Source of the DNA: Candidatus Polarisedimenticolia bacterium
GTDB lineage: Bacteria > Acidobacteriota > Polarisedimenticolia > JACPZX01 > DASXTC01
NCBI GenBank assembly: GCA_036505635.1
Contig: DASXTC010000021.1
Location: forward strand, 124,032 to 188,031
Direction: 5' to 3'
Length of the DNA stretch: 64,000 nt
Under the pieces are notes generated by a model, which ran no database searches, had not been told where the DNA came from, and saw nothing but the letters and a program-made list of their open reading frames with translations. Positions 1-64,000 of the stretch are shown here, one piece after another. Each line of letters opens with the position of its first letter. The stretch's first letter is position 1. The position numbers and the translations under genes are program-made.

Positions 1-663
1 GCGCTGGGGTTCTTCGTGGGGGTGCTGAGCTCCTTTCTTCCTTCCGTGCATTTCGCGGTGCTGACCGGCGCGGCGCTGCTGCTGGGGCTCGCCTGCGAAG
101 CGGTGCTTCTGCCGCTCACACTGATCATCTTCAAGCCGCTCGGCAAGGTCCGGCCGGCCGCAGCCGCGGCCCTGCTCGCCCTCGTCGCGCTCCTGGCCGC
201 CCCGCCCGCCCTCGCTCAGGAGGGCCCCTCCCTCCTGTTGAAGGACCAGCATGGCAGGACCGACGGCCCCGCGGCGCACCGCGGCCGGATGGTCCTGCTT
301 CTCGTCGGCCAGTCGTCCGGCCTGCGCAAGATGAAGAGCTGGGAGCTGAAGATAATCGAGGGGTCGGGCGACCACTTCGACATCGTGCGCGTCGTGGACG
401 CGCGCGGAGTGCGCGGCAGGAAGACGGAGGCCGAGGTCAACGCGCGGCTGCGGCAGGGGGTACCGGATGAGATATCAATCCTGATCGACTGGAACGGGGA
501 GGTCGCCCGGGCGTACGCTATGCCCGCGGCCGAGGTCGTCGTCACGGTCCTCGACCCGGACGGAAGGTCGTGCGGCACGACGACGGGCCCGGTGACGCCC
601 GAGGGGCTGCGCGGGTTGCTGAAGATCGTCTCACACGTCAAGGAGAAGGGGAGCTGTCCATGA
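1..663 (+). CDS. secreted or membrane protein with a thioredoxin-fold-like soluble domain. The ORF is open to the window edge and the start is unresolved.
   Basis: The reading frame is open from base 1. Two hydrophobic segments are followed by an Ala-rich signal-like stretch (AAAAALLALVALLAAPPALAQ) and a soluble domain of about 150 aa with no CxxC motif. The stop overlaps the next start (ATGA at 660-663). Confidence 0.3.
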   Translation, partial: ALGFFVGVLSSFLPSVHFAVLTGAALLLGLACEAVLLPLTLIIFKPLGKVRPAAAAALLALVALLAAPPALAQEGPSLLLKDQHGRTDGPAAHRGRMVLLLVGQSSGLRKMKSWELKIIEGSGDHFDIVRVVDARGVRGRKTEAEVNARLRQGVPDEISILIDWNGEVARAYAMPAAEVVVTVLDPDGRSCGTTTGPVTPEGLRGLLKIVSHVKEKGSCP

Positions 664-2219
664 AAATCCTCCTGGTCGCCATGCCCGACTCGGCCTCCTG
701 CTTCGACCACATGATGGAGCTGCCGAACCTCGCCCTGTGCAGCCTCGCGGGAAACCTCGACGGCCGCCACGACGTCCGGATCCTGGATCTCGTCAAGCAC
801 CGCCGGCGCGCGGCCATCGCGCTTGAGACTCAGATGCGCGATTTCGAGCCGGACCTGGTGGGGATCTCCGCGATGTCGTTCCAGATCGGCTCTGCGCGCA
901 ACACCGCCGCCATCTGCAGGGCGATGAAGCCCGACGTCATCACGGTGCTTGGGGGATACCACGCCACCGTCATGTGGCAGGAGATCGGCGAGGGGCCCGA
1001 CCGGACGCTCTTCGACTACGTGGTGCGCGGGGAGGGGGAGGCGATCTTCTCGGCCCTGGTCGAGACGCTCGACTCGCATGGGGACCTGGCGGCGATCGAC
1101 GGCCTCTCGTACCGGCGCGGCGACGGCTACGAGCACAATGTCCCGGCGCACCTGCTGCACCTGGACGAAGTCCTGCTCCCCGAACGCGCCGGGCGCGTGT
1201 CGGGGGACTTTCTCTGGATGGGGCGCCCCTTCGACGTGGCGGAGACCAGCCGCGGATGCACGATGCCGTGCGGCTTCTGCAGCATTCGAAGAATGTATGG
1301 CAAGACCTTCCGGCTCTACCCCGACGAGCGGGTGGTGGCCGACATGCGCGCGATCAAGGCGCGCGGTTCCCGTGGGGTGCTCTTCGTGGACGACAACATC
1401 ACGCTGGACGGCCCTCGCCTCCGCGAGCTCTGCCTGCGGTTCGAGGCCGAGAAGGTCAACGACCTCTTCATCGTGATGCAGGCGAGCGTCTTTCCCATCG
1501 CGGCCGACCTGGGGCTGGCATCGGTGATGGCCCGCGGCGGGGTAAGGATGGTCTTTCTGGGCATCGAGAACGGGGACGAGCGCAACCTCAAGGTCCTGGG
1601 GAAGAAGGGTCAGGCGTGCCGCACCGAGAAGGTGGTGCGCGCCCTGCGCGAAGCGGGGATCATCGTCATCGGCGGCTTCATCGTCGGCAACCCCGACGAC
1701 ACCGAGGCCGACGTGCGCGCGACCTACCGCTACGTGAGAGAGGTCGGGGTGGACCACGGGATCGTGCAGTGTCTCACCCCCTATCCCAAGACCGAGCTGC
1801 GCAAGCAGCTCATCGAGCGGGGCCTGGTGACCAACCTCGACGACCTGGACAGGTACAACGGCTTCATCCCCAACGTGCGCACCGAGCACTTGTCGGAGCG
1901 GGATCTGGCGAGGATCATGACCAGCGCTGGAATCAGGCTCTACTGGGACCCGCGCTACGTGATCCAGAACGGGATCTGGAAGGCCTGCCCTTCGCAGTCG
2001 TTCTGGATGCTCTGGAACAACATCAAGTACATCTTCACCGGGTACCAGGGGAAGATGTTCCTCTCGCGCCATCGCTGGGAGCCGACGATCCCGGTGACCC
2101 TGCCACGGGACGCGCGCGCCCCTTCGCGCACCGAGATCCTGACGCCGGGCAAGGACCCGGTGCCGGGACGCTACCCGGGCGAGCGGGATTCGCGCGGCGC
2201 CGCCGCCGCGGCCGGCTGA
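660..2219 (+). CDS. B12-binding-domain radical SAM protein (class B rSAM, HpnJ/HpnP-like)
   Basis: The N-terminus (MKILLVAMPDS...) resembles a cobalamin-binding Rossmann-like region. The radical SAM cluster motif CxxxCxxC is present as GCTMPCGFCS. The protein is 519 aa. Confidence 0.8.
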   Translation: MKILLVAMPDSASCFDHMMELPNLALCSLAGNLDGRHDVRILDLVKHRRRAAIALETQMRDFEPDLVGISAMSFQIGSARNTAAICRAMKPDVITVLGGYHATVMWQEIGEGPDRTLFDYVVRGEGEAIFSALVETLDSHGDLAAIDGLSYRRGDGYEHNVPAHLLHLDEVLLPERAGRVSGDFLWMGRPFDVAETSRGCTMPCGFCSIRRMYGKTFRLYPDERVVADMRAIKARGSRGVLFVDDNITLDGPRLRELCLRFEAEKVNDLFIVMQASVFPIAADLGLASVMARGGVRMVFLGIENGDERNLKVLGKKGQACRTEKVVRALREAGIIVIGGFIVGNPDDTEADVRATYRYVREVGVDHGIVQCLTPYPKTELRKQLIERGLVTNLDDLDRYNGFIPNVRTEHLSERDLARIMTSAGIRLYWDPRYVIQNGIWKACPSQSFWMLWNNIKYIFTGYQGKMFLSRHRWEPTIPVTLPRDARAPSRTEILTPGKDPVPGRYPGERDSRGAAAAAG

Positions 2220-2227
2220 GCGAGCCG

Positions 2228-2956
2228 ATGACGAACATGGCCGCGAGCGGGCGCGCCGCCGAGATCGAGATCATGGATGCCGGCGGGTATGATGACGCCG
2301 AGATCCGCGCCAACCTCGCCGATCTGCGTTTCTACAACGATTGGTTCGGTGGGACGCGTCTCGCGATACGGGCGGTGGCCCGGCTGCTGGCCGGGGCGGG
2401 AGGGGCGCCCGCGGATCGCCTGAGCCTCCTCGACGTCGCCACCGGCTCCGGGGACATTCCGGCGGGGGTCGCGCGCTGGCTCGCGCGCCGCGGCGTTACG
2501 ACGCTGGCTCTGGGGGTCGACGCCAACCCGGAGGTCCTCGAGGAGGCGCGGCGTTTCTGCGGGGGGCGGTCCGCACCGGTGAGCCTGCTGCGGGCGGACG
2601 CCTGCCGGCTTCCGCATCCCGACCGGTCGGTCGACATCGTCCTCTGCTCTAACTTCATGCACCACCTCGACGCCTCCGAGGTGGTGGCCGCGCTGCGGGA
2701 GATGGGGCGTGTCGCGAGAGTGGGCGTCGCGGCCATCGACCTGATGCGCACGCGCGCGGCCTGGCTCAACGTCTGGCTTCTGACCCGCCTGACGACGCTG
2801 AACCGGCTCACGCGCCACGACGGGCCCCTCTCGGTGCACCGCGCCTTCGTGCCCGAGGAGCTGCGGGCGCTGGCGGGGCAGGCGGGGCTGCTCGAGGCGG
2901 AGGTGAGGCGGGCGGGTCCCGTGAGGATGGTACTGACGTGCAGGACAGCTTCGTAG
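2228..2956 (+). CDS. class I SAM-dependent methyltransferase
   Basis: Glycine-rich motif I (LLDVATGSGD) and a DIVLCSNFMHHL motif II-like segment. ATG start 9 nt after the rSAM stop. Confidence 0.7.
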   Translation: MTNMAASGRAAEIEIMDAGGYDDAEIRANLADLRFYNDWFGGTRLAIRAVARLLAGAGGAPADRLSLLDVATGSGDIPAGVARWLARRGVTTLALGVDANPEVLEEARRFCGGRSAPVSLLRADACRLPHPDRSVDIVLCSNFMHHLDASEVVAALREMGRVARVGVAAIDLMRTRAAWLNVWLLTRLTTLNRLTRHDGPLSVHRAFVPEELRALAGQAGLLEAEVRRAGPVRMVLTCRTAS

Positions 2957-4146
2957 ACGTCGCGATCGTCGGGGCGGGGCCGGCCGGCTCGGCCGCGGCC
3001 CTCGCGCTGCGCCGTGCCGGGTATTCGGTCGCGCTGCTGGAGAAGGCCCGATTCCCGCGCGACAAGATCTGCGGTGATTTTCTCACGCCCGGGTCGGTGG
3101 GCCTGCTGAAGGAGATTGGGGGAGGGGAGGTCGAGACCGAGGCTCCCTGCACGCTGCGCGGGATGCGGATGACCTATGAAGGACACGAGATCCTCTCGGA
3201 GTTTCCTGGGGCGCGGCACGGATGGAGCCTCAGCCGGAGGAAGCTCGATTTCGTGCTGGCGCGGCGGGCGGTGGCCGCGGGCGCGGATCTGATCGAGGAG
3301 TTCCGAGCCACCGAGTTCGGATCCGATCCCGAGACGGGCGGGCGCTGGGTGGAAGGGTCGTATCCGGACGGCGCGCGGCGTCGCTTCCGCGCGCGTCTGC
3401 TGCTCGAGGCCGGGGGTCGGCACGGGCTGATCGGACGGCGGCTGGGCTGGCGCGTGGATGACACACGCCTGATACGCTACGCGCTCTGGTCGAACATGGA
3501 GGGGGTGCGGGGTCTGGGAGAGCGCGGGGAGATGCACGTCTTCGCGGATGGGTACGTGGGGGTCGCCGCGCTCGACCGCTCGGCCGGCCTCGCCAACGTG
3601 ACGATGGCCCTGACGCCCGGCCGGATGGCGCGCGCGCGCGGCCACGTGCGGGAGTCCTTCCTCGATCTGCTCGCGCGCCACCCGGTGATGGGGCCGCGGT
3701 GCCGAAATGCCCGGCTCGTCACGTCCGTGCGCGGAATGGGGCCGCTGGCCTGCAGGGCCCGCAGGCTCGCGGCGGACCGGATCGCGATGTTGGGAGACGC
3801 CGGGGGTTTCGTCGATCCCTTCACGGGCGAGGGGGTCTTCGTGGCGTTGTCGGGCGCGCGGATGCTCGCGCGCGCGGTTGCGCGCGAAGGGCTCGAGTCG
3901 GCGGCGGCGCTGGCCTCCTACGAGCGAGAGTTCCACTCGGCGTTCGGCTCCAAGTTCCAGCTCTGCCGGCTGCTGCAGGTGGTGATCGCGCGTCCCTGGC
4001 TGGCGCGCCGCGTCGCGCGGGCGCTCGCCTCCCGCAAGGATCTCGCCGACCGGATGGTGGGGACCACCGGCGATCTGCTGCCGCCCTCCTCCGTGCTCAA
4101 TCCCTCTTACCTTGGAAGGCTCCTGATCGCGGGGATGACGGGATGA
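2938..4146 (+). CDS. FAD-dependent oxidoreductase, geranylgeranyl-reductase-like family
   Basis: N-terminal dinucleotide fold VAIVGAGPAGSAAA...LLEK. A CGDFL segment and GDAGGFVDPFTGEG motif are typical of the GG-reductase/halogenase flavoprotein fold. GTG start overlaps the methyltransferase end. Confidence 0.8.
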   Translation: MQDSFVDVAIVGAGPAGSAAALALRRAGYSVALLEKARFPRDKICGDFLTPGSVGLLKEIGGGEVETEAPCTLRGMRMTYEGHEILSEFPGARHGWSLSRRKLDFVLARRAVAAGADLIEEFRATEFGSDPETGGRWVEGSYPDGARRRFRARLLLEAGGRHGLIGRRLGWRVDDTRLIRYALWSNMEGVRGLGERGEMHVFADGYVGVAALDRSAGLANVTMALTPGRMARARGHVRESFLDLLARHPVMGPRCRNARLVTSVRGMGPLACRARRLAADRIAMLGDAGGFVDPFTGEGVFVALSGARMLARAVAREGLESAAALASYEREFHSAFGSKFQLCRLLQVVIARPWLARRVARALASRKDLADRMVGTTGDLLPPSSVLNPSYLGRLLIAGMTG

Positions 4147-5426
4147 GCGCGCGCCGCGTCGTCATCACGGGGATCGGGGCCGTGACCCCCGCCGGCACGG
4201 GGCGCGAGGCGTTCGCGGCCGCGCTGGCCGAGGGGCGCTCCACCGTCGGGGCGATCACGCAGTTCGACATGGACGGCCTGCCGTGCCGCGTGGCCGCCGA
4301 GGTCTCGGGGTTTGATCCTTCCGCCTGGATGGACCCCCAGGACCTCAAGCGCGTCTCGCGCGCCACCCCCTTCGGGATCGCGGCCACCTCCGAGGCGCTG
4401 GCCGACGCGGGGCTGGATGGGCCGGCGCACCACGACCTGCGCCGCGAGCTGGGAGTGGTGGTGGGTTCGGGAGCCGGCGGGATCGAGTTCGGTGAGCGGC
4501 AGTACCGGCATTATTTCGCCGGCGAGCACGGGAAGATCAGCCCCTACTCGATCTCGACCTCCTTCGTGGGGAGCCTGTCGTCCGAGATCTCGATCGCCCT
4601 GGGGCTGTCGGGGATGAGCCACGTCGTCTCCACCGGCTGCACCTCGTCGACCGACGCCCTCGGGTACGCGTTCGATTTCATCCGGTCGGGGCGCCACGAT
4701 CTCCTGCTGGCCGGCGGCGTGGAGGCCTGCATCACGCCGGCCCTCATGACCGGCTTCTGCCGGATGCGCGTGGTGTCGACCGCATTCAACGCCGAGCCGC
4801 ACCGGGCGTCACGCCCGTTCGACCGGGACCGCGACGGTTTCGTGATCGCCGAGGGGGCCTGGATGATGGTGCTGGAGGAGCGCGAGCGGGCGGTGGCGCG
4901 GGGGGCAGGTATCTACGCCGAGGTGGCCGGGTACGGCTCGACCTGCGACGCCTACCACCGCGTGACGCTCAACCCCGACGGGGTGCAGCCGGCGCGCGCC
5001 ATCCGGCTGGCGCTGTCCGACGCGGGGCTGGCGCCCGACGCGATCGGGTACGTGAACATGCACGGCACCGCCACGAGGATCAACGACGAGATCGAGACTC
5101 ACGTGATCCGGAAGGTGTTCGGGGAGCGGGCGTCCGGTGGAGGAGGCGGCGGCCCCGGTCACGGCCTCGCCGTCTCGGCCACCAAGTCCATGTTCGGCCA
5201 CCCGCAGGGGGCCTGCGGCGCGATGGGGGTCGCCGCCACGGCGCTCGCCATGCGGGCCGGCTACCTCCCGCCCACCATCAACCTCGATCACCCGGACGCG
5301 GGGTTCGATCTGGACTACGTCCCCCACCGCGCGCGCCGCGCCGAGGTCGAGGCCGCGGTCTGCAACTGCATCGGCTTCGGCTCGAAGAACTCGGCGCTGG
5401 TGATGAGGAACGCCGATTCACGTTGA
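4143..5426 (+). CDS. beta-ketoacyl-ACP synthase II-like condensing enzyme
   Basis: Active-site Cys in STGCTSS and the His motifs NMHGTAT and MFGHPQGA are present. ATGA overlap with the upstream flavoprotein gene. Confidence 0.85.
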   Translation: MSARRVVITGIGAVTPAGTGREAFAAALAEGRSTVGAITQFDMDGLPCRVAAEVSGFDPSAWMDPQDLKRVSRATPFGIAATSEALADAGLDGPAHHDLRRELGVVVGSGAGGIEFGERQYRHYFAGEHGKISPYSISTSFVGSLSSEISIALGLSGMSHVVSTGCTSSTDALGYAFDFIRSGRHDLLLAGGVEACITPALMTGFCRMRVVSTAFNAEPHRASRPFDRDRDGFVIAEGAWMMVLEERERAVARGAGIYAEVAGYGSTCDAYHRVTLNPDGVQPARAIRLALSDAGLAPDAIGYVNMHGTATRINDEIETHVIRKVFGERASGGGGGGPGHGLAVSATKSMFGHPQGACGAMGVAATALAMRAGYLPPTINLDHPDAGFDLDYVPHRARRAEVEAAVCNCIGFGSKNSALVMRNADSR

Positions 5427-5447
5427 TCGAGGTTCCTTGGCGCCCGG

Positions 5448-5873
5448 TCATACCACCTTGCGGTAGACCCACGCTCCCACCAACGATGCCGTGACAGCCG
5501 CGATCAGCGTCGTCGCCAGCGGTACGAGGACCACTTCTCGTGGAACGAATCCAAGCCCGGCCCACTTCGCGCTCTGCAGGCTCTTGATGGTCCACCACGC
5601 GACGCCGGCGATGGCCGCGGTCTTCGCTCCCGCGCCGTACCTTGGAGCGATGGCCGAGTAGAGCCACATCGCCCAGATGCCCATCATGAGGTCCAGGGCG
5701 AAGAAGAAGGCGCCGCCCATCGGCGGATGAGGAGCGGTCCCCTGCAACGAGGCCAGGAAATCCTGTGCGAAGAGGAAGAGAATAGCAGCGCAGAGGAGGA
5801 ACCAGACGATGCCGGCCACGACGCCGCTGAGAATGATCCGGAGCCAGTTGGTGCCATGCACGCCGCGCTCCAT
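5448..5873 (-). CDS. small polytopic membrane protein (about 4 TM helices), function unknown
   Basis: 141 aa with four hydrophobic helices and aromatic/Trp-rich loops. Confidence 0.5.
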   Translation of the reverse strand: MERGVHGTNWLRIILSGVVAGIVWFLLCAAILFLFAQDFLASLQGTAPHPPMGGAFFFALDLMMGIWAMWLYSAIAPRYGAGAKTAAIAGVAWWTIKSLQSAKWAGLGFVPREVVLVPLATTLIAAVTASLVGAWVYRKVV

Positions 5874-5967
5874 TGACGCCGAGCTACCTTGGCTCCCCGC
5901 GTTCTCTAGTCTCGGCGGCGGACGACAGGGAGGATAAGGGCCCCGCCGAGTCTGTCGGCAGGTTAAT

Positions 5968-6394
5968 AGTCCTAGCCACCTTCTCCAGGAAGCACGCCTT
6001 CAAGCTCCTCAAGGCTCCTCCATTCAACTGCCCCGGTCGGCAACGGCAGCTCGAAGTCGATGAGCGCGGAAAGCAAACTCGACACCCGAGCGGAGGCCTC
6101 ACCTTCGGACCGAAGCACGGTCAAGGCACTGTAGGGCTTCTCGCATTTCACCTCCTCGCCGAGATACGCGGCTTCGAAATTCGGCAGTGACGCAATAAGG
6201 CGGGCATTGCCGAGGGCCTTCTGAACCTCTGTGCGGATGGAGTCGTTCAGCGCCCAAGCTGGGTTCCTGATTTCCTTGCCCGCCTTTCTATATGTAGGAC
6301 GATCACTGTCGTGGAGAACTGCGTACGGCGCCCCGAATTGATTCAGTATCTTAACGAGAGCAACCAGTGTCCGGGCTGCGTGAGCTGAAGCTCA
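5968..6394 (-). pseudogene. start-less remnant of an OLD-family (Toprim-domain) ATP-dependent endonuclease C-terminus
   Basis: Manual translation of the minus strand gives ASAHAARTLVALVKILNQFGAPYAVLHDSDRPTYRKAGKEIRNPAWALNDSIRTEVQKALGNARLIASLPNFEAAYLGEEVKCEKPYSALTVLRSEGEASARVSSLLSALIDFELPLPTGAVEWRSLEELEGVLPGEGG. There is no in-frame ATG/GTG/TTG. It has a Toprim-like hydrophobic-strand + DxD segment (AVLHDSD). The local GC content is clearly lower than the flanks. Confidence 0.4.
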
Positions 6395-6396
6395 GC

Positions 6397-7050
6397 CTAC
6401 TTCTTCTTGCCCTTGACGGGTGTGGCAGCGGCAGTCTTCGCAGCCTCTTCGGCGGCGGCCTTGTCGGCGTCAGCCTGAGCCGCGGCAGCGGCCGCTATTG
6501 CTACCTGCTTGCCCTCGGCGACGGTCTTCAGCTGGGCGAGCCCCTTCTCGATGTCGGTGCCGAGCATGTTGTCCATGTCCATGAACATGCCGAAGGCTTT
6601 GCCGATGAAATTGTGGTTCCCATCCATCGACCACGTCACGAACGAGCCGGTCGGCGTACCCGCGAGGGTGAGCGCACAGGTTGCCGTGGACTCCATCGGC
6701 TCCACAAACTCGAGCTTCATGCCCACCTTCTGGCCAGGGACGCTCTCTTCGATCGTCATCTTGCCCTTGCCGACTTCCTTGTTGCCGCTCCACGCATACG
6801 ACTGACCGACGCCCGCCGCGGGGCCTTCGAAGGTCTTCTGCATGTTGGGATCGAGCTTCTCCCACGGCGACCCGAAAAGAACCAAGACACCCGCAAACTG
6901 ATGGAGGTCGTTGAGAACACCGAACACGAGATCGGCTGGAGCAGCGACCTCGAGCTTGCGCTCGACGTGATAGGTGGACGGCCGTGTGGCCACCACCGCT
7001 ACGAAAAGGACCAAGACACCCGCAACACCGATGAGAATTTTCTCGAGCAT
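6397..7050 (-). CDS. SRPBCC (START/Bet v1/polyketide-cyclase fold) protein with N-terminal TM anchor and Ala/Lys-rich C-tail
   Basis: 217 aa. N-terminal hydrophobic helix, a beta-rich middle and an AAAAAAQADADKAAAEEAAK...KGKKK tail. Confidence 0.55.
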   Translation of the reverse strand: MLEKILIGVAGVLVLFVAVVATRPSTYHVERKLEVAAPADLVFGVLNDLHQFAGVLVLFGSPWEKLDPNMQKTFEGPAAGVGQSYAWSGNKEVGKGKMTIEESVPGQKVGMKLEFVEPMESTATCALTLAGTPTGSFVTWSMDGNHNFIGKAFGMFMDMDNMLGTDIEKGLAQLKTVAEGKQVAIAAAAAAQADADKAAAEEAAKTAAATPVKGKKK

Positions 7051-7060
7051 TGAAGCCCTC

Positions 7061-7840
7061 CTAGAGGCTGCTGGCGGCTGCGACGAGATCGCTCGCGCGC
7101 TCGCGTTCAGCGCCGTACACGATCACATAGCCATACACAAAAGTGGATAGCACATCCGCTTTGCCTTCGAGGCAGAAGCGGAGCAGTGCATCGTCGTACT
7201 CGCGCACGACGAGCGCGAGTACGTGCGTTTCCGTTACGAGATCGACCACGCCCGTGAGGACGTCGCCTTTCGGCGTGGTGAAGCGGAATTGGTCGCCGAC
7301 CTTCGGCAGGGCCGAAAAGCCAAGCTTGCCGAGAAGCGTCTTCCAGATCGACCCGCGCGGGGACTCGACATTCGACATGAAGGGGAGGTGCACCGCCGGT
7401 TCGTGCGGGTGCCGCGCGAAGTACTGGCGGAGGTTTTGGAGCATCAGCTTCCAGCCGCGCGCGTGCGCCTCGTACTCGTGGTCCCAGTCGGCGCTTGCAC
7501 TGAAACCGGAATGAACGAGGCGGAGCGTGGTTTTGCCGCCTTCGCGCGCTTCGATCGACCAATCGGCATAGAGCGGCGCCTTCGTTTCGCCGTTCTGGCC
7601 AGACGGATGACGTATCCGCTTCGGCGCGTCGAAGATTTCGATCTCGTGCTCGGCGCTCATGCCTTCGCCCCACGAGATCCAAATGCTGCCTTTTTTCCCG
7701 CCTTCCGGTGCGGTGACGCGCGCTGCGGGCGCGAGCCATTTCGCGATTTCGGTACCGTCGGTGACGGCGCGGAAGACGTCTTCGGGAGAGGCGTCGAGCT
7801 CGACAGAGAGCTGGATGTCGCGGGTGTTCTTCTTGTTCAT
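7061..7840 (-). CDS. SRPBCC-family protein, AHSA1 (activator of Hsp90 ATPase)-like
   Basis: Start chosen at MNKKNTRDIQ (ATG 7840), preceded by GAGGT. The upstream extension of the ORF is Arg-rich, low-complexity and overlaps in frame. Confidence 0.55.
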   Translation of the reverse strand: MNKKNTRDIQLSVELDASPEDVFRAVTDGTEIAKWLAPAARVTAPEGGKKGSIWISWGEGMSAEHEIEIFDAPKRIRHPSGQNGETKAPLYADWSIEAREGGKTTLRLVHSGFSASADWDHEYEAHARGWKLMLQNLRQYFARHPHEPAVHLPFMSNVESPRGSIWKTLLGKLGFSALPKVGDQFRFTTPKGDVLTGVVDLVTETHVLALVVREYDDALLRFCLEGKADVLSTFVYGYVIVYGAERERASDLVAAASSL

Positions 7841-7917
7841 GGTGGTGACCTCAGCGAACCAATCAGAGTTTCTGGCCAAGAGCGCGAAATACTTCACGCC
7901 AAGGCACGGCCCGAGGC

Positions 7918-8772
7918 CTATCGAAACGCCCAATCGTGATCGCGCGCGTAACGGTCGAAGGAGATCGGATCGTTGCCCGTGACACGCTTCACGTCGGGGG
8001 AGATCCGCGCCGCACGCCCCGCGATGTAGTAGCGGGTCAGGTCGACCACCGCGTCGGCGTACGCCTCCGGCACACCGGCGCTCACGACCCACTGCTTGAA
8101 CTGATCCGCGGTGACCTCCACGTAGAGGACCTTGCGCCCGATGACGGCGGAGAGCTTCTCGGCTATCTGCCCGTAGGTGAGCGCCTCCGGTCCACTCAGG
8201 TCGTAGGCCCTCCCTTCGTGTCCAGTCGCGGTCAGGGCCTTCAGGGCGACCGCCGCGATGTCGCGGACGTCGACGTGGCTGATCCTTGCTTCTCCCGCCG
8301 GCTGGTGGAAGGCTCCCCGCGCCTTGATCGACGGTCCGGAGAAGTTCGAGAGATTCTGCATGAAACCGTTGGGTCGCAGGAAAGTCCAGGCGATCCGCGA
8401 GGCCTCGATCTCCCGCTCGACCGGACGGTGGGCCTTCGCGAAGGAGAAATCCTCCCCCTCGGCCCCCCAGACCGACAGCTTCACGATGCGCCGCACGCCG
8501 GCCTTCTTCGCCTCGCGCACGACGTTGATCTCGAGCTGCGTCTGAGAGGGGCTCCAGCCCGAGAGGAGAAACAGGGCCTCGACTCCTCTCAACGCGACCC
8601 GAAGAGTCTCGGGCTCGCCGAAGGGAGCGTGGACGGCTTGAAGACCGGCCTGTCGCGCCCTGCCGGCCTTCTCGGGGGTCGAGTAGCCCGCGTGGAAGGG
8701 GATCCTCGCCGCGTCGAGCTGCCTGCCCAATTCACTGCCGACGGTCCCTCCCGCGCCCGTGACGAGGATCAT
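7918..8772 (-). CDS. NmrA-family NAD(P)H-binding oxidoreductase (atypical SDR)
   Basis: N-terminal ILVTGAGGTVG Rossmann motif. 284 aa. The upstream part of the 597-aa ORF was rejected as an extension. Confidence 0.8.
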   Translation of the reverse strand: MILVTGAGGTVGSELGRQLDAARIPFHAGYSTPEKAGRARQAGLQAVHAPFGEPETLRVALRGVEALFLLSGWSPSQTQLEINVVREAKKAGVRRIVKLSVWGAEGEDFSFAKAHRPVEREIEASRIAWTFLRPNGFMQNLSNFSGPSIKARGAFHQPAGEARISHVDVRDIAAVALKALTATGHEGRAYDLSGPEALTYGQIAEKLSAVIGRKVLYVEVTADQFKQWVVSAGVPEAYADAVVDLTRYYIAGRAARISPDVKRVTGNDPISFDRYARDHDWAFR

Positions 8773-8856
8773 GGCCTCCGCTCCAGATGAAGGGTCGTCA
8801 GCATACAACGCCGGCGCCCCTTGACCAACCGCGCGCGGTCGTCCAGAATCGACGAC

Positions 8857-9990
8857 ATGCCGCGCCAGGTCTTCCGAGCCGGTCCGGCCGCAGCTGCGGT
8901 CGCGATCCTCATCTCCTGCTCGGCCGGCGAGCCTCCCGCCGGTCGCGACGCGGCCGCGCTCAGGGACGAATACCACCGTATCCAGCAGCAGGCGCTCGTG
9001 GAGCTCCGGGCCTGGGGGGCCGGAAATGATCGGAACGTGGATCCCCGGCCCCGATGGGCGGAGAAGCTCGAGGCCTTCGCCACCGCGCATCCCGAGGCCC
9101 CCGAGGCGGCCGAGGCGCTGGAAGGGGTGCTGCAGCTTCGGGAGGGGAGCCGGGACATCGACGGCTTCTTCAAGGCCTACAAGACATTGCTCGAGATCGC
9201 CCCGGATTCCAACGGTCTTCCCTCGGTCTTCGAGCAGGTGAAGGCGATGCGCGTGCTCGAGGCGGGGGGCCCGACCATCATGTCCGCTCCGGATGACGAG
9301 GCGAGGCGCCGCGCCTACAGGACGGCGGCGCCTCACATCGCGGCGGATCTCGAACGGGCCGTCGCGGCCGCGAAGAGGCCCGCCACGCTCGCCGCCGCCC
9401 ACCTGGCCATCGGCGAGACCTGGTTCCTGTTCGACCTGGATCTGGGCAAGGCGCTGAAGCACTTCAAGGTGGTCGCCACCCAGTTTGCGGATGCGTCGAC
9501 GGCGGCCCAGGCCCGCGAGTACGTCGCGGAGATCGAGACGCTGGGGCCCGGCAGGCCGGCCCCCGACTTCGAGGCGGTCACCGTGGACGGCAAGAAGATC
9601 CGCCTCTCGTCGTTGAAAGGCTCCATCGTGCTGATCGACTTCTGGGCGACCTGGTGCATGCCGTGCCTGGTGGAGCTGCCCAACCTCAGGCGAGCCTATG
9701 AGAGGTTCCACGGCCGGGGGTTCGTCATTCTCGGCGTCAGCATCGAATCGGACTCGGCGGAGGTGTCCCGCTTCGCCGCCAGGAAGGGCATGACGTGGCC
9801 GATCCTGGTGGACGGCGCCGAGGGAAACATGGCGACCGGACCGGTGGCCCGGGCCTACAACGTGCAGTCAATCCCCATGTCGTACCTCGTGGACAGGGAC
9901 GGGACGATCCGGGCCCGGCGCCTGCTGGGAGACGGGGTGGAGCGCGCGGTGGCGGACCTGCTCGTCCGTCGTGTGGCCGCGCTCAGATAG
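8857..9990 (+). CDS. TlpA-family thiol:disulfide oxidoreductase (thioredoxin-like) with N-terminal helical domain
   Basis: WATWCMPC active-site motif (WCxxC) and IDFWATWC context. Lipoprotein-like signal LISCSAG near the N-terminus. Confidence 0.8.
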   Translation: MPRQVFRAGPAAAAVAILISCSAGEPPAGRDAAALRDEYHRIQQQALVELRAWGAGNDRNVDPRPRWAEKLEAFATAHPEAPEAAEALEGVLQLREGSRDIDGFFKAYKTLLEIAPDSNGLPSVFEQVKAMRVLEAGGPTIMSAPDDEARRRAYRTAAPHIAADLERAVAAAKRPATLAAAHLAIGETWFLFDLDLGKALKHFKVVATQFADASTAAQAREYVAEIETLGPGRPAPDFEAVTVDGKKIRLSSLKGSIVLIDFWATWCMPCLVELPNLRRAYERFHGRGFVILGVSIESDSAEVSRFAARKGMTWPILVDGAEGNMATGPVARAYNVQSIPMSYLVDRDGTIRARRLLGDGVERAVADLLVRRVAALR

Positions 9991-10018
9991 GAGTGGCGTC
10001 GTGGTGCCGCGTCATGTG

Positions 10019-10627
10019 ATGCTCGGCCCGGTCCTCCTCGCCGCCGCGGGCGCTCTGGCGACCGCGGCTCCGCTCACCCTCTCGATCGATCCGGCCGCGA
10101 GCCAGGTCCTCTTCCATCTGCAGACCACGTGGCACGGGGTGGAGGGGCGCACCGGAAGGATCTCCGGGGCCCTGACCACCGAGAGCGGCGACATCCTCGG
10201 CGACGGCCGCGTCACGGTGGAAATCGAGGCGGCGGCGCTCGACACGGGCAACGCCCGCCGCGACCGGACCATGCGGGATTCCCACCTCGAGACCGGCAGG
10301 TATCCGGCCATCGCCTTCACCTCCACCGGCCCGCCGGCGGTCGCCTCGTCGACGAAGGACCCGGCCGGCGCCCTGACGGGCGCCTCGCTCACGGTGCCCG
10401 GCAGCCTCGCGATACACGGTGTGACCCGGGCGGTGGGCCTGCCCGTGACCGCCCGGCGGCAAGGGGATGCCTGGCTCATGGAAGGGGAGCTCGTGGTGAA
10501 GCTGTCGGATTACGCCATCCCCGATCCCTCGATCTTCCTCAATCACGTGCAGGACGAGGTGACGGTATCATTCAGTATCACGCTGCGGCCCGGCACAGCC
10601 CCCCCCGCGGAGCCGCGCCGGCGTTGA
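10019..10627 (+). CDS. YceI-family periplasmic protein
   Basis: Signal peptide followed by a beta-rich YceI-like domain. Start at MLGPVLLAAAGA. Confidence 0.65.
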   Translation: MLGPVLLAAAGALATAAPLTLSIDPAASQVLFHLQTTWHGVEGRTGRISGALTTESGDILGDGRVTVEIEAAALDTGNARRDRTMRDSHLETGRYPAIAFTSTGPPAVASSTKDPAGALTGASLTVPGSLAIHGVTRAVGLPVTARRQGDAWLMEGELVVKLSDYAIPDPSIFLNHVQDEVTVSFSITLRPGTAPPAEPRRR

Positions 10628-10688
10628 CCTCTCCGCGGCGGCGACGGTAGACTGCCCAGTTCACGAAGTCGGAGAGGCGCATCCCCGC

Positions 10689-11771
10689 ATGAGACGGTAC
10701 CCCGCCTTCGATCCGCCGGAGTATGTCAACTGGGCCCCCGACCCTCAGGCCATGGAGGAGTTCCGGGCCCGAGTCCCCGCCACGCCGCCCGACGCGCGGA
10801 TCCTCGTGCGGCTCTACGAAGGGATGGTCCGAAATCGCCTCCACGACATCGCGCTCAAGCGGTGGGTGCGCCAGGGAGTCATCTCGAAGGCCTGGCTGGG
10901 AACCGGGGAGGAGGCCGTCACGATCGGCAACACGCACGCGCTGGCCCGCGGCGACGTGGTGGGCCCCATGATCCGCAACGCCGGCGCCTGCCACGAGATG
11001 GGGATGCCGGTCGTCGATCTCCTGAAGGTCTACCTTGGCGCGTCGGATACCATCACGAGAGGGCGTGACCTGCACACCGGCGATCCGGCCCACGGCGTGA
11101 TCCCTCCCATCTCGTTCGTGGGGGCGCTGGTGCCCGTCTTCGCCGGGCTCGCCCTCTCCTTCAAGATGAAGCGGGAGCCGCGCGTGGCGATGACCTGGGT
11201 GGGGGACGGCGCCCGCTGGACCGCGGAGTTCCACGAAGGGATGAACTTCGCGGCCGTGCAGAGCCTGCCGCTCGTGATCGTGCTCCAGGACAACCAGGTG
11301 GCGCTCGGCACGCGCGGTCCGGCGCACTCCAAGGCCGCCTGCGAGGAGATGGCGGCCGGTTACGGAGTGGACGGGCTGACCTGCGACGGCAACAATGTGC
11401 TGGATGTCTACGCGACCTCGTGCGAGGCTGTCTCCCGCTGCCGGAAGGGCTCCGGCCCCGTCATCCTGACGGCGACCACCTTCCGGATGGGCGGGCACGC
11501 TACGCACGACGAGGCCGAGGCGCGCGACCTCTTCAGCCCCGAGGTATTCGCCCACTGGGGCAGGCGTGACCCGATCGGGATGTACGAGACGTGGCTGGTC
11601 GAGCGGGGGGCGCCCGCCGGCATCAGCGCCGGTGAGCTGGCCGGGATCGAGGAGAAGGTGAGCCGCGAGGTCGAGGAAGCCGCGGAGGCGGCGCTGGCCG
11701 GCCGCAGGCAGACGGCGGCCACCGAGGAGGATGTCCTGCGGGGCGTCTACTGCGAGGTGACCGGACGATGA
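10689..11771 (+). CDS. thiamine-diphosphate-dependent 2-oxoacid dehydrogenase E1 component, alpha-subunit-like (stand-alone)
   Basis: ThDP-binding motif GDGA...(about 28 aa)...N is present ([33 protein letters not shown]). ATGA overlap with the next gene. Confidence 0.75.
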
Positions 11772-13912
11772 AGGCGCGAGCCGGCAACCGGACGGGAAAC
11801 CCATCGGGTCGGCGTGCCGGATCCGCGCCAGGCCTCGATCGCGAGACGCTGGTCGGAATCTATCGCATGATGTACCTGTCGCGCCGCATCGACGACAGGG
11901 AGCTCCAGCTCAAGCGCCAGAACAAATACTTCTTCCAGATCAGCGGCGCCGGCCACGAGGCGATCCTCGTGGCTGCCGGGATGGCGCTCAAGGCCAGCCA
12001 CGACTGGTTCTACCCGTACTACCGCGATCGCGCGCTCTGCCTCCAGCTCGGCATGACGCCGAAGGAGATGTTCATGCAAGGGGTCGGAGCGGCGGCCGAT
12101 CCCAACTCCGGATCCCGCCAGATGCCGGCCCACTGGGGTCACAAGGCCCTCAACATCGTCTCCCAGTCGAGCCCCACGGGGACCCAGTTCCTACAGGCGG
12201 TGGGCTGCGCGGAGGCGGGGCGCTACCTCTCCCAGATGGACGAGGCAGTGGCCAGGGCGGGCTCCTTCAAGGGGGACGAGATCGTCCTTGTCTCGGGCGG
12301 CGACGGTTCGACGTCCGAAGGGGAGTTCTACGAGGCGTTCATGACGGCCTGCGTCTGGCGTCTGCCGGTCATCTTCCTGATCGAGGACAACGGCTACGCC
12401 ATCTCGGTGCCGGTGTGGATTCAGACACCGGGGGGCAGCATCAGCAAGGCGCTCGCCTCGGTGCCGAACCTCACCATCGAGGAGGTGGACGGGTGCGATC
12501 CGCTCGCGTCGCTGGAGGTGATGCGCCGCGTGGTGGACCGGATGCGCCAGCGGGAGATCGGCCCGGTCCTGGTGCACGCGCAGGTGGTCCGTCCCTACTC
12601 CCACTCGCAGTCCGACGACGAGAAGGCTTACAAGACGGAGGCCGAACGGGCCGAGGAGGCCCGCCGCGATCCGATCGCGCGGTTCGGCGCCTGGCTGGTG
12701 GGCCAGGGGCTCGCCGCCGAGGAGTTCCTCGCCGAGGTGCGCGCCGACGCCGACGCCGAGGTGAGCCGCGCCGCCGACGAGGCGCTGGCGGAGGCCAAGC
12801 CCGATCCCGCGTCCGTTTTCGACCATCTGTATTCGTCCGCGATCGACCCGGTCTCACCGGAATTCGAATCGCCGGCCCGGCCCCAGGGGGAACCGACCAC
12901 CATGGTCGATCTGCTCAACTCCTGCATGCGCGACGAGATGGCGCGCGACGAGCGGATCGTGGTCTTCGGCGAGGACGTCGCCGACGCGGCCGATGAGAAG
13001 CTCGAGCAGGTCAAGGGGAAGGGCGGCGTCTTCAAGGTCACGTGGGGCCTGCAGAAGAAGTTCGGCAGCCGCCGGGTCTTCAACTCGCCTCTGGCGGAGG
13101 CCAACATCATCGGCCGGGCCGTCGGAATGGCGACGCGCGGTCTCAAGCCGGTCGTGGAGATCCAGTTCTTCGACTACATCTGGCCCGCCTTCATGCAGAT
13201 CAGGAGCGAGCTGGCGCTGATGAGGTGGCGCTCCAACGGGGCGTTCGCGTGTCCGGTGGTGGTGCGGGTCCCGATCGGCGGGTACCTCGGCGGCGGCTCC
13301 ATCTACCACAGCCAGTCCGGCGAGGTCCTCTTCACCCACATGCCGGGGCTGCGCGTGGTGATGCCGGCCACCGCGGCCGACGCCAACGGCCTGCTGCGCA
13401 CCGCCATCCGGTGCGACGACCCGGTCATCTTCCTCGAGCACAAGCACCTCTACCGGCAGACCTACAACAAGGAGCCCTACCCGGGGCCCGACTTCATGAT
13501 CCCCTTCGGCAAGGCCAAGACGGTCCTTGCGGGGAACGACATCACGCTGATCACCTACGGGGCGCTGGTGGAGCGCAGCGCGCGGGCGGCGAAGAAGGCC
13601 GCCGAGCTTCACGGCGTCTCCGTGGAGGTGATCGATCTGCGCTCGCTGGCCCCGTTCGACTGGCAGGCGATCGAGGCCTCCGTGAAGAGGACCGGCCGGG
13701 CGCTTGTGGTGCACGAGGACGTCCTGTCGTTCGGCTACGGCGCGGAGATCGCGGCGCGGATCGGCGGCGAGCTCTTCGAGTACCTCGATGCGCCGGTGCG
13801 CCGCGTGGCGGCGAAGGACACGTGGGTGGCCTACGAACCCGGGCTGGAGGACGCCGTCCTGCCGCAGGAGCACGACGTGCTGGCCGCCATCGAGGCCCTG
13901 GCGAGGTATTGA
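11768..13912 (+). CDS. fused E1 alpha/beta ThDP-dependent dehydrogenase (alpha domain plus transketolase-like beta domain)
   Basis: 714 aa. The N-terminal half has [15 protein letters not shown]...IEDNGYAIS (GDG...N). The C-terminal half has beta-subunit features ([20 protein letters not shown], transketolase-like C-terminus). Confidence 0.8.
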
Positions 13913-13916
13913 GAGC

Positions 13917-15068
13917 GTGGATGACCTGCTGAAGTACCGCCCGGAGTTCCCCGTCCTCGATAAGTTCACCTACATGATCTCCCACTCGCTCGGCGCGATG
14001 CCGCGCGGCGTCTTCGGCCGGATGCAGGAGTTCGCGGCCATGTGGAACGAGCGGGGCATCCAGGCGTGGGAGGAGGGCTGGTGGGATATGCCGCGCCGCG
14101 TGGGGGACCAGCTGGCCCGGATCCTGGGGGCCGGGCCGGGAACCATCACCATGCACCAGAACGTCTCGGTGGCCGAGGCGATGATCGCCTCGTGCCTGGA
14201 CTTCTCGGGCCGCCGCAGCAAGGTGGTCTACACCGACATGAACTTTCCCTCGGTGATGTACGTCTGGGAGGCGCAACGGCGCCGCGGGGCGCGGATACAG
14301 ATGGTGGCGTCCGAGGACGGCATCAAGGTGGACACGCAGCGGCTCGTGGACGCCATCGACGAGGAGACTCTGGTGGTGCCGATCTCGCACGTGCTGTTCC
14401 GGAGCGCCTACATCCAGGACGTGGCGGCGGTGGTTGCGAAGGCCGAGAAGGTCGGCGCCCTCGTCGTGCTCGACTGCTACCAGTCGGCGGGCACGGTCCC
14501 CTTCAGCCTGAAGGACCTGGGAGTCCACTTCGCGGTGGGGGGCTCGGTGAAGTGGCTGCTCGGGGGCCCGGGGGCCGGTTACCTCTACGTGCGGCCCGAC
14601 CTTCTCGACAGGTATGAGCCGGCCGTGACGGGATGGTCGGCGCACGCCCATCCTTTCGATTTCAAGACGGGCCCGATCGACTACGCCACCGGGATCGCCC
14701 GGTGGATGCACGGGACCCCCTCGATCGCGCCCCTGTTCCAGTGCCAGCCCGGCTTGGAGATGATCCAGGAGATCGGCGTGGAGCGGATTCGCGCCAAGTC
14801 GATGCGCCAGACCGCGCGGATGATCGAGAAGGCGCGCGCCCACGGAATCCGCGTCAACAGCCCGCTCGACCCGGCGCGGCGCGGTGGCAGCGTCGTCCTC
14901 GACGTGCCGGGCGGCCATCACGTCTGCCAGGAGATGATCCGCCGCAAGTTTCTGGTGGACTACCGGCCGGGGGCGGGAGTGCGGGCGGCCCCGCACTTCT
15001 ACACGACCGACGAGGAGTGCGACGCCACGGTCGATGAAGCGGCGGCGATCGCGCGGGACCATTCATGA
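13917..15068 (+). CDS. kynU: kynureninase
   Basis: PLP-fold aminotransferase class V-like sequence with kynureninase-typical segments (YMISHSLGAMPRGV, VVLDCYQSAGTVPF, SVKWLLGGPGAGYLYV). The start is assigned to an in-frame GTG. Confidence 0.7.
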   Translation: MDDLLKYRPEFPVLDKFTYMISHSLGAMPRGVFGRMQEFAAMWNERGIQAWEEGWWDMPRRVGDQLARILGAGPGTITMHQNVSVAEAMIASCLDFSGRRSKVVYTDMNFPSVMYVWEAQRRRGARIQMVASEDGIKVDTQRLVDAIDEETLVVPISHVLFRSAYIQDVAAVVAKAEKVGALVVLDCYQSAGTVPFSLKDLGVHFAVGGSVKWLLGGPGAGYLYVRPDLLDRYEPAVTGWSAHAHPFDFKTGPIDYATGIARWMHGTPSIAPLFQCQPGLEMIQEIGVERIRAKSMRQTARMIEKARAHGIRVNSPLDPARRGGSVVLDVPGGHHVCQEMIRRKFLVDYRPGAGVRAAPHFYTTDEECDATVDEAAAIARDHS

Positions 15069-15868
15069 AACGCAAGGCCTCGAGCTACGACGACTACCTC
15101 AAGGTGGGCGAGCTGCTCAAGCTCCAGCAGCGGCTCTCGGATCCTCCGCACCACGACGAGCTGCTCTTCATCATCATCCATCAGGTCTACGAGCTGTGGT
15201 TCAGGCAGATGATCCACGAGATCGAGGCGATCTTGTCGGCGCTGTCCGCCGGGCGCGTCAGGCAAGCTACCCGGCTCTACCGGCGCCTCATCGAGATCCA
15301 GCGAGTGATCCTCCAGCAGATCTCCGTGCTCGAGACGATGACGCCGATCGACTTCAACGAGTTTCGCGATCTCCTGAATCCCGCCAGCGGGTTCCAGTCG
15401 CGGCAGTTCCGCGAGCTGGAGTTCCTGTCGGGCATGAAGGACCCGGTCTACCTGAAGCTGGCGGGGTCCGACGCGCCGGCGCGCGAGACCCTGGAACGCC
15501 GTCTGGCGGGCCCGACCCTCGGCGAGGGCTTCGACGACCTGTTGCGCTCGCGCGGCTTCCCGGTGGCCCCGGCCGGTGGCGAGGGGATCGCCGCCTCCCG
15601 GATCGCCGCGCTCAAGACGATCTACGAGCGTCACGACGATCACGACGACCTGTACCAGCTCTGCGAGGCGATGATCGAGTACGACGAGAACTTCCAGCTC
15701 TGGCGCTATCACCACATCCGGATGGTGGAGCGCATGATCGGCCGCAAGCCCGGCACCGGCGGCAGCGAGGGGGTCGGCTACCTCGCGCGCACGCTCGACA
15801 AGCGCTGCTTCCCCGAGCTGTGGGAGGTCCGCACGCACCTGTCGAGCGGCGGCGCGTACGGCGGTTGA
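15065..15868 (+). CDS. kynA: tryptophan 2,3-dioxygenase
   Basis: 267 aa. SYDDYLKVGELLKLQ, FIIIHQVYELWF and FRDLLNPASGFQSRQFRELE are hallmark TDO segments. ATGA overlap with kynU. Confidence 0.8.
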   Translation: MKRKASSYDDYLKVGELLKLQQRLSDPPHHDELLFIIIHQVYELWFRQMIHEIEAILSALSAGRVRQATRLYRRLIEIQRVILQQISVLETMTPIDFNEFRDLLNPASGFQSRQFRELEFLSGMKDPVYLKLAGSDAPARETLERRLAGPTLGEGFDDLLRSRGFPVAPAGGEGIAASRIAALKTIYERHDDHDDLYQLCEAMIEYDENFQLWRYHHIRMVERMIGRKPGTGGSEGVGYLARTLDKRCFPELWEVRTHLSSGGAYGG

Positions 15869-15879
15869 AGGGGCGACGC

Positions 15880-16689
15880 ATGAACCGAGCGCAGCCGCTC
15901 TTTCGCAGCTCCCTGGTGAGGGTCGACCGGTTCGACCACCCCGCCGGCCGCGCTCATCGCGACCCGGATGAAGAGATCGCCACGAGCCACACGATAAGCC
16001 TCGTCACGCGGGGGGCGTTCCACGTCCTGCGCGGGCGCAGGAAGTGGCGCCTGACGCCCAGCACGCTCTTCGTCACCCACCCCGGCTTTACCTATCGCTG
16101 CGCCCACGAGGGGCCCGAGCCCGGCGACGTCTGCCTCTCGGCAACCCTCGCGCCGGCATTCGCCGGGGAAGTCGAGGCCGCCACGGGCCGGCCCTGGGGC
16201 GGGCGCGTTCCCGTCGCTCCGATGACAAACCGGCTGGCCTACCTGGGACACCGGCTCGAGCGGGCGCTGGAAAGCGACCCGGAGCCGGTGGCGATCGAGA
16301 CGCTGGTCGGGGATCTGGCGGCAGGGCTGGCGGATGGGAGCGGCGCGGCGAGGCTCTTCGGCGAACACCAGCTCGGCTGGTACGCCGAGCGGGTGGATGC
16401 GGCCCGCGGGATCCTGCAGGAGAGGTTCGCCGAGCCGCACACGCTGCGTTCGCTCTCGCGGGAGGTCGGCATGAGCCCGTTTCATTTCGCCCGGATCTTC
16501 CGGGAGCTGGCCGGCGTCCCTCCTCACCGCTACCTGATCCGAATCCGTCTGGCCCGGGCCTGCGGGATGCTGCGCTCCGGCGCCGGCGTGACCCAGACCT
16601 GCCTCGCGACAGGCTTCAACAACCTCGGTCACTTCATCCGGCTCTTCCACCGGACCTTCGGCGTCCCTCCCTCCCGCCACTGTGGTTGA
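15880..16689 (+). CDS. AraC-family transcriptional regulator
   Basis: C-terminal AraC helix-turn-helix (LSREVGMSPFHFARIFRELAGVPPHRYLIRIRLARA ... GFNNLGHFIRLFHRTFGVPPS). Confidence 0.8.
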   Translation: MNRAQPLFRSSLVRVDRFDHPAGRAHRDPDEEIATSHTISLVTRGAFHVLRGRRKWRLTPSTLFVTHPGFTYRCAHEGPEPGDVCLSATLAPAFAGEVEAATGRPWGGRVPVAPMTNRLAYLGHRLERALESDPEPVAIETLVGDLAAGLADGSGAARLFGEHQLGWYAERVDAARGILQERFAEPHTLRSLSREVGMSPFHFARIFRELAGVPPHRYLIRIRLARACGMLRSGAGVTQTCLATGFNNLGHFIRLFHRTFGVPPSRHCG

Positions 16690-16785
16690 CGCGGACCCCC
16701 TCCGACGGATTAGCAAGAAAGCGCAAGCAGCCCGCGTGGGCGCAAGGTACGATGGCCTCCGATTCCCGTCTCACAGGAGGAGACC

Positions 16786-17157
16786 ATGTTCGACCATGTC
16801 AGCTTGAAGGTGAAGGATGGCGAGAGGAGCAGGAAGTTCTTCAAGGCAGCGCTCGGCCCGCTCGGCTACAAGCTCCTGGAGGAGTACGACGGGGGCGGCG
16901 GATTCGGAACCGGTGAGACGCCCTCGCTCTGGATCGCTCAGGGGCAGCCGCACGCGCCCGGGGTGCACCTTGCGTTCGCCAGCCCCGACCGGGCATCGGT
17001 CGATGCCTTCCACGCCGCCGCGCTGAAGACCGGTGGCCGTGACAACGGCGCTCCGGGGATCCGCAAGAACTACGGCCCTCACTACTACGCGGCGTTCGTC
17101 CTCGATCCGGATGGCAACAACATCGAGGCCGTCTTCAACCGCGCCGCTTCGCGGTAG
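16786..17157 (+). CDS. VOC/glyoxalase-family protein
   Basis: 123 aa. MFDHVSLKVKD...FVLDPDGNNIEAV is the typical VOC beta-alpha-beta-beta-beta pattern. Confidence 0.7.
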   Translation: MFDHVSLKVKDGERSRKFFKAALGPLGYKLLEEYDGGGGFGTGETPSLWIAQGQPHAPGVHLAFASPDRASVDAFHAAALKTGGRDNGAPGIRKNYGPHYYAAFVLDPDGNNIEAVFNRAASR

Positions 17158-17159
17158 GG

Positions 17160-18308
17160 TTACAGGATCGCTGGAGCGAACAGAAGCGCTCCGAGGAAGG
17201 CGGCCGCGGCCAGCAGGAGGCGCAGCCACCTCCGACCGGCGGCGGCGCGGGCCGTCTGCTCGATGCCTGAGCCCGCGAGGACGAGCGCGATCGGGATGAG
17301 CACGAGCCCCGGGACCGCCGGGAAGTCGAGGAGCGTCGAGGCGGCGTAGCCGGCGATCAAGAGGTAGAAGCAGAACGCCTCGCGCCAGCGCGCGAGCGAC
17401 AACGCGAGCCCCGCGGCGGCTACCGGGACGAGCAGCCACCCGACCGGGTCGGCGACGAGGAGGATTGGGACGGCCTCGCGGTAGCGGACGTCGTCTGCGA
17501 TGACGGCCGGTCCGCCCCCGCCCGTCGTCAAAAGCACGAACTCGCCCGACGCGTGATAGTTGCGCGCCGCCATCGGCGCCAGCACGAGGCCGAGCCCCAA
17601 GGCAAATGTCGCGAGCCGGCCGGCGCTCTCCCTGGCGCGCCCGGGGGCCCTCTCGCCGCGCAGCCACGGATCGAGGATCAGCCACAGCGCGATGATGGGG
17701 ACGACCCGGATCATCGAGTCGCGCGCCGACGCGGCGAGCCCCAGGCAGAGCCCCGAGCTGGCGAGCAGCCCTCGCTGCGAGGCGTTGGCGGCGAAGATCT
17801 GGTAGAGCGCCGCCGCCGAGAGGAAGAACGCCAGGACCTCCGGAAGGATCGCGGCATCGAGAAAGAGGGAAGGCCCGTGCACGCAGGCCACCAGAGCGGC
17901 GATCAGTCCGGCGGCCGGGGAGAACGCCTGCCTTCCGATCCTGTAGACGAGGACGCACGTGGCCGCGCCCACGACGGCCTGCAGGAGCCTCGGCGCCATC
18001 AGCCCGGAGCCGAAGAGCCTGAAGCAGGCGGCCAGGAACCAGGCGTACAGCGGGCTCCATTCGTAGGCTCCGGCAGGGACCCATTGGCCCGCCGCGATCT
18101 TCGCGGCCCAGTCGCGGTACATCGCGGCGTCTCCCGGCAGGTCCTCCCACAGCCTCGACGTCTGGAGTTGTTTCAGGAAGGCCGCCCTCACCAGAAGCGC
18201 GATGAGGAAGGTCCCCCAGCCGATGGCACGGTGCCAGACTCCCAGCGGGCTCGGCGGCGTGTAAAGGATGGGCGGCTCGGCGGCGTCCTCTCGGTCCTCC
18301 TGCCTCAT
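17160..18308 (-). CDS. GT39/ArnT-like polytopic membrane glycosyltransferase (PMT family)
   Basis: Multi-TM protein. It shares the conserved block GSGLMAPRLLQAVVGAATCVLVY with its upstream paralog. Confidence 0.65.
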   Translation of the reverse strand: MRQEDREDAAEPPILYTPPSPLGVWHRAIGWGTFLIALLVRAAFLKQLQTSRLWEDLPGDAAMYRDWAAKIAAGQWVPAGAYEWSPLYAWFLAACFRLFGSGLMAPRLLQAVVGAATCVLVYRIGRQAFSPAAGLIAALVACVHGPSLFLDAAILPEVLAFFLSAAALYQIFAANASQRGLLASSGLCLGLAASARDSMIRVVPIIALWLILDPWLRGERAPGRARESAGRLATFALGLGLVLAPMAARNYHASGEFVLLTTGGGGPAVIADDVRYREAVPILLVADPVGWLLVPVAAAGLALSLARWREAFCFYLLIAGYAASTLLDFPAVPGLVLIPIALVLAGSGIEQTARAAAGRRWLRLLLAAAAFLGALLFAPAIL

Positions 18309-20215
18309 CTGCCCTCCAGGGAAGCGAGCGTCTGGCGGATCCAGTCCGCGCGCGGGTGAGCGGGGTTGAGACGCAGCACCTCATTGAGATGTCGAGACGC
18401 CTCGGGCGCGTCGGGCAGGTCCCGCAGGAGAATGAGCGCCGCTCCGTAGTGGGCGTCGGCCAGAAGGACAGGGTCGATCCCGGCGCCGCCGGTCCGGGAT
18501 CCGCGCAGCGCCTCCTCGACGGCTGCCAGCGCCTCGCGAGGGCGCCCGGCCTTGTGAAGCGTCTCGGCCAGACGCAGCGTCCTTGCGAAGAGATCCCGTC
18601 TAAGATCCGGGTCGGGCGAGACCTCCGCCCTCCTCAGGTGCTCGAGGGTCTCGTCGTCGATCGCTTCGCCGTTCGCGTCGCGGGCCAGCACGATCCCCCA
18701 GTGCGCCGAACCGATGACCCGAAGGCGCTGACCGCTCTCCGGTTCCGTGGGGTGCCCCTCGAGCAGCGAGAGGGTTCTCCGGAACTGGTCCTCCGCCTCC
18801 CGGGCCCGCCCCGCGTGCAGGTACATCTCCCCCAGGATCCCGTGGTTCTGCGCCTCGAAGGCCAGCTCGTTGCCCGGGTCGCGTCCGGCGAAGAGCGCCA
18901 GCGCCGCGACGGCGGCTCCCAACGCCCCGGCCCGGAGCCACGCGCTGTCTCGCACCGCCCGCGCTAGCTCCATCGCCCCGTGAGAGGCGAACAGCGTCAT
19001 GAGCGGCACCATCGGCATCCGGTAGCGATCCTGGGTGAAGAAGAGGAGCGCCGACAGCAGGTAGCAACCCATCGTCGCGTGCAGCGGCAGCAGCTCGGCC
19101 CAGCGCCGGGCCGACAGGGCGAGCCCCGCCAGACCGAGCGGCGCGATCCAGCCGAAGCCGACCAAGGGCAGCCGAAGCAGCGGGAGGAATACGCGGAAGT
19201 TGTAATACGAGTAGTTGTCCGGTCTCTCGTAGGCCGTGAAGTAGGTCGACAGCTTGTCCCAGAGCAGGGCGAGGTACATGGCCGGGTGCCCCGTGATGAA
19301 CCGCATCCCCTCGGCCCACCAGAAGGCATCCGACTCCTTGCGCGTGATGGCGCCGGGCGGACGCCCGAGCCTGCGCGCGGCCTCCGCCCTGAAGTCCTCG
19401 TGCTCGAAGAAGGGATCGGGACGGACGAAGGCGGGGGGCCGGTAATGGCCCGAGGCGTGCTCGTTGTTGCCCGTGTAGAAGACCTCGCCGCCGCCCGAGG
19501 TGATGAGGACGAAGTCGCCCGACAGGGTGTAGTTGCGCAGCGTGGCCGGCGCCACGGTGAGCGCGAAGCCGCCGAGCAGCGCCCCGGCGCACGCCAGACG
19601 CCTTCCCGCCGGCGCCCTGAAGGCGATCCACGCCAGTAGAAAGGGGATCGTGACGTTGATGTTCTCCTGCGCCAGCGCGGTCAGCCCAAGCAGGATCCCG
19701 CCGCACAGAAGCGCGCGCCATCGCGTCCCGCCCGACCAGTACAGGACGGCCGCCGTGGCCGTCGAGAGGGTCACGGTCAGGACCGTCTTCATGATCTGCG
19801 TCTCGTGAAAGAGCGCCGGCCCGTATGCCGCCAGCGCAAGCCCGGCGACGAGCCCCTCCACGCGGCCGAAGGCGCGCGCCCCGAGAAGCGCCACCAGCGC
19901 GCAGGTCCCCGCTCCCAGGAGCGCCTGCAGAAGGCGCGGCGCCATGAGGCCGTAGCCGAACAGCTTGAAGACGCCTCCCAGCGCGTAGGCATACAGAGGC
20001 GTCATCTCGTAGGTTCCCGAGCCGAGCACCTCTCCCTTGGAGATCCTCACCGCCCAGTCGTGGTAATAGAGCGGGTCGAGCCTCAGGTAGTCCCAGAGCC
20101 CCGAAGCGTGAAGCTGCCGGAGGATGACGAGCCGGAGAATCAGGGCCACCGCGAAGACGCCGGCCGGCATGAGGACCCAGCCCGTTTCGCGGCGGGAATG
20201 GAGCGCCAAAGCCAT
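18305..20215 (-). CDS. GT39/ArnT-like membrane glycosyltransferase with C-terminal TPR-like domain
   Basis: 636 aa. N-terminal polytopic domain paralogous to 17160-18308 (GYGLMAPRLLQALLGAGTCALVAL). C-terminal helical repeat region. ATGA-type overlap with the downstream paralog. Confidence 0.7.
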   Translation of the reverse strand: MALALHSRRETGWVLMPAGVFAVALILRLVILRQLHASGLWDYLRLDPLYYHDWAVRISKGEVLGSGTYEMTPLYAYALGGVFKLFGYGLMAPRLLQALLGAGTCALVALLGARAFGRVEGLVAGLALAAYGPALFHETQIMKTVLTVTLSTATAAVLYWSGGTRWRALLCGGILLGLTALAQENINVTIPFLLAWIAFRAPAGRRLACAGALLGGFALTVAPATLRNYTLSGDFVLITSGGGEVFYTGNNEHASGHYRPPAFVRPDPFFEHEDFRAEAARRLGRPPGAITRKESDAFWWAEGMRFITGHPAMYLALLWDKLSTYFTAYERPDNYSYYNFRVFLPLLRLPLVGFGWIAPLGLAGLALSARRWAELLPLHATMGCYLLSALLFFTQDRYRMPMVPLMTLFASHGAMELARAVRDSAWLRAGALGAAVAALALFAGRDPGNELAFEAQNHGILGEMYLHAGRAREAEDQFRRTLSLLEGHPTEPESGQRLRVIGSAHWGIVLARDANGEAIDDETLEHLRRAEVSPDPDLRRDLFARTLRLAETLHKAGRPREALAAVEEALRGSRTGGAGIDPVLLADAHYGAALILLRDLPDAPEASRHLNEVLRLNPAHPRADWIRQTLASLEGR

Positions 20216-20224
20216 ACGACCGCG

Positions 20225-22096
20225 ATGCTATCACATGGTACGATGGCCCCAATGGCGTGCCTGGTCTTTTCGGACAACTCGGGGCGGCAGATCGTCTATT
20301 CGATCGACCGGGACCGCGTGTCGATCGGCCGCAGCAACGACAATGACATCGTGTCGCTCGACCTACGTGTGTCTCGCCATCACGCCAGCATCACGCGCTC
20401 GAGCGACGACGGCGCGTGCTCCATTCGTGACGAAGGAAGCTCGCTGGGCGTCTTCGTCAATCAAAAGCGGGTCACCGATTCGCCGCTGCGCGACGGCGAC
20501 ACCATCAGGATCGGAGACTCGATCTACTCGTTCGTCGACATCCCCGCCAGCCCCCTGGACAGCTACTCGGGGCTTGGCGGCCAGGCGCCCAGCGACGCCG
20601 GGCTGCGCGGCGGGGCGCTGGTGGCGGAGCTGCAGGAGGCGATCGGCTCGCTCCGGCACACGATCCACGACGCGCATTCGGACCGCCGCATCCTGGACCA
20701 GTGCCTCTCGCTCGTGGACGCGCGCCTCGAGAGCCTCCGCCACCACCTCATCCGCATCGAGCGCGGGCGTCTGATGATGCAGACCCTCTACGAGGTCGGC
20801 AAGATCATCAACTCATCCTACGACCGCGCCAACCTGCTCGAGCTGGTCCTCGAGCTGGCGGTCAACGTGGTTCGCGCCGAGCGGGGCTTCCTCACCCTCT
20901 ACGAACCCGGGTCGGGCGCCTTCACGAGGCGGGCCGCGATCAACATGGGCGAGGCGGCCCCGGCCACGCGGGACGTGGCGGACGCCGTCACGACGTTGAC
21001 GGACGCCCCGGCAGAGTCCGCGCGCGCGCCCCTCCCGGCCGGCGGGCGCGGTTTCTCCACCGGGATCGCCCTGACGGTCGCGCGCACGGGCAAGCCTGTC
21101 GTCACCACCGACGCGCAGGCCGACGAGCGGTTCATGCAGATGAACAGCGTCGTCGATCTCAACATCCGGTCCGCGCTCTGCGTGCCGCTGGTGGATCGTT
21201 CCGGCGCGGTGATGGGCGTCCTCTACGTCGACACCCGGGCCTCGATCGTCATGTTCACCAGCGAGGACCAGGACTTCCTGATGGCGTTCGCCAACTACGC
21301 CTCGATCGCCATCGAGAACGCGGCGCTCTTCGCCGAGGCGGGAGCCAGGGCGCGCGTTGAGGAGGAGCTGCGCCAGGCGCGCAAGCTCGACGAGATGAAG
21401 TCGGATATGATCTCGATCGTCTCGCACGACGTCCGCACGCCGTTGACCTCGATCAAGTCGTACGCGGAGATCCTGCACGACGATTTCGATTCGCTCGGCT
21501 CCGATCAGGTGAGGCACTTCCTCGACATCATCAACCGGGAGGCGGACCGCCTCTCCCGGCTCGTGACCACATACCTCGACCTGCAGAAGATCGAGGCGGG
21601 CATGATGCGTCTGACGCTCGCGCCGATCGAGGTGCGCGAACTCATCGAGGAATCGCTCCAGACGTTCGTGGGGACCGCCCTGGACAAGGAGATCGCTCTG
21701 TCCAAACGGGTGGACCCGGGTCTTCCGGCCCTCCAGGGGGACCGGGACCGGCTGCTCCAGGTCCTCGCCAACCTGCTCTCCAACGCGCTGAAGTTCACCC
21801 CCAAGGGGGGCGCGGTCACGGTCGGCGCCTCGACGTCGACGCTGCCGGGCAGCGGCCGGGCGCTCGAGATCACCGTGCGGGACACGGGCGAGGGGATCCC
21901 CCCCGACAAGCTGGACCATCTCTTCCGGCGCTTCGTGCAGATGGGCGAGGGGCGCACCGAGCAGAAGCGCGGCACGGGCCTCGGCCTGGTCTTCTCCAGG
22001 GAGATCGTGGAGCTGCACGGTGGCCGCGTCGGGGTGGCCAGCACACCCGGGGAGGGGACCACCTTCCAGGTGGTCCTGCCGGTGGACGGTCCCTGA
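20225..22096 (+). CDS. FHA-GAF-sensor histidine kinase
   Basis: N-terminal FHA domain (VSIGRSNDNDIVSLDLRVSRHHASI...GSSLGVFVNQKRV). Central GAF domain. HisKA H-box (SIVSHDVRTPLTSI) and HATPase_c (RDTGEGIP...GTGLGL). Start taken at ATG 20225; alternatives are 20243 and 20252. Confidence 0.8.
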   Translation: MLSHGTMAPMACLVFSDNSGRQIVYSIDRDRVSIGRSNDNDIVSLDLRVSRHHASITRSSDDGACSIRDEGSSLGVFVNQKRVTDSPLRDGDTIRIGDSIYSFVDIPASPLDSYSGLGGQAPSDAGLRGGALVAELQEAIGSLRHTIHDAHSDRRILDQCLSLVDARLESLRHHLIRIERGRLMMQTLYEVGKIINSSYDRANLLELVLELAVNVVRAERGFLTLYEPGSGAFTRRAAINMGEAAPATRDVADAVTTLTDAPAESARAPLPAGGRGFSTGIALTVARTGKPVVTTDAQADERFMQMNSVVDLNIRSALCVPLVDRSGAVMGVLYVDTRASIVMFTSEDQDFLMAFANYASIAIENAALFAEAGARARVEEELRQARKLDEMKSDMISIVSHDVRTPLTSIKSYAEILHDDFDSLGSDQVRHFLDIINREADRLSRLVTTYLDLQKIEAGMMRLTLAPIEVRELIEESLQTFVGTALDKEIALSKRVDPGLPALQGDRDRLLQVLANLLSNALKFTPKGGAVTVGASTSTLPGSGRALEITVRDTGEGIPPDKLDHLFRRFVQMGEGRTEQKRGTGLGLVFSREIVELHGGRVGVASTPGEGTTFQVVLPVDGP

Positions 22097-22208
22097 GACC
22101 GCGCTCGCGGCGCCTGTCGCGCTCCCGGCGGGGCCCTGGTCATGACAGCGCCACCGGCATGAGTTATCATCGCGCCCCGGTCAGGCTGCCCGCCGGGGAG
22201 AGGAGCTC

Positions 22209-22622
22209 ATGAGGACCGTCGAAGAACTGATGACGCGAAAGCTGCTCACGATGGACGAGGACCAGACCCTCCGCGAGGCCATGGCCATGATGCAGAGACA
22301 TCGCGTCAGGCACCTGCCCGTGATGAAGGGGGGCAGGCTCTCGGGGATCCTCACGGACCGCGACGTCAAACGCGCCACGCCGTCTCTGCTTACCGGGGTC
22401 AGCCAGGAGGAGTTCGACCGGGTCCTCTCCGAGACCAGTGTTTCCCACGTGATGACGCGCAATCCCTACACCGTCACGCCGTCGACGAGCCTGAAGGACG
22501 CCGTCAAGATCCTGATCGACCGCAGGTTCAGCTCGCTTCCCGTCGTCGAGGCGAACAAGCTCGTCGGAATTCTCACGATCACCGATCTCCTCCGCGCCCT
22601 CCACGAGACACTCGAGGACTGA
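22209..22622 (+). CDS. CBS-domain pair protein
   Basis: 137 aa with two CBS motifs (LMTRKLLTM..., HVMTRNPYTV...). Confidence 0.8.
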   Translation: MRTVEELMTRKLLTMDEDQTLREAMAMMQRHRVRHLPVMKGGRLSGILTDRDVKRATPSLLTGVSQEEFDRVLSETSVSHVMTRNPYTVTPSTSLKDAVKILIDRRFSSLPVVEANKLVGILTITDLLRALHETLED

Positions 22623-24034
22623 TGGCCGTCCCGCTCAAGAGGGGCCAGACACCCGAGGTGCGCGTCGAGGATCTCGCCTTCGGCGGCAAGGGGGTGGGCC
22701 GCGTGGAAGGGTTCGTCGTGCTGGTGGACGGGGGGCTCCCGGGCGATCTCGTCAAGGTGCGCGTCGAGAAGGTGCGTGGCAACTACGCCGAGGGGCGTGC
22801 CGTCGAGCTGATCGAGCCTTCGCCGGACCGCGTGCCGGCGCGCTGCGAGCACTTCGGCGTCTGCGGCGGCTGCCGCTGGCAGAACCTCCCCTACGGGATC
22901 CAGCTCGACTACAAGCGCAGGCAGGTGGTGGAGGCGCTCCGCCGACTCGGCGGGATCCCCGACCCGCCCGTGGAGCCGACGCTGCCGTCCCCCGATGAGT
23001 ACTTCTACCGGAACAAGATGGAGTTCTCCTTCGGCCGCAATGAGGGCGGCAATCTCACTCTCGGGCTGCACCCGGCCGCCAGCTACACCGATGTCTTCGA
23101 CCTGCGCCGATGCCACCTCGAGTCGGACCTGTCGAACGAGATCGTGGCCGAGGTCCGCCAGGAGTGCCGCCGCGCGGGGTTGCCCGCCTACGACGTGAGG
23201 CAGCACACGGGGTTCCTGCGCTATCTGACGGTGCGGGAGGGCAAGTTCAGCGGCGAGGTGATGGTCAACGTCGTCACCGGCGACGGCGGCGCGCGCGACG
23301 CCGAGTGGTCGGCCGAGATGAAGGGGATGGCGGCGCGCATCGCAGCGGCGCACCCTCAGATCAAGTCGTTCCTCCGCAGCGTCAACGCGAGCCGCGCCAC
23401 CGTGGCCTTCGGCCAGCGCGAAGAGGTGCTGTGGGGACAGGGGGCCATCCACGAGACCCTTCTGGAACGGACGTTCGAGATCACGGCCAACTCGTTCTTC
23501 CAGACCAACTCCAGGCAGGCCGTACGGCTCTACGGGTCCGTGCTCGAGACGGCCGGGCTGACGCGCGAGGACCGGGTTCTCGATCTCTACTCGGGCACCG
23601 GGGCGATCTCGATCCTGGCGGCGTCCCGGGCCGCGGAGGTGCGGGGGGTGGAATCGCTGGCCGAGTCGGTGCGCAACGCCGAGCGCAACGCGGCGCTCAA
23701 CTCCGTCAGCAACGTCTATTTCATATGCGGGGAGGCGAAAAAGGCGCTGGCCGCGATGGCGGGCGACCGGCGTCCCCCGACCGTGGTGATCGTCAACCCA
23801 CCGCGCGCGGGGCTCAACTCCGCCGTCATCCGCGGCGTGCTGAGGCTGCGGCCGCGACGCATCGTCTACGTGTCGTGCAACCCCACCACCCTCGCGAGGG
23901 ATCTCAAGGAGATCACGGAGCGCGACTACAAGCTGACCTCCGTGCGGCCCGTGGACATGTTCCCCCACACCTGGCACATCGAGTGCGTGGCAGGCATCGA
24001 CCTGACCGCCGCGCCCCCGGCGCCTTCCGGGTGA
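22622..24034 (+). CDS. rlmD: 23S rRNA (uracil-C5)-methyltransferase, RlmD/RumA family
   Basis: N-terminal TRAM-like domain. Fe-S cysteines CEHFGVCGGCRWQ. C-terminal SAM methyltransferase fold (LDLYSGTGAISI, nucleophile region VSCNPTT). Confidence 0.8.
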   Translation: MAVPLKRGQTPEVRVEDLAFGGKGVGRVEGFVVLVDGGLPGDLVKVRVEKVRGNYAEGRAVELIEPSPDRVPARCEHFGVCGGCRWQNLPYGIQLDYKRRQVVEALRRLGGIPDPPVEPTLPSPDEYFYRNKMEFSFGRNEGGNLTLGLHPAASYTDVFDLRRCHLESDLSNEIVAEVRQECRRAGLPAYDVRQHTGFLRYLTVREGKFSGEVMVNVVTGDGGARDAEWSAEMKGMAARIAAAHPQIKSFLRSVNASRATVAFGQREEVLWGQGAIHETLLERTFEITANSFFQTNSRQAVRLYGSVLETAGLTREDRVLDLYSGTGAISILAASRAAEVRGVESLAESVRNAERNAALNSVSNVYFICGEAKKALAAMAGDRRPPTVVIVNPPRAGLNSAVIRGVLRLRPRRIVYVSCNPTTLARDLKEITERDYKLTSVRPVDMFPHTWHIECVAGIDLTAAPPAPSG

Positions 24035-24089
24035 GCCGGCCCATCGGGCTTTGACTCACCTTCCCCGCGTATGTTTAGATCCTCCGCCT

Positions 24090-24278
24090 ATGCCGAACAG
24101 CAGCGGGACGTGGAAGACGGGCGAGAGGTGCATCCAGGCGGGCACCTACGAGTGCCTCAACTGCCGGCACCTGGGAGCCACCACTCACATCACCGTCGAG
24201 CCCGGCACGATTTTCCCCTACTGCACCGTCTGTAACCTGAAGGACAACACCTACAAGCTCCTTCCCAGGAAGCGGTGA
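24090..24278 (+). CDS. small Cys-rich zinc-ribbon protein
   Basis: 62 aa with C-x7-C-x2-C ... C-x2-C spacing (ERCIQAGTYECLNC ... YCTVCN). Confidence 0.4.
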   Translation: MPNSSGTWKTGERCIQAGTYECLNCRHLGATTHITVEPGTIFPYCTVCNLKDNTYKLLPRKR

Positions 24279-24361
24279 GCGCACGCTCCTCGAAGGGGCC
24301 CGGAAAGACCGCGGGGGCGGGTGCGCGGTCGGCCCCCCCGGCAAGCGCGACCACCGCCGGC

Positions 24362-26725
24362 ATGCGGCCGAGGTCCCGCCCGCTCATGGCGGGGATCCTC
24401 GCCGGCCTCGCGGCCGGTGGCTTCCTCCTCTACCTGTACTTCGGCGCGGGCCCCGCGCGCTTCAGCGGTCCCACCGGCGACTCCAGCGTGCTGCTCATCA
24501 CGATCGATACCCTGCGCGCCGACCATCTGGGGGCCTACGGTGACCGCGACGTCCGAACCCCCTTCATCGACACGCTGGCCGACGAGGGGGTGCTGTTCGA
24601 GAACGCCATCACGCCCGCCATCATGACTCTCCCCTCGCACGCCTCGATCCTGACGGGGACCTGGCCCCCCACGCATGGCATCCGCAACAACGGCGATTAC
24701 CGTCTGAGCCCCGGCGCCCTGACGCTGGCCGAGGTGCTGCGCGCGCGCGGACTCAGGACCGGCGCGGTGGTGGGCTCCTTCGTGCTCGACTCGATGTTCG
24801 GGCTCGACCAGGGGTTCGAGTCATACGACGACGCGCTGCCCGCGCGGTCGTCCAACCAGACCTTCTTCGCGGAGCGGCCGGCAGGCGCCGTCACCGACGC
24901 GGCGCTGAGATATCTCGGTTCGGTGAGGCCCGCGCGATTCTTCCTCTGGGTCCATTTCTTCGACCCTCATCATCCGTACACCGCGCCCACCTCCTGGCGC
25001 GAGCAGTACCCCCGCAGCGGATACGACGCCGAGATCGCCTACGTGGACTCCGAGATCGGACGGCTACTGGCCGGCATGAAGGAGATGGGGATCCGGGACA
25101 AGACACTGGTCGTGCTGGCGGCCGATCACGGCGAGGGGCTCGGGGACCACGGCGAGGAGTCGCACGGCGTGCTCCCCTACGAGGAGGAGACGCGCGTCCC
25201 GCTCATCTTCTCTCTGGCTCCGCACCTGCCGGCGGGACGCCGCGTGAAGGGGGTGGTCAGGACCGTGGACATCATGCCCACGATCCTTGAGCTCCTGAGG
25301 ATCGACCCCGAGGGAGCGGCTGCCCCCGTGCAAGGCACGCCTCTGTGGCGCCTGATGGCCGACGCGAAGGGGACGATGCCGGGCCTGCCGGCATACGCGG
25401 AGGCGATGGCGCCGCTGCTGTTGTATGGGTGGAGTCCCCTGACTGTGGTGCGGGACGACCGCTACAAGTACATCGAGGGGCCCCGACCCGAGCTGTTCGA
25501 CCTGGTCGCCGACCCTCGGGAGAAGAACGACCTGTACGCCGCGCGGGCGGACCTGGCGGCGCAGTACAAGACGAAGCTGGAGTCGCTGCGCCGGGAGGTC
25601 ACGCGAGAGGGGGCGGGAGCCGAGACGATCGCGCCCGACCCAGAGACGGAGGCGAGGCTGCGCTCCCTGGGCTACGCGACGGGAGGGGGCGCACGCCCGC
25701 CGGACTCCGGCGCGGGGGCCCTTCCCGATCCCAGGCAGATGGTGCCGGCCCTGGAGAAGATCAACCGAGTCTACGCCGCGTTTGGCTCCGGGCAGTACGA
25801 CGCCGCGGCGGCCGAGGCGCGGGAGATCCTGGCCGAGCATCCCGAGAACCGCTCGGTGCGCTTCTATCTGGCCGGGGCGCTCATGGAGACGGGACGCCAC
25901 GCCGAGGCGGCGCAGGAGTACCGGAAGATCCTCGACGCCTCCCCGAAGGACACCGAGGCGATGTCGAACCTCGGCTGGTGCCTGACCAACATGCAGCGCT
26001 TCGACGAGGCGACCGAGACGTTCCAGCGGGTGCTGGAGTTCTTCCCGGACCATATCTACGCGAAGGCGAGCCTGGCCAACATCGCCTTCATCAAGGGGGA
26101 CTACCGGGAGGCGTCACGTCTCTACAAGGAGGTCCTGCGCATCGAGCCCAACCACATGCCCTCGATCAAGACGATGGCAAAGATGTTCGAGGAGACGGGC
26201 AAGCTCGACGAGGCGGCGGTCTTCTGGGAGCACGCCACCGATGTGGACCCCGGCAACGTCGATGTGTGGATGAGCCTCGGGTGGGTCCGGTTCCAGCAGG
26301 GGAGGAACGACGACGCGCTGGCCGTGCTGGACCGCGCGAAGGAGCTCGCCCCCGACGCGCCCGAGCTTCTCGCGGCGGCAGGGGACGTGCGACTCGCGAT
26401 GGGGAAGATCGAGGAGGCCCGCGCGGACTACCAGCGGGCCATCCACCTGGCGCCGCGGCTGGCCGCCGGCTACTACGGGCTCGGGATCATCGAGGGGAAG
26501 CTGGGAGATCCCTTCAAGGCGCTCGACCTGGTCGCGCGCGCCGTGTTGCTCAACCCCGACAAGGTCGAATGGCGCGTCGACCTGGCCCACGCGCTGGTCC
26601 GGATCGGGCGCTACGGCGCCGCGGCCACCGAGCTTCAGAAGTACCTCGCGTCGGGCCAGGTCCCGCCCGAGCAGACGGAGAAGCTGCGCCAGGAGATCGA
26701 GAAGTACCGGCGCCAGCGAGGCTGA
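24362..26725 (+). CDS. sulfatase-like hydrolase/transferase (alkaline-phosphatase superfamily) fused to C-terminal TPR repeats
   Basis: N-terminal TM segment, then LLITIDTLRADHLGAYGD and LAADHGEGLGDHGE metal-site motifs. No C/S-x-P-x-R formylglycine motif. The C-terminal third is TPR-like repeats. Confidence 0.75.
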   Translation: MRPRSRPLMAGILAGLAAGGFLLYLYFGAGPARFSGPTGDSSVLLITIDTLRADHLGAYGDRDVRTPFIDTLADEGVLFENAITPAIMTLPSHASILTGTWPPTHGIRNNGDYRLSPGALTLAEVLRARGLRTGAVVGSFVLDSMFGLDQGFESYDDALPARSSNQTFFAERPAGAVTDAALRYLGSVRPARFFLWVHFFDPHHPYTAPTSWREQYPRSGYDAEIAYVDSEIGRLLAGMKEMGIRDKTLVVLAADHGEGLGDHGEESHGVLPYEEETRVPLIFSLAPHLPAGRRVKGVVRTVDIMPTILELLRIDPEGAAAPVQGTPLWRLMADAKGTMPGLPAYAEAMAPLLLYGWSPLTVVRDDRYKYIEGPRPELFDLVADPREKNDLYAARADLAAQYKTKLESLRREVTREGAGAETIAPDPETEARLRSLGYATGGGARPPDSGAGALPDPRQMVPALEKINRVYAAFGSGQYDAAAAEAREILAEHPENRSVRFYLAGALMETGRHAEAAQEYRKILDASPKDTEAMSNLGWCLTNMQRFDEATETFQRVLEFFPDHIYAKASLANIAFIKGDYREASRLYKEVLRIEPNHMPSIKTMAKMFEETGKLDEAAVFWEHATDVDPGNVDVWMSLGWVRFQQGRNDDALAVLDRAKELAPDAPELLAAAGDVRLAMGKIEEARADYQRAIHLAPRLAAGYYGLGIIEGKLGDPFKALDLVARAVLLNPDKVEWRVDLAHALVRIGRYGAAATELQKYLASGQVPPEQTEKLRQEIEKYRRQRG

Positions 26726-26735
26726 GCCCCCCGAG

Positions 26736-27575
26736 TCATCCTCTCGGATAGAGCGCCACGACCGCCGGCAGCTTCACGCGCAGGCCGGGCACCGAGTGGT
26801 CGCCCCGTCCGTCCACGTGCCACTGGCCGAAGGCGAGGTAATCGAAGCCGCCGGCGCGCAGGCTCATCTGGGACTCGAAGCCGCCGTCCAGCGACATCGC
26901 CTGCCGCACGTCGAGCGCCGGGTCCCCCGCGAGGCGGTCGGCCAGCTCCCAGAGAGTCCAGGCCCCCGCGGTGACGAGGATCAGCACGCGCTCCCGCCGG
27001 TCGACGGCCACGACGGTTCGATTGGCGTGCCACTCGCTGCGGCGGACGCGCTTCAGCCCGTCGCGGTCGAGGATCATGAACGACTGGAGCACCACCTGAT
27101 ACGGCGTCGTCGCGGGGTCGAACGGGTCGTGATCGAGATCGAGGATCGCCAGCTTCGGCCGCGCCCCTCCCGCCGCGCCCGCGGGCTCGGCCGCGAGGAT
27201 CCCCTTCCACGCCGTGATGCGGCGGGTGCCGAGGTTGCGTCCGTCCTTGACGAAGAGCCCCATCGGCCGGTGGTCCGGGTAGTACTGGCTCGCGTTGAAG
27301 ACGACGGCCGCCCCCGTCCTGGCGCGCCACTCATCGGCGTCGCGCCCGCCGCGGACGTTCGGATCCTCCGAGGCGTGATGAAGGTCGAGCCTCCAGAGCC
27401 CGGGTTCCACCCTGACGATGGCGATGTCGCGCGATCCCTTCCGGCAGCCCGCCCCGCCGTCGATCATCCGGAACTCGAGCCCCGGCGCCAGTGTCCGCCA
27501 GGGGGCCGGTGCCGTCGGCGCGCCAGGAAGGGCGAGGAGGACCAGGCTCAGAATGGCGATCCCGGGCAACCGCAT
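26736..27575 (-). CDS. secreted phosphodiester glycosidase-like (NAGPA/DUF2233 family) protein
   Basis: Start at MRLPGIAILSLVLLALPGAP (signal peptide). Remainder consistent with the DUF2233 beta-rich fold. Confidence 0.55.
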   Translation of the reverse strand: MRLPGIAILSLVLLALPGAPTAPAPWRTLAPGLEFRMIDGGAGCRKGSRDIAIVRVEPGLWRLDLHHASEDPNVRGGRDADEWRARTGAAVVFNASQYYPDHRPMGLFVKDGRNLGTRRITAWKGILAAEPAGAAGGARPKLAILDLDHDPFDPATTPYQVVLQSFMILDRDGLKRVRRSEWHANRTVVAVDRRERVLILVTAGAWTLWELADRLAGDPALDVRQAMSLDGGFESQMSLRAGGFDYLAFGQWHVDGRGDHSVPGLRVKLPAVVALYPRG

Positions 27576-27733
27576 CGACGAACCCCTCCTCCTGCCGGCG
27601 GGAGCATGTTCCGACAAATGGATGCCGGGTTGCAAGCGGCCCCGAGGCGGGACCCGGAATCTTTCTCCTTGCGACTCCATAACTTACAGGTGTATTCTCG
27701 GCAATAGACCCTTCGCGACCGGAGAGATCGCCG

Positions 27734-28468
27734 ATGGCGCAATGGCTCGTCTTTTTCGCCGGAATCCTCCTGGGCGCGGCCATCGCGGCGCTCCTGGCCC
27801 GGCAGGCTCACCGCCGCGCGCGCCGCGCCGAAGTCGAACGGCTCCGCCTGCTCGCCCACGACCTGCGCACGCCCCTCTCCTCCATCACGGCCTACAGCGA
27901 GATCCTGGCGGACGAGGAGGAGAGCGACCCGGCGCAACGCGCGCGCTTCCTCGGATTCATCCACGAGGAGACGCTGCGCCTTGGCGGGATCATCGACGAG
28001 CGGATCGCCGGCGACCGGGCCGCAGCCCCGGTTGCGGCCACGGCCGGGACGCCCCGGCACGCGCCCGAGAGCCCTCCCGCCCGCGGCCGCACCATCCTCG
28101 TTGTGGACGACGACCGGTTCATCGCGGACGCGACCCGGACGCTGCTGGCAAGGGAAGGGTACGAGGCGCTGGGCGCCTACGGCGGTGACGAGGCGCTCGA
28201 GAGGGCCCGGGGCTCCCGCCCCGATGTGATCGTGATGGATCTGATGATGCCCGGCATCAGGGGGGACGAGGCGCTTCGGCGCCTCAGGACCGATCCCGCG
28301 ACCCGCGACATCCCCGTGATCATCACCACGGGCGAGGTGGGCGCCCAGGCGCTCGAGGGGGCCGCCGAAGTCCTGGCCAAACCGATCACCCGCGAGGCGT
28401 TGCTGGCCGCGATCGACCGGGCCGCATGCGCTGCGGTCACACAGGGGGACAGGAGGGACGAGTCTTGA
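27734..28468 (+). CDS. membrane-anchored HisKA (phospho-acceptor) - receiver protein lacking an HATPase_c domain
   Basis: N-terminal TM helix. H-box LRLLAHDLRTPLSSITAYSEIL. Receiver domain ILVVDDDRF...DVIVMDLMMPG...KP. At 244 aa there is no room for N/G1/G2 ATPase boxes. Confidence 0.7.
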   Translation: MAQWLVFFAGILLGAAIAALLARQAHRRARRAEVERLRLLAHDLRTPLSSITAYSEILADEEESDPAQRARFLGFIHEETLRLGGIIDERIAGDRAAAPVAATAGTPRHAPESPPARGRTILVVDDDRFIADATRTLLAREGYEALGAYGGDEALERARGSRPDVIVMDLMMPGIRGDEALRRLRTDPATRDIPVIITTGEVGAQALEGAAEVLAKPITREALLAAIDRAACAAVTQGDRRDES

Positions 28469-28833
28469 AGAAGGTCCTGGTCTGCGACGACGAGCCGCAC
28501 ATCCTGGAGGCGGTGGCCTTCGTCGCGCGCAAGGAGGGATACACGGTTCTGACCGCCGAGGACGGCGAGCAGGGCCTCCGCCTGGCGCGCGAGGAGCGTC
28601 CCGGGCTCGTGCTGCTCGACCTGAACATGCCGATCAAGTCGGGATACCAGGTCTGCGAGGAGATCAAGAGCGATCCGGGCATGAAGGGCACGTACGTGAT
28701 CATGCTCACCGCCAAGGGGCAGGAGTCGGACCGCGCGCGCGGGGTGGCCGCGGGCGCCGACGAGTACATCACGAAGCCTTTCTCCCCGCGAAAGTTGCGC
28801 CAGAGGCTGGTGGAGATCCTGGGGACGCCGTGA
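28465..28833 (+). CDS. single-domain response regulator (CheY-like receiver)
   Basis: KVLVCDDEPHILE...LVLLDLNMPIKSG...ITKPF. Start at TTG 28465, preceded by GGAGG at 28453-28457. An alternative ATG at 28426 overlaps the upstream gene. Confidence 0.7.
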   Translation: MKKVLVCDDEPHILEAVAFVARKEGYTVLTAEDGEQGLRLAREERPGLVLLDLNMPIKSGYQVCEEIKSDPGMKGTYVIMLTAKGQESDRARGVAAGADEYITKPFSPRKLRQRLVEILGTP

Positions 28834-28844
28834 GGTGACGCACC

Positions 28845-30821
28845 GTGGGCGCTGACAACGAGACCGAGCTGCGCAGGCGCCTCGACGGCGTCACGGCCGA
28901 GCTGCTCTCCACGTACGAGGAGATCGAGGCCCTCACGACGGTGGCGGAGATCGCGGCCAGCAGCACCGACGTCGCGTCGGTGGGCCGGCGGATCCTCGAG
29001 GAGGCGGCCGGCCTCCTTCAGGCCGACGTCGCCTTCGTCATCTACACCGACCGGGAGCTCAAGGGCGAGGAGCCCGCCCCCGCCGGTGTCACGAACGGGG
29101 AGCGCGACGCGATCGCGGCCGCGCTGGCGAGGTGGCTGTCGGAGCAGCCCCGGCCCATCCTGATGGCCCCCTTCAGCGAAGGGGCCGGGATCCCCCACGC
29201 CCCCGACGCGCTGCTGGCCGTGCCGCTGCGGTGCGAGGGGCTGGTGCTGGGAGCCATGTGCCTGGGCCGGCGCGGCGAGGGGGCGACCTTCACGGCCGGC
29301 GATCTGAAGATCCTCTCGGTGCTCGGTTCGAGCGCGGCCTCCGTGCTCCTCCAGCGCAAGAACCTCGACCTGGTCAGATTGTCGCGCGGTCTGGAGGAGC
29401 GCAACCAGCTCCTCAAGGGGATCCTCGCCATCAGCCGCGAGATCGCCTCCACGCTGGATCTCGACCGGCTCCTGCACGCGCTGTCGAACCTCCCCACCCG
29501 CGCGCTGGGGTTCGACCGGTGCGCGGTCCTCCTGGACGAAGGCGGCAGCCGGCGGCTGCGCGCCGTGTCGGGAGCCGCGCACGTGGATCGAGGAGACACC
29601 GAGATGAAGTCGCTCGAGCGCGCGCTCGACTGGGTGGCCGGCCGGGGTACGCAGGTGACCGCGCAGGAGCGGGCGAGCGAGGGGGGGACGACCCTCGTGG
29701 CCGATCCTCCCGAGGCTGCCGCCCAGCTCGCCGCGCACATGAAGATGGCCGGGGCGCGGTCGTTCCTGGCCATCCCGATGTCCGATGACCAGGGGCTCCT
29801 GGGCGTTCTGTCGCTGGAGAGCGGCGCGGAGGGGTTCCTGGATGAGCGGCGACTGGAAGGAGCCACGATCCTTGCCAACCAGGCCACCGTCGCGCTGCGC
29901 AACGCGCAGCTTTACGGGGAGATGCCTCTCATCCGGCTGCTCGGGCCGTTGCGCGGCGGGCTGGCGAAGGTGCGGACACTTCCCCGAAGGAAGCTCGCGG
30001 CCTGGGGAGCCGCGGCCCTCGTGCTGATGGCGATCCTGATCTTCGGGCGCTGGAACCTGAAGGTTCCGGGCAACGTGACCATCCTGCCGTCCCGCATCGT
30101 GCTGGTGAGCGCCCGCGTGCGCGGCGTGATCCTCGAGGTGGGCCCCTATCACGAGGGGGATCGGGTCCCGAAGGGCGCGGTGCTCGCGCGGCTCGAGGTG
30201 CCCGACCTGAGGATGCGTCTCAACGAGGCGACCTCACAGGAGGAGAGCGCGCTGCGGGGCATGACCCGGCTGCAGGCCGAAGGACGGGCGGCGGATCTCG
30301 CCGTGGCGCGCATCGAGCTGGAGCGGTGGCGCAACGAGCGCGCGTTGCTGGCGGAGCGGATCGAGGAGGCGTCGATGCGCGCCCCCGTGGATGGGCTCCT
30401 CCTGACGCCGCGGCTGGAGGAGCGCGCGGGTGAGCTGCTGGAAGTGGGGGGGGTCTTCTGCACGCTGGCCGGCCTCGACCGCCTGCGCGTGGAGATCGCC
30501 GTCAAGGAGGTCGATGCCGACATCCTGGTGAAGCGCGGGCCCGATGGGCGGGAGCCGGCCGCGGCGGCCGCGCTCAAGTTCAGCGCCTTCCCCGCCGTCG
30601 ATTACCGGGCCCGGATCGTGAAGGTGCGCGCGGCGGCCGAGGTGATCGAGGGGGCGCGCTCGCTCGTGGCCGAGGGGGAGATCGAGGAGGGCCCGGAGGG
30701 AACCGGTGGCCTCAAGCCGGGGATGACCGGCTTCGCGCGGATCGACGCGGGCCCCAGGGCGCTCATCTCGATCATCCTGCGCAAACCGTACCGTTTCGTG
30801 AGGAGCATGATCTGGCTATGA
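28845..30821 (+). CDS. GAF-GAF-TM-HlyD-family membrane fusion protein
   Basis: Two N-terminal GAF-like regulatory domains. One TM helix (AAWGAAALVLMAILIFG). The C-terminal half has HlyD/biotin-lipoyl-like adaptor features (VTILPSRIVLVSARVRGVILEV..., coiled coil, RAPVDGLL, GMTGFARI). Confidence 0.7.
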   Translation: MGADNETELRRRLDGVTAELLSTYEEIEALTTVAEIAASSTDVASVGRRILEEAAGLLQADVAFVIYTDRELKGEEPAPAGVTNGERDAIAAALARWLSEQPRPILMAPFSEGAGIPHAPDALLAVPLRCEGLVLGAMCLGRRGEGATFTAGDLKILSVLGSSAASVLLQRKNLDLVRLSRGLEERNQLLKGILAISREIASTLDLDRLLHALSNLPTRALGFDRCAVLLDEGGSRRLRAVSGAAHVDRGDTEMKSLERALDWVAGRGTQVTAQERASEGGTTLVADPPEAAAQLAAHMKMAGARSFLAIPMSDDQGLLGVLSLESGAEGFLDERRLEGATILANQATVALRNAQLYGEMPLIRLLGPLRGGLAKVRTLPRRKLAAWGAAALVLMAILIFGRWNLKVPGNVTILPSRIVLVSARVRGVILEVGPYHEGDRVPKGAVLARLEVPDLRMRLNEATSQEESALRGMTRLQAEGRAADLAVARIELERWRNERALLAERIEEASMRAPVDGLLLTPRLEERAGELLEVGGVFCTLAGLDRLRVEIAVKEVDADILVKRGPDGREPAAAAALKFSAFPAVDYRARIVKVRAAAEVIEGARSLVAEGEIEEGPEGTGGLKPGMTGFARIDAGPRALISIILRKPYRFVRSMIWL

Positions 30822-31957
30822 GGAAAGGGTGCGCTCTGCTCGTCTGGGGGATGGCGCTCGCTGCGGCGGGGGCCGGCGGCTGCGACCGCTCGCGTCAGGC
30901 CGAGGCGGCGGCCGCCTCGACCCCGGGCGGGCCGGCGCCGGTGGAGGCGACCCCCACGCTCCCCTCCGCGCCCGCTCCCCGGACCATCGCTGCGGTGGGG
31001 GGCCGGCCGATCCCCCGCACGCTCCTGCTCGACAGCCACCTGCTGGTGGAAAGAGACGTGGCGGTGACCGCGCGGCGCGACGGCTTCGTCGAGACGATCC
31101 ACGTGGACCGCGGCCAGCTCGTCACGGAGGACGACCCACTGGCAACTCTCGAGCACGGCGATCTCCTCGTCAGCGAGAAGGAGGCGATGCTGGAGCTGGA
31201 GAAAGAGCAGGCCTCCTTCGAGCGCGCGGCGAGGCTTCACGAACAGGAGATCATCCCGAGAGAGGAGTTCGAGCAGGCGCGTCTGCGGCGCGACGCCGCG
31301 CAGAAGGCGCTGGAGCGGATCCGCTACGAGATCGGCAAGTGCGTCATCAGGGCGCCATTCGACGGCGTGGTCTCGGGACGCTTCGTCGAGAAGGGCCAGG
31401 TCATCAAGGAGGACGACGGAAGGCCGTTGTTTCAGGTGACGGCGCTCAGGCCGTTGCTGGCGCGCGTCTATCTTCCGGAGTGGGCGCTGTTCGGGGTCCG
31501 CGAGGGGCACCGCGTCGGCCTCGCGCCGGCCGCCTTCTTTCCGGCCGGCGGGGATCCCGACGGAGGCGGCATCGAGGCGAAGGTGCGCTGGATCAACCAT
31601 GTCCTGGACGCGGCCTCCGGGTCGGCCGAGATGCTCGTGGAGATCACCGGCGGGCCCGGCGCGGCCCGCCTGCGCCCCGGCATGTCGGTCCAGGTGCGCA
31701 TCGATCTGTCCTATGGGGCGGGAGCCGCCGGCGGTGGAGACATCGTGAGCCTGCCGCGCGAGGCGGTCGGCCCGTCTGAGCCCTCCCCGGGCCAGCGGAT
31801 CGAGCTTCAGGTCCTGACCAAGGGGGGCGCCATCGAGGCGCGCTCGGTCGTGCTGGGCTTCGTCGGGGACGAGCGTGTCGAGGTGCGACGCGGTCTGTCG
31901 GCGGGCGAGAAGGTCGTCCTCGGACCGGCGGCGCCTCCCCCTGCCGCCGTCCCATGA
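30818..31957 (+). CDS. HlyD/RND-adaptor-family periplasmic lipoprotein
   Basis: Lipobox AAGAGGC. Coiled-coil hairpin and beta-barrel adaptor segments (IRAPFDGVVSGR, RPGMSVQVRI). ATGA overlap with the upstream gene. Confidence 0.75.
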   Translation: MRKGCALLVWGMALAAAGAGGCDRSRQAEAAAASTPGGPAPVEATPTLPSAPAPRTIAAVGGRPIPRTLLLDSHLLVERDVAVTARRDGFVETIHVDRGQLVTEDDPLATLEHGDLLVSEKEAMLELEKEQASFERAARLHEQEIIPREEFEQARLRRDAAQKALERIRYEIGKCVIRAPFDGVVSGRFVEKGQVIKEDDGRPLFQVTALRPLLARVYLPEWALFGVREGHRVGLAPAAFFPAGGDPDGGGIEAKVRWINHVLDAASGSAEMLVEITGGPGAARLRPGMSVQVRIDLSYGAGAAGGGDIVSLPREAVGPSEPSPGQRIELQVLTKGGAIEARSVVLGFVGDERVEVRRGLSAGEKVVLGPAAPPPAAVP

Positions 31958-34149
31958 GCGCAACTCCTCGCCTGGCGCGGGGGGTCACGATCACCCGGCG
32001 GCAGGTCGGCGAGGATGAGGTCTACTATCTCGTCCGCGAGCCCCGCGGCGGCTCGTTCCTCCGCATGGGGGAGATCGAAGCCACGGTCCTGCGGCTGCTC
32101 GACGGCTCCCGGACCATCGAGGAGGTCTCCCGGGCGCTGGATCTGTCCCACGAGACGAACGTCGAGGCGCAGGTCATCGAGGAGTTCATCGGCTCGATGA
32201 CCCGCAAGGGGCTCGTGGAGAAACGCGGCTTCGATCCTGCGGCGTTCCGGCAGGAATGGCTCCAGCAGGCGCGGTCGCGGCGCAGGAGCCTCGGACAGCT
32301 CCTGGGCACCCTGGCCACGTTCAAGCTCCACCTCATCAATCCGCTGGGACTCTTCTCCCGTATCGTCGGCCCGCTGAGCTTCATCTGGTCTCCCGCGTTC
32401 GTCGTCGCGTCGCTCGCGCTGATGGCGGTGGCCGGGGTGATGGGGTTCGTCTATAGCGCCGAGGTGCTCGCATCGTCGCGAGTCTTCTGGGCCGGCATGA
32501 CCTCCTCGGCGGCCGCGTTCGCCTCCAACGCGCTCCTCTTCTACGTGATCTTCTTCGTGGTGATCGCGCTGCACGAGCTGTCCCACGGGCTGACGTGCGC
32601 CCATTTCGGCGGCAAGATCACCGACATGGGATTCATCCTCTTCTACCTGCAGGTGCCGGGCGTGTACTGCGACATCACCGATGCCTACTCGTTCGAGAAG
32701 CGCAGCCAGCGCCTCTGGACCACGGTGGCCGGCTGTTACTCGGGCCTCGTGCTGGCCTCCTTCGGGATGATCCTGTGGTGGGCGACCGAGCCGGGCGACC
32801 TGCTCAACAAGGCGGCCATCGTGCTGATGCTCGTGGGGGGGCCGCCGGTCGTGATGTTCAACTGGAACCCGCTGCTCAAGCTCGACGGCTACTACATTTT
32901 GATGGATCTGCTCGAAGCGCCGAACCTGATGGACAACTCGAGAAAGCACCTCGGGTACCTCTTCAAGTCGAGGGTGCTGCGGGTCCCGGTGGAGCCGGTG
33001 AGCGTCCCACCGCGTCTCCGGACGGCGTACGTGGTTTATGGGATCGCCAGCATCGCCTTCATCGCGCCATTCACGATCTACATGCCGGTGATCGTCTACT
33101 ACATCTTCTCCCGCCTGGTGGGGGAGGCGCTGGCGCTGCCGATCGCCGCGGTGATGGCGTACAGGATGGTGATGGTCTACGCCAGGAAGCTCTTCGAGAC
33201 GCTCAAGTACACATGGCTGTCGCACCGGCCCGCTCAGGCGGGAGGCGAGACAGGCCGGCTCCGTCCGGGGATGATGGGGGCCGGGGCCGCGGCGGGGCTC
33301 GCGCTCCTGGCGTTCGGGCCGCGGTTCGCGGTGAGAGCCGAGGGGACCGGCACGCTCGAGCCGCTCGAGAGGATCGAGGTGCGTGCCGCCTGGCCGGGAT
33401 TCGTCGCCGAGTCGGGAGGCTCCGGCGCGATGCCGGCGGAGGGAGCGCTGGTGCGGGCGGGGGATCCCCTGGTGCGCCTCGAGAACCTCGAGGTGGATGC
33501 CGGACGCCGCTCGGTCGATCTGGAGCTGGCGGCGCTGCGCGCGGACCTCTCCCGTCTGGAAGCGCGACGCGAGCCGGCACAGGCCATGATGAGACGCTCG
33601 GAGGAGCGGGCGCTTCAGGGGGACGCGCTCGTGCTGGCGAGGCGCGTGGAGGAGCTCACGCTGCGGGCGCCGATTGCCGGCGTGGTCCTCACGCCACGTC
33701 TTCAGGATAAGCTCGGGGCCTATCTCGGGTCGGGAGAGACCTGGTGCGTCATCGGGAGGATCGATCGTCTGCGCGTGCGCGTTCCGCTCAGCGAGAAGGA
33801 CCTGGGCCTCATCGACGAGACGAGCGAGGCCGGCGTCAAAGGGCCGCACCTGCCCGGAGAGATCTTCCGGGGACGCGTGACGCGAATGCCGGCGGGCAGA
33901 AGGCCCGCCCGGCCGGGGCTGCAGGGCCACCAGCCCCAGCCCGTGACCGCCGCCATGACGGCAACGCCCGGTGAGGGGGTCTCGCCGGTCTCCGGCTCGC
34001 TCCAGGTCGAGGTCGAGGTGGACAACGCGTCGGGGCTCCTGCGCCCCGGGATGACGGCCCAGGTCCGCATCTACGGCGAGCGCATGAGCCTCGCCGCCCA
34101 CGCCCTGCGCTGGGCGCACCGCCTTTTCAAGGGGAAGGTGTGGTGGTGA
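31954..34149 (+). CDS. three-domain fusion: PqqD/RRE-like N-domain - site-2-protease (peptidase M50) membrane domain - HlyD-like adaptor domain
   Basis: Residues 1-100 resemble a PqqD-type peptide-binding domain (EDEVYYLVREPRGGSFLRMGEIEATVLRLLDGSRTIEEV). HExxH is present as HELSHG inside a TM helix, plus the S2P NPLLKLDG motif. The C-terminal 250 aa have coiled-coil and RAPIAGVVLTP ... RPGMTAQVRI adaptor motifs. Confidence 0.7.
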   Translation: MSATPRLARGVTITRRQVGEDEVYYLVREPRGGSFLRMGEIEATVLRLLDGSRTIEEVSRALDLSHETNVEAQVIEEFIGSMTRKGLVEKRGFDPAAFRQEWLQQARSRRRSLGQLLGTLATFKLHLINPLGLFSRIVGPLSFIWSPAFVVASLALMAVAGVMGFVYSAEVLASSRVFWAGMTSSAAAFASNALLFYVIFFVVIALHELSHGLTCAHFGGKITDMGFILFYLQVPGVYCDITDAYSFEKRSQRLWTTVAGCYSGLVLASFGMILWWATEPGDLLNKAAIVLMLVGGPPVVMFNWNPLLKLDGYYILMDLLEAPNLMDNSRKHLGYLFKSRVLRVPVEPVSVPPRLRTAYVVYGIASIAFIAPFTIYMPVIVYYIFSRLVGEALALPIAAVMAYRMVMVYARKLFETLKYTWLSHRPAQAGGETGRLRPGMMGAGAAAGLALLAFGPRFAVRAEGTGTLEPLERIEVRAAWPGFVAESGGSGAMPAEGALVRAGDPLVRLENLEVDAGRRSVDLELAALRADLSRLEARREPAQAMMRRSEERALQGDALVLARRVEELTLRAPIAGVVLTPRLQDKLGAYLGSGETWCVIGRIDRLRVRVPLSEKDLGLIDETSEAGVKGPHLPGEIFRGRVTRMPAGRRPARPGLQGHQPQPVTAAMTATPGEGVSPVSGSLQVEVEVDNASGLLRPGMTAQVRIYGERMSLAAHALRWAHRLFKGKVWW

Positions 34150-35023
34150 GACGGCTCAGGTCGAGGCGGCCGCCGGCGGTGGGAGGGCACCAGTAGTAGC
34201 CCCCCGAGATCGGACGCGAGAAGCTGAACAGGGCGTCGACGATCCCGTCCTCCAGGCCAAGCATCCGCCGCAGCACGCGCTCGAACAGGTCGAGGGAGTG
34301 CCCGTACGCGATGAACTCGAGCCCCTGCTGGCGAGCCGTAGCCCAGGGCATGGAGCGCCGGACCATGAACGCGGGCGGATCGTAGCTCTCCTGGGCTGTG
34401 CGCTTCACGTGGGCCGACGCGGGCGCCTCCTCGATCTCGGCGTTCGTGTCCATACGGCGGCCCACCACGGCGTCGCGCCGGTCGGCCGCGAACCCCCGGA
34501 ACCGGCGCAGGTCGTGTACCCAGCGTTGCACGGCCACGAAGCTCGAGCCGGTCATCCCGCCGCCGGCCGGGACCAGGGCCGCCTCCGCGGCCGCGTCCCC
34601 GCGCGGATTCTCGGTGCCGTCCTCGTAGCCCGTGAGGTCGCGCCCCCCCGCATAGGTGAACGTGTCCACCGAGTCGTCCAGGAGGAACGCTCCGTCCACC
34701 AACGTCGCGACCCGATCGGTCATCTCGAACAAATCCCCGGGATTCGCTCCGCGCAGGAAGATCCATAGCGCCTGCTGAGTGGAGGGCACGGTGGACCCGG
34801 GCCCCGAGAGCCCGGGGAAGGTGCGCAGGCCGGGCACGTCACTTCCAAGCGAACGCACGACCGGTTCTCCCAGACCGACGACTCCCTGGTCTAGAGCGAA
34901 ACCATCCCCCAGCCGGCGAAGGGCGGCGCGCGGATCGGCCTGCGCCGCGAGGCGGAAGGTCAGAGAGCGGCCGAGCGCCGGCGGAGCCGCCAGGATTCCC
35001 GGCTGGGACAGATCCGTCTTCAT
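34127..35023 (-). CDS. Dyp-type haem peroxidase (B-type, cytoplasmic)
   Basis: Start at MKTDLSQPGILAAPP. The C-terminal 3' end converges on and overlaps the 31954-34149 gene. The 5' start has an ATGA overlap with the upstream hydrolase gene. Confidence 0.75.
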   Translation of the reverse strand: MKTDLSQPGILAAPPALGRSLTFRLAAQADPRAALRRLGDGFALDQGVVGLGEPVVRSLGSDVPGLRTFPGLSGPGSTVPSTQQALWIFLRGANPGDLFEMTDRVATLVDGAFLLDDSVDTFTYAGGRDLTGYEDGTENPRGDAAAEAALVPAGGGMTGSSFVAVQRWVHDLRRFRGFAADRRDAVVGRRMDTNAEIEEAPASAHVKRTAQESYDPPAFMVRRSMPWATARQQGLEFIAYGHSLDLFERVLRRMLGLEDGIVDALFSFSRPISGGYYWCPPTAGGRLDLSRLTTTPSP

Positions 35024-35814
35024 CCGTGCTCTCCCTCCTCGAGTCGCCGGCGCAGGACGGAATAGAAGTCGTCGCGAACGCCCCTCTCCAGCCACGGGTA
35101 GTGCCCGCAGCGCTCCCACTCATGGTACTCCAGCGCCGGCAGGTGAGGCGCGAGGCTCGCCCGGATGAGCCGCCCCGGGTGCGGATCGAGCGCGCCGTGA
35201 AGCATGATCACGGGCGCATCGATCGCCGCGAAGGCAGCCGGGTAGACCCCCGCGGCCTGGAGCCGGAGCATGTCGGCCCAGGTCTCCTGGTACGCCCGCG
35301 CGTCGCATCCCTCCACCCCCAGCCCGCCGGCCTCGGGATCGCATGAGTAGAGCGGCAGCAGCAGGTCGCCCATGACCCCGAGACGCTCGTCCGGATCGGG
35401 AAACTCCACGGAGAGCCGTTCCAGTCGCCGCCGGAGAGGCCCGTCCATGCGCTCCTCCCTCACCGCCCGCAACCGATCGCGGGCCGCCCTGTCGAAGGTG
35501 CCGCACCCGATGAGGACGATTGAGGTGGCGAAGCCGGGGTGCGCCGCGGCGTAGGCGAGCGCCAGCATGGCTCCCCAGGAGTGGCCGACGAGGGCCGGCC
35601 GCGCGTCCGGGCGCCGGCGCACGAGCTCGTGGAGGTCCTCGACGTGCCGGGCCACGGTGAGTGGCTCGCCGGAGCTGCCGCGCTGGAACGGTTCGAGGAT
35701 CCGGAACGAATCGGCGAGCTCGCGCGCCACCGGCGCCAGGTATCCCGGCGCTCCCGGGCCGCCGTGCAGGAGGACCACGAGCGGCCCCGATGTCCCGTGC
35801 CCGCGAACTCTCAT
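35020..35814 (-). CDS. alpha/beta hydrolase (proline-iminopeptidase-like)
   Basis: VVLLHGGPGA and nucleophile elbow GHSWGA. Confidence 0.75.
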   Translation of the reverse strand: MRVRGHGTSGPLVVLLHGGPGAPGYLAPVARELADSFRILEPFQRGSSGEPLTVARHVEDLHELVRRRPDARPALVGHSWGAMLALAYAAAHPGFATSIVLIGCGTFDRAARDRLRAVREERMDGPLRRRLERLSVEFPDPDERLGVMGDLLLPLYSCDPEAGGLGVEGCDARAYQETWADMLRLQAAGVYPAAFAAIDAPVIMLHGALDPHPGRLIRASLAPHLPALEYHEWERCGHYPWLERGVRDDFYSVLRRRLEEGEHG

Positions 35815-35865
35815 GGATGCCGGCGACGAAGGGCCAGCCGCTTCACGCCGGAGGGAGCGAGCCCC

Positions 35866-36360
35866 TCACCTCTCCCCCTCCCAGTAGTCCACGCCATCCT
35901 TCAGATGCGTGAAGTGGCGGACCGAGTCGGCGGACGGCGGGCGTCCCCCATGCGCCCCGGCGATCACCCCGAGCTTTCCGGAGTCCGGGTATTCCACGAC
36001 CTCCGGCAGCTCCATCGTGCTCACGGCCAGGTATCGAAGGGGCGCCTTGGAGTCGTTGATGATCTGGTGGGCGGATTCGCGTCCCGGCGGCAGGGAGATG
36101 AAGTCTCCCTTGCGCACCGCGCGGGTCGTCCCACCCACCCTCAGGGAACCTTCGCCCTCGAGGATGAAGAACATCTCCTCGTTGCCCCGGTGCGCGTGGT
36201 AGGGGAAGGCCCGCTTGCCCGGGGGCACGACCGTGACGTTGAACCCGAGCATCTTCGAGTCGAGCTGCGCTCCCACCCGCGCTATCTCGCACTCGAAGCT
36301 CTCGCCGTGGGATCGCTTCTCGAACGGCACGTCCTCGATGTTCAATACCTGCGACTTCAT
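35866..36360 (-). CDS. cupin-domain protein
   Basis: Two-His cupin motif 1 (YHAHRGNEEMFFILEG) and motif 2 (GDFISLPPGRESAHQI). Start at MKSQVLNIEDV. Confidence 0.75.
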   Translation of the reverse strand: MKSQVLNIEDVPFEKRSHGESFECEIARVGAQLDSKMLGFNVTVVPPGKRAFPYHAHRGNEEMFFILEGEGSLRVGGTTRAVRKGDFISLPPGRESAHQIINDSKAPLRYLAVSTMELPEVVEYPDSGKLGVIAGAHGGRPPSADSVRHFTHLKDGVDYWEGER

Positions 36361-36643
36361 CCGCACCTCCTTCCTGGCGCAATGGGCCGAACATAACACA
36401 GAAGGTCACGCACGCTACCGCCCGGCCCATCGACGCACCATCTCGTGATGGGCCGATCAGGTGGACGGCAACCGACTGGATCGACTGCGCCGACGGCTCA
36501 CCGGGGTGCTGGGCGGCATAGGCGTCCACCGTCAGGCGGTGCGTGGGGCCGTCCGCTCCGGACACGAGCGCCCCGCATCCAATGCAGTGGATGGGATCCT
36601 GGCGCGTGGTCATCGGCGATGCTCCGCCGGCGGCGGACGCGGG

Positions 36644-37171
36644 TCAGGCGGCGCCGCGCTCGATGGTGTAGGACAACATCACGATGCCGCTCGGCAGGGC
36701 CTTGCTCTCGGAAAGCCGGAGCCGGGCCGCGTGCGCGCCGGTTTCCACGAGCGGGATCCCGCGTCCCAGGAGCACCGGGATCAGGCCGACCTCCACGGTG
36801 TCCACGAGATCGGCGTCGAGGAGACTGCGGAACAGTACCCCGCCGCCCATCAGCCAGATGTCCTTGCCTGGCTCGGCCTTGAGCGCCGCGACGGCCTGCT
36901 CGGCCGCCGTGGACACGATCGTGACGCCGGGGTGGTCGGCCGCGCGCAATGTCCGGGAGAACACGATCGCGCGCATCCCGGGCATCCCGCCGCCGGATCC
37001 CTGGCTGAGGGCGATCTCGAACGTGCGCCGTCCCATGAGGACCGTGTCGAACGCCTTGAAGAAGGCGGCGAAATCGATGGCCGGATCCATGATGATCCAG
37101 TCGTACTCGCCGCCGGGACCGGCGATGTAGCCGTCCAGGCTCATCGCGACGCTGTATCTGACTCGCCGCAT
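36644..37171 (-). CDS. dihydrofolate-reductase-family protein (RibD C-terminal domain type)
   Basis: MRRVRYSVAMSLDGYIAGPGGEYDW ... LMGRRTFE ... IWLMGGG pattern typical of the YwjB/RibD_C family. Confidence 0.75.
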   Translation of the reverse strand: MRRVRYSVAMSLDGYIAGPGGEYDWIIMDPAIDFAAFFKAFDTVLMGRRTFEIALSQGSGGGMPGMRAIVFSRTLRAADHPGVTIVSTAAEQAVAALKAEPGKDIWLMGGGVLFRSLLDADLVDTVEVGLIPVLLGRGIPLVETGAHAARLRLSESKALPSGIVMLSYTIERGAA

Positions 37172-37727
37172 GGCGGTCTCCCTGGTCGTCACCGCCGCCC
37201 GTGAGAGAGCGGGCGCGGCGCGCACAGCCTACCACTCTCGGCGCCGCGGATGGGTCCAGGCGCTCGCGCTCGGTGGCCTGGCCGGCATCGGCATGGAGAT
37301 CTTCTCGAACCTCGTCAGCCAGCCGCTCATCACGCGGCTCACCGGGTCGCCGCCGGACCTCTCCGACTTCCGGCCGCTCGTGGGGGACCTTAGGCTCCTG
37401 CTCCTCATGCTGGTGCCGATGTGGCTGCTGGCGGCCTTCGGCGAGGAGATGGTCTATCGAGGCTATCTGATGAACCGGCTTGCCGGCCTGTTCCACGGCA
37501 CGCCCAGAGGCTGGCTGGCGAGCCTGATCGCGGTCAGCGCGTTCTTCGGCTGGTCCCACCAGAGCCAGGGGCTCACCGGCATGCTGCAGGAGGGGTTCGC
37601 GGGGCTCCTGCTGGGAGCGCTCTACCTCGGCTGCGGCCGCACCTTGACCGTGCCCATCGTCGCCCACGGCGCAGCCAACACGCTGGCGTTCGTGCTGATC
37701 TTCCTCGACCTCTATCCAGGCGTGTGA
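37170..37727 (+). CDS. CPBP-family (CAAX protease / bacteriocin-processing) intramembrane metalloprotease
   Basis: The three CPBP motifs are present: EExxxR (FGEEMVYRG), FxxxH (FGWSH) and HxxxN (HGAANT). The 5' end is uncertain because ATG 37170 would overlap the divergent neighbour's start. An internal start near MEIFSNLV at about 37296 is possible. Confidence 0.55.
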   Translation: MAVSLVVTAARERAGAARTAYHSRRRGWVQALALGGLAGIGMEIFSNLVSQPLITRLTGSPPDLSDFRPLVGDLRLLLLMLVPMWLLAAFGEEMVYRGYLMNRLAGLFHGTPRGWLASLIAVSAFFGWSHQSQGLTGMLQEGFAGLLLGALYLGCGRTLTVPIVAHGAANTLAFVLIFLDLYPGV

Positions 37728-37739
37728 AGGCGCCGCGCG

Positions 37740-38126
37740 TCACGGTGGTCCGACATGCCAGCAGACCCCGGCCAGGTCGATGAAGTTTGCCTCGCGGCCC
37801 CAGGGGACCTCGCTTGGAGGACTCATCCTGAAGCCAGGGAACCTCCGGGCCAGCTGCTTCGCCTCGACCTCCTGCCACCAGGTGTCGAGGTCCGGGACCT
37901 CGAGCTTGATCATGAAGTTGCCGGCGAACGCCGGCTCGTTGAAGTCTTGCAGAATGAATCTCGCGGCCCCGCAACGGAACCCGGCATAGCCGCCGCTCGC
38001 CCAGAGCTCCTCGAACCCGAGCTCCCGAAAAAGCTCGCGACTCTTCTCGAAGTCACTGCCACCTGGAACAAAGGGCAGGAGTGCTGTCGGCTCGACCATC
38101 ATCACACCTCGACGCTCTGCGTCCAC
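37740..38126 (-). CDS. VOC-family (glyoxalase/bleomycin-resistance fold) protein
   Basis: 128 aa with the typical VOC pattern. Confidence 0.55.
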   Translation of the reverse strand: MDAERRGVMMVEPTALLPFVPGGSDFEKSRELFRELGFEELWASGGYAGFRCGAARFILQDFNEPAFAGNFMIKLEVPDLDTWWQEVEAKQLARRFPGFRMSPPSEVPWGREANFIDLAGVCWHVGPP

Positions 38127-38147
38127 TTCCCGCTTGCTCCTGACTTG

Positions 38148-38630
38148 TCAGGCCGGGTCCAGCGGCAACTCGTATCGCTCCTCCGTCACGTCCACACCCC
38201 AATGTCTGCCCGGCTTCTCCTCGACCTTCCTGAACCCGACAGACCGGTAAAGACTCGCCGCGACGGTGAGAGCGCTCACGGTCCAGAGCATCACGCGCTC
38301 GTAGCCTCTGGCCTGACAGAAGCCGACCGCCTCAATCAGGAGCCTCCTGCCGAGACCGATTCCCCGCGCGCTCGGATCGACGAGAAACCAGCGGAGCTGG
38401 GCCACCTGGGGAGACGAAGCCACGATGGCTACGCACCCGACGATTCGGCCGTCCATTTCCGCGAGCCAGAGGCGCTCCCTGGGCGAGGCCGAACGCGCGA
38501 ACTCCGACAGCGGGCCGGCAACGTATGCCTTGAACGTATGGTCGAAGCCGTACTCCCGCGCATAGATGAGGCCGTGGAGGTAGACGACGTAACCGATGTC
38601 GCCCGGCCGGAGCTCCGTACGCAGCGTCAC
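38148..38630 (-). CDS. GNAT-family N-acetyltransferase
   Basis: Acetyl-CoA motif A (QLRWFLVDPSARGIGLGRRLL). GTG start chosen at 38630, giving 160 aa. The long upstream extension of the ORF overlaps the ICMT gene in another frame and was rejected. Confidence 0.65.
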   Translation of the reverse strand: MTLRTELRPGDIGYVVYLHGLIYAREYGFDHTFKAYVAGPLSEFARSASPRERLWLAEMDGRIVGCVAIVASSPQVAQLRWFLVDPSARGIGLGRRLLIEAVGFCQARGYERVMLWTVSALTVAASLYRSVGFRKVEEKPGRHWGVDVTEERYELPLDPA

Positions 38631-38707
38631 GGCCCGTTCCTGTCCTTCCAACTCAGGGCCTCCTCTATCGGTTAGACTCCCGTCATGACCCGCCGCCGCT
38701 TCACAGA

Positions 38708-39292
38708 TCACCAGACGCCGGGGACGAGACGCTTGCTCCGCGCCCTGTACTCTTCGTAGTCCCTGCCGAACTCCTCCAGCATCATCCGCTCCTCGCGGGC
38801 GATGCGGAAGAGGATGAGGGTCACGAATGCGACCCCGTAGCTTGGGCCGGCGACCCAGTTGGGAACGACGAGTGCCTGGCCCGCCGAGTATAGGAGAAGG
38901 GCCAGATACATCGGATGGCGGACCGAGCGATAGATGCCCCGGGTAACGAGCTCGTGTCTCTCCCGAACCTCGAGCGTAATCGACCAATTCGCGCCGAGGT
39001 CCGCGTGCGACCGGTGAAGGAGCCACAGTCCGACTGCGTAGCACAGGATGCCGGCGATGAAGGGAACCGGGCGAAGCGGATAGTTCGCGAAGTCGAGCAA
39101 CGGCGTCACGACCCAGATGATCGGGAGGAGGAACCCGAGCGAAACGAGCGCCAGAAGGGCGACCTCCCGCGGCCCTTTCAGGCTCTTGACCACCTTGATC
39201 TCGCCGCTCCGCCGCCCGTGCACCCCGTGGGGGATGACGACCATGGCGATGGTGGCCACCAGAATGATCGCCTTCGCGAACCAGGGACTCAT
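38708..39292 (-). CDS. isoprenylcysteine carboxyl methyltransferase (ICMT/PEMT) family membrane methyltransferase
   Basis: Multi-TM protein. C-terminal motif LVTRGIYRSVRHPMYLALLL ... EERMMLEEFGRDYEEY matches the ICMT/PEM2 family signature. Confidence 0.7.
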   Translation of the reverse strand: MSPWFAKAIILVATIAMVVIPHGVHGRRSGEIKVVKSLKGPREVALLALVSLGFLLPIIWVVTPLLDFANYPLRPVPFIAGILCYAVGLWLLHRSHADLGANWSITLEVRERHELVTRGIYRSVRHPMYLALLLYSAGQALVVPNWVAGPSYGVAFVTLILFRIAREERMMLEEFGRDYEEYRARSKRLVPGVW

Positions 39293-39486
39293 CGGCCTGA
39301 TGCTCCCTCACCGCTCGACGGGCCGACATGACCACGGCCCCGCGGCAGCCGCGACATGGTGGTCGCGGTCCTCTTGAGCGGGTAGCTGGAAGGAGTGTTT
39401 ACCACCAAATCACGCTGCTGTGAAGGCCCCGCGCTGGAGTCCGGCATTTCCCTTCACTTGACGATCGATGCCCTGAGATGAAAGTG

Positions 39487-39912
39487 CTACCGCTTGGCCG
39501 CGCGCCCGCGTTTCGGGGAGCGCCGGGGGACCTTCGACGCCTTGCGCGCGGCCGGCTTCCTGACACGCTTGGCGTACTTCGGCTGGTAGATCTGAATCTG
39601 GACCCCGCCGGGCATGGTGAGGTGGGTTACGAAGCCGTAGCCGTGGTCGGCGATATCGTCATCGAAGATCACGCCGCGGGACTTCAACTCTCCGACCGTC
39701 TTCTCGAGGTTGTCGCAGTAGAACGAGATGTTGTGCGTGCCGGAGGCGGGATCGCCCTCGGTCGGATGACAGCCGATGTCCCCCTCCTTCAGGTCGAAGA
39801 TCAGCCAACCCTCTCCGACGTCGGTGTAGGGGAGGCGGAGCTTGTCCTTGACGAAGTCGCGAAGCTGATCCGCCTTAGAGCTGTAGAACATCGCATGGAC
39901 GCCCTTGATCAT
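39487..39912 (-). CDS. VOC/glyoxalase-like protein with Lys/Arg-rich C-terminal tail
   Basis: 141 aa. Ends with the basic tail KRVRKPAARKASKVPRRSPKRGRAAKR. Confidence 0.55.
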   Translation of the reverse strand: MIKGVHAMFYSSKADQLRDFVKDKLRLPYTDVGEGWLIFDLKEGDIGCHPTEGDPASGTHNISFYCDNLEKTVGELKSRGVIFDDDIADHGYGFVTHLTMPGGVQIQIYQPKYAKRVRKPAARKASKVPRRSPKRGRAAKR

Positions 39913-40716
39913 CGTGTCCTCCTCGAGTCGCGCGTGATGTTACAGGGAGCTGGCCCTCCAATGGTCCGTCGGAGCTCACCGGACCGCCGAACGCCCTCAA
40001 CCATCCGAGGTTAGCGAGCAGTCGAAAGAGATCCACGCCAAGCCCGACGCCCACCGACTGATCAGGGGAAGGCAGAGAGATCTTACATCAGGTCTGTGAC
40101 AATAGAGTCTTGTTGCGCGACGTACAGGATTAGGACCGCGTTCGCCCTGAGCCGGCCGGCGGCTCGAGCTGCGAGGGCGATTGCACGAGCCCGAGTCGGC
40201 GGAGAGTGGTCGACCACCGCGCAGCATGCTCGCGACATCCTGAGACACCCGTCTGTCCTGGCGACCAGTCCGACCTCATCGCAACCAAGCAATCCGTCCC
40301 TGTGATGAAAGATCTCGGCAGGTACTGACGACCGAGGCACCCGCCTGGCCGCGGCACATCCTCCCATCACCAGCATCGCAAGGCCTGCGATGAGGCTCCA
40401 GGTGAATGGACCACTCGTTTTCATCCGTGACCGCCTACTTGTTAGTCTCTCGGTCGATCAGGGTTGCCCGTCCGCTGGGCGTGGATCGACGAATGCCGGC
40501 GGACGAGAACCTACTGCTGTTGGAACCGGCCGGAGAGGCAATGGATGGCGGAAAAGACACGGCGAAGATACCGGTCGCCAAGCGAACACGCTGCGAGTGC
40601 GGCTCCGCGCATCCGGCGCCGGCGAGAGCCGGGTCCCAGGACAAGACGGGGCCTCACGGACGCCAAGGTCGCCGCGGGAAGGATCGATCGGCGCGCGGAA
40701 CGTCGATCACGCATCG

Positions 40717-40746
40717 TTGACCCCGCCGGTGAGCCACTCCTATAAT
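40717..40746 (+). promoter_or_regulatory. sigma70-type promoter candidate for sucCD (TTGACC - 18 nt - TATAAT)
   Basis: TTGACC at 40717-40722 and a perfect TATAAT at 40741-40746. GAGAGGAG RBS at about 40759. sucC ATG at 40775. Confidence 0.5.
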
Positions 40747-40774
40747 GACGGCTCCCCGAGAGGAGCCCCATCCG

Positions 40775-41956
40775 ATGAAGATTCACGAGTACCAGGCCAA
40801 GGTCCTGTTCCGCCGGTTCGACGTCGCGGTGCCGCGCGGCGAAGTCGCGGGCACCCCCTCCGAGGCGCGCGACATCGCCCGCCATCTCGGCGGACGCGTC
40901 GTCGTCAAGGCGCAGATCCACGCGGGAGGGCGCGGCAAGGGAGGAGGCGTCAAGCTGGCCGCAACCGCCGAGGAGGCCGAGTCGATCGCCCGCGCCATGC
41001 TCGGCATGCGTCTGGTCACGCATCAGACCGACCCCGAAGGCAAGGTCGTCCAGCGCCTGCTCGTCGAGGAGGCGATCGACCGGGAGCGCGAGCTGTACCT
41101 TGGGGTCGTCATCGACCGCTCCTCCAACCGGCCCGTGATGATGGCCTCCAGCGCGGGGGGCATGGACATCGAGGAGGTCGCGGCGAAGACCCCGCACCTC
41201 ATCCTCAAGGAGCCGATCGACCCGGCGGCGGGGTTCCAGCCCTTCCAGGCTCGCAAGCTGGCCTTCGGCCTGGGGCTCGCCGGGCCGCTTCTTCCGAGGG
41301 CCACGAAGATCATGACGAACGTCTACCGGGCCTTCGAGGCCACCGACGCCTCGCTCGTCGAGGTCAACCCGCTCATCACGACGAGGTCGGGCGACGTGCT
41401 GGCGCTGGACGCCAAGATGACCTTCGACGACAACGCGCTCTACCGTCATCCCGACATCAAGGAGCTGCGCGACCTGACCGAGGAGGAGCCGCTCGAGGTC
41501 GAGGCCTCCCGCTTCTCCCTCAACTACATCAAGCTCAACGGCAACGTAGGGTGCATGGTCAACGGGGCGGGCCTCGCGATGGCCACCATGGACATCATCA
41601 AGCTGGCGGGAGGGGAGCCCGCCAACTTCCTCGACGTGGGAGGGGGCGCCACCGCCGAGCAGGTGACCAACGCGTTCCGCATCATCCTCTCCGACGCGCA
41701 CGTCAGGGCGGTCCTCATCAACATCTTCGGCGGGATCATGCGCTGCGACATCGTGGCGACCGGCGTCGTCCAGGCGGCTTCCCAGGTGGGGGTAAAGGTG
41801 CCGGTGGTCGTGAGGCTGGAGGGCACCAACAAAGAGGAAGGCCGCCGCATCCTGACCGACTCGGGCCTGAACTTCACCGTGGCCGACGGGATGAAGGACG
41901 CCGCAGAGAAGGTTGTGCGTCTGGCCGGCGCCGCTCCGGCGGGACGCGCCCGATGA
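40775..41956 (+). CDS. sucC: succinate--CoA ligase (ADP-forming) beta subunit
   Basis: [18 protein letters not shown]-terminus, ATP-grasp domain, and GGIMRCD ... CoA-ligase domain. Confidence 0.95.
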
Positions 41957-42834
41957 GCATCCTGGTCGATCAGAAGAGCCGCATCGCGGTGCAGGGGCTC
42001 ACCGGCAAGGAGGGGACCTTCCACGCCCGCGCGTGCAAGGCCTACTTCGACACGAAGGTCGTGGCCGGCGTGACTCCCGGCAAGGGGGGCCAGTCGGTGG
42101 ACGGTATCCCCGTATACGACACCGCGGCGGAGGCGGCGGACAGGCAGCGCGTCAACGTTTCGCTCATCTTCGTGCCGCCGGCCGCAGCCGCCGACGCGAT
42201 CCTGGAGGCGGCCGCGGCGGAGATCGATCTCGTCGTCTGCATCAGCGAGGGGATTCCCACGCTCGACATGGTCCGCGTCAAGGAGTACCTGGGCAGGCGC
42301 ACCACGCGCCTGATCGGGCCCAACTGTCCGGGGATCATCTCCCCCGAGCGCGCCAAGGTGGGGATCATGCCGGGCGCCATTCACAAGCTCGGGCCGGTGG
42401 GCGTGGTCTCTCGCAGCGGGACGCTCACCTACGAGGGGGTCGATCAGCTCACCCGGCGCGGCATCGGCCAGAGCACCTGCATCGGCATCGGGGGCGATCC
42501 GATCATCGGTACCAGTTTCATCGACGCGCTCGCGCTGTTCCAGAAGGACCCGGAGACCAGGTGCATCCTGATGATCGGTGAGATCGGCGGCACGGCCGAG
42601 GAGGAGGCCGCCGACTTCATCAGACGCGAGGTTTCAATACCCGTGGTGGCCTTCGTGGCCGGGAGCACGGCCCCCCCGGGCAAGCGGATGGGGCACGCCG
42701 GGGCCATCATCGCCGGCGGGCACGGCACGGCAGCCGAGAAGATCGAGGCGCTGCGCGCGGCCGGCATCACGGTGGCCGAGAGCCCGGCGACGTTGGGCGA
42801 GACGGTCGAGAAGGTCATTCGGAACGGAGGGTAA
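41953..42834 (+). CDS. sucD: succinate--CoA ligase alpha subunit
   Basis: Phospho-His loop SRSGTLTYE ... [11 protein letters not shown] overlap with sucC. Confidence 0.95.
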
Positions 42835-42841
42835 ACCCGGA

Positions 42842-43258
42842 ATGCATCAGCGCACTTTGACCATCATAAAGCCGGACGGCATCCAGCAGCGCGTGGCCGG
42901 CGACGTCATCGGGCACTTCGAGAGGGCGGGCTTCCGGATCGCGGCCGCCCGGCTCGTCCATCTCACGAAGGCCGAGGCCGAGGGGTTCTACGCCGTGCAC
43001 CGCGAACGCCCGTTCTTCGCGAGCTTGACCGCCTTCATGGCGTCCGGCCCCTGCATGCCGATGGTGCTCGAAGGCGAGGAGGTCATCGCGCGGCTCCGGA
43101 CCTTGATGGGGGCCACGGACCCGGCCAGGGCCGACGCGGGCACGATCCGCAAGTTGTACGCCTCGTCGGTGGAGCGCAACATCGTCCACGGCTCCGACTC
43201 GCCCGAGTCGGCCGTCACGGAGATCCGCTACTTCTTCAGCGATCTGGATCTCGTCTGA
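42842..43258 (+). CDS. ndk: nucleoside-diphosphate kinase
   Basis: TLTIIKPDG ... NIVHGSDS active-site His motif. Confidence 0.95.
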   Translation: MHQRTLTIIKPDGIQQRVAGDVIGHFERAGFRIAAARLVHLTKAEAEGFYAVHRERPFFASLTAFMASGPCMPMVLEGEEVIARLRTLMGATDPARADAGTIRKLYASSVERNIVHGSDSPESAVTEIRYFFSDLDLV

Positions 43259-43300
43259 GATCGGTGCGAACGGGGATGGGTCCCGCCCCGTCATGGCGCC

Positions 43301-43329
43301 TTGACAGGCCCGCCCCGGGATGATACCGT
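43301..43329 (+). promoter_or_regulatory. promoter candidate (TTGACA - 17 nt - TACCGT) upstream of the Fur-family gene, followed by a Fur-box-like AT-rich element
   Basis: TTGACA at 43301-43306. TACCGT at 43324-43329. GAGAATGATTCC at 43339-43350 resembles a Fur/PerR half-operator in otherwise GC-rich DNA. GAGGGAG RBS upstream of GTG 43372. Confidence 0.4.
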
Positions 43330-43371
43330 CCCGCACCTGAGAATGATTCCTAAAAAAGAGGGAGCCGCGAC

Positions 43372-43827
43372 GTGAGAGACCAGGGACGGGCGCTCGAGGC
43401 GTTCGCCGGCGCGTGCCGGTCGAGGGGGCTCAGCGTGACCCATCAGCGCCAGGCGGTCTACGAGGCGGTGCTGGGCAGCCGCGAGCACCCGGACGCCGAG
43501 GAGATCTTCCGCGTGGTCAAGGCCAGCGTCCCGACCATCTCGCGGGGCACCGTCTACAGGACCCTCGAGACCCTCAGGCAGGTCGGGCTGGTCACCGACG
43601 TGAGCCGAGCGCGGGGCACCGCGCGTTTCGAGGCGGCCCTCGAGCCGCACCACCACCTCGTCTGCCTCGGCTGCAACAAGATCATGGACCTGCACGACGA
43701 GTCGCTCAACCGCCTGCGGGTCGCGCCACCGGTGGACGGGGCGTTCGAGGTGACCGGGTATCAGATCCAGTTCGTGGGGTACTGCAGGAGCTGCAGGAGC
43801 CGCAAGACGAAGCCACAATCCAGGTGA
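43372..43827 (+). CDS. Fur-family metalloregulator (Fur/PerR-like)
   Basis: DNA-binding helix (THQRQAVYEAVL) and HHHLVCLGCNKI ... CRSC metal-site cysteines. Confidence 0.8.
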   Translation: MRDQGRALEAFAGACRSRGLSVTHQRQAVYEAVLGSREHPDAEEIFRVVKASVPTISRGTVYRTLETLRQVGLVTDVSRARGTARFEAALEPHHHLVCLGCNKIMDLHDESLNRLRVAPPVDGAFEVTGYQIQFVGYCRSCRSRKTKPQSR

Positions 43828-43840
43828 ATGGAGGACGGGT

Positions 43841-44266
43841 ATGGCCAAGGAGCTCAAGGGCACGAAGACGCACGACAATCTCAAGGATGCCTTCGCCGGC
43901 GAGTCGCAGGCGAACCGCCGGTACATGTACTTCGCGAAGGTGGCTGACATCGAAGGGTTCCCCGACGTGGCCGGTCTCTTCCGCGACACCGCGGACGGCG
44001 AGACGGGCCACGCGCACGGGCACCTCGATTACCTCAAGCAGGTCGGCGACCCGGCCACCGGCGAGCCGATCGGCAGCACCGACAAGAACCTCAGGTCGGC
44101 GATCGCCGGCGAGACGTACGAGTACACCCAGATGTATCCGGGGATGGCCAAGATGGCGCGCGAGGAAGGCTTCGGCGATATCGCGGACTGGTTCGAGACC
44201 CTGGCGCGCGCGGAGAAGTCCCACGCGGGCCGGTTCACCCGCGGACTCGACACGCTCGGCAAGTAA
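43841..44266 (+). CDS. rubrerythrin-family ferritin-like di-iron protein (no rubredoxin domain)
   Basis: Two E-x-x-H di-iron motifs (GETGHAHGH ... EKSHAGRF). 141 aa. Confidence 0.8.
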
Positions 44267-44308
44267 CGCACCTCGGTCACGTGAGGACAACGGACGCGGA
44301 GGGAGGCG

Positions 44309-45577
44309 GTGGCGGACCCGATCGTCTATGACATCCGGAGCCCGGACTACCTCGACGGCCGGGCCGTCGAGAAAGAGATGCGCCGGGTTTTCGACGTCTG
44401 CGCCGGGTGCCGTCGATGCCTTCCTCTGTGTCCCTCGTTTCCCGACCTGTTCGACAGGATCGACGGCAACCCCACCCAGGACGTCGAGGGGCTCACCAGC
44501 GCCGACATGCGCAACGTCGTCGACCTGTGCTACCAGTGCAAGCTCTGCTACAACCACTGCCCCTACCATCCGCCGCACCGGTGGATGCTCGATTTCCCCA
44601 GGCTGATGCTGCGCTCGCGCGCCGCGCGCGCGGCCAAGGAAGGCGTCCCCGCGCAGGACCGGATCCTCGGTCTGGCCGACGCCGTGGGGAAGATAGGCTC
44701 GCTCCTCGCGCCGCTGTCGAACTGGGCCAACCGGTTTCGACTCAACCGGGTCCTCATGGAATCGACCCTCGGCATCCACCGGGACCGCAACCTTCCCCTG
44801 TTCCACCGTCGCACCTTCTCGAAGTGGTTCAGGCGCAAGCGGGCGAAGGCCGCCGGGGCCGCACAGGCGAAGGTGGCGCTGTTCGCCACGTGCTCGGTGG
44901 AGTACAACGAGCCCGACATCGGCCGCGCCGCCGTCGAGGTGCTGGAGCGAAATCACGTGGACGTGTCGCTGCCGGAGCAGCGCTGCTGCGGGATGCCGTT
45001 TCTGGACGGCGGCGACCTGAAGAAGGCCCTCGTCAACGCCCGGCGCAACGTGGCCTCGCTCCACCGGGCGGTGCGGGAGGGACGCGACATCGTCGTGCCG
45101 GGCCCCACCTGCTCGTTCATGATCCGCCAGGAGTATCCGCACATGCTGGGCACCGGCGAAGCGCGCGAGGTGGCGGCCCGGACCTTCGATATCAGCGAGT
45201 ACCTGATGAAGCGCCACAAGGAGGGCGGGCTCGACACGGACTTCAAGGCGCCGATAGGCAAGGTGGCCTACCACCTGCCCTGCCACCTCAAGGCGCAGAA
45301 CATCGGGTACAAGTCCCGCGACCTGATGGCGCTCGTTCCGGGAACCCAGGTCGAGATGGCCGACCATTGCTCGGGCGTGGACGGCACCTGGGGCTTCAAG
45401 AAGCAGTACTTCGATCTTTCCCTGAAGGTGGCCGCGCCGCTCCTCGAGCAGCTGGACGCCGCGCGGGCCGACGTGACGGCTTCCGACTGCCCGCTGGCCT
45501 GCATGCAGATCGAAAAGGGGCGCGGCGTCCGGCCCCTTCACCCGGTGCAGATCCTCAGAAAGGCCTACGGCAAGTAG
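44309..45577 (+). CDS. (Fe-S)-binding oxidoreductase with CCG domains (GlpC / heterodisulfide-reductase-like)
   Basis: Two ferredoxin-like cysteine clusters ([12 protein letters not shown] ; [12 protein letters not shown]) followed by two Cys-rich CCG-type repeats (CCGMPF ... PCHLKAQ). Confidence 0.75.
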
Positions 45578-45588
45578 GAGAGGAGCCC

Positions 45589-46185
45589 ATGCGAAGGCTG
45601 ACGTTGGCGGACCTGACGGCGCCGGGGGAGTACGAGAGGACCCGCGCCGAGTTCCGCCGCCGGATCATCGAGCTCAAGCGCCACCGCCGCGTGACGGTGG
45701 GAGACCGGGTCAGCCTCGTGTTCGAGAACCGCGAGACCGCGCTGTCGCAGGTGCAGGAGATGGTCCGCGCCGAGAGGATCGTGGAGCCCGAGAAGATTCA
45801 GTTCGAGATCGACACCTACAACGCGCTGATCCCGGAGCCGGGCGGCCTGTCGGCGACCCTCTTCATCGAGATCACGACGGCGCCCGACCTGCGTGCGGAG
45901 CTGGACCGCTTCATCGGGCTGGACCGTCCCGGCACCGTCTTCTTCGACCTGGGGAAGGCGGGGCGCGTGGAGGGGGCCTTCGAGAAAGGGCACAGCGACG
46001 CGCAGCGGATCAGCGCCGTCCACTACGTGACCTTCGACTTCACACCGGACCAGCGGCGGGCATTCATGGAGGCGGCCGGAGCGGGGAGCAGCCTCTCGCT
46101 CGCGATCGAGCATCCCAACTACCGCCACCGTGCGGTGGTGAGCGAGGAGGTCCTCAAGTCGCTCGCCGAAGATCTCATGCCGTGA
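45589..46185 (+). CDS. DUF3501-family protein
   Basis: 198 aa. Position and composition match the family that typically pairs with rubrerythrin and CCG-domain oxidoreductases. Confidence 0.55.
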   Translation: MRRLTLADLTAPGEYERTRAEFRRRIIELKRHRRVTVGDRVSLVFENRETALSQVQEMVRAERIVEPEKIQFEIDTYNALIPEPGGLSATLFIEITTAPDLRAELDRFIGLDRPGTVFFDLGKAGRVEGAFEKGHSDAQRISAVHYVTFDFTPDQRRAFMEAAGAGSSLSLAIEHPNYRHRAVVSEEVLKSLAEDLMP

Positions 46186-46862
46186 TGTGGAGGACCACCC
46201 TTCGAGGGCCCGCCGGCGGGCCGGAGGCCATCCCCGTCTGCCTGGTCTCTCCTCGGGAGGCCGGCCGGGCCGGCGCGCTCCGCGCCCTCTCGCCGCGCGA
46301 GAGGGCCCTCATGAGGCGGCGCGCCGCGCCACCCGCCCAGGCCCGGGCAGACTTCCTCGCCGGACGGCTCGCCGCCCGCGAGCTCCTGGGGCCTGGCTTC
46401 GAGGTCCTCAATGGGAAGCAGGGCGAGCCGGTTGTCGCCGCGCTTGGCGGAGGCGCGGCCCGCGTCGCGTTGTCGATCGCGCACAGCCGCGGGTTCGGGA
46501 TGGCGGGGATCAGCGCCGGGAGGGGCTGGGCCATCGGCGTGGACGTGGAGTCTAGAAACGCCATGTCCGAGAACCTCACGTCGCGGGTGCTCACGCGGCG
46601 GGAGCTGCGCCGCGTGGCGAGGGCCGGCGCCGCCGGCCGGGGCCGCGCCGCGCTGGAGCACTGGGTCCTCAAGGAGGCGGCGCTCAAGACGATGCGCGGG
46701 CACGCGGGGGTGGGGCTGCTGCGCACCCCCGGCGCCATCGAGGTCGTGCGGCTGAGCAGGCGGGGATGGGGGCGCGTCAAGATGCCCGGCGGGGGTCAGG
46801 CGCGCGGCAGGCTGATCGCGAGATCGGGGGTCACGATGGCGGTGGTGCTGGCGCCGAGGTGA
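46182..46862 (+). CDS. 4'-phosphopantetheinyl transferase superfamily protein (Sfp-like)
   Basis: GVDVE metal-binding motif and WVLKEAALK (W-x-x-KEA-x-x-K) motif. Confidence 0.6.
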   Translation: MMWRTTLRGPAGGPEAIPVCLVSPREAGRAGALRALSPRERALMRRRAAPPAQARADFLAGRLAARELLGPGFEVLNGKQGEPVVAALGGGAARVALSIAHSRGFGMAGISAGRGWAIGVDVESRNAMSENLTSRVLTRRELRRVARAGAAGRGRAALEHWVLKEAALKTMRGHAGVGLLRTPGAIEVVRLSRRGWGRVKMPGGGQARGRLIARSGVTMAVVLAPR

Positions 46863-47499
46863 GCTCCGGGGGGATCGCCGCGGCCACGCCTCGGGCCACC
46901 TCCTCCAGCCGGCCATCGAACCCGTGGCCGGCGCCCGCCACGGGGATCACCTTCGCACCGGCCGGCAACGTCGCGGCGAAGGCCATGACGTCCGCCAGCG
47001 GGCCGAAGCGGTCCAGCTCCCCCTGGATGATCGACAGCGGCTTGAGGCTTTGCCTCAGGAAGTCGAAGTCGTACAGCGAAACCGGGAGCCCGATTCCGAT
47101 CATCGCCGACACCCTGTCGGCGCCGGACCCCGCCTTGAGTCCGGCGAAGGCGCCGAAGGAGTATCCCGCGACGAGGATCGGCGCCGCGGGGAACCGCCCG
47201 GCCAGATAGTCGAGGACGGCCCTCACGTCGTCCTGTTCCCCGTGTCCCGTGTCGTGTCTGCCCTCGCTCAGCCCCACCCCACGGAAATTGAAACGCAGCA
47301 CCGGGAGCCCGGCCCGGGACAGCGCCCCGGCCGCGGCGTGCACGACCTTGTTGTGCATCGTGCCGCCGAAGAGTGGATGCGGATGGCACACTACGGCCGC
47401 GGCCGGTGGCGGCTCCGAGGCCTGCCCGCCGGAGGGGTGCTTGATCATGCACTCGATCCGGCCGGCGGGACCATCCAGGAAGACTGGCTCGATCCTCAT
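46831..47499 (-). CDS. alpha/beta-fold hydrolase (esterase/thioesterase-like)
   Basis: Nucleophile elbow GYSFGA. Start chosen at MRIEPVF. Its 3' end overlaps the PPTase 3' end (convergent). Confidence 0.6.
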   Translation of the reverse strand: MRIEPVFLDGPAGRIECMIKHPSGGQASEPPPAAAVVCHPHPLFGGTMHNKVVHAAAGALSRAGLPVLRFNFRGVGLSEGRHDTGHGEQDDVRAVLDYLAGRFPAAPILVAGYSFGAFAGLKAGSGADRVSAMIGIGLPVSLYDFDFLRQSLKPLSIIQGELDRFGPLADVMAFAATLPAGAKVIPVAGAGHGFDGRLEEVARGVAAAIPPELTSAPAPPPS

Positions 47500-47595
47500 G
47501 CGGGTGGGCGAGGGTACCACGAGAGGCCCTTTCCCGGTCCTTGACGTGGTGATGTCATGATGATATCATTACGACATCACATGGGAGGACCATCG

Positions 47596-48465
47596 ATGAT
47601 CAAGGAGAGGGAACGTACCGTACCGTCCGGCTTCGCGGCGCTGGCCCTGCTGGTCCCGGCGCTGGTGGTGCTCGTCTACGTCTTTGTCCGCGCGTGCATC
47701 GCCGAGCACGTCGGTCAGGCGGTCTCCTTCGGCCTGGTCGGGCTGGCCGACGCAGTGTGTCTGTTCGGCTTCTTCATGGTCAACCCCAACGAGGCGCGCG
47801 TGCTGCAGCTCTTCGGCAAGTACGCCGGCACCGTGAAGGCGCCGGGCCTGCGCTGGGCGAACCCCTTCTACACGAAGAGGCGCGTCTCGCAGAGGATCCG
47901 CAACTTCGAGAGCGCGCGGCTCAAGGTCAACGACACCGACGGCAATCCGGTCGAGATCGCGGCCGTCATCGTGTGGAAGGTCGTCGACACGGCGGAGGCG
48001 ATCTTCGAGGTGGACAACTTCGATAACTACGTCCACGTGCAGAGCGAGGCGGCCCTGAGGAACCTCGCCACCAGCTACCCCTACGACACGCACGTGGAGG
48101 GGCACATGTCGCTGCGCGGAAACACGGCCGAAATCGCCGAGCACCTCAAGACCGAGATCCAGGCGAGGCTCACGAAGGCGGGCGTGGAGATCATCGAGTC
48201 CCGGATGAGCCACCTTGCGTATGCGCCCGAGATCGCCTCGGCGATGCTGCAGCGGCAGCAGGCCGGCGCTGTCGTGGCCGCGCGGACCCGGATCGTCGAG
48301 GGGGCGGTGGGGATGGTCCAGATGGCTCTCGACAAGCTCTCCCGCGACCACGTGGTCGAGCTGGACGAGGAGCGCAAGGCGCAGATGGTCAGCAATCTGC
48401 TGGTGGTGCTCTGCGGCCACAGCGGAGCGCAGCCCGTGGTCAACGCCGGCACCATTTACCAATAG
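47596..48465 (+). CDS. SPFH/band-7 domain membrane protein
   Basis: N-terminal TM helix then an SPFH domain. GGGAGG RBS at 47583-47588 precedes ATG 47596. Confidence 0.75.
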
Positions 48466-48469
48466 TCCC

Positions 48470-48682
48470 GTGGCCGAGCGAAGGTCCTTCCTCCTGAGGA
48501 TCGACGGGGACGTCCTCGACGCGCTGCAGCGCTGGGCGGCCGACGAGCTGCGCAGCCTCAACGGCCAGATCGAGTATCTGCTGAGGCGGGAGCTGGCCGA
48601 TGAGGGGCGCCTCAGAAACCCGCCACCCGGGGGTCCGGCTCCGACCCGGCGCGGGGGCGGACGGCCCCGGAAGAGCACGTAG
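48470..48682 (+). CDS. Arc/MetJ-type ribbon-helix-helix DNA-binding protein
   Basis: 70 aa. FLLRIDGDVLDALQRWAADELRSLNGQIEYLLRREL is a textbook RHH pattern. GTG start. Confidence 0.5.
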   Translation: MAERRSFLLRIDGDVLDALQRWAADELRSLNGQIEYLLRRELADEGRLRNPPPGGPAPTRRGGGRPRKST

Positions 48683-48756
48683 TGTCCTGAGTCTGAAGTC
48701 CTGAGGCGAAGGATGCACTCAGCTGGTGGAGGAGACGCTCCCTCGGGGACGGGGTT

Positions 48757-48779
48757 GCGCGTCGCTCCAGGCGACGCGC
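48757..48779. terminator. GC-rich hairpin (9-bp stem GCGCGTCGC / GCGACGCGC, 5-nt loop) between convergent genes; candidate bidirectional terminator
   Basis: Perfect inverted repeat seen directly. A second palindrome GCCGCCCCCGGGGCGGC lies at about 48803-48819. No U-tract, so intrinsic-terminator function is uncertain. Confidence 0.3.
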
Positions 48780-48908
48780 CCCCCTGCCTCTCCCTTGCCC
48801 TGCCGCCCCCGGGGCGGCAACCGGGCTCGGTCCGAGAGCCCCCTCGGGAGCGTCACCTCCGCCAGCTCGATACTCGGGAATTACCTGCGAGGCTTCCGAC
48901 TCACCACA

Positions 48909-50022
48909 CTAGCCTCCTCGTTTTCCCCCCTCGCTCCGGTCCAGCAGGTACGCCTTGATGAAGGCGTCGATGTCCCCGTCGAGCACGTCGCCCGTCTGGG
49001 ATGTCTGGACTCCCGTGCGCAGGTCCTTCACCATCTGGTACGGATGAAGGACATAGGAGCGGATCTGGCTGCCGAACTCGATGTCCTTCTTGGCACCCTC
49101 CTCCTTCGCCCGTTTCTCGTCCTTCTTGCGCCGCTCCAGATCGTACAGGCGCGACTTGAGCAGCTTCATGGCCGTGTCCCGGTTGCGGTGCTGGGAGCGC
49201 TCGTTCTGGCACTGGACCACGATCCCCGTGGGGAGATGCGTGATCCGGATCGCCGAGTCTGTCACGTTGACGTGTTGTCCACCCGCGCCGCTGCTGCGGA
49301 AGGTGTCGACGCGCAGGTCCTTGTCGTCCACCTCGATCTGGATCTCGTCGTTGAGCTCCGGGTACACGTAGACGGAGGCGAAGGACGTGTGGCGACGGGC
49401 GTTGGCGTCAAACGGAGAGATACGGACCAGCCGATGGACCCCGTTTTCGGCCTTCAGATATCCGTACGCGTCCTTTCCCCTGACCAGGACCGTGGCGCTC
49501 TTGAGCCCCGCCTCCTCGCCGTCCTGGTAGTCGATGATCTCCACGGAGTAGCGCCGCCTCTCACACCATCGCAGGTACATCCGATAGAGCATCTCCGCCC
49601 AGTCCTGGGCCTCGATCCCGCCGGCGCCGGGATGGATCGTAAGGATGGCGTTGGCGTGGTCGTTCTCGCCGCCCATCATCATCGCCAGCTCGATCGCCTC
49701 GAGCTGCGCCTGCGTGTCTTCGATCGCCCGGCGCAGATCGGCGTTGACCGGCTCCCCCTCGCGGCCCAGCTCCACGAGAGTCTTCGCGTCCTCGTAGGCG
49801 GACAGGAGGCTCCTGCCGGCGTCGAGGCCTTCCTTCAGGCCGGCGCGTTTCTGGAGGGTGAGCTGCGCGGATTGAGGATTGTCCCAGAAGCCGGCGCGCG
49901 CCATCTCCTCGTCGAGGGAGCCGATCTCCTTGAGCCTCCCGTCGAGGTCAAAGGTACACCCGGAGAGAATCGAGCCGCTGGCCCAGCCCGCCGAGCCTCC
50001 GCACGAGATCGTCGTCGAGCAT
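48909..50022 (-). CDS. prfB: peptide chain release factor 2, with canonical +1 programmed ribosomal frameshift
   Basis: The short frame-0 ORF MLDDDLVRRLGGLGQRLDSLRVYL ends at an in-frame TGA within the CTT TGA C shift site (minus strand, at about 49945-49950). The +1 frame continues DLDGRLKEIGSLDEEMARAGFW... with SPF and GGQ motifs (DTFRSSGAGGQHVN). Confidence 0.9.
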
Positions 50023-50029
50023 GTTCGTT

Positions 50030-51595
50030 TCAGCCGGCATGATGACCTCCAGGCGACCTCGGGATGAGCGCCGCGGCCATGGATGAGGCGGTGAGTATAA
50101 CACAGAGGATCGCGAAGACATCACCGGTGCCCGCGTAGAGCGTATTCTGGTCGGCAGGTCGCACGCTTCCCTCGAGGATCGTCTTTTCCCCCAGACGAGA
50201 CGCCGAGACGATCCGCCCCGTGGGTTCCACGATCGCGCTGATGCCCGTATTGGCGCAGCGCAGCAGCGGCCTGCGGTTTTCCACGGCGCGCATCGCCGCC
50301 TGCATCAGGTGCTGGCGGGGCATCGCCGTGTCCTCGTACCACGCGTCGTTCGTGATGTTCACGAGGACCTGGGCGCCGGCGAGGGTGAAACGGCGGACCA
50401 GCGCGGGGAAGATAGCCTCGTAGCAGATGAGCGCGCCCAGAGGTGCCCCTCCTCCCTGCAGCAGCGTCACGCCCTCGCCCGGATGGAAGTCGCTCGCCTC
50501 CTGCACCAGAGGCTCGAGGAAGAAGAGGTACCCTTTGAGCGGGACATACTCGCCGAACGGGACGAGATGGATCTTGTCGTAGCGTCCGGTCACCCCGCCG
50601 GCCGGCCCGACGATGACGGCGCTGTTGAAGGGGACGTTCGCGCCGTCGCGCGACTCGTAAGATACGGTTCCCAGCAGGAGGTCCGCGCCCGTCTCCCGCG
50701 CCAGGTCCTCCAGCCGGCGGGCGTAGGCCGGGTCGTGGGTGATCGAAGCGGGAACGGCGGACTCGGACCATACCACGAGGCCGGCTCCGCGCCCCGCCGC
50801 GCGGCGCGTCATCTCGAAATGATCCGCCTCGATCCGCAGGCGCTCATCGGGATCCCACTTGTCCGACTGCGCCACGCTGGTCTGCACCAGCGCGGCCTTG
50901 ATCTCACCTGCTCCTTTCCGTGGAGGATAGGCCAGCCTCCAGGCCCCGTAGCCGGACGCGGTCACGAGGATTCCCGTCAGGACGGCCAGCGACGCGCGGC
51001 GCGATGACCCGGGGCGCTCCACCAGGATCGCGACGAGGGCGCCGGAGGCGGCCAGCACGAAGGAGACGCCATAGACCCCCGCCAGATCGGCGACCTGGAC
51101 CACAGCGAGGGCCGGCATCTGCGAATACCCCAGCAGGCACCATGGAAACCCGGTGAAGAGGATCCCGCGTGTCCATTCAAGGGCGCACCACCCAACCGGA
51201 GCGAGCAGACAGGCCGTCGCGCTCCCCCAGCGGCGGCTCCAGGCGCGCACGCAGACCGCGAACGCCCCGAAATAGATCGCGACATAGGTGACGAGCAGGA
51301 GGAAGACGGCCGCCGCCTCGACGTGGGACAGGTTCGCCCAGCGCACGAGAAACGGATCGATCCAGCAGATCAGGAGCCCGAACGCGGTCATCCCGGAGAC
51401 GAGACCGTATCGCGCGGCCCCCCACTCGTTGCGCGCGCGAAGCGCGGCGAGGATCACCGGCGCCAGGCAGAACCACGCGGCCGGCCAGAACCCTTGGATG
51501 TTCGGGATGGGCAGCGGTGGGCCCAGAGGAAATGACAGGGCCATCAGGAGGCCGCCAGCCACGGCCATCGCGAGCGGGATGTGCCGGCGGGGCAC
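50030..51595 (-). CDS. lnt: apolipoprotein N-acyltransferase
   Basis: N-terminal multi-TM domain plus C-terminal CN-hydrolase domain with catalytic E-K-C (ALICYEAIFP). Confidence 0.85.
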   Translation of the reverse strand: MPRRHIPLAMAVAGGLLMALSFPLGPPLPIPNIQGFWPAAWFCLAPVILAALRARNEWGAARYGLVSGMTAFGLLICWIDPFLVRWANLSHVEAAAVFLLLVTYVAIYFGAFAVCVRAWSRRWGSATACLLAPVGWCALEWTRGILFTGFPWCLLGYSQMPALAVVQVADLAGVYGVSFVLAASGALVAILVERPGSSRRASLAVLTGILVTASGYGAWRLAYPPRKGAGEIKAALVQTSVAQSDKWDPDERLRIEADHFEMTRRAAGRGAGLVVWSESAVPASITHDPAYARRLEDLARETGADLLLGTVSYESRDGANVPFNSAVIVGPAGGVTGRYDKIHLVPFGEYVPLKGYLFFLEPLVQEASDFHPGEGVTLLQGGGAPLGALICYEAIFPALVRRFTLAGAQVLVNITNDAWYEDTAMPRQHLMQAAMRAVENRRPLLRCANTGISAIVEPTGRIVSASRLGEKTILEGSVRPADQNTLYAGTGDVFAILCVILTASSMAAALIPRSPGGHHAG

Positions 51596-51597
51596 GC

Positions 51598-52242
51598 TCA
51601 GGGGATCCAGGTGCTCAGGTGCTCCTGCTCGCGCAGGAGCCCGGCCGCCCTCTCCGCCTCCTCCCGATCGGCGTAGGGTCCCACTCTGACCTTGTAGGCG
51701 CCCCGGTCGGGCATGAGCACGACCGTGTAGCCCTTCGCCCGCAGGCGCCGTCGAAGCGCGTCGGCGGCGGCGCGGTCCTTCGAGACGAGGACCTGGACCA
51801 TCACGGCCTCGTTGACGGACCGCCTTCCGGTGGCGGCGCCGCCCGGTGGAACGCGCGTCCCTCCCTGCCCCGCCGCGCCGCCCGGCTCCACGGCGGCCTG
51901 CGCCGGCACGGGAGAGAGCTTCCGTGTGGTCCGCGGCTCAGTGTCGGGACGTAGAGGCGCGGGCTCGTTGCCGGAGAGCGTGTCGAAGAAGGTGAGGTCC
52001 TTGGAGACGTCCCCCACGTCCTCGATACGGGCATCCGGGGAGCGCCCCGCGGACCCCTCTCCCGAGGCGAGGGTCGGGCCGGCGCTCTGCCGCTCAACCC
52101 AGCGGCCCAGCATGAACGAGGCGACGCAAAGGACCATCACGACCGCGATGAGAAAGACGAGGTGCCGGGTCTCGAGCTGGAACTCCTGCTCGGCGCCCTG
52201 GTCCGCCGCCGCGTCCTGCCTTCCGGCCGAACCGGAACGCAT
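51598..52242 (-). CDS. SPOR-domain protein (peptidoglycan-binding, division-associated)
   Basis: N-terminal TM helix, a low-complexity linker, and a C-terminal SPOR-like fold (VMVQVLVSKDRAAADALRRRLRAKGY ... YKVRVGPYADREEAERA). Confidence 0.65.
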   Translation of the reverse strand: MRSGSAGRQDAAADQGAEQEFQLETRHLVFLIAVVMVLCVASFMLGRWVERQSAGPTLASGEGSAGRSPDARIEDVGDVSKDLTFFDTLSGNEPAPLRPDTEPRTTRKLSPVPAQAAVEPGGAAGQGGTRVPPGGAATGRRSVNEAVMVQVLVSKDRAAADALRRRLRAKGYTVVLMPDRGAYKVRVGPYADREEAERAAGLLREQEHLSTWIP

Positions 52243-52245
52243 GGC

Positions 52246-53007
52246 CTACTTCACCACGGGCAGGAAGGGCCTCATCAGATCGATGGGCAGCGGGAAGATG
52301 ATCGTCGAGTTCTTCTCGGTGGCGATTTCGGTCAGCGTCTGAAGGTAGCGGAGCTGGAGCGTCACGGGGCTCTTCTCGACGACCACCGCGGCCTTCGCCA
52401 GCATCTCGGAGGCCTCGTACTCACCGGCCGCGTGAATGATCTTGGCGCGCTTCTCGCGCTCGGCCTCCGCCTGCTTGGCCATCGCCCGCTGCATCTCCAC
52501 GGGAAGGTCCACGTGCTTGACCTCCACTGACGAGACCTTGATGCCCCACGGATCGGTGTGCTTGTCGAGGATCGTCTGGAGCTGCACGTTGAGCCGCTCG
52601 CGATCCGAGAGGAGCCCGTCGAGCTCGGCCTGCCCGAGCACCGACCGCAGCGTGGTCTGCGCGAGCTGCGAGGTCGCGTAGTGGTAGTTCTCGACCTCGA
52701 CCACCGCGCGTTTGGGGTCCATCACGCGGAAGTAGACCACCGCGTTGACCTTCACCGAGACGTTGTCCCGCGTGATGATGTCCTGTGGCGGGACGTCGAG
52801 CACGACCGTGCGCAGCGAGACGCGCACGAACCGGTCGATGACCGGAATGATGTAGGTCAGACCCGGGCCGAAGTCGCTGGGCTGGAGCCGCCCCAGCCTG
52901 AAGACCACGCCGCGCTCGTACTCGTTGAAGACCTTTATGCCCGAGAAGAAGAAGAGCACCAGGAAGAGTAACGGAACGACAATTGCCAACCCCGGCAGAT
53001 TCTCCAC
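52246..53007 (-). CDS. stomatin-like SPFH/band-7 protein (slipin)
   Basis: [17 protein letters not shown] ... classic stomatin/PHB signature. Confidence 0.85.
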
Positions 53008-53019
53008 ATCAGCCTCCCA

Positions 53020-54399
53020 TCATCGATCGACCGGCTCGACGTCCAGGCTCAGATTCCGAACCGCCTTGACCCGCACCTTGCGTCCCCGGGCGATCGGCTC
53101 GCTCGACATCGCGTTCCAGTATTCACCATGCACGAACACTTTGCCCTCGGGCTCCAGATCGGTCATCGCCTCGCCGATCTCCCCCGCCAGCGCCTCCACA
53201 CCGGTGGCCACGCGGGTGCGCTGCGCACGGACCACCAGCAGGGTCACCGCTGCCATGACGCCCCCGATGGTCAGGGCGGTGGGCAGGATGAACGACAGGG
53301 AGACTCCCAGGTCGGGCATCTCGCGGGTATCGAAGAGGGTGAGGAACCCCAGCGTCATCGCGAGGATGCCGCCCGCCGTCAACAGGCCATAGGAGGTGAA
53401 CTTGATCTCAAGGATGAAGAGGGCGACCGCCAGGATGACGAGCAGCAGCCCGAGGAGGTTGATCGGCAGAATCTGCACCGACATCGCGAACAGGATGAGC
53501 GCCACGCCACCTATCACGCCGGGCAGGATGAGGCCGGGGTGGTTGAACTCGACATAGAGCCCCAGCACCCCGACACCGAGCAGGAGAAACGCGATGTTCG
53601 GGTTGGCGATCCAGGAGAGGATCTTCTGCCGCAAGGTCATCTCGAACCGGTGGATGGGAGCGCCCTTGAGGGCCAGCGTCTGCTTGCGCCCGTCGAAGCG
53701 GCTGATCTCACGGCCGTCCAGCCTCTCGAGCAGGTCGGCCACGTCGTTGACGATGTAATCGATGACCTTCTGATCGAGGGCCTCGCGCTCCGTGAGGGCG
53801 ATGCTCTCCCTCACCATCCTCTCGTAGACCTCGGCGTTGCGCCCCCTGTTGGTCGCGATGCTGCGCACGCCGGCCGCCATGTCGTTCTCGATCTTCTCGC
53901 CGAGGTAGTTGCGGCTCCCCTTCTCCCCCTCCCCGGGGTTGCCGCCCATGGGGCCGACCGGGTGCCCCGCTCCGATGCGGGTGCCGGGCGTCATGGCGAT
54001 GATGTCGGCGGCGTTTGCGATGTACAGGCCCGCGGAGGCTGCCTGGGCGCCGGCGGGTGAGACGTAGACGGCGACCGGCGTGCGGGAGGACAGGATCTCC
54101 TGGATGATCTCCTCGCTGGACGTCACGAGACCGCCCGGCGTGTCCATCTCGAACAGGACCAGCTCGCAACGTTCCTCATCCGCCTTCGCAAGCGTTTTGC
54201 GAACGTACTCGACGGTGACGGGTGTGATGGGGCCCCGCATCCCGCTGATCAGCACCGGCCCGCCACGCCGCTCGGCGGCGGGCTGCGCGGCGCGGGGCAC
54301 CGGCCCCATGAGGATCAGGAGGAGGGCGCAGAGTGAGGCGGTGGGCAGGACGGCGCCGCCCCGGAGATAGGTTGCGGCCCATGGCATGCGTGATTTCAC
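53020..54399 (-). CDS. NfeD-family membrane protein (ClpP-class serine protease domain + OB-fold), stomatin partner
   Basis: N-terminal ClpP-like domain (GPITPVTVEYV ... SAGLYIANAADI), TM helices and a C-terminal OB domain. Immediately upstream of the stomatin gene, as is usual. Confidence 0.8.
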   Translation of the reverse strand: MKSRMPWAATYLRGGAVLPTASLCALLLILMGPVPRAAQPAAERRGGPVLISGMRGPITPVTVEYVRKTLAKADEERCELVLFEMDTPGGLVTSSEEIIQEILSSRTPVAVYVSPAGAQAASAGLYIANAADIIAMTPGTRIGAGHPVGPMGGNPGEGEKGSRNYLGEKIENDMAAGVRSIATNRGRNAEVYERMVRESIALTEREALDQKVIDYIVNDVADLLERLDGREISRFDGRKQTLALKGAPIHRFEMTLRQKILSWIANPNIAFLLLGVGVLGLYVEFNHPGLILPGVIGGVALILFAMSVQILPINLLGLLLVILAVALFILEIKFTSYGLLTAGGILAMTLGFLTLFDTREMPDLGVSLSFILPTALTIGGVMAAVTLLVVRAQRTRVATGVEALAGEIGEAMTDLEPEGKVFVHGEYWNAMSSEPIARGRKVRVKAVRNLSLDVEPVDR

Positions 54400-54436
54400 G
54401 GAGATCCTCTTCAGACGCCGTCAGTATAACCGGTTC

Positions 54437-54718
54437 TCAGCTCTCGGGAGTAATCCCCAGGCGGGAGAGGAGCTCCTTCGTCCCCCACTTCCTGATCTTC
54501 GCGACCGTCTCCGCGGGGTCGACCTCGGTCCAGACGTGGCCGCAATCGAGGCAGAGCCTGGCACGGTCGATCTCGACGTACGGGGTCGTCAGGGAGAGCG
54601 TGAACACCTTCACCTCGTCGGGCACGAATTCAGCGGGGCCCGTGCGCATGGCGCCGCGGAATCGTCCCGGTACGAGCCGGTCGCTCTGGCAGGCGGGACA
54701 CTTGTATTCAGCGCCCAT
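54437..54718 (-). CDS. small zinc-ribbon protein
   Basis: CPAC ... CLDCG spacing. Overlaps the start of the aminotransferase gene by 11 nt. Confidence 0.45.
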   Translation of the reverse strand: MGAEYKCPACQSDRLVPGRFRGAMRTGPAEFVPDEVKVFTLSLTTPYVEIDRARLCLDCGHVWTEVDPAETVAKIRKWGTKELLSRLGITPES

Positions 54719-55889
54719 CGACGACCCTCCTGAACCTCGCGATGCCTTCGCTGATGCGCTCGGCCGACAGCGCGTAGGAGAAGCGCAGGTACCCGGGCGT
54801 GCCGAACGCCTCTCCCGGCACGGTGGCGATGCGGGCGTCCTTCAGGAGCACCGTGGCGACTCCGATCGAGTCATTGACTCCCAGCCTGCGGTAGAGCCCG
54901 CTCACGCCCGGGTAGGCGTAGAAGGCCCCCGGAGGATTCAGGCATTCGACTCCCGGGATCGACCGCAGCCCGGGGACGATGAGGTCGCGGCGCCGGCAGT
55001 ACTCCTCGATCATCCGCTCCATCTCGTGCTGCGGCCCGGTCATCGCCTCGAGCGCCGCCGCCTGCGCCACTCCGGTCGGGTGTGTCGTGTCGTGGCTCTG
55101 CACCACGGACATGGCCGAGATCAGGGGCCCCGCCGCAACCGCGTAGCCGACCCGGTATCCGGTCATGGCGTAGCTCTTGGAGAACGTGCCCACCAGGATC
55201 AGTCGATCCCTCACCCGCCCATGCTCGCTGGCGAGACTCGCGTGCGTCAGTCCGTCATAGAGGAATTTCTCGTAGCACTCGTCGAAGATGAGGTAGAGAT
55301 CCCGTCTCAGGGCAAGCTCGGCGAAACGGCCCAGCTCGTCCTGCGGGATGACGGCGCCCGTGGGGTTCGACGGCGAGCAGAGGATGATGCAGCGGGTCGC
55401 CTTCGTGACGAGCGCCTCGGCGTCGCGGGCTCGAGCGATGAACCCGTCGCTCTCACGCGTCGACTGGATCACGGGGGTCGCGCCGGCCAGCCTGACCTGC
55501 TCCGGGAAGGAGACCCAGTAGGGCGCCGGGATGATCACCTCGTCGCCCGGGCCGAAGAGCGCCATCGCGGCGTTGAACAGCGCCCCCTTGCCGCCGCACG
55601 AGACGATCACCTCGTTGTCCCCGTACTCGGCCCCGTAGAGCCCGCGGTAATGATCGCGGATGGCGCCGCGCAAAGCCGGCAGGCCCTGCGTCGCCAGGTA
55701 GTGGCTCAGATTCTCGTCGATGGCGCGGTGCGCCGCCCGTTTGATGTTCTCGGGAGTGTTGAAGTCCGGTTCGCCCGGCCCGAAGTCGATGATGTCCACG
55801 CCCTGCCCGCGCAGCCGGTCGGCCTCCAGTTTCACGGCGAGCGTCGCGCTCGGATTCACCGATGAAAGCCGTTCAGAGATCTTGAGCAT
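54708..55889 (-). CDS. pyridoxal-phosphate-dependent aminotransferase (class I, aspartate-aminotransferase-like)
   Basis: PLP-lysine region TFSKSYAMTGYRVGY. About 393 aa. Confidence 0.85.
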   Translation of the reverse strand: MLKISERLSSVNPSATLAVKLEADRLRGQGVDIIDFGPGEPDFNTPENIKRAAHRAIDENLSHYLATQGLPALRGAIRDHYRGLYGAEYGDNEVIVSCGGKGALFNAAMALFGPGDEVIIPAPYWVSFPEQVRLAGATPVIQSTRESDGFIARARDAEALVTKATRCIILCSPSNPTGAVIPQDELGRFAELALRRDLYLIFDECYEKFLYDGLTHASLASEHGRVRDRLILVGTFSKSYAMTGYRVGYAVAAGPLISAMSVVQSHDTTHPTGVAQAAALEAMTGPQHEMERMIEEYCRRRDLIVPGLRSIPGVECLNPPGAFYAYPGVSGLYRRLGVNDSIGVATVLLKDARIATVPGEAFGTPGYLRFSYALSAERISEGIARFRRVVDGR

Positions 55890-56399
55890 TCATTTTCTCC
55901 TGCGGGACACGAGGCGCCGGGAGATCGCCCGGGCGACCGGTGGCGGCACCAGTCCCGACACGTCACCGCCAAGGGAGGCCACCTCCTTGACGAGGCGTGA
56001 GCTGAGGTAGGAGTAGGCCTCGGCAGGCATCATGAAGACTGTCTCCACCTCCGGATCGAGCCTGCGGTTCATGAGCGCCATCTGGAACTCGTACTCGAAG
56101 TCGGAGATCGCGCGCAGCCCCCGCACGATGACGTGCGCGCCGCGGCTGCGCACATAATCCACGAGCAGCCCGCTGAAGCTCTCCACGCTGACGTTGCCCA
56201 ACGAGGACACCGAGTCCTTGATCAGGGTCACCCTTTCGTCCAGGCCGAAGAGCGGCGCCTTATCGACGTTGCTGAGGATCGCGATCACCACGCGGTCGAA
56301 CAGCCGACTGCCTCTCTCGATGATGTCGAGGTGGCCGTTGGTGATCGGGTCGAACGTGCCCGGGTAGACCGCCGTTCTGCCGTCGTTGGATGCCGGGGA
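55890..56399 (-). CDS. coaD: phosphopantetheine adenylyltransferase
   Basis: AVYPGTFDPITNGHLDII (T/HxGH nucleotidyltransferase motif). The GTG start at 56399 lies just after the recN stop. The long upstream extension of the ORF was rejected. Confidence 0.8.
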   Translation of the reverse strand, partial: SPASNDGRTAVYPGTFDPITNGHLDIIERGSRLFDRVVIAILSNVDKAPLFGLDERVTLIKDSVSSLGNVSVESFSGLLVDYVRSRGAHVIVRGLRAISDFEYEFQMALMNRRLDPEVETVFMMPAEAYSYLSSRLVKEVASLGGDVSGLVPPPVARAISRRLVSRRRK

Positions 56400-56404
56400 G
56401 CTCT

Positions 56405-58108
56405 TCACGCGCCCGCCTTCCCCGGACGAGTCGCCCGGTTCACCAGCGCTTCGGCGTGCCGGCGCGCGGTCCTCGTCTCGGAGTCCCCCAGCATCCTCGC
56501 AAGCTCCTCGACGCGTCCCGCCGCGTCGAGCTGCTCCACCTCGGCGCGCGTCCGCGCGCCGGCGGCGCGCTTGGTGATGCGGAAGTGACGGTCGGCGAAC
56601 GAAGCGATCTGCGGCAGATGCGTCACGCAGAGGATCTGCTGCCGGCGCGCGAGGGCCGCCAGGCGGCGGCCGACCGCCTCGGCGACGGCGCCGCCGATGC
56701 CGCTGTCGATCTCGTCGAAGATCAGAGCGCGCCCATCGTCGCGCCCCTCGGCGGCGTTGCGCACCGCCAGCATCAGGCGCGACAGCTCCCCGCCCGATGC
56801 GATGCGCGAGAGCGGGCGCAGTTGCTCGCCCCTGTTGGGGGCGATGAGGTACTCGATGTCGTCCGTGCCGCGCGGGCCCGGTTCGGTCTGAGGCGCTGGG
56901 GCCACCTGGATGGCCACCCGCGTCCCCTCCATGGCGAGCGACCTGAGCTCGCCCTCGATCGCCTTCTCCAGGAGGCGCGCCGCCCGACGGCGCCGTTCCG
57001 ACAGCGCGCCGGCACGCGAAGCGTACTCCCGGCCCGCCGCCGCCATCTCGGAGTCGATCTCGCCGAGGCGCGCCGCCGCCCCGCCCAGGGCGGCCAGCTC
57101 CGTCCGTGCCTTCGATCGGAAATGAATGACCTCCGCCAGGGTCGGGCCGTACTTGCGCTTGAGCCGATCCAGCTCCGCGAGCCTCGCGCCCACCTGCTCC
57201 AGCCGCGCGGGCTCGAACGCCTCCTGGTTCAGGTAGCCGCCCAGGGCGCGCGCCGCCTCGGAAGAGGCGGTTCTCGCGTCTCGGATGACGGTGGCGATCG
57301 GTTCCGCCCGGGCGTCGATCCCCGCGAGCCGTGCCACGCACTCCTCGGCCGCGGCCAGCCGCGCAATGACCGAATCATCGTCTTCGCTCAACAACGCGAA
57401 GCCCCGGCCCGCCTGCCGAACGACTTCCTCGGCGTGGCGCAGCAGGCTCTCGTCGCGCAGGAGTTCTTCCTCCTCGCCGGCGAGCGGATCGGCCGCGTCG
57501 ATCTCGCCGATCTGACGCCGTAGCGTCTCGTCCTGGCGCGCCCTCTCGCTCTCTCGTGCCGCCAGGAGCTCACGCTCCGCACGAAGCGCGCGGAGCCGCC
57601 CGCAGATGGCCCCCACCTCGGTCCGAAGCCCGAGGACTCCGGCGAAGGCGTCGAGCGTATCCCGCTGGCCGGCCGCCGTCAGCAGGGACTGGTGCTGGTG
57701 CTGGCCGTGCAGATCGGCGAGCGAATCTCCGAGCTCCTTGAGAGCCGCCAGCGTCACGAGCTGCCCGTTGACCAGCGCCCGCCCCCGGGCGCCTGACTCC
57801 TGGGCGACCAGCTCGCGGCGGATCACCAGGTCACCGGCCGAAGTGGTCGGGTCGACGCCGATCGCATCGAGGATTCCGGCTGCGTCGGCGCGCCGCGAGA
57901 GATCGAACTGGGCCTCGACGACGAGCCGGTCGCAGCCCGTCCTGATCATCTCGGCGCCGCCCCGCTCGCCCAGCAGAAGGCCGATCGCGTCAACGATGAT
58001 TGACTTGCCCGCGCCGGTCTCCCCCGTGAGCACGTTGAGCCCGGCGGCGGGCTCGAGTGAGATCTCGTCGAGGATGGCCAGGTTCGTGATCTTCAGGAAG
58101 GAGAGCAT
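56405..58108 (-). CDS. recN: DNA repair protein RecN
   Basis: Walker A GETGAGKS near the N-terminus, long coiled-coil, C-terminal signature/Walker B region. Start at MLSFLKITNLAI. Confidence 0.9.
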   Translation of the reverse strand: MLSFLKITNLAILDEISLEPAAGLNVLTGETGAGKSIIVDAIGLLLGERGGAEMIRTGCDRLVVEAQFDLSRRADAAGILDAIGVDPTTSAGDLVIRRELVAQESGARGRALVNGQLVTLAALKELGDSLADLHGQHQHQSLLTAAGQRDTLDAFAGVLGLRTEVGAICGRLRALRAERELLAARESERARQDETLRRQIGEIDAADPLAGEEEELLRDESLLRHAEEVVRQAGRGFALLSEDDDSVIARLAAAEECVARLAGIDARAEPIATVIRDARTASSEAARALGGYLNQEAFEPARLEQVGARLAELDRLKRKYGPTLAEVIHFRSKARTELAALGGAAARLGEIDSEMAAAGREYASRAGALSERRRRAARLLEKAIEGELRSLAMEGTRVAIQVAPAPQTEPGPRGTDDIEYLIAPNRGEQLRPLSRIASGGELSRLMLAVRNAAEGRDDGRALIFDEIDSGIGGAVAEAVGRRLAALARRQQILCVTHLPQIASFADRHFRITKRAAGARTRAEVEQLDAAGRVEELARMLGDSETRTARRHAEALVNRATRPGKAGA

Positions 58109-58229
58109 AGACTCCCGGACCTGCATGGGCTCGGGATGCAGATGGAAAAAACCTCGGCGAGGCTATCACCCCGATTTCCGGGATGTCAAGGTAACCACCT
58201 GCGCGAACGCGCTTTGAGGTCCCGCCTCG

Positions 58230-58258
58230 TTGACACCCCGATCCCCCTCTGCTACAGT
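58230..58258 (+). promoter_or_regulatory. sigma70-type promoter candidate upstream of the tol-pal cluster (TTGACA - 17 nt - TACAGT)
   Basis: Perfect -35 hexamer at 58230-58235. 17-nt spacer. TACAGT at 58253-58258. Lies in the divergent gap between recN and tolQ. Confidence 0.55.
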
Positions 58259-58428
58259 CCGCCCCAGCCTCGCGGGAACTCTGCGCGTCCTCACGCCAGC
58301 TTGCAGGGAGGTTCCCCATTCAACTGCTCATTCTCGCCGCCGCGGCCGATCCGGCCGGGCTGGCACGATCCGCCGCCGCCCAGGGGTTCCAAGGCGACGT
58401 CCTGAGTCTGGTCCTGCACTCGGGGCCC

Positions 58429-59079
58429 ATGGCCCAGCTCGTGCTGCTGGTGCTGGCGTTTTTCTCGATCCTCTCCTGGGCGATCATGGCGGAGCGCCAC
58501 CGCGCTCTGTCGCGCGCCGAGAAGGAGGATCACATTCTCCTCGAGAGGTTCCGCTCGCAGGCGAGCCTGGCCGACCTGCGCGACTTCTGCGAGAAACTCC
58601 CCTATAGTCCGATGGCGCACGTCTACCGCACCGGGTTCCGCGAGCTCACGCGCGGGACGGCGGCGCGGCACGGGGGCGCCGCTGCCGGCGGCGTCGCGGT
58701 CGCTCCCGAGACGCAATCCCGGACCACCACCCGTATCATCGAGAGGGCCATGATCTCGGCTGCTTCCGAAGCCCAGGGGCGTCTGGAACGTTTTCTTGGA
58801 TTTCTCGCCTCCACCGCCTCCGCCTCCCCCTTCATCGGGCTGTTCGGCACCGTGTGGGGGATCATGAACTCGTTCCGCTCGATCGGCATGACCGGCACGG
58901 CCAATCTGGCCACGGTGGCGCCGGGGATCTCCGAGGCTCTGATCACCACCGCCGCGGGGCTCGCCGCCGCCATACCGGCCCTGCTCGGGTACAACTACTT
59001 CAATAATCGCCTCCGCGTGCTCGGCAACCGTCTCGACAATTTCATCGCCGAGCTCCTCAACCGCTTCGAGAAGGTCTGA
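58429..59079 (+). CDS. tolQ: Tol-Pal system protein TolQ (MotA/TolQ/ExbB proton channel)
   Basis: Three TM helices and the conserved FIGLFGTVWGIM ... TTAAGL region. The 5' end may extend upstream (see findings). Confidence 0.8.
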   Translation: MAQLVLLVLAFFSILSWAIMAERHRALSRAEKEDHILLERFRSQASLADLRDFCEKLPYSPMAHVYRTGFRELTRGTAARHGGAAAGGVAVAPETQSRTTTRIIERAMISAASEAQGRLERFLGFLASTASASPFIGLFGTVWGIMNSFRSIGMTGTANLATVAPGISEALITTAAGLAAAIPALLGYNYFNNRLRVLGNRLDNFIAELLNRFEKV

Positions 59080-59081
59080 CG

Positions 59082-59543
59082 ATGGCCGCGGCGATAGAGT
59101 CCCCCGGCCGCCGCGGGCGCCAGCGCGCCAGCATGGCGGACATCAACGTGACGCCGCTGGTGGACGTCGTCCTCGTGCTCCTCATCATCTTCATGGTGAC
59201 CGCCCCCATGATGCAGCGGGGCGTCGATGTGCAGCTTCCGAAAGCCGAGAGCGCGAGCGGGCAGGAAGAGCAACGCATCATCGTGACGATCGATCGGGCC
59301 GCCCGCGTCTACCTGAACCAGACCTCGATGCCTCTCGCCGAGCTCGAGCAGCACCTCTCCACCGTCGCCTCCGGCTACCGGGACCCCTTCGTCTACCTGC
59401 GAGCCGACCAGGCGGTCCCCTACGGCAGCGTGATGGCCGTCATGGATCGGATCAAGAAGGCCGGGATCGAACGGGTCGGTCTCGTGACCGAGCCCACGCC
59501 GTCGGACGAGCAGGCCCCATCCAGGCCACGCCGCCAGCGATGA
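59082..59543 (+). CDS. tolR: TolR/ExbD biopolymer-transport protein
   Basis: MADINVTPLVDVVLVLLIIFMVTAP is the ExbD/TolR signature TM. The start is possibly at the internal ATG 59133. Confidence 0.8.
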   Translation: MAAAIESPGRRGRQRASMADINVTPLVDVVLVLLIIFMVTAPMMQRGVDVQLPKAESASGQEEQRIIVTIDRAARVYLNQTSMPLAELEQHLSTVASGYRDPFVYLRADQAVPYGSVMAVMDRIKKAGIERVGLVTEPTPSDEQAPSRPRRQR

Positions 59544-60349
59544 CGATCAAGCTCAAGATCGCCTGGGGCGAACGGTCCGAACAGATCCTGATGAAGATGG
59601 CCGGCTATTCCGCCGTCGCGCATCTGGTCGCGCTCATCGTCTTCTCGATGATCCCCCGTTTCACCACGCCACCGCCGATGCCGCGCACGGCCATCGCCGA
59701 GATCATCCCCGCCTCGGCGCTCTTTCCGCCGGCCCCTCCCGGCGGCCCGGCTCACGCGAGGCAAGCGGAGCCGACCCCCTCGGAGCGGGCCGAGGCCGCG
59801 AAGGTGGCCGAGAAGCCGCCCGCGCCGAAGCCCCCGGAAGCCCCGAAGGCGCCCAAGAAAAAACCCGACGCGACCGTCCCACCACCGCCCGGCGAGAAAC
59901 GCGCGGAAAAGCCGAGGCCCGAGCCGGAGCCCGAGCGCGCCGCCGAGAGGGCCGGACGCGATCAAGTCGAACCGCCCCCGGTGGCCGACTCGATGGCCGG
60001 GATCAGCCTCGGCGGGACCGTCGTGCCCGGCGGGATTCCCTCGATCGGCTCGTCGGCCTTTCCCTACGACTATTACCGTTCCAGCCTGGTGGCCATTCTC
60101 CAGTCCAACTGGCGCAGACCGGTGGCGCCCGAGGGCCTGCGCGAGCCCGTGAGCTGCCGCGTCCAGTTCACCATCCTCAAGTCGGGAATCATCCAGGACG
60201 CGCGCATCTCCGTGCCGAGCGGCAACGAGGCCCTCGATCAATCGGCGCTGCGGGCGATCTACGACAGCAACCCGCTGCCCCCGCTTCCGTTCCAGTACGG
60301 GCAGAACTCGGTCAGTGCCGAGGTGCTTTTCGAGCTGACAGCCGATTGA
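59540..60349 (+). CDS. tolA: TolA/TonB-family energy-transducer protein (TM anchor, Pro/Lys-rich linker, TonB_C-like domain)
   Basis: N-terminal TM helix. Pro/Ala/Lys-rich spacer (PAPKPPEAPKAPKKKP). C-terminal TonB-C-like fold. Its position between tolR and tolB supports a TolA role. Confidence 0.65.
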   Translation: MTIKLKIAWGERSEQILMKMAGYSAVAHLVALIVFSMIPRFTTPPPMPRTAIAEIIPASALFPPAPPGGPAHARQAEPTPSERAEAAKVAEKPPAPKPPEAPKAPKKKPDATVPPPPGEKRAEKPRPEPEPERAAERAGRDQVEPPPVADSMAGISLGGTVVPGGIPSIGSSAFPYDYYRSSLVAILQSNWRRPVAPEGLREPVSCRVQFTILKSGIIQDARISVPSGNEALDQSALRAIYDSNPLPPLPFQYGQNSVSAEVLFELTAD

Positions 60350-60389
60350 CCGCGCCCGGCTCCAGACGGGCTTCACATCGCGAGGACGA

Positions 60390-61721
60390 ATGACGACGAG
60401 TCGAGTGCTTGTCACGGTGGCAGCTGCCATGGCGGCGGCCGCGGCCTTTGGGTGGGCCCGGAGCGGCGGCCCGGCGGCGCAGGACCCCAACCAGCCGCAG
60501 ATCGGGCTCAAGATCACCGGAACCGCGCAGCGCCAGGTCCCGATCGCGATCCTCCCATTCCATCCCGACGCGACCGCCGACGCCGCGGCGCGCGCGTCGG
60601 CCGAGTCGATACGCGCCGTCATCGGGGCCGACCTGACCTACTCGGGCCTCTTCAACGTGCTGCCCGCGTCCCTCTACAGCGGTGTCACGCTGACCGCGGC
60701 GCAGATCCCGTTCAGGGATTTCGCCGCGCTGGGCGCCGAGGGGATCGTGCGAGGCGCGGTCTCCAGGAAGGACTCCCAGATCGTCGTCGAGGGTCCGCTC
60801 TACGACACGAAAAGCGGCGCGCTCATCAGCGGCAAACGGTACCGCGGAGACGGCTCGCTGGCGCGCCACATCGCGCACAGCATCGCGAACGACATCACGC
60901 TGTCATACACGGGACGAACCGGGATCGCCCTCTCGCGGATCGTCTTCGTGGCGAAGATCGGCGGTGGCAAGGAGATCCACGTCATGGACTACGATGGCGC
61001 CGAGATCCGGCAGATCACCAAGAACAAGTCCCTCAACGTCTCCCCAGCCTGGTCGCCGGACGGCAGGCGTCTCGCCTTCGTGTCATACCGGCAGGGCAAC
61101 CCGAAGCTCTTCATCTACAACGGCGAGGACGGGAGTCTCAAGGATTCCACCCCTCCGGGCAGCGAGCTGTGCGTGGCGCCCGACTGGTCGCCAGACGGCC
61201 GGCTCATCGCCTTCTCCAGCTCCAGCGGGGGCGATTCCGACATCTTCATCCTCGATGTGGCCACGGGCCGATCCCGTCAGATCAGCTTCAGCCGGGGTTC
61301 GGACACATCGCCCGAGTGGTCCCCGTCCGGGCGCGAGATCGCCTTCACGTCCGATCGCTCGGGCACGCCGCAGATCTACATCATGGACGCCGAGGGGGCC
61401 AACGTCCGCCTGATGACCACGAGCGGTGAGTTCAACGACTCGGCCGCCTGGTCGCCGGACGGAGGCCGGATCGTCTACGCTTCCATGTTCGATGGCCGTT
61501 TCGACATCGTCGTCAACGACCTGGCGGCCGGCGCGATGCGCCGTCTCACCCAGAACGCCGCCAACAACGAGAACCCGCGCTGGTCGAGCGACGGTCGCCA
61601 CATCGTCTTCTCCTCGAACCGCAAGGGAACCTATAAAATCCTGACGATGGACGCCGACGGGAACCGTCAGGTGGAGCTGCCCACGCCGTTCGAGGCCACG
61701 ATGCCCGACTGGTCGCGGTAG
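60390..61721 (+). CDS. tolB: Tol-Pal system beta-propeller protein TolB
   Basis: Signal peptide, N-terminal TolB domain, then repeated WSPDG propeller blades ([48 protein letters not shown]). Confidence 0.9.
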
Positions 61722-61798
61722 CCATGCGTGAAGAGGAGCGAACGCTGATGTTATACTCCGCGCGTTTCGAGCGAACCCTGTCCCTCCAGGAGGTGCCG

Positions 61799-62374
61799 AT
61801 GATCCGAAGAGTCCGATGCGCCGTCTCCATCCTCGCTGTGTTGATCCTGGCCGTCGCGTTCCTCTCCGCCGGCTGCAAGAAGAAGCCGGCTCCGGTCGCC
61901 GCCGCGCCCGCGCCACCGCCTGCCCAGAAGGTCGAGCCCGTTCCCGAGCCCGTGAGGGAGGAGCCGATGAAGCCGGTCGTCGAGGAGCCGATGGCCGCGC
62001 AGGGGATGGGCGCGAGCGAGTACAACCGGCAGGGCCTCTTGAAGGCGATCTATTTCGACACGAACCGTCACGAGATCCGGCCCGACCAGCGGCCCACGCT
62101 CGAAGCAAACGCCGAGAAGCTCAAGAACTCCCCGCTCTCCTCGTTCAGGATCCTCATCGAGGGGCATTGCGACGAGCGCAACACCAGCGAATACAACATG
62201 GCGCTCGGCGACCGTCGCGCCAATTCCGTGAAGCAGTACCTGATCAATCTCGGAATCCCGACGACCCGTCTCCGCACCATCTCCTACGGCGAGGAGCGCC
62301 CGATCGACCCGGGACACAACGAGGACGCCTGGGCCAGAAACCGCCGTTCAGAGTTCGTCCTCGAAGAGAGTTGA
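61799..62374 (+). CDS. pal: peptidoglycan-associated lipoprotein Pal (OmpA-family)
   Basis: Lipobox LSAGC. OmpA-like domain ([25 protein letters not shown]). Confidence 0.9.
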
Positions 62375-62381
62375 CGCGCCC

Positions 62382-63191
62382 GTGAGATACGGCCACGCTC
62401 CCGCTCGCGCCGCCGCCGCGGCGGGGCTCATCCTGCTTGCCGGATGCGTCACATCCACGCAGGCGACGAGGCTCCAGAAGGACCTCGACGACGTGAAGCG
62501 CCAGCTCTTCCAGGTGCAGCAGGAGACCACCGCGTCACGGACCCAGATCGAGGAGGTGGCCCGCCGTCTGGGCCCCGGGGCTCAGTCGCCATCCTCCTCC
62601 CAGGCGCAGCTCGGCGGCGCGATACAGACGCTGCTGGATCAGGTCCAGGCGCTGTCCGAGCGTCTCAAGGAGAGCAACTCCCGAATGGCGAGCCTCGCGC
62701 AGGATATCGAGGGCCTTCGCGAATCGGCCCGCAGGGCGGGCGCCCCCGGACCCACGGCGCCGGCCATGCAGCCGACCGCCCCCGCAGCCGGGGTACCGGC
62801 CGGCAGCCAGGCCGACCAGACCTTCAAGACGGCGTACGCCGATTACAGCAAGGGCAATTACGAGCTCGCCGTGATGGGGTTCAACGAGTTCCTGCGCTCC
62901 GCGCAGAGCCACCCGCTTGCCTGCGACGCGCAGTACTTCATCGGGGAGTGCTATTACAGCCAGGGCAAGTTCACCGAAGCGGCCGAATCGTTCGACCAGG
63001 TCCTGCAGAAGTATCCCTCCGGCGAGAGGGTCGCCGCGGCGCTACTGAAGAAGGGATACGCGCAGATCGAGTCGGGGCAGACGTCGGCCGGGGTCTCCAC
63101 CCTCCAGAGGCTGATTGACACCCATTCGGATTCGGGGGAGGCGCGGCTGGCCGCCGAGCGGCTCAAGCAGCTCGGCCTGCGTTCCCGTTAG
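62382..63191 (+). CDS. cpoB: Tol-Pal system protein YbgF/CpoB (coiled coil + TPR)
   Basis: Lipoprotein-like signal (LAGC), a coiled-coil region and C-terminal TPR repeats. Last gene of the tol-pal cluster. Confidence 0.8.
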   Translation: MRYGHAPARAAAAAGLILLAGCVTSTQATRLQKDLDDVKRQLFQVQQETTASRTQIEEVARRLGPGAQSPSSSQAQLGGAIQTLLDQVQALSERLKESNSRMASLAQDIEGLRESARRAGAPGPTAPAMQPTAPAAGVPAGSQADQTFKTAYADYSKGNYELAVMGFNEFLRSAQSHPLACDAQYFIGECYYSQGKFTEAAESFDQVLQKYPSGERVAAALLKKGYAQIESGQTSAGVSTLQRLIDTHSDSGEARLAAERLKQLGLRSR

Positions 63192-63290
63192 CGAAGGACC
63201 GAAACCCGGGTTGACAGGAGACGGCCTGATGGGCTAACCTTCGCGCCCGTTCGAGTCGGACAAGCACGAAACCCGGGGGTTCCATCCAGA

Positions 63291-63563
63291 ATGGCAACGC
63301 ACCAGTCGGCGATCAAGCGCCACAAGCAGAGCCTCAAACGCCGTGAGGCGAACAAAGCGACCCGCTCGCGCCTTCGGACGCAGATCAAGAAGCTGCGCGA
63401 TTCGGTCGAGACGAGCGACGCGGCCTCGGCCCGGCGTCTCCTGCCGGAGACGATCGCATTGATCGATCGCTCGATCCAGAAGGGCGTCGTCCACGAGAAC
63501 ACCGCCGCACGCTACAAGTCGCGCCTGACCCGCCTGGTCAACAAGCTCGGCGCGCCGAAGTAG
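63291..63563 (+). CDS. rpsT: 30S ribosomal protein S20
   Basis: MATHQSAIKRHKQSLKRREANKATRSRLRTQIKK is a textbook S20 N-terminus. Confidence 0.9.
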   Translation: MATHQSAIKRHKQSLKRREANKATRSRLRTQIKKLRDSVETSDAASARRLLPETIALIDRSIQKGVVHENTAARYKSRLTRLVNKLGAPK

Positions 63564-63650
63564 GCGCAGGCGCCCCACCGCCTCCTCGTTCGCCTCTTCT
63601 GTTATGATGACGGCTACCGGGTTGAATGGCCGTGTGATGGAGGGCGTAGT

Positions 63651-64000
63651 ATGAGCGACGAGACCGTCGAGTCGGGTCAACCCGTCCGGATCCCCGATGT
63701 CCTTCCGGTGCTCCCGTTGCGGGACGCCGTCGTTTTCCCCCATTTGCCCGCCCCGCTGGTGGTGGGGCGCCCGGTCTCGATCCGCACCATCGACCACGTG
63801 CTGACCGGCAACAAGATGGTCGCCCTCGTCGCTCAGAAGAACCCTCAGGTGGAGGAGCCCGGGCCCGACGAGATCTTCAAGATCGGCACGGCGGCGGTCG
63901 TGCTCAAGCTCCTCAAGTTCCCCGACGGGGGGCTCCGCGTGCTCACGCGGGGGCTGGAGCGCGTACGCCTGTACGACTTCGTCCAGCGCTCCCCGATCCC
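63651..64000 (+). CDS. lon: ATP-dependent protease Lon, N-terminal fragment (continues beyond the window)
   Basis: LPVLPLRDAVVFPHLPAPLVVGRPVSIRTID is the Lon N-terminal (LAN) domain signature. The ORF is open at the window end. Confidence 0.8.
   Translation, partial: MSDETVESGQPVRIPDVLPVLPLRDAVVFPHLPAPLVVGRPVSIRTIDHVLTGNKMVALVAQKNPQVEEPGPDEIFKIGTAAVVLKLLKFPDGGLRVLTRGLERVRLYDFVQRSPI

Follow-up and report, generated by a model that had tools for sequence, protein, structure and literature searches.

The gene at positions 31954-34149 of the 64-kb window, i.e. of the whole stretch of DNA that was analysed, encodes a protein in which a cytoplasmic RRE/PqqD-fold domain, a Peptidase M50 (site-2 protease, S2P) core, a transmembrane (TM) anchor, and a periplasmic HlyD-type membrane-fusion (MFP) module are joined in a single chain. 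A sequence-only reading had claimed such a three-domain fusion, and the analysis confirmed it, as all three domain assignments stand. The protein belongs to a very large and widespread family that probably serves peptide trimming and export across the cell envelope. We see an even chance that the fusion protein and its cassette of partner genes form a leader-dependent machine for peptide processing and export. Two elements are already known, i.e. the cassette as a T1SS-related module (PMC4452313) and the RRE-S2P fusion in the daptide protein MpaP (PMC10028931).

The open reading frame has an ATG start and 731 codons plus a stop codon, and its features are as follows.
31954-34149, + strand: RRE - site-2 protease - HlyD fusion protein, 731 aa, the gene of the main finding.
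31981-32238, + strand: RRE/PqqD-fold winged-helix domain (residues about 10-95), predicted to be cytoplasmic.
32311-33243, + strand: Peptidase M50/site-2 protease membrane core (residues about 120-430).
32572-32586, + strand: HELSH zinc-binding and catalytic motif (H207, E208, H211) in TM helix 186-217 (helix and hydropathy), invariant in 72 homologues.
32860-32889, + strand: NWNPLLKLDG motif (N303, P306, D311, G312), with the third zinc ligand of S2P enzymes, likewise invariant in 72 homologues.
33247-33315, + strand: seventh TM helix (residues 432-454, helix in the AF2 model), predicted to take the chain into the periplasm.
33322-34134, + strand: periplasmic membrane-fusion (HlyD/MFP) module with a lipoyl-like barrel-sandwich, an alpha-hairpin (helices 512-537 and 541-567), a beta-barrel, and a disordered insert (residues 656-674).

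The N-terminal string quoted in the sequence-only reading as PqqD-like corresponds to residues 11-64. In the full-length AF2 model, the core of this domain has pLDDT values above 90 and folds as a winged helix of three beta-strands (residues 17-19, 22-28, and 35-39) followed by three alpha-helices (residues 40-48, 55-66, and 72-84). RREs are the solved structures closest to it, and the best match is to RREs that bind leader peptides. The isolated N-terminus scores 17.6 bits with PF05402 (E=0.0048) and does not reach the gathering score of 23.4 bits. At the family level, 27 of 36 homologues match this model, with a best E value of 1.7e-8, and a family profile of the domain matches PqqD (3g2b, E=4.4e-6).

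Both catalytic signatures of S2P enzymes, HELSH (residues 207-211) and the LDG-containing motif (LDG at residues 310-312), are located in membrane helices, the latter at the junction of helices 297-303 and 311-320 in the AF2 model. That H207, E208, H211, and D311 are invariant in the 72 homologues speaks for an active protease and against a passive pore. With PF02163, the core on its own reaches 28.5 bits (gathering score 27.2), and matches were also obtained for 12 of 13 homologous cores; the value for the full-length protein, 25.1 bits, is slightly below the gathering score. The core is structurally similar to solved S2P cores, with SpoIVFB and RseP as matches. This similarity was found by fold comparison alone, i.e. 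single-sequence and profile searches of the PDB with the core did not retrieve an S2P, and Foldseek with the full-length model yielded matches to MFPs only.

Hydropathy and the AF2 model agree on seven hydrophobic helices. The predicted cytoplasmic loops contain 2, 5, and 5 K+R residues versus 1, 0, and 1 in the predicted periplasmic loops, and a K/R-rich loop (residues 411-436) precedes the seventh helix. These values fit a predicted N-in, C-out topology, and the positive-inside rule together with the seven helices places residues 457-731 outside the cytoplasm in prediction. The objection that the HExxH motif might lie in a soluble loop fails, because the motif resides in the long hydrophobic helix 186-217. 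The C-terminal module is a true MFP by its fold, in which barrel-sandwich, alpha-helical hairpin, and beta-barrel are all present, in agreement with the coiled-coil and beta-barrel features that had been claimed for it. One attribute has to be dropped: the architecture had been called unusual, which is wrong for nature, as thousands of 50%-identity clusters and at least 600 species genomes contain it. Almost all of the 150 best representatives retain it over the full length.

The operon of the window consists only of a HisKA-REC gene, a REC gene, and three HlyD-family genes, of which the fusion gene listed above is the last. The four upstream genes are the following.
27734-28468, + strand: first gene of the operon, membrane-anchored HisKA plus receiver protein, 244 aa, with an N-terminal TM helix (residues 1-25, hydropathy) and without HATPase_c (Pfam HisKA, Response_reg).
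28465-28833, + strand: stand-alone receiver (REC) protein, 122 aa (Pfam Response_reg, E=4.9e-30), conserved in the related loci L088-L090.
28845-30821, + strand: GAF-GAF-TM-HlyD protein, 658 aa, with two cytoplasmic GAF domains, a TM helix (residues 382-407), and a periplasmic membrane-fusion module (Pfam GAF twice, HlyD_D23, HlyD_3).
30818-31957, + strand: HlyD-family membrane-fusion protein, 379 aa, with a lipoprotein-like signal peptide (..AAAGAGGC) (Pfam HlyD_3, HlyD_D23, Biotin_lipoyl_2).

The lipoprotein HlyD gene overlaps by 4 nt (ATGA) with both the GAF-GAF-HlyD gene and the fusion gene, and the three genes form a translationally coupled cassette. Among 80 related loci, the lipoprotein HlyD orthologue lies directly upstream of the fusion gene in 59, and a GAF-GAF-HlyD orthologue is present in 61 (the Planctomycete versions were checked with Pfam). 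The three-gene cassette is found in 59-61 of the 80 loci, which belong to Acidobacteriota, Planctomycetota, Verrucomicrobiota, and other phyla. The sequence-only reading had overlooked that the fusion gene closes an uninterrupted run of three overlapping HlyD-family genes. According to gene calls, the HisKA-REC gene keeps its position within the subfamily of the window, and in Terriglobia the neighbours of the cassette encode STAS, an RsbW-like kinase, and an NtrC-type regulator. As the conserved neighbours in the window and in Terriglobia are regulatory, a signalling role would fit equally well.

The combination of an N-terminal RRE with an S2P has a precedent in daptide biosynthesis, where MpaP (PMC10028931) is an established leader peptidase of this build. 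MpaP (NF041824) shares the N-terminal RRE and the polytopic HExxH/LDG core with the fusion protein, and NF041824 is the closest sequence model (residues 5-411, 374 of 379 profile positions, E=3e-47). Membership in the daptide family was rejected: the score of 161.5 bits does not reach the equivalog cutoff of 300 bits, and the daptide context (the DUF-RRE protein MpaB, oxidative decarboxylase, aminotransferase, methyltransferase, and precursors ending in Thr) is absent from the called neighbours, so that there are no MpaB, C, D, or M genes nearby. Unlike the fusion protein, MpaP lacks a C-terminal TM helix and HlyD module, and its hosts are Gram-positive Actinobacteria and Bacilli without periplasm-spanning partner proteins. 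YydH/LiaK and TmcP (NF058609; PMC13252029) also remove leaders from small peptides with a membrane-embedded HExxH enzyme of the S2P clan, and catalytic mutants of TmcP build up precursor (PMC13252029). NF058609 matches residues 193-329 of the fusion protein weakly (E=2.4e-11). In contrast to the fusion protein, these enzymes have four TM helices and neither RRE nor MFP, and export proceeds via separate ABC transporters.

For the C-terminus, the lipoyl, alpha-hairpin, and beta-barrel fold is common to the adaptors HlyD, MacA, EmrA, and AcrA, and in HlyD, MacA, and EmrA it follows a TM anchor, as in the fusion protein. Classical T1SS and tripartite adaptors are paired with an ABC, MFS, or RND pump, whereas here the MFP is covalently linked to a protease. 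The operon of the window encodes three different MFPs and no such pump, and no membrane-proximal domain is evident. Throughout the 64-kb window, neither an energy source (ABC, RND, MFS, or SecA_DEAD) nor a TolC-like OEP gene was found, and of the type I secretion set (ABC transporter, MFP, and TolC-like factor) only MFPs are present. Export from this locus would thus lack a visible motor and exit. Among the related loci, a TolC-like OEP gene adjoins homologues in six and an ABC transporter gene in one. A SecA_DEAD ATPase gene lies directly downstream of the fusion gene in five (L032, L037, L039, L046, and L067), as detected by tblastn with a SecA probe. The same search, in which the performance of the probe is shown by the positive loci only, found no SecA_DEAD gene in the window or in any Acidobacteriota locus.

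Candidate substrates were found in 23 Terriglobia-type loci, which contain small genes with a conserved N-terminus (M-x-IQKKSLIS..KKA) followed by hypervariable tandem repeats. In 15 of 20 of these genes, a sigma54 -24/-12 element is located 64-96 nt upstream of the start codon. The peptide family comprises 861 clusters, all annotated as "hypothetical", and NCBIfam gave only sub-threshold compositional matches to histone-like and pentapeptide-repeat models. All three genomic contexts that were seeded from the peptide returned to the cassette. The link consists in adjacency on opposite strands within one clade only, and it is plausible that these peptides are substrates of the fusion protein. 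Around the window's own cassette the situation is different in that the 64-kb window contains no peptide gene of either leader type (leader HMM), no tandem-repeat ORF (Tandem Repeats Finder), and no match to a sigma54 promoter (pattern search); the closest homologues have no such peptide gene alongside, and no RiPP tailoring enzymes were found near the fusion gene. A second motif, LE(D/E/S)RIAPS, had eight regex matches versus about four expected by chance, which is not a significant count; it is kept as a lead only because three matches are N-terminal and adjoin the fusion gene. Four clusters of small recurrent ORFs around the cassette (4, 7, 11, and 12) were discarded as peptide genes, as they shadow the NtrC-type and STAS genes in antisense or in another frame. 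A literature search retrieved nothing relevant on the combination of M50, HlyD, and PqqD, on RRE with M50, or on either leader motif.

The logic of recognition, cleavage, and a periplasm-spanning adaptor, as put forward from the sequence, holds up as the best-supported reading, in conditional form. The mechanism that we infer covers peptide binding and cleavage, the hetero-oligomeric assembly of the MFPs, export, and the way in which the system is energised. In it, an inner-membrane fusion protein would bring together on a single polypeptide three steps in the maturation and export of a peptide. The cytoplasmic RRE would bind a peptide or small protein of ribosomal origin by its leader, and the S2P core, with its zinc site near the cytoplasmic face of the membrane, would remove this leader. 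Beyond the seventh TM helix, the HlyD/MFP module might assemble with the two co-translated partner MFPs, one carrying cytoplasmic GAF sensor domains and the other being a lipoprotein, into a periplasmic sleeve. For release of the product from the cell, this sleeve could dock on an outer-membrane factor of the TolC type whose gene lies elsewhere, and the GAF domains as well as the upstream HisKA-REC and REC proteins may gate or regulate the system. More tentatively, the RRE-S2P-MFP protein and its two partners could represent a previously unrecognised trans-envelope machine, which combines cytoplasmic leader recognition and intramembrane leader removal with direct hand-over to an MFP/TolC duct and does not rely on a canonical ABC exporter. 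In this possible extension, the substrates would include a new, very large family of sigma54-regulated small proteins of soil Acidobacteriota, with a conserved leader of about 20 residues as well as tandem repeats that are cationic, hypervariable, and 3-13 residues long, and other leaders, e.g. LE(D/E)RIAPS, would be used in other phyla.

If the export reading is true, a very common cassette of soil and aquatic bacteria would by itself provide for both the maturation and the secretion of peptides, and RRE-guided leader recognition would extend beyond RiPP tailoring enzymes to an exporter that spans a Gram-negative envelope. The reading would also supply a substrate-recognition logic for the "T1SS-related module" of 2015, and it would raise the question of how export without an ABC transporter is energised. 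Hundreds of unannotated leader-plus-repeat peptides would be the likely cargo, so that cultivable Terriglobia, e.g. Granulicella, would allow direct tests of the system.

S2P enzymes classically act in regulated intramembrane proteolysis (RIP; RseP, SpoIVFB, Eep), and the fusion protein could instead be a RIP signalling device. Its S2P core would cleave a membrane-tethered regulator or a signal-peptide remnant, the RRE would hold the cytoplasmic part of the substrate, and the three MFP modules would serve as a periplasmic scaffold or envelope sensor, not as an export duct. The structural matches to SpoIVFB and RseP, the GAF domains on a partner MFP, the signalling character of all conserved neighbours, and the lack of a transporter, ATPase, or OEP gene in the window speak for this view. 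However, the N-terminus matches leader-peptide-binding RREs best, a RiPP leader peptidase comes closest among the sequence models, OEP, SecA_DEAD, and ABC genes adjoin homologues, and the cassette and the leader-bearing small peptide genes co-localise reciprocally. The sole membrane-tethered protein of the operon, HisKA-REC, was set aside as a substrate, because its predicted orientation, N-out and C-in, appears to be opposite to that of usual S2P substrates. Taken together, we regard a RIP device as unlikely.

Kamneva, Poole and Ward (2015) described a GAF/M50/HlyD module around secondary SecA_DEAD proteins as T1SS-related (PMC4452313). GAF(+HlyD), HlyD/biotin-lipoyl, and Peptidase_M50(+HlyD) genes are clustered in it, as they are at positions 28845-34149 of the window; an OEP gene is sometimes included, and an ABC transporter is absent. 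The authors reported no RRE/PqqD domain, no Acidobacteria, and no substrate, and considered the M50 protein a possible pore (PMC4452313). In the model proposed there for this module, applied to the fusion protein, the M50 core would mainly be an inner-membrane pore that replaces the ABC permease in type-I-like secretion, and a separate ATPase, either SecA_DEAD or an unlinked one in Acidobacteriota, would power protein transport. The five loci with SecA-like genes fit this model, and so do some loci that encode large proteins whose N-terminus carries the motif LE(D)R(I/R)(A/L)(P/L). However, the original module is defined by the SecA_DEAD gene, which the window and all Acidobacteriota loci lack, and the invariant catalytic residues speak against a mere pore. 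S2P folds are not known as polypeptide conduits, and we consider a pore function quite improbable.

That the protein is an ordinary RND or HlyD-type periplasmic adaptor, which would serve a drug or metal pump and happen to be extended at its N-terminus, as implied by the NCBI name of an identical protein, "efflux RND transporter periplasmic adaptor subunit", and by the genuine MFP fold of its C-terminus, is effectively refuted by the domain evidence, as residues 1-455 comprise a conserved RRE and a catalytically intact S2P, the operon has no RND, ABC, or MFS pump gene, and the whole architecture is maintained across nearly all of the best 150 representatives. The database name is misleading for thousands of proteins.

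The fusion gene (31954-34149, + strand) is an intact ORF of 731 codons plus stop that begins with ATG, in a window with a G+C content of ~68-72%. The N-terminal peptide quoted in the sequence-only reading corresponds to residues 11-64, HELSH to residues 207-211, and LDG to residues 310-312. The proposed three-domain fusion of a RiPP recognition element (RRE), a site-2 protease (S2P, Peptidase M50), and a HlyD-type membrane fusion protein (MFP) is confirmed. The NCBIfam daptide intramembrane metalloprotease model spans the RRE and the protease (residues 5-411, E=3e-47), with a score of 161.5 bits, below the cutoff of 300. Hydropathy and a structural model predict seven membrane helices. HExxH is located toward the predicted cytoplasmic end of H186-217; a β-hairpin (225-239) comes next and, combined with strand 122-128, is reminiscent of the S2P membrane-reentrant sheet. 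The predicted cytoplasmic loops contain 2, 5, and 5 K+R residues vs. 1, 0, and 1 for the periplasmic loops. Based on the helix count and this distribution, the RRE is predicted to be cytoplasmic and the MFP part periplasmic. The reading of a membrane-embedded HExxH and a periplasmic HlyD part therefore stands, as far as predicted topology goes.

The architecture had also been called unusual; instead, it is common. An exhaustive profile search of 1.84 billion representatives retrieved 12,180 proteins at E<=1e-30; the best 150 have lengths of 602-949 aa, nearly all matching the profile essentially end to end. A scan of GTDB species genomes gave at least 600 matches, and among those listed are Acidobacteriota, Planctomycetota, Verrucomicrobiota, Gemmatimonadota, Eisenbacteria, Oligoflexia, Chlamydiales, and an Alteromonadaceae MAG. 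The fusion gene follows the same GAF-HlyD and HlyD genes in 59-61 of the 80 best loci; the planctomycete versions were verified with Pfam. The fusion is real and widespread, functionally uncharacterised, and open to direct testing.

In the window, the fusion gene is the last of a five-gene operon:

27734-28468, + strand, gene 1: TM-anchored HisKA-REC protein without a HATPase_c domain
Gene 2: stand-alone REC protein
Gene 3: GAF-GAF-TM-HlyD protein, 658 aa
Gene 4: HlyD protein with a lipoprotein-like signal, 379 aa
31954-34149, + strand, gene 5: fusion protein
34127-35023/35119, - strand, downstream of the operon: convergent Dyp-type peroxidase gene

ATGA overlaps link genes 3, 4, and 5, and the 3′-end of the fusion gene shares 23 nt (34127-34149) with the peroxidase gene. 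A divergent NAGPA gene lies upstream. The closest relatives (53-56% identity) have the identical five-gene unit, flanked by NAGPA and sucCD/ndk. HisKA-REC and the stand-alone receiver form an odd phosphorelay-like pair, which is kept in the window's subfamily (loci L088-L090).

Further partners were found in homologous loci of other genomes (L numbers):

L083 10237-12222, L073 12283-13911, L029 12759-13979, + strand: TolC-like outer-membrane factor (OEP) genes
L049, L022, L011, - strand: TolC-like OEP genes
L037 13433-14932, L039 12624-14144, L046 12265-13761, L067 13238-14734, L032 12238-12621, + strand: SecA_DEAD-like genes
L044 7427-7858, L048 12318-12674, L054 12182-12715, L060 3369-3803, L061 6764-7132, + strand: DUF3467 (PF11950) genes
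L023 14763-15203, L026 14735-15172, L035 15545-15985, L053 14779-15219, L070 14844-15284: RsbW-like anti-sigma kinase genes
L086 3709-4047: STAS gene (example)

The OEP genes directly neighbour the fusion gene or lie a short distance from it in six loci (Verrucomicrobia, Oligoflexia, and one Planctomycetales); one Verrucomicrobial context contains an ABC transporter. The SecA_DEAD-like gene immediately follows the fusion gene in five Planctomycetota/Phycisphaerae loci, as already reported by Kamneva, Poole and Ward (PLoS One 2015, PMC4452313), whose conserved module centres on “secondary SecA_DEAD” proteins of PVC bacteria, Proteobacteria, Nitrospirae, and Chlorobi. DUF3467 genes (products of ~120-145 aa) occupy this position in Pirellulales loci that are devoid of the GAF-HlyD and HlyD partners; three more copies lie at greater distance (L025, L034, L065). 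Cassettes of the Terriglobia type have RsbW-like (HATPase_c_2) and RsbV-like STAS genes at their flanks, suggestive of control by partner switching.

In these Terriglobia-type loci, the fusion gene ends ~0.5-1 kb away from a convergent gene for an NtrC-type sigma54 activator, and the interval contains a small gene on the activator strand (e.g. L035 12966-13301, - strand). Its product (45-116 aa) starts with a conserved M-x-IQKKSLIS-x-L-x-x-x-KKA leader, followed by an S/T/A/P-rich linker and hypervariable, cationic tandem repeats, the unit of which (3-13 residues) differs between genomes, e.g. (LAKGT)n, (GLSKQV)n, (AKRDL)n, (GRA)n, (ATKNL)n, (KPGNAL)n, (ARVTPx)n, and (GGKNL)n. A leader HMM identified the gene in 23 loci (L003, L006, L007, L009, L012, L013, L017, L023, L026, L028, L035, L038, L040, L045, L052, L053, L058, L062, L064, L070, L072, L075, and L086), and the family also occurs in L091-L093. 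For 15 of 20 genes, a sigma54 -24/-12 element (TGGCAY-N5-NTGCW) precedes the start codon by 64-96 nt, accompanied by a Shine-Dalgarno sequence; from base frequencies, ~1e-3 matches per locus are expected by chance. In a collection of 5.8 billion proteins, the family comprises 861 clusters, all “hypothetical” without a Pfam/NCBIfam assignment. Contexts seeded from the peptide rather than the protease recovered the cassette in 3/3 cases, in the order sigma54 activator, peptide gene(s), convergent fusion gene, HlyD, GAF-GAF-HlyD, and then STAS, with two or three peptide paralogues in some. A conserved leader and a hypervariable core beside an RRE-protease form the pattern classically associated with RRE substrates, and the peptides are likely the cargo of the RRE-M50-HlyD system.

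A second leader type may exist in other subfamilies, where the following ORFs lie beside or close to the fusion gene:

L084 10814-11101, L087 7176-8399, L016 ~6340-6700, + strand: LE(D/E/S)R(I/R)(A/L)(P/L)(S/A) ORFs
L025 near 3035, L054 near 17397, - strand: LE(D/E/S)R(I/R)(A/L)(P/L)(S/A) ORFs

In L016, L084, and L087, ORFs beside the fusion gene start with LE(D/E/S)RIAPS; the L087 ORF runs on into long G/S/N/K-rich repeats. The motif is only a lead, because the motif count is not significant (8 vs. ~4 expected).

Both pairwise fusions are already documented: the daptide leader peptidase MpaP (PMC10028931) combines RRE and S2P, and the T1SS-related module contains M50-HlyD. As the family is also abundant in databases, the system does not represent a new kind. 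TMcins have S2P-clan leader peptidases without an RRE (PMC13252029). The module of PMC4452313 comprises GAF(+HlyD), HlyD/biotin-lipoyl, Peptidase_M50(+HlyD), and sometimes OEP, without an ABC transporter; its gene cluster matches the cassette, its role was called “completely unknown”, and neither PqqD/RRE nor Acidobacteria are mentioned. The literature searched contained no paper combining M50, HlyD, and PqqD, and no later work building on the module. The RRE N-terminal to M50-HlyD, the Acidobacteriota version that lacks SecA_DEAD and has two-component, STAS or NtrC genes beside it, and the leader-plus-tandem-repeat family as likely cargo all appear to be undescribed there.

The best-supported reading, to which we assign an about even chance, is processing coupled to export. 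The cytoplasmic RRE would capture the leader, which would be removed at the S2P site close to the inner face of the membrane. Together with the two co-translated MFPs, the covalently linked MFP part would form a periplasmic sleeve docking on a TolC-like factor, so that the product could leave the cell, with regulation by the GAF domains and two-component proteins. Folds, motifs, cassette conservation, and the linkage to the peptide genes are observed; the steps of binding, cleavage, assembly, and export, and how they are energised, are inferred. The main rival, a signalling device based on regulated intramembrane proteolysis, is rather unlikely; it is favoured by the purely regulatory neighbourhood and by the window, which has no motor or exit gene (no TolC-like OEP gene; no SecA_DEAD-like gene, as in every Acidobacteriota locus examined). 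The window also shows no visible substrate or energy source, and neither leader, sigma54 promoter match nor repeat-peptide ORF. The proposal of Kamneva et al., a T1SS-like system with SecA_DEAD as motor and M50 as pore, is still less probable; the strict conservation of the catalytic residues speaks against the pore. The name of the identical GenBank protein from a Candidatus Polarisedimenticolia (Acidobacteriota) MAG, “efflux RND transporter periplasmic adaptor subunit”, implies an ordinary efflux adaptor, which is untenable.

Two further features were observed in the window. A gene at 24275-26725 (+ strand), kept upstream of the operon in the related genomes L088 and L090, encodes a fusion of a sulfatase domain with a long array of TPRs (779-816 aa). 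An Rce1-like/CPBP intramembrane protease gene (37170-37727, + strand) lies ~1 kb from an ICMT/PEMT-like methyltransferase gene (38708-39292, - strand), a pair reminiscent of eukaryotic CAAX processing.
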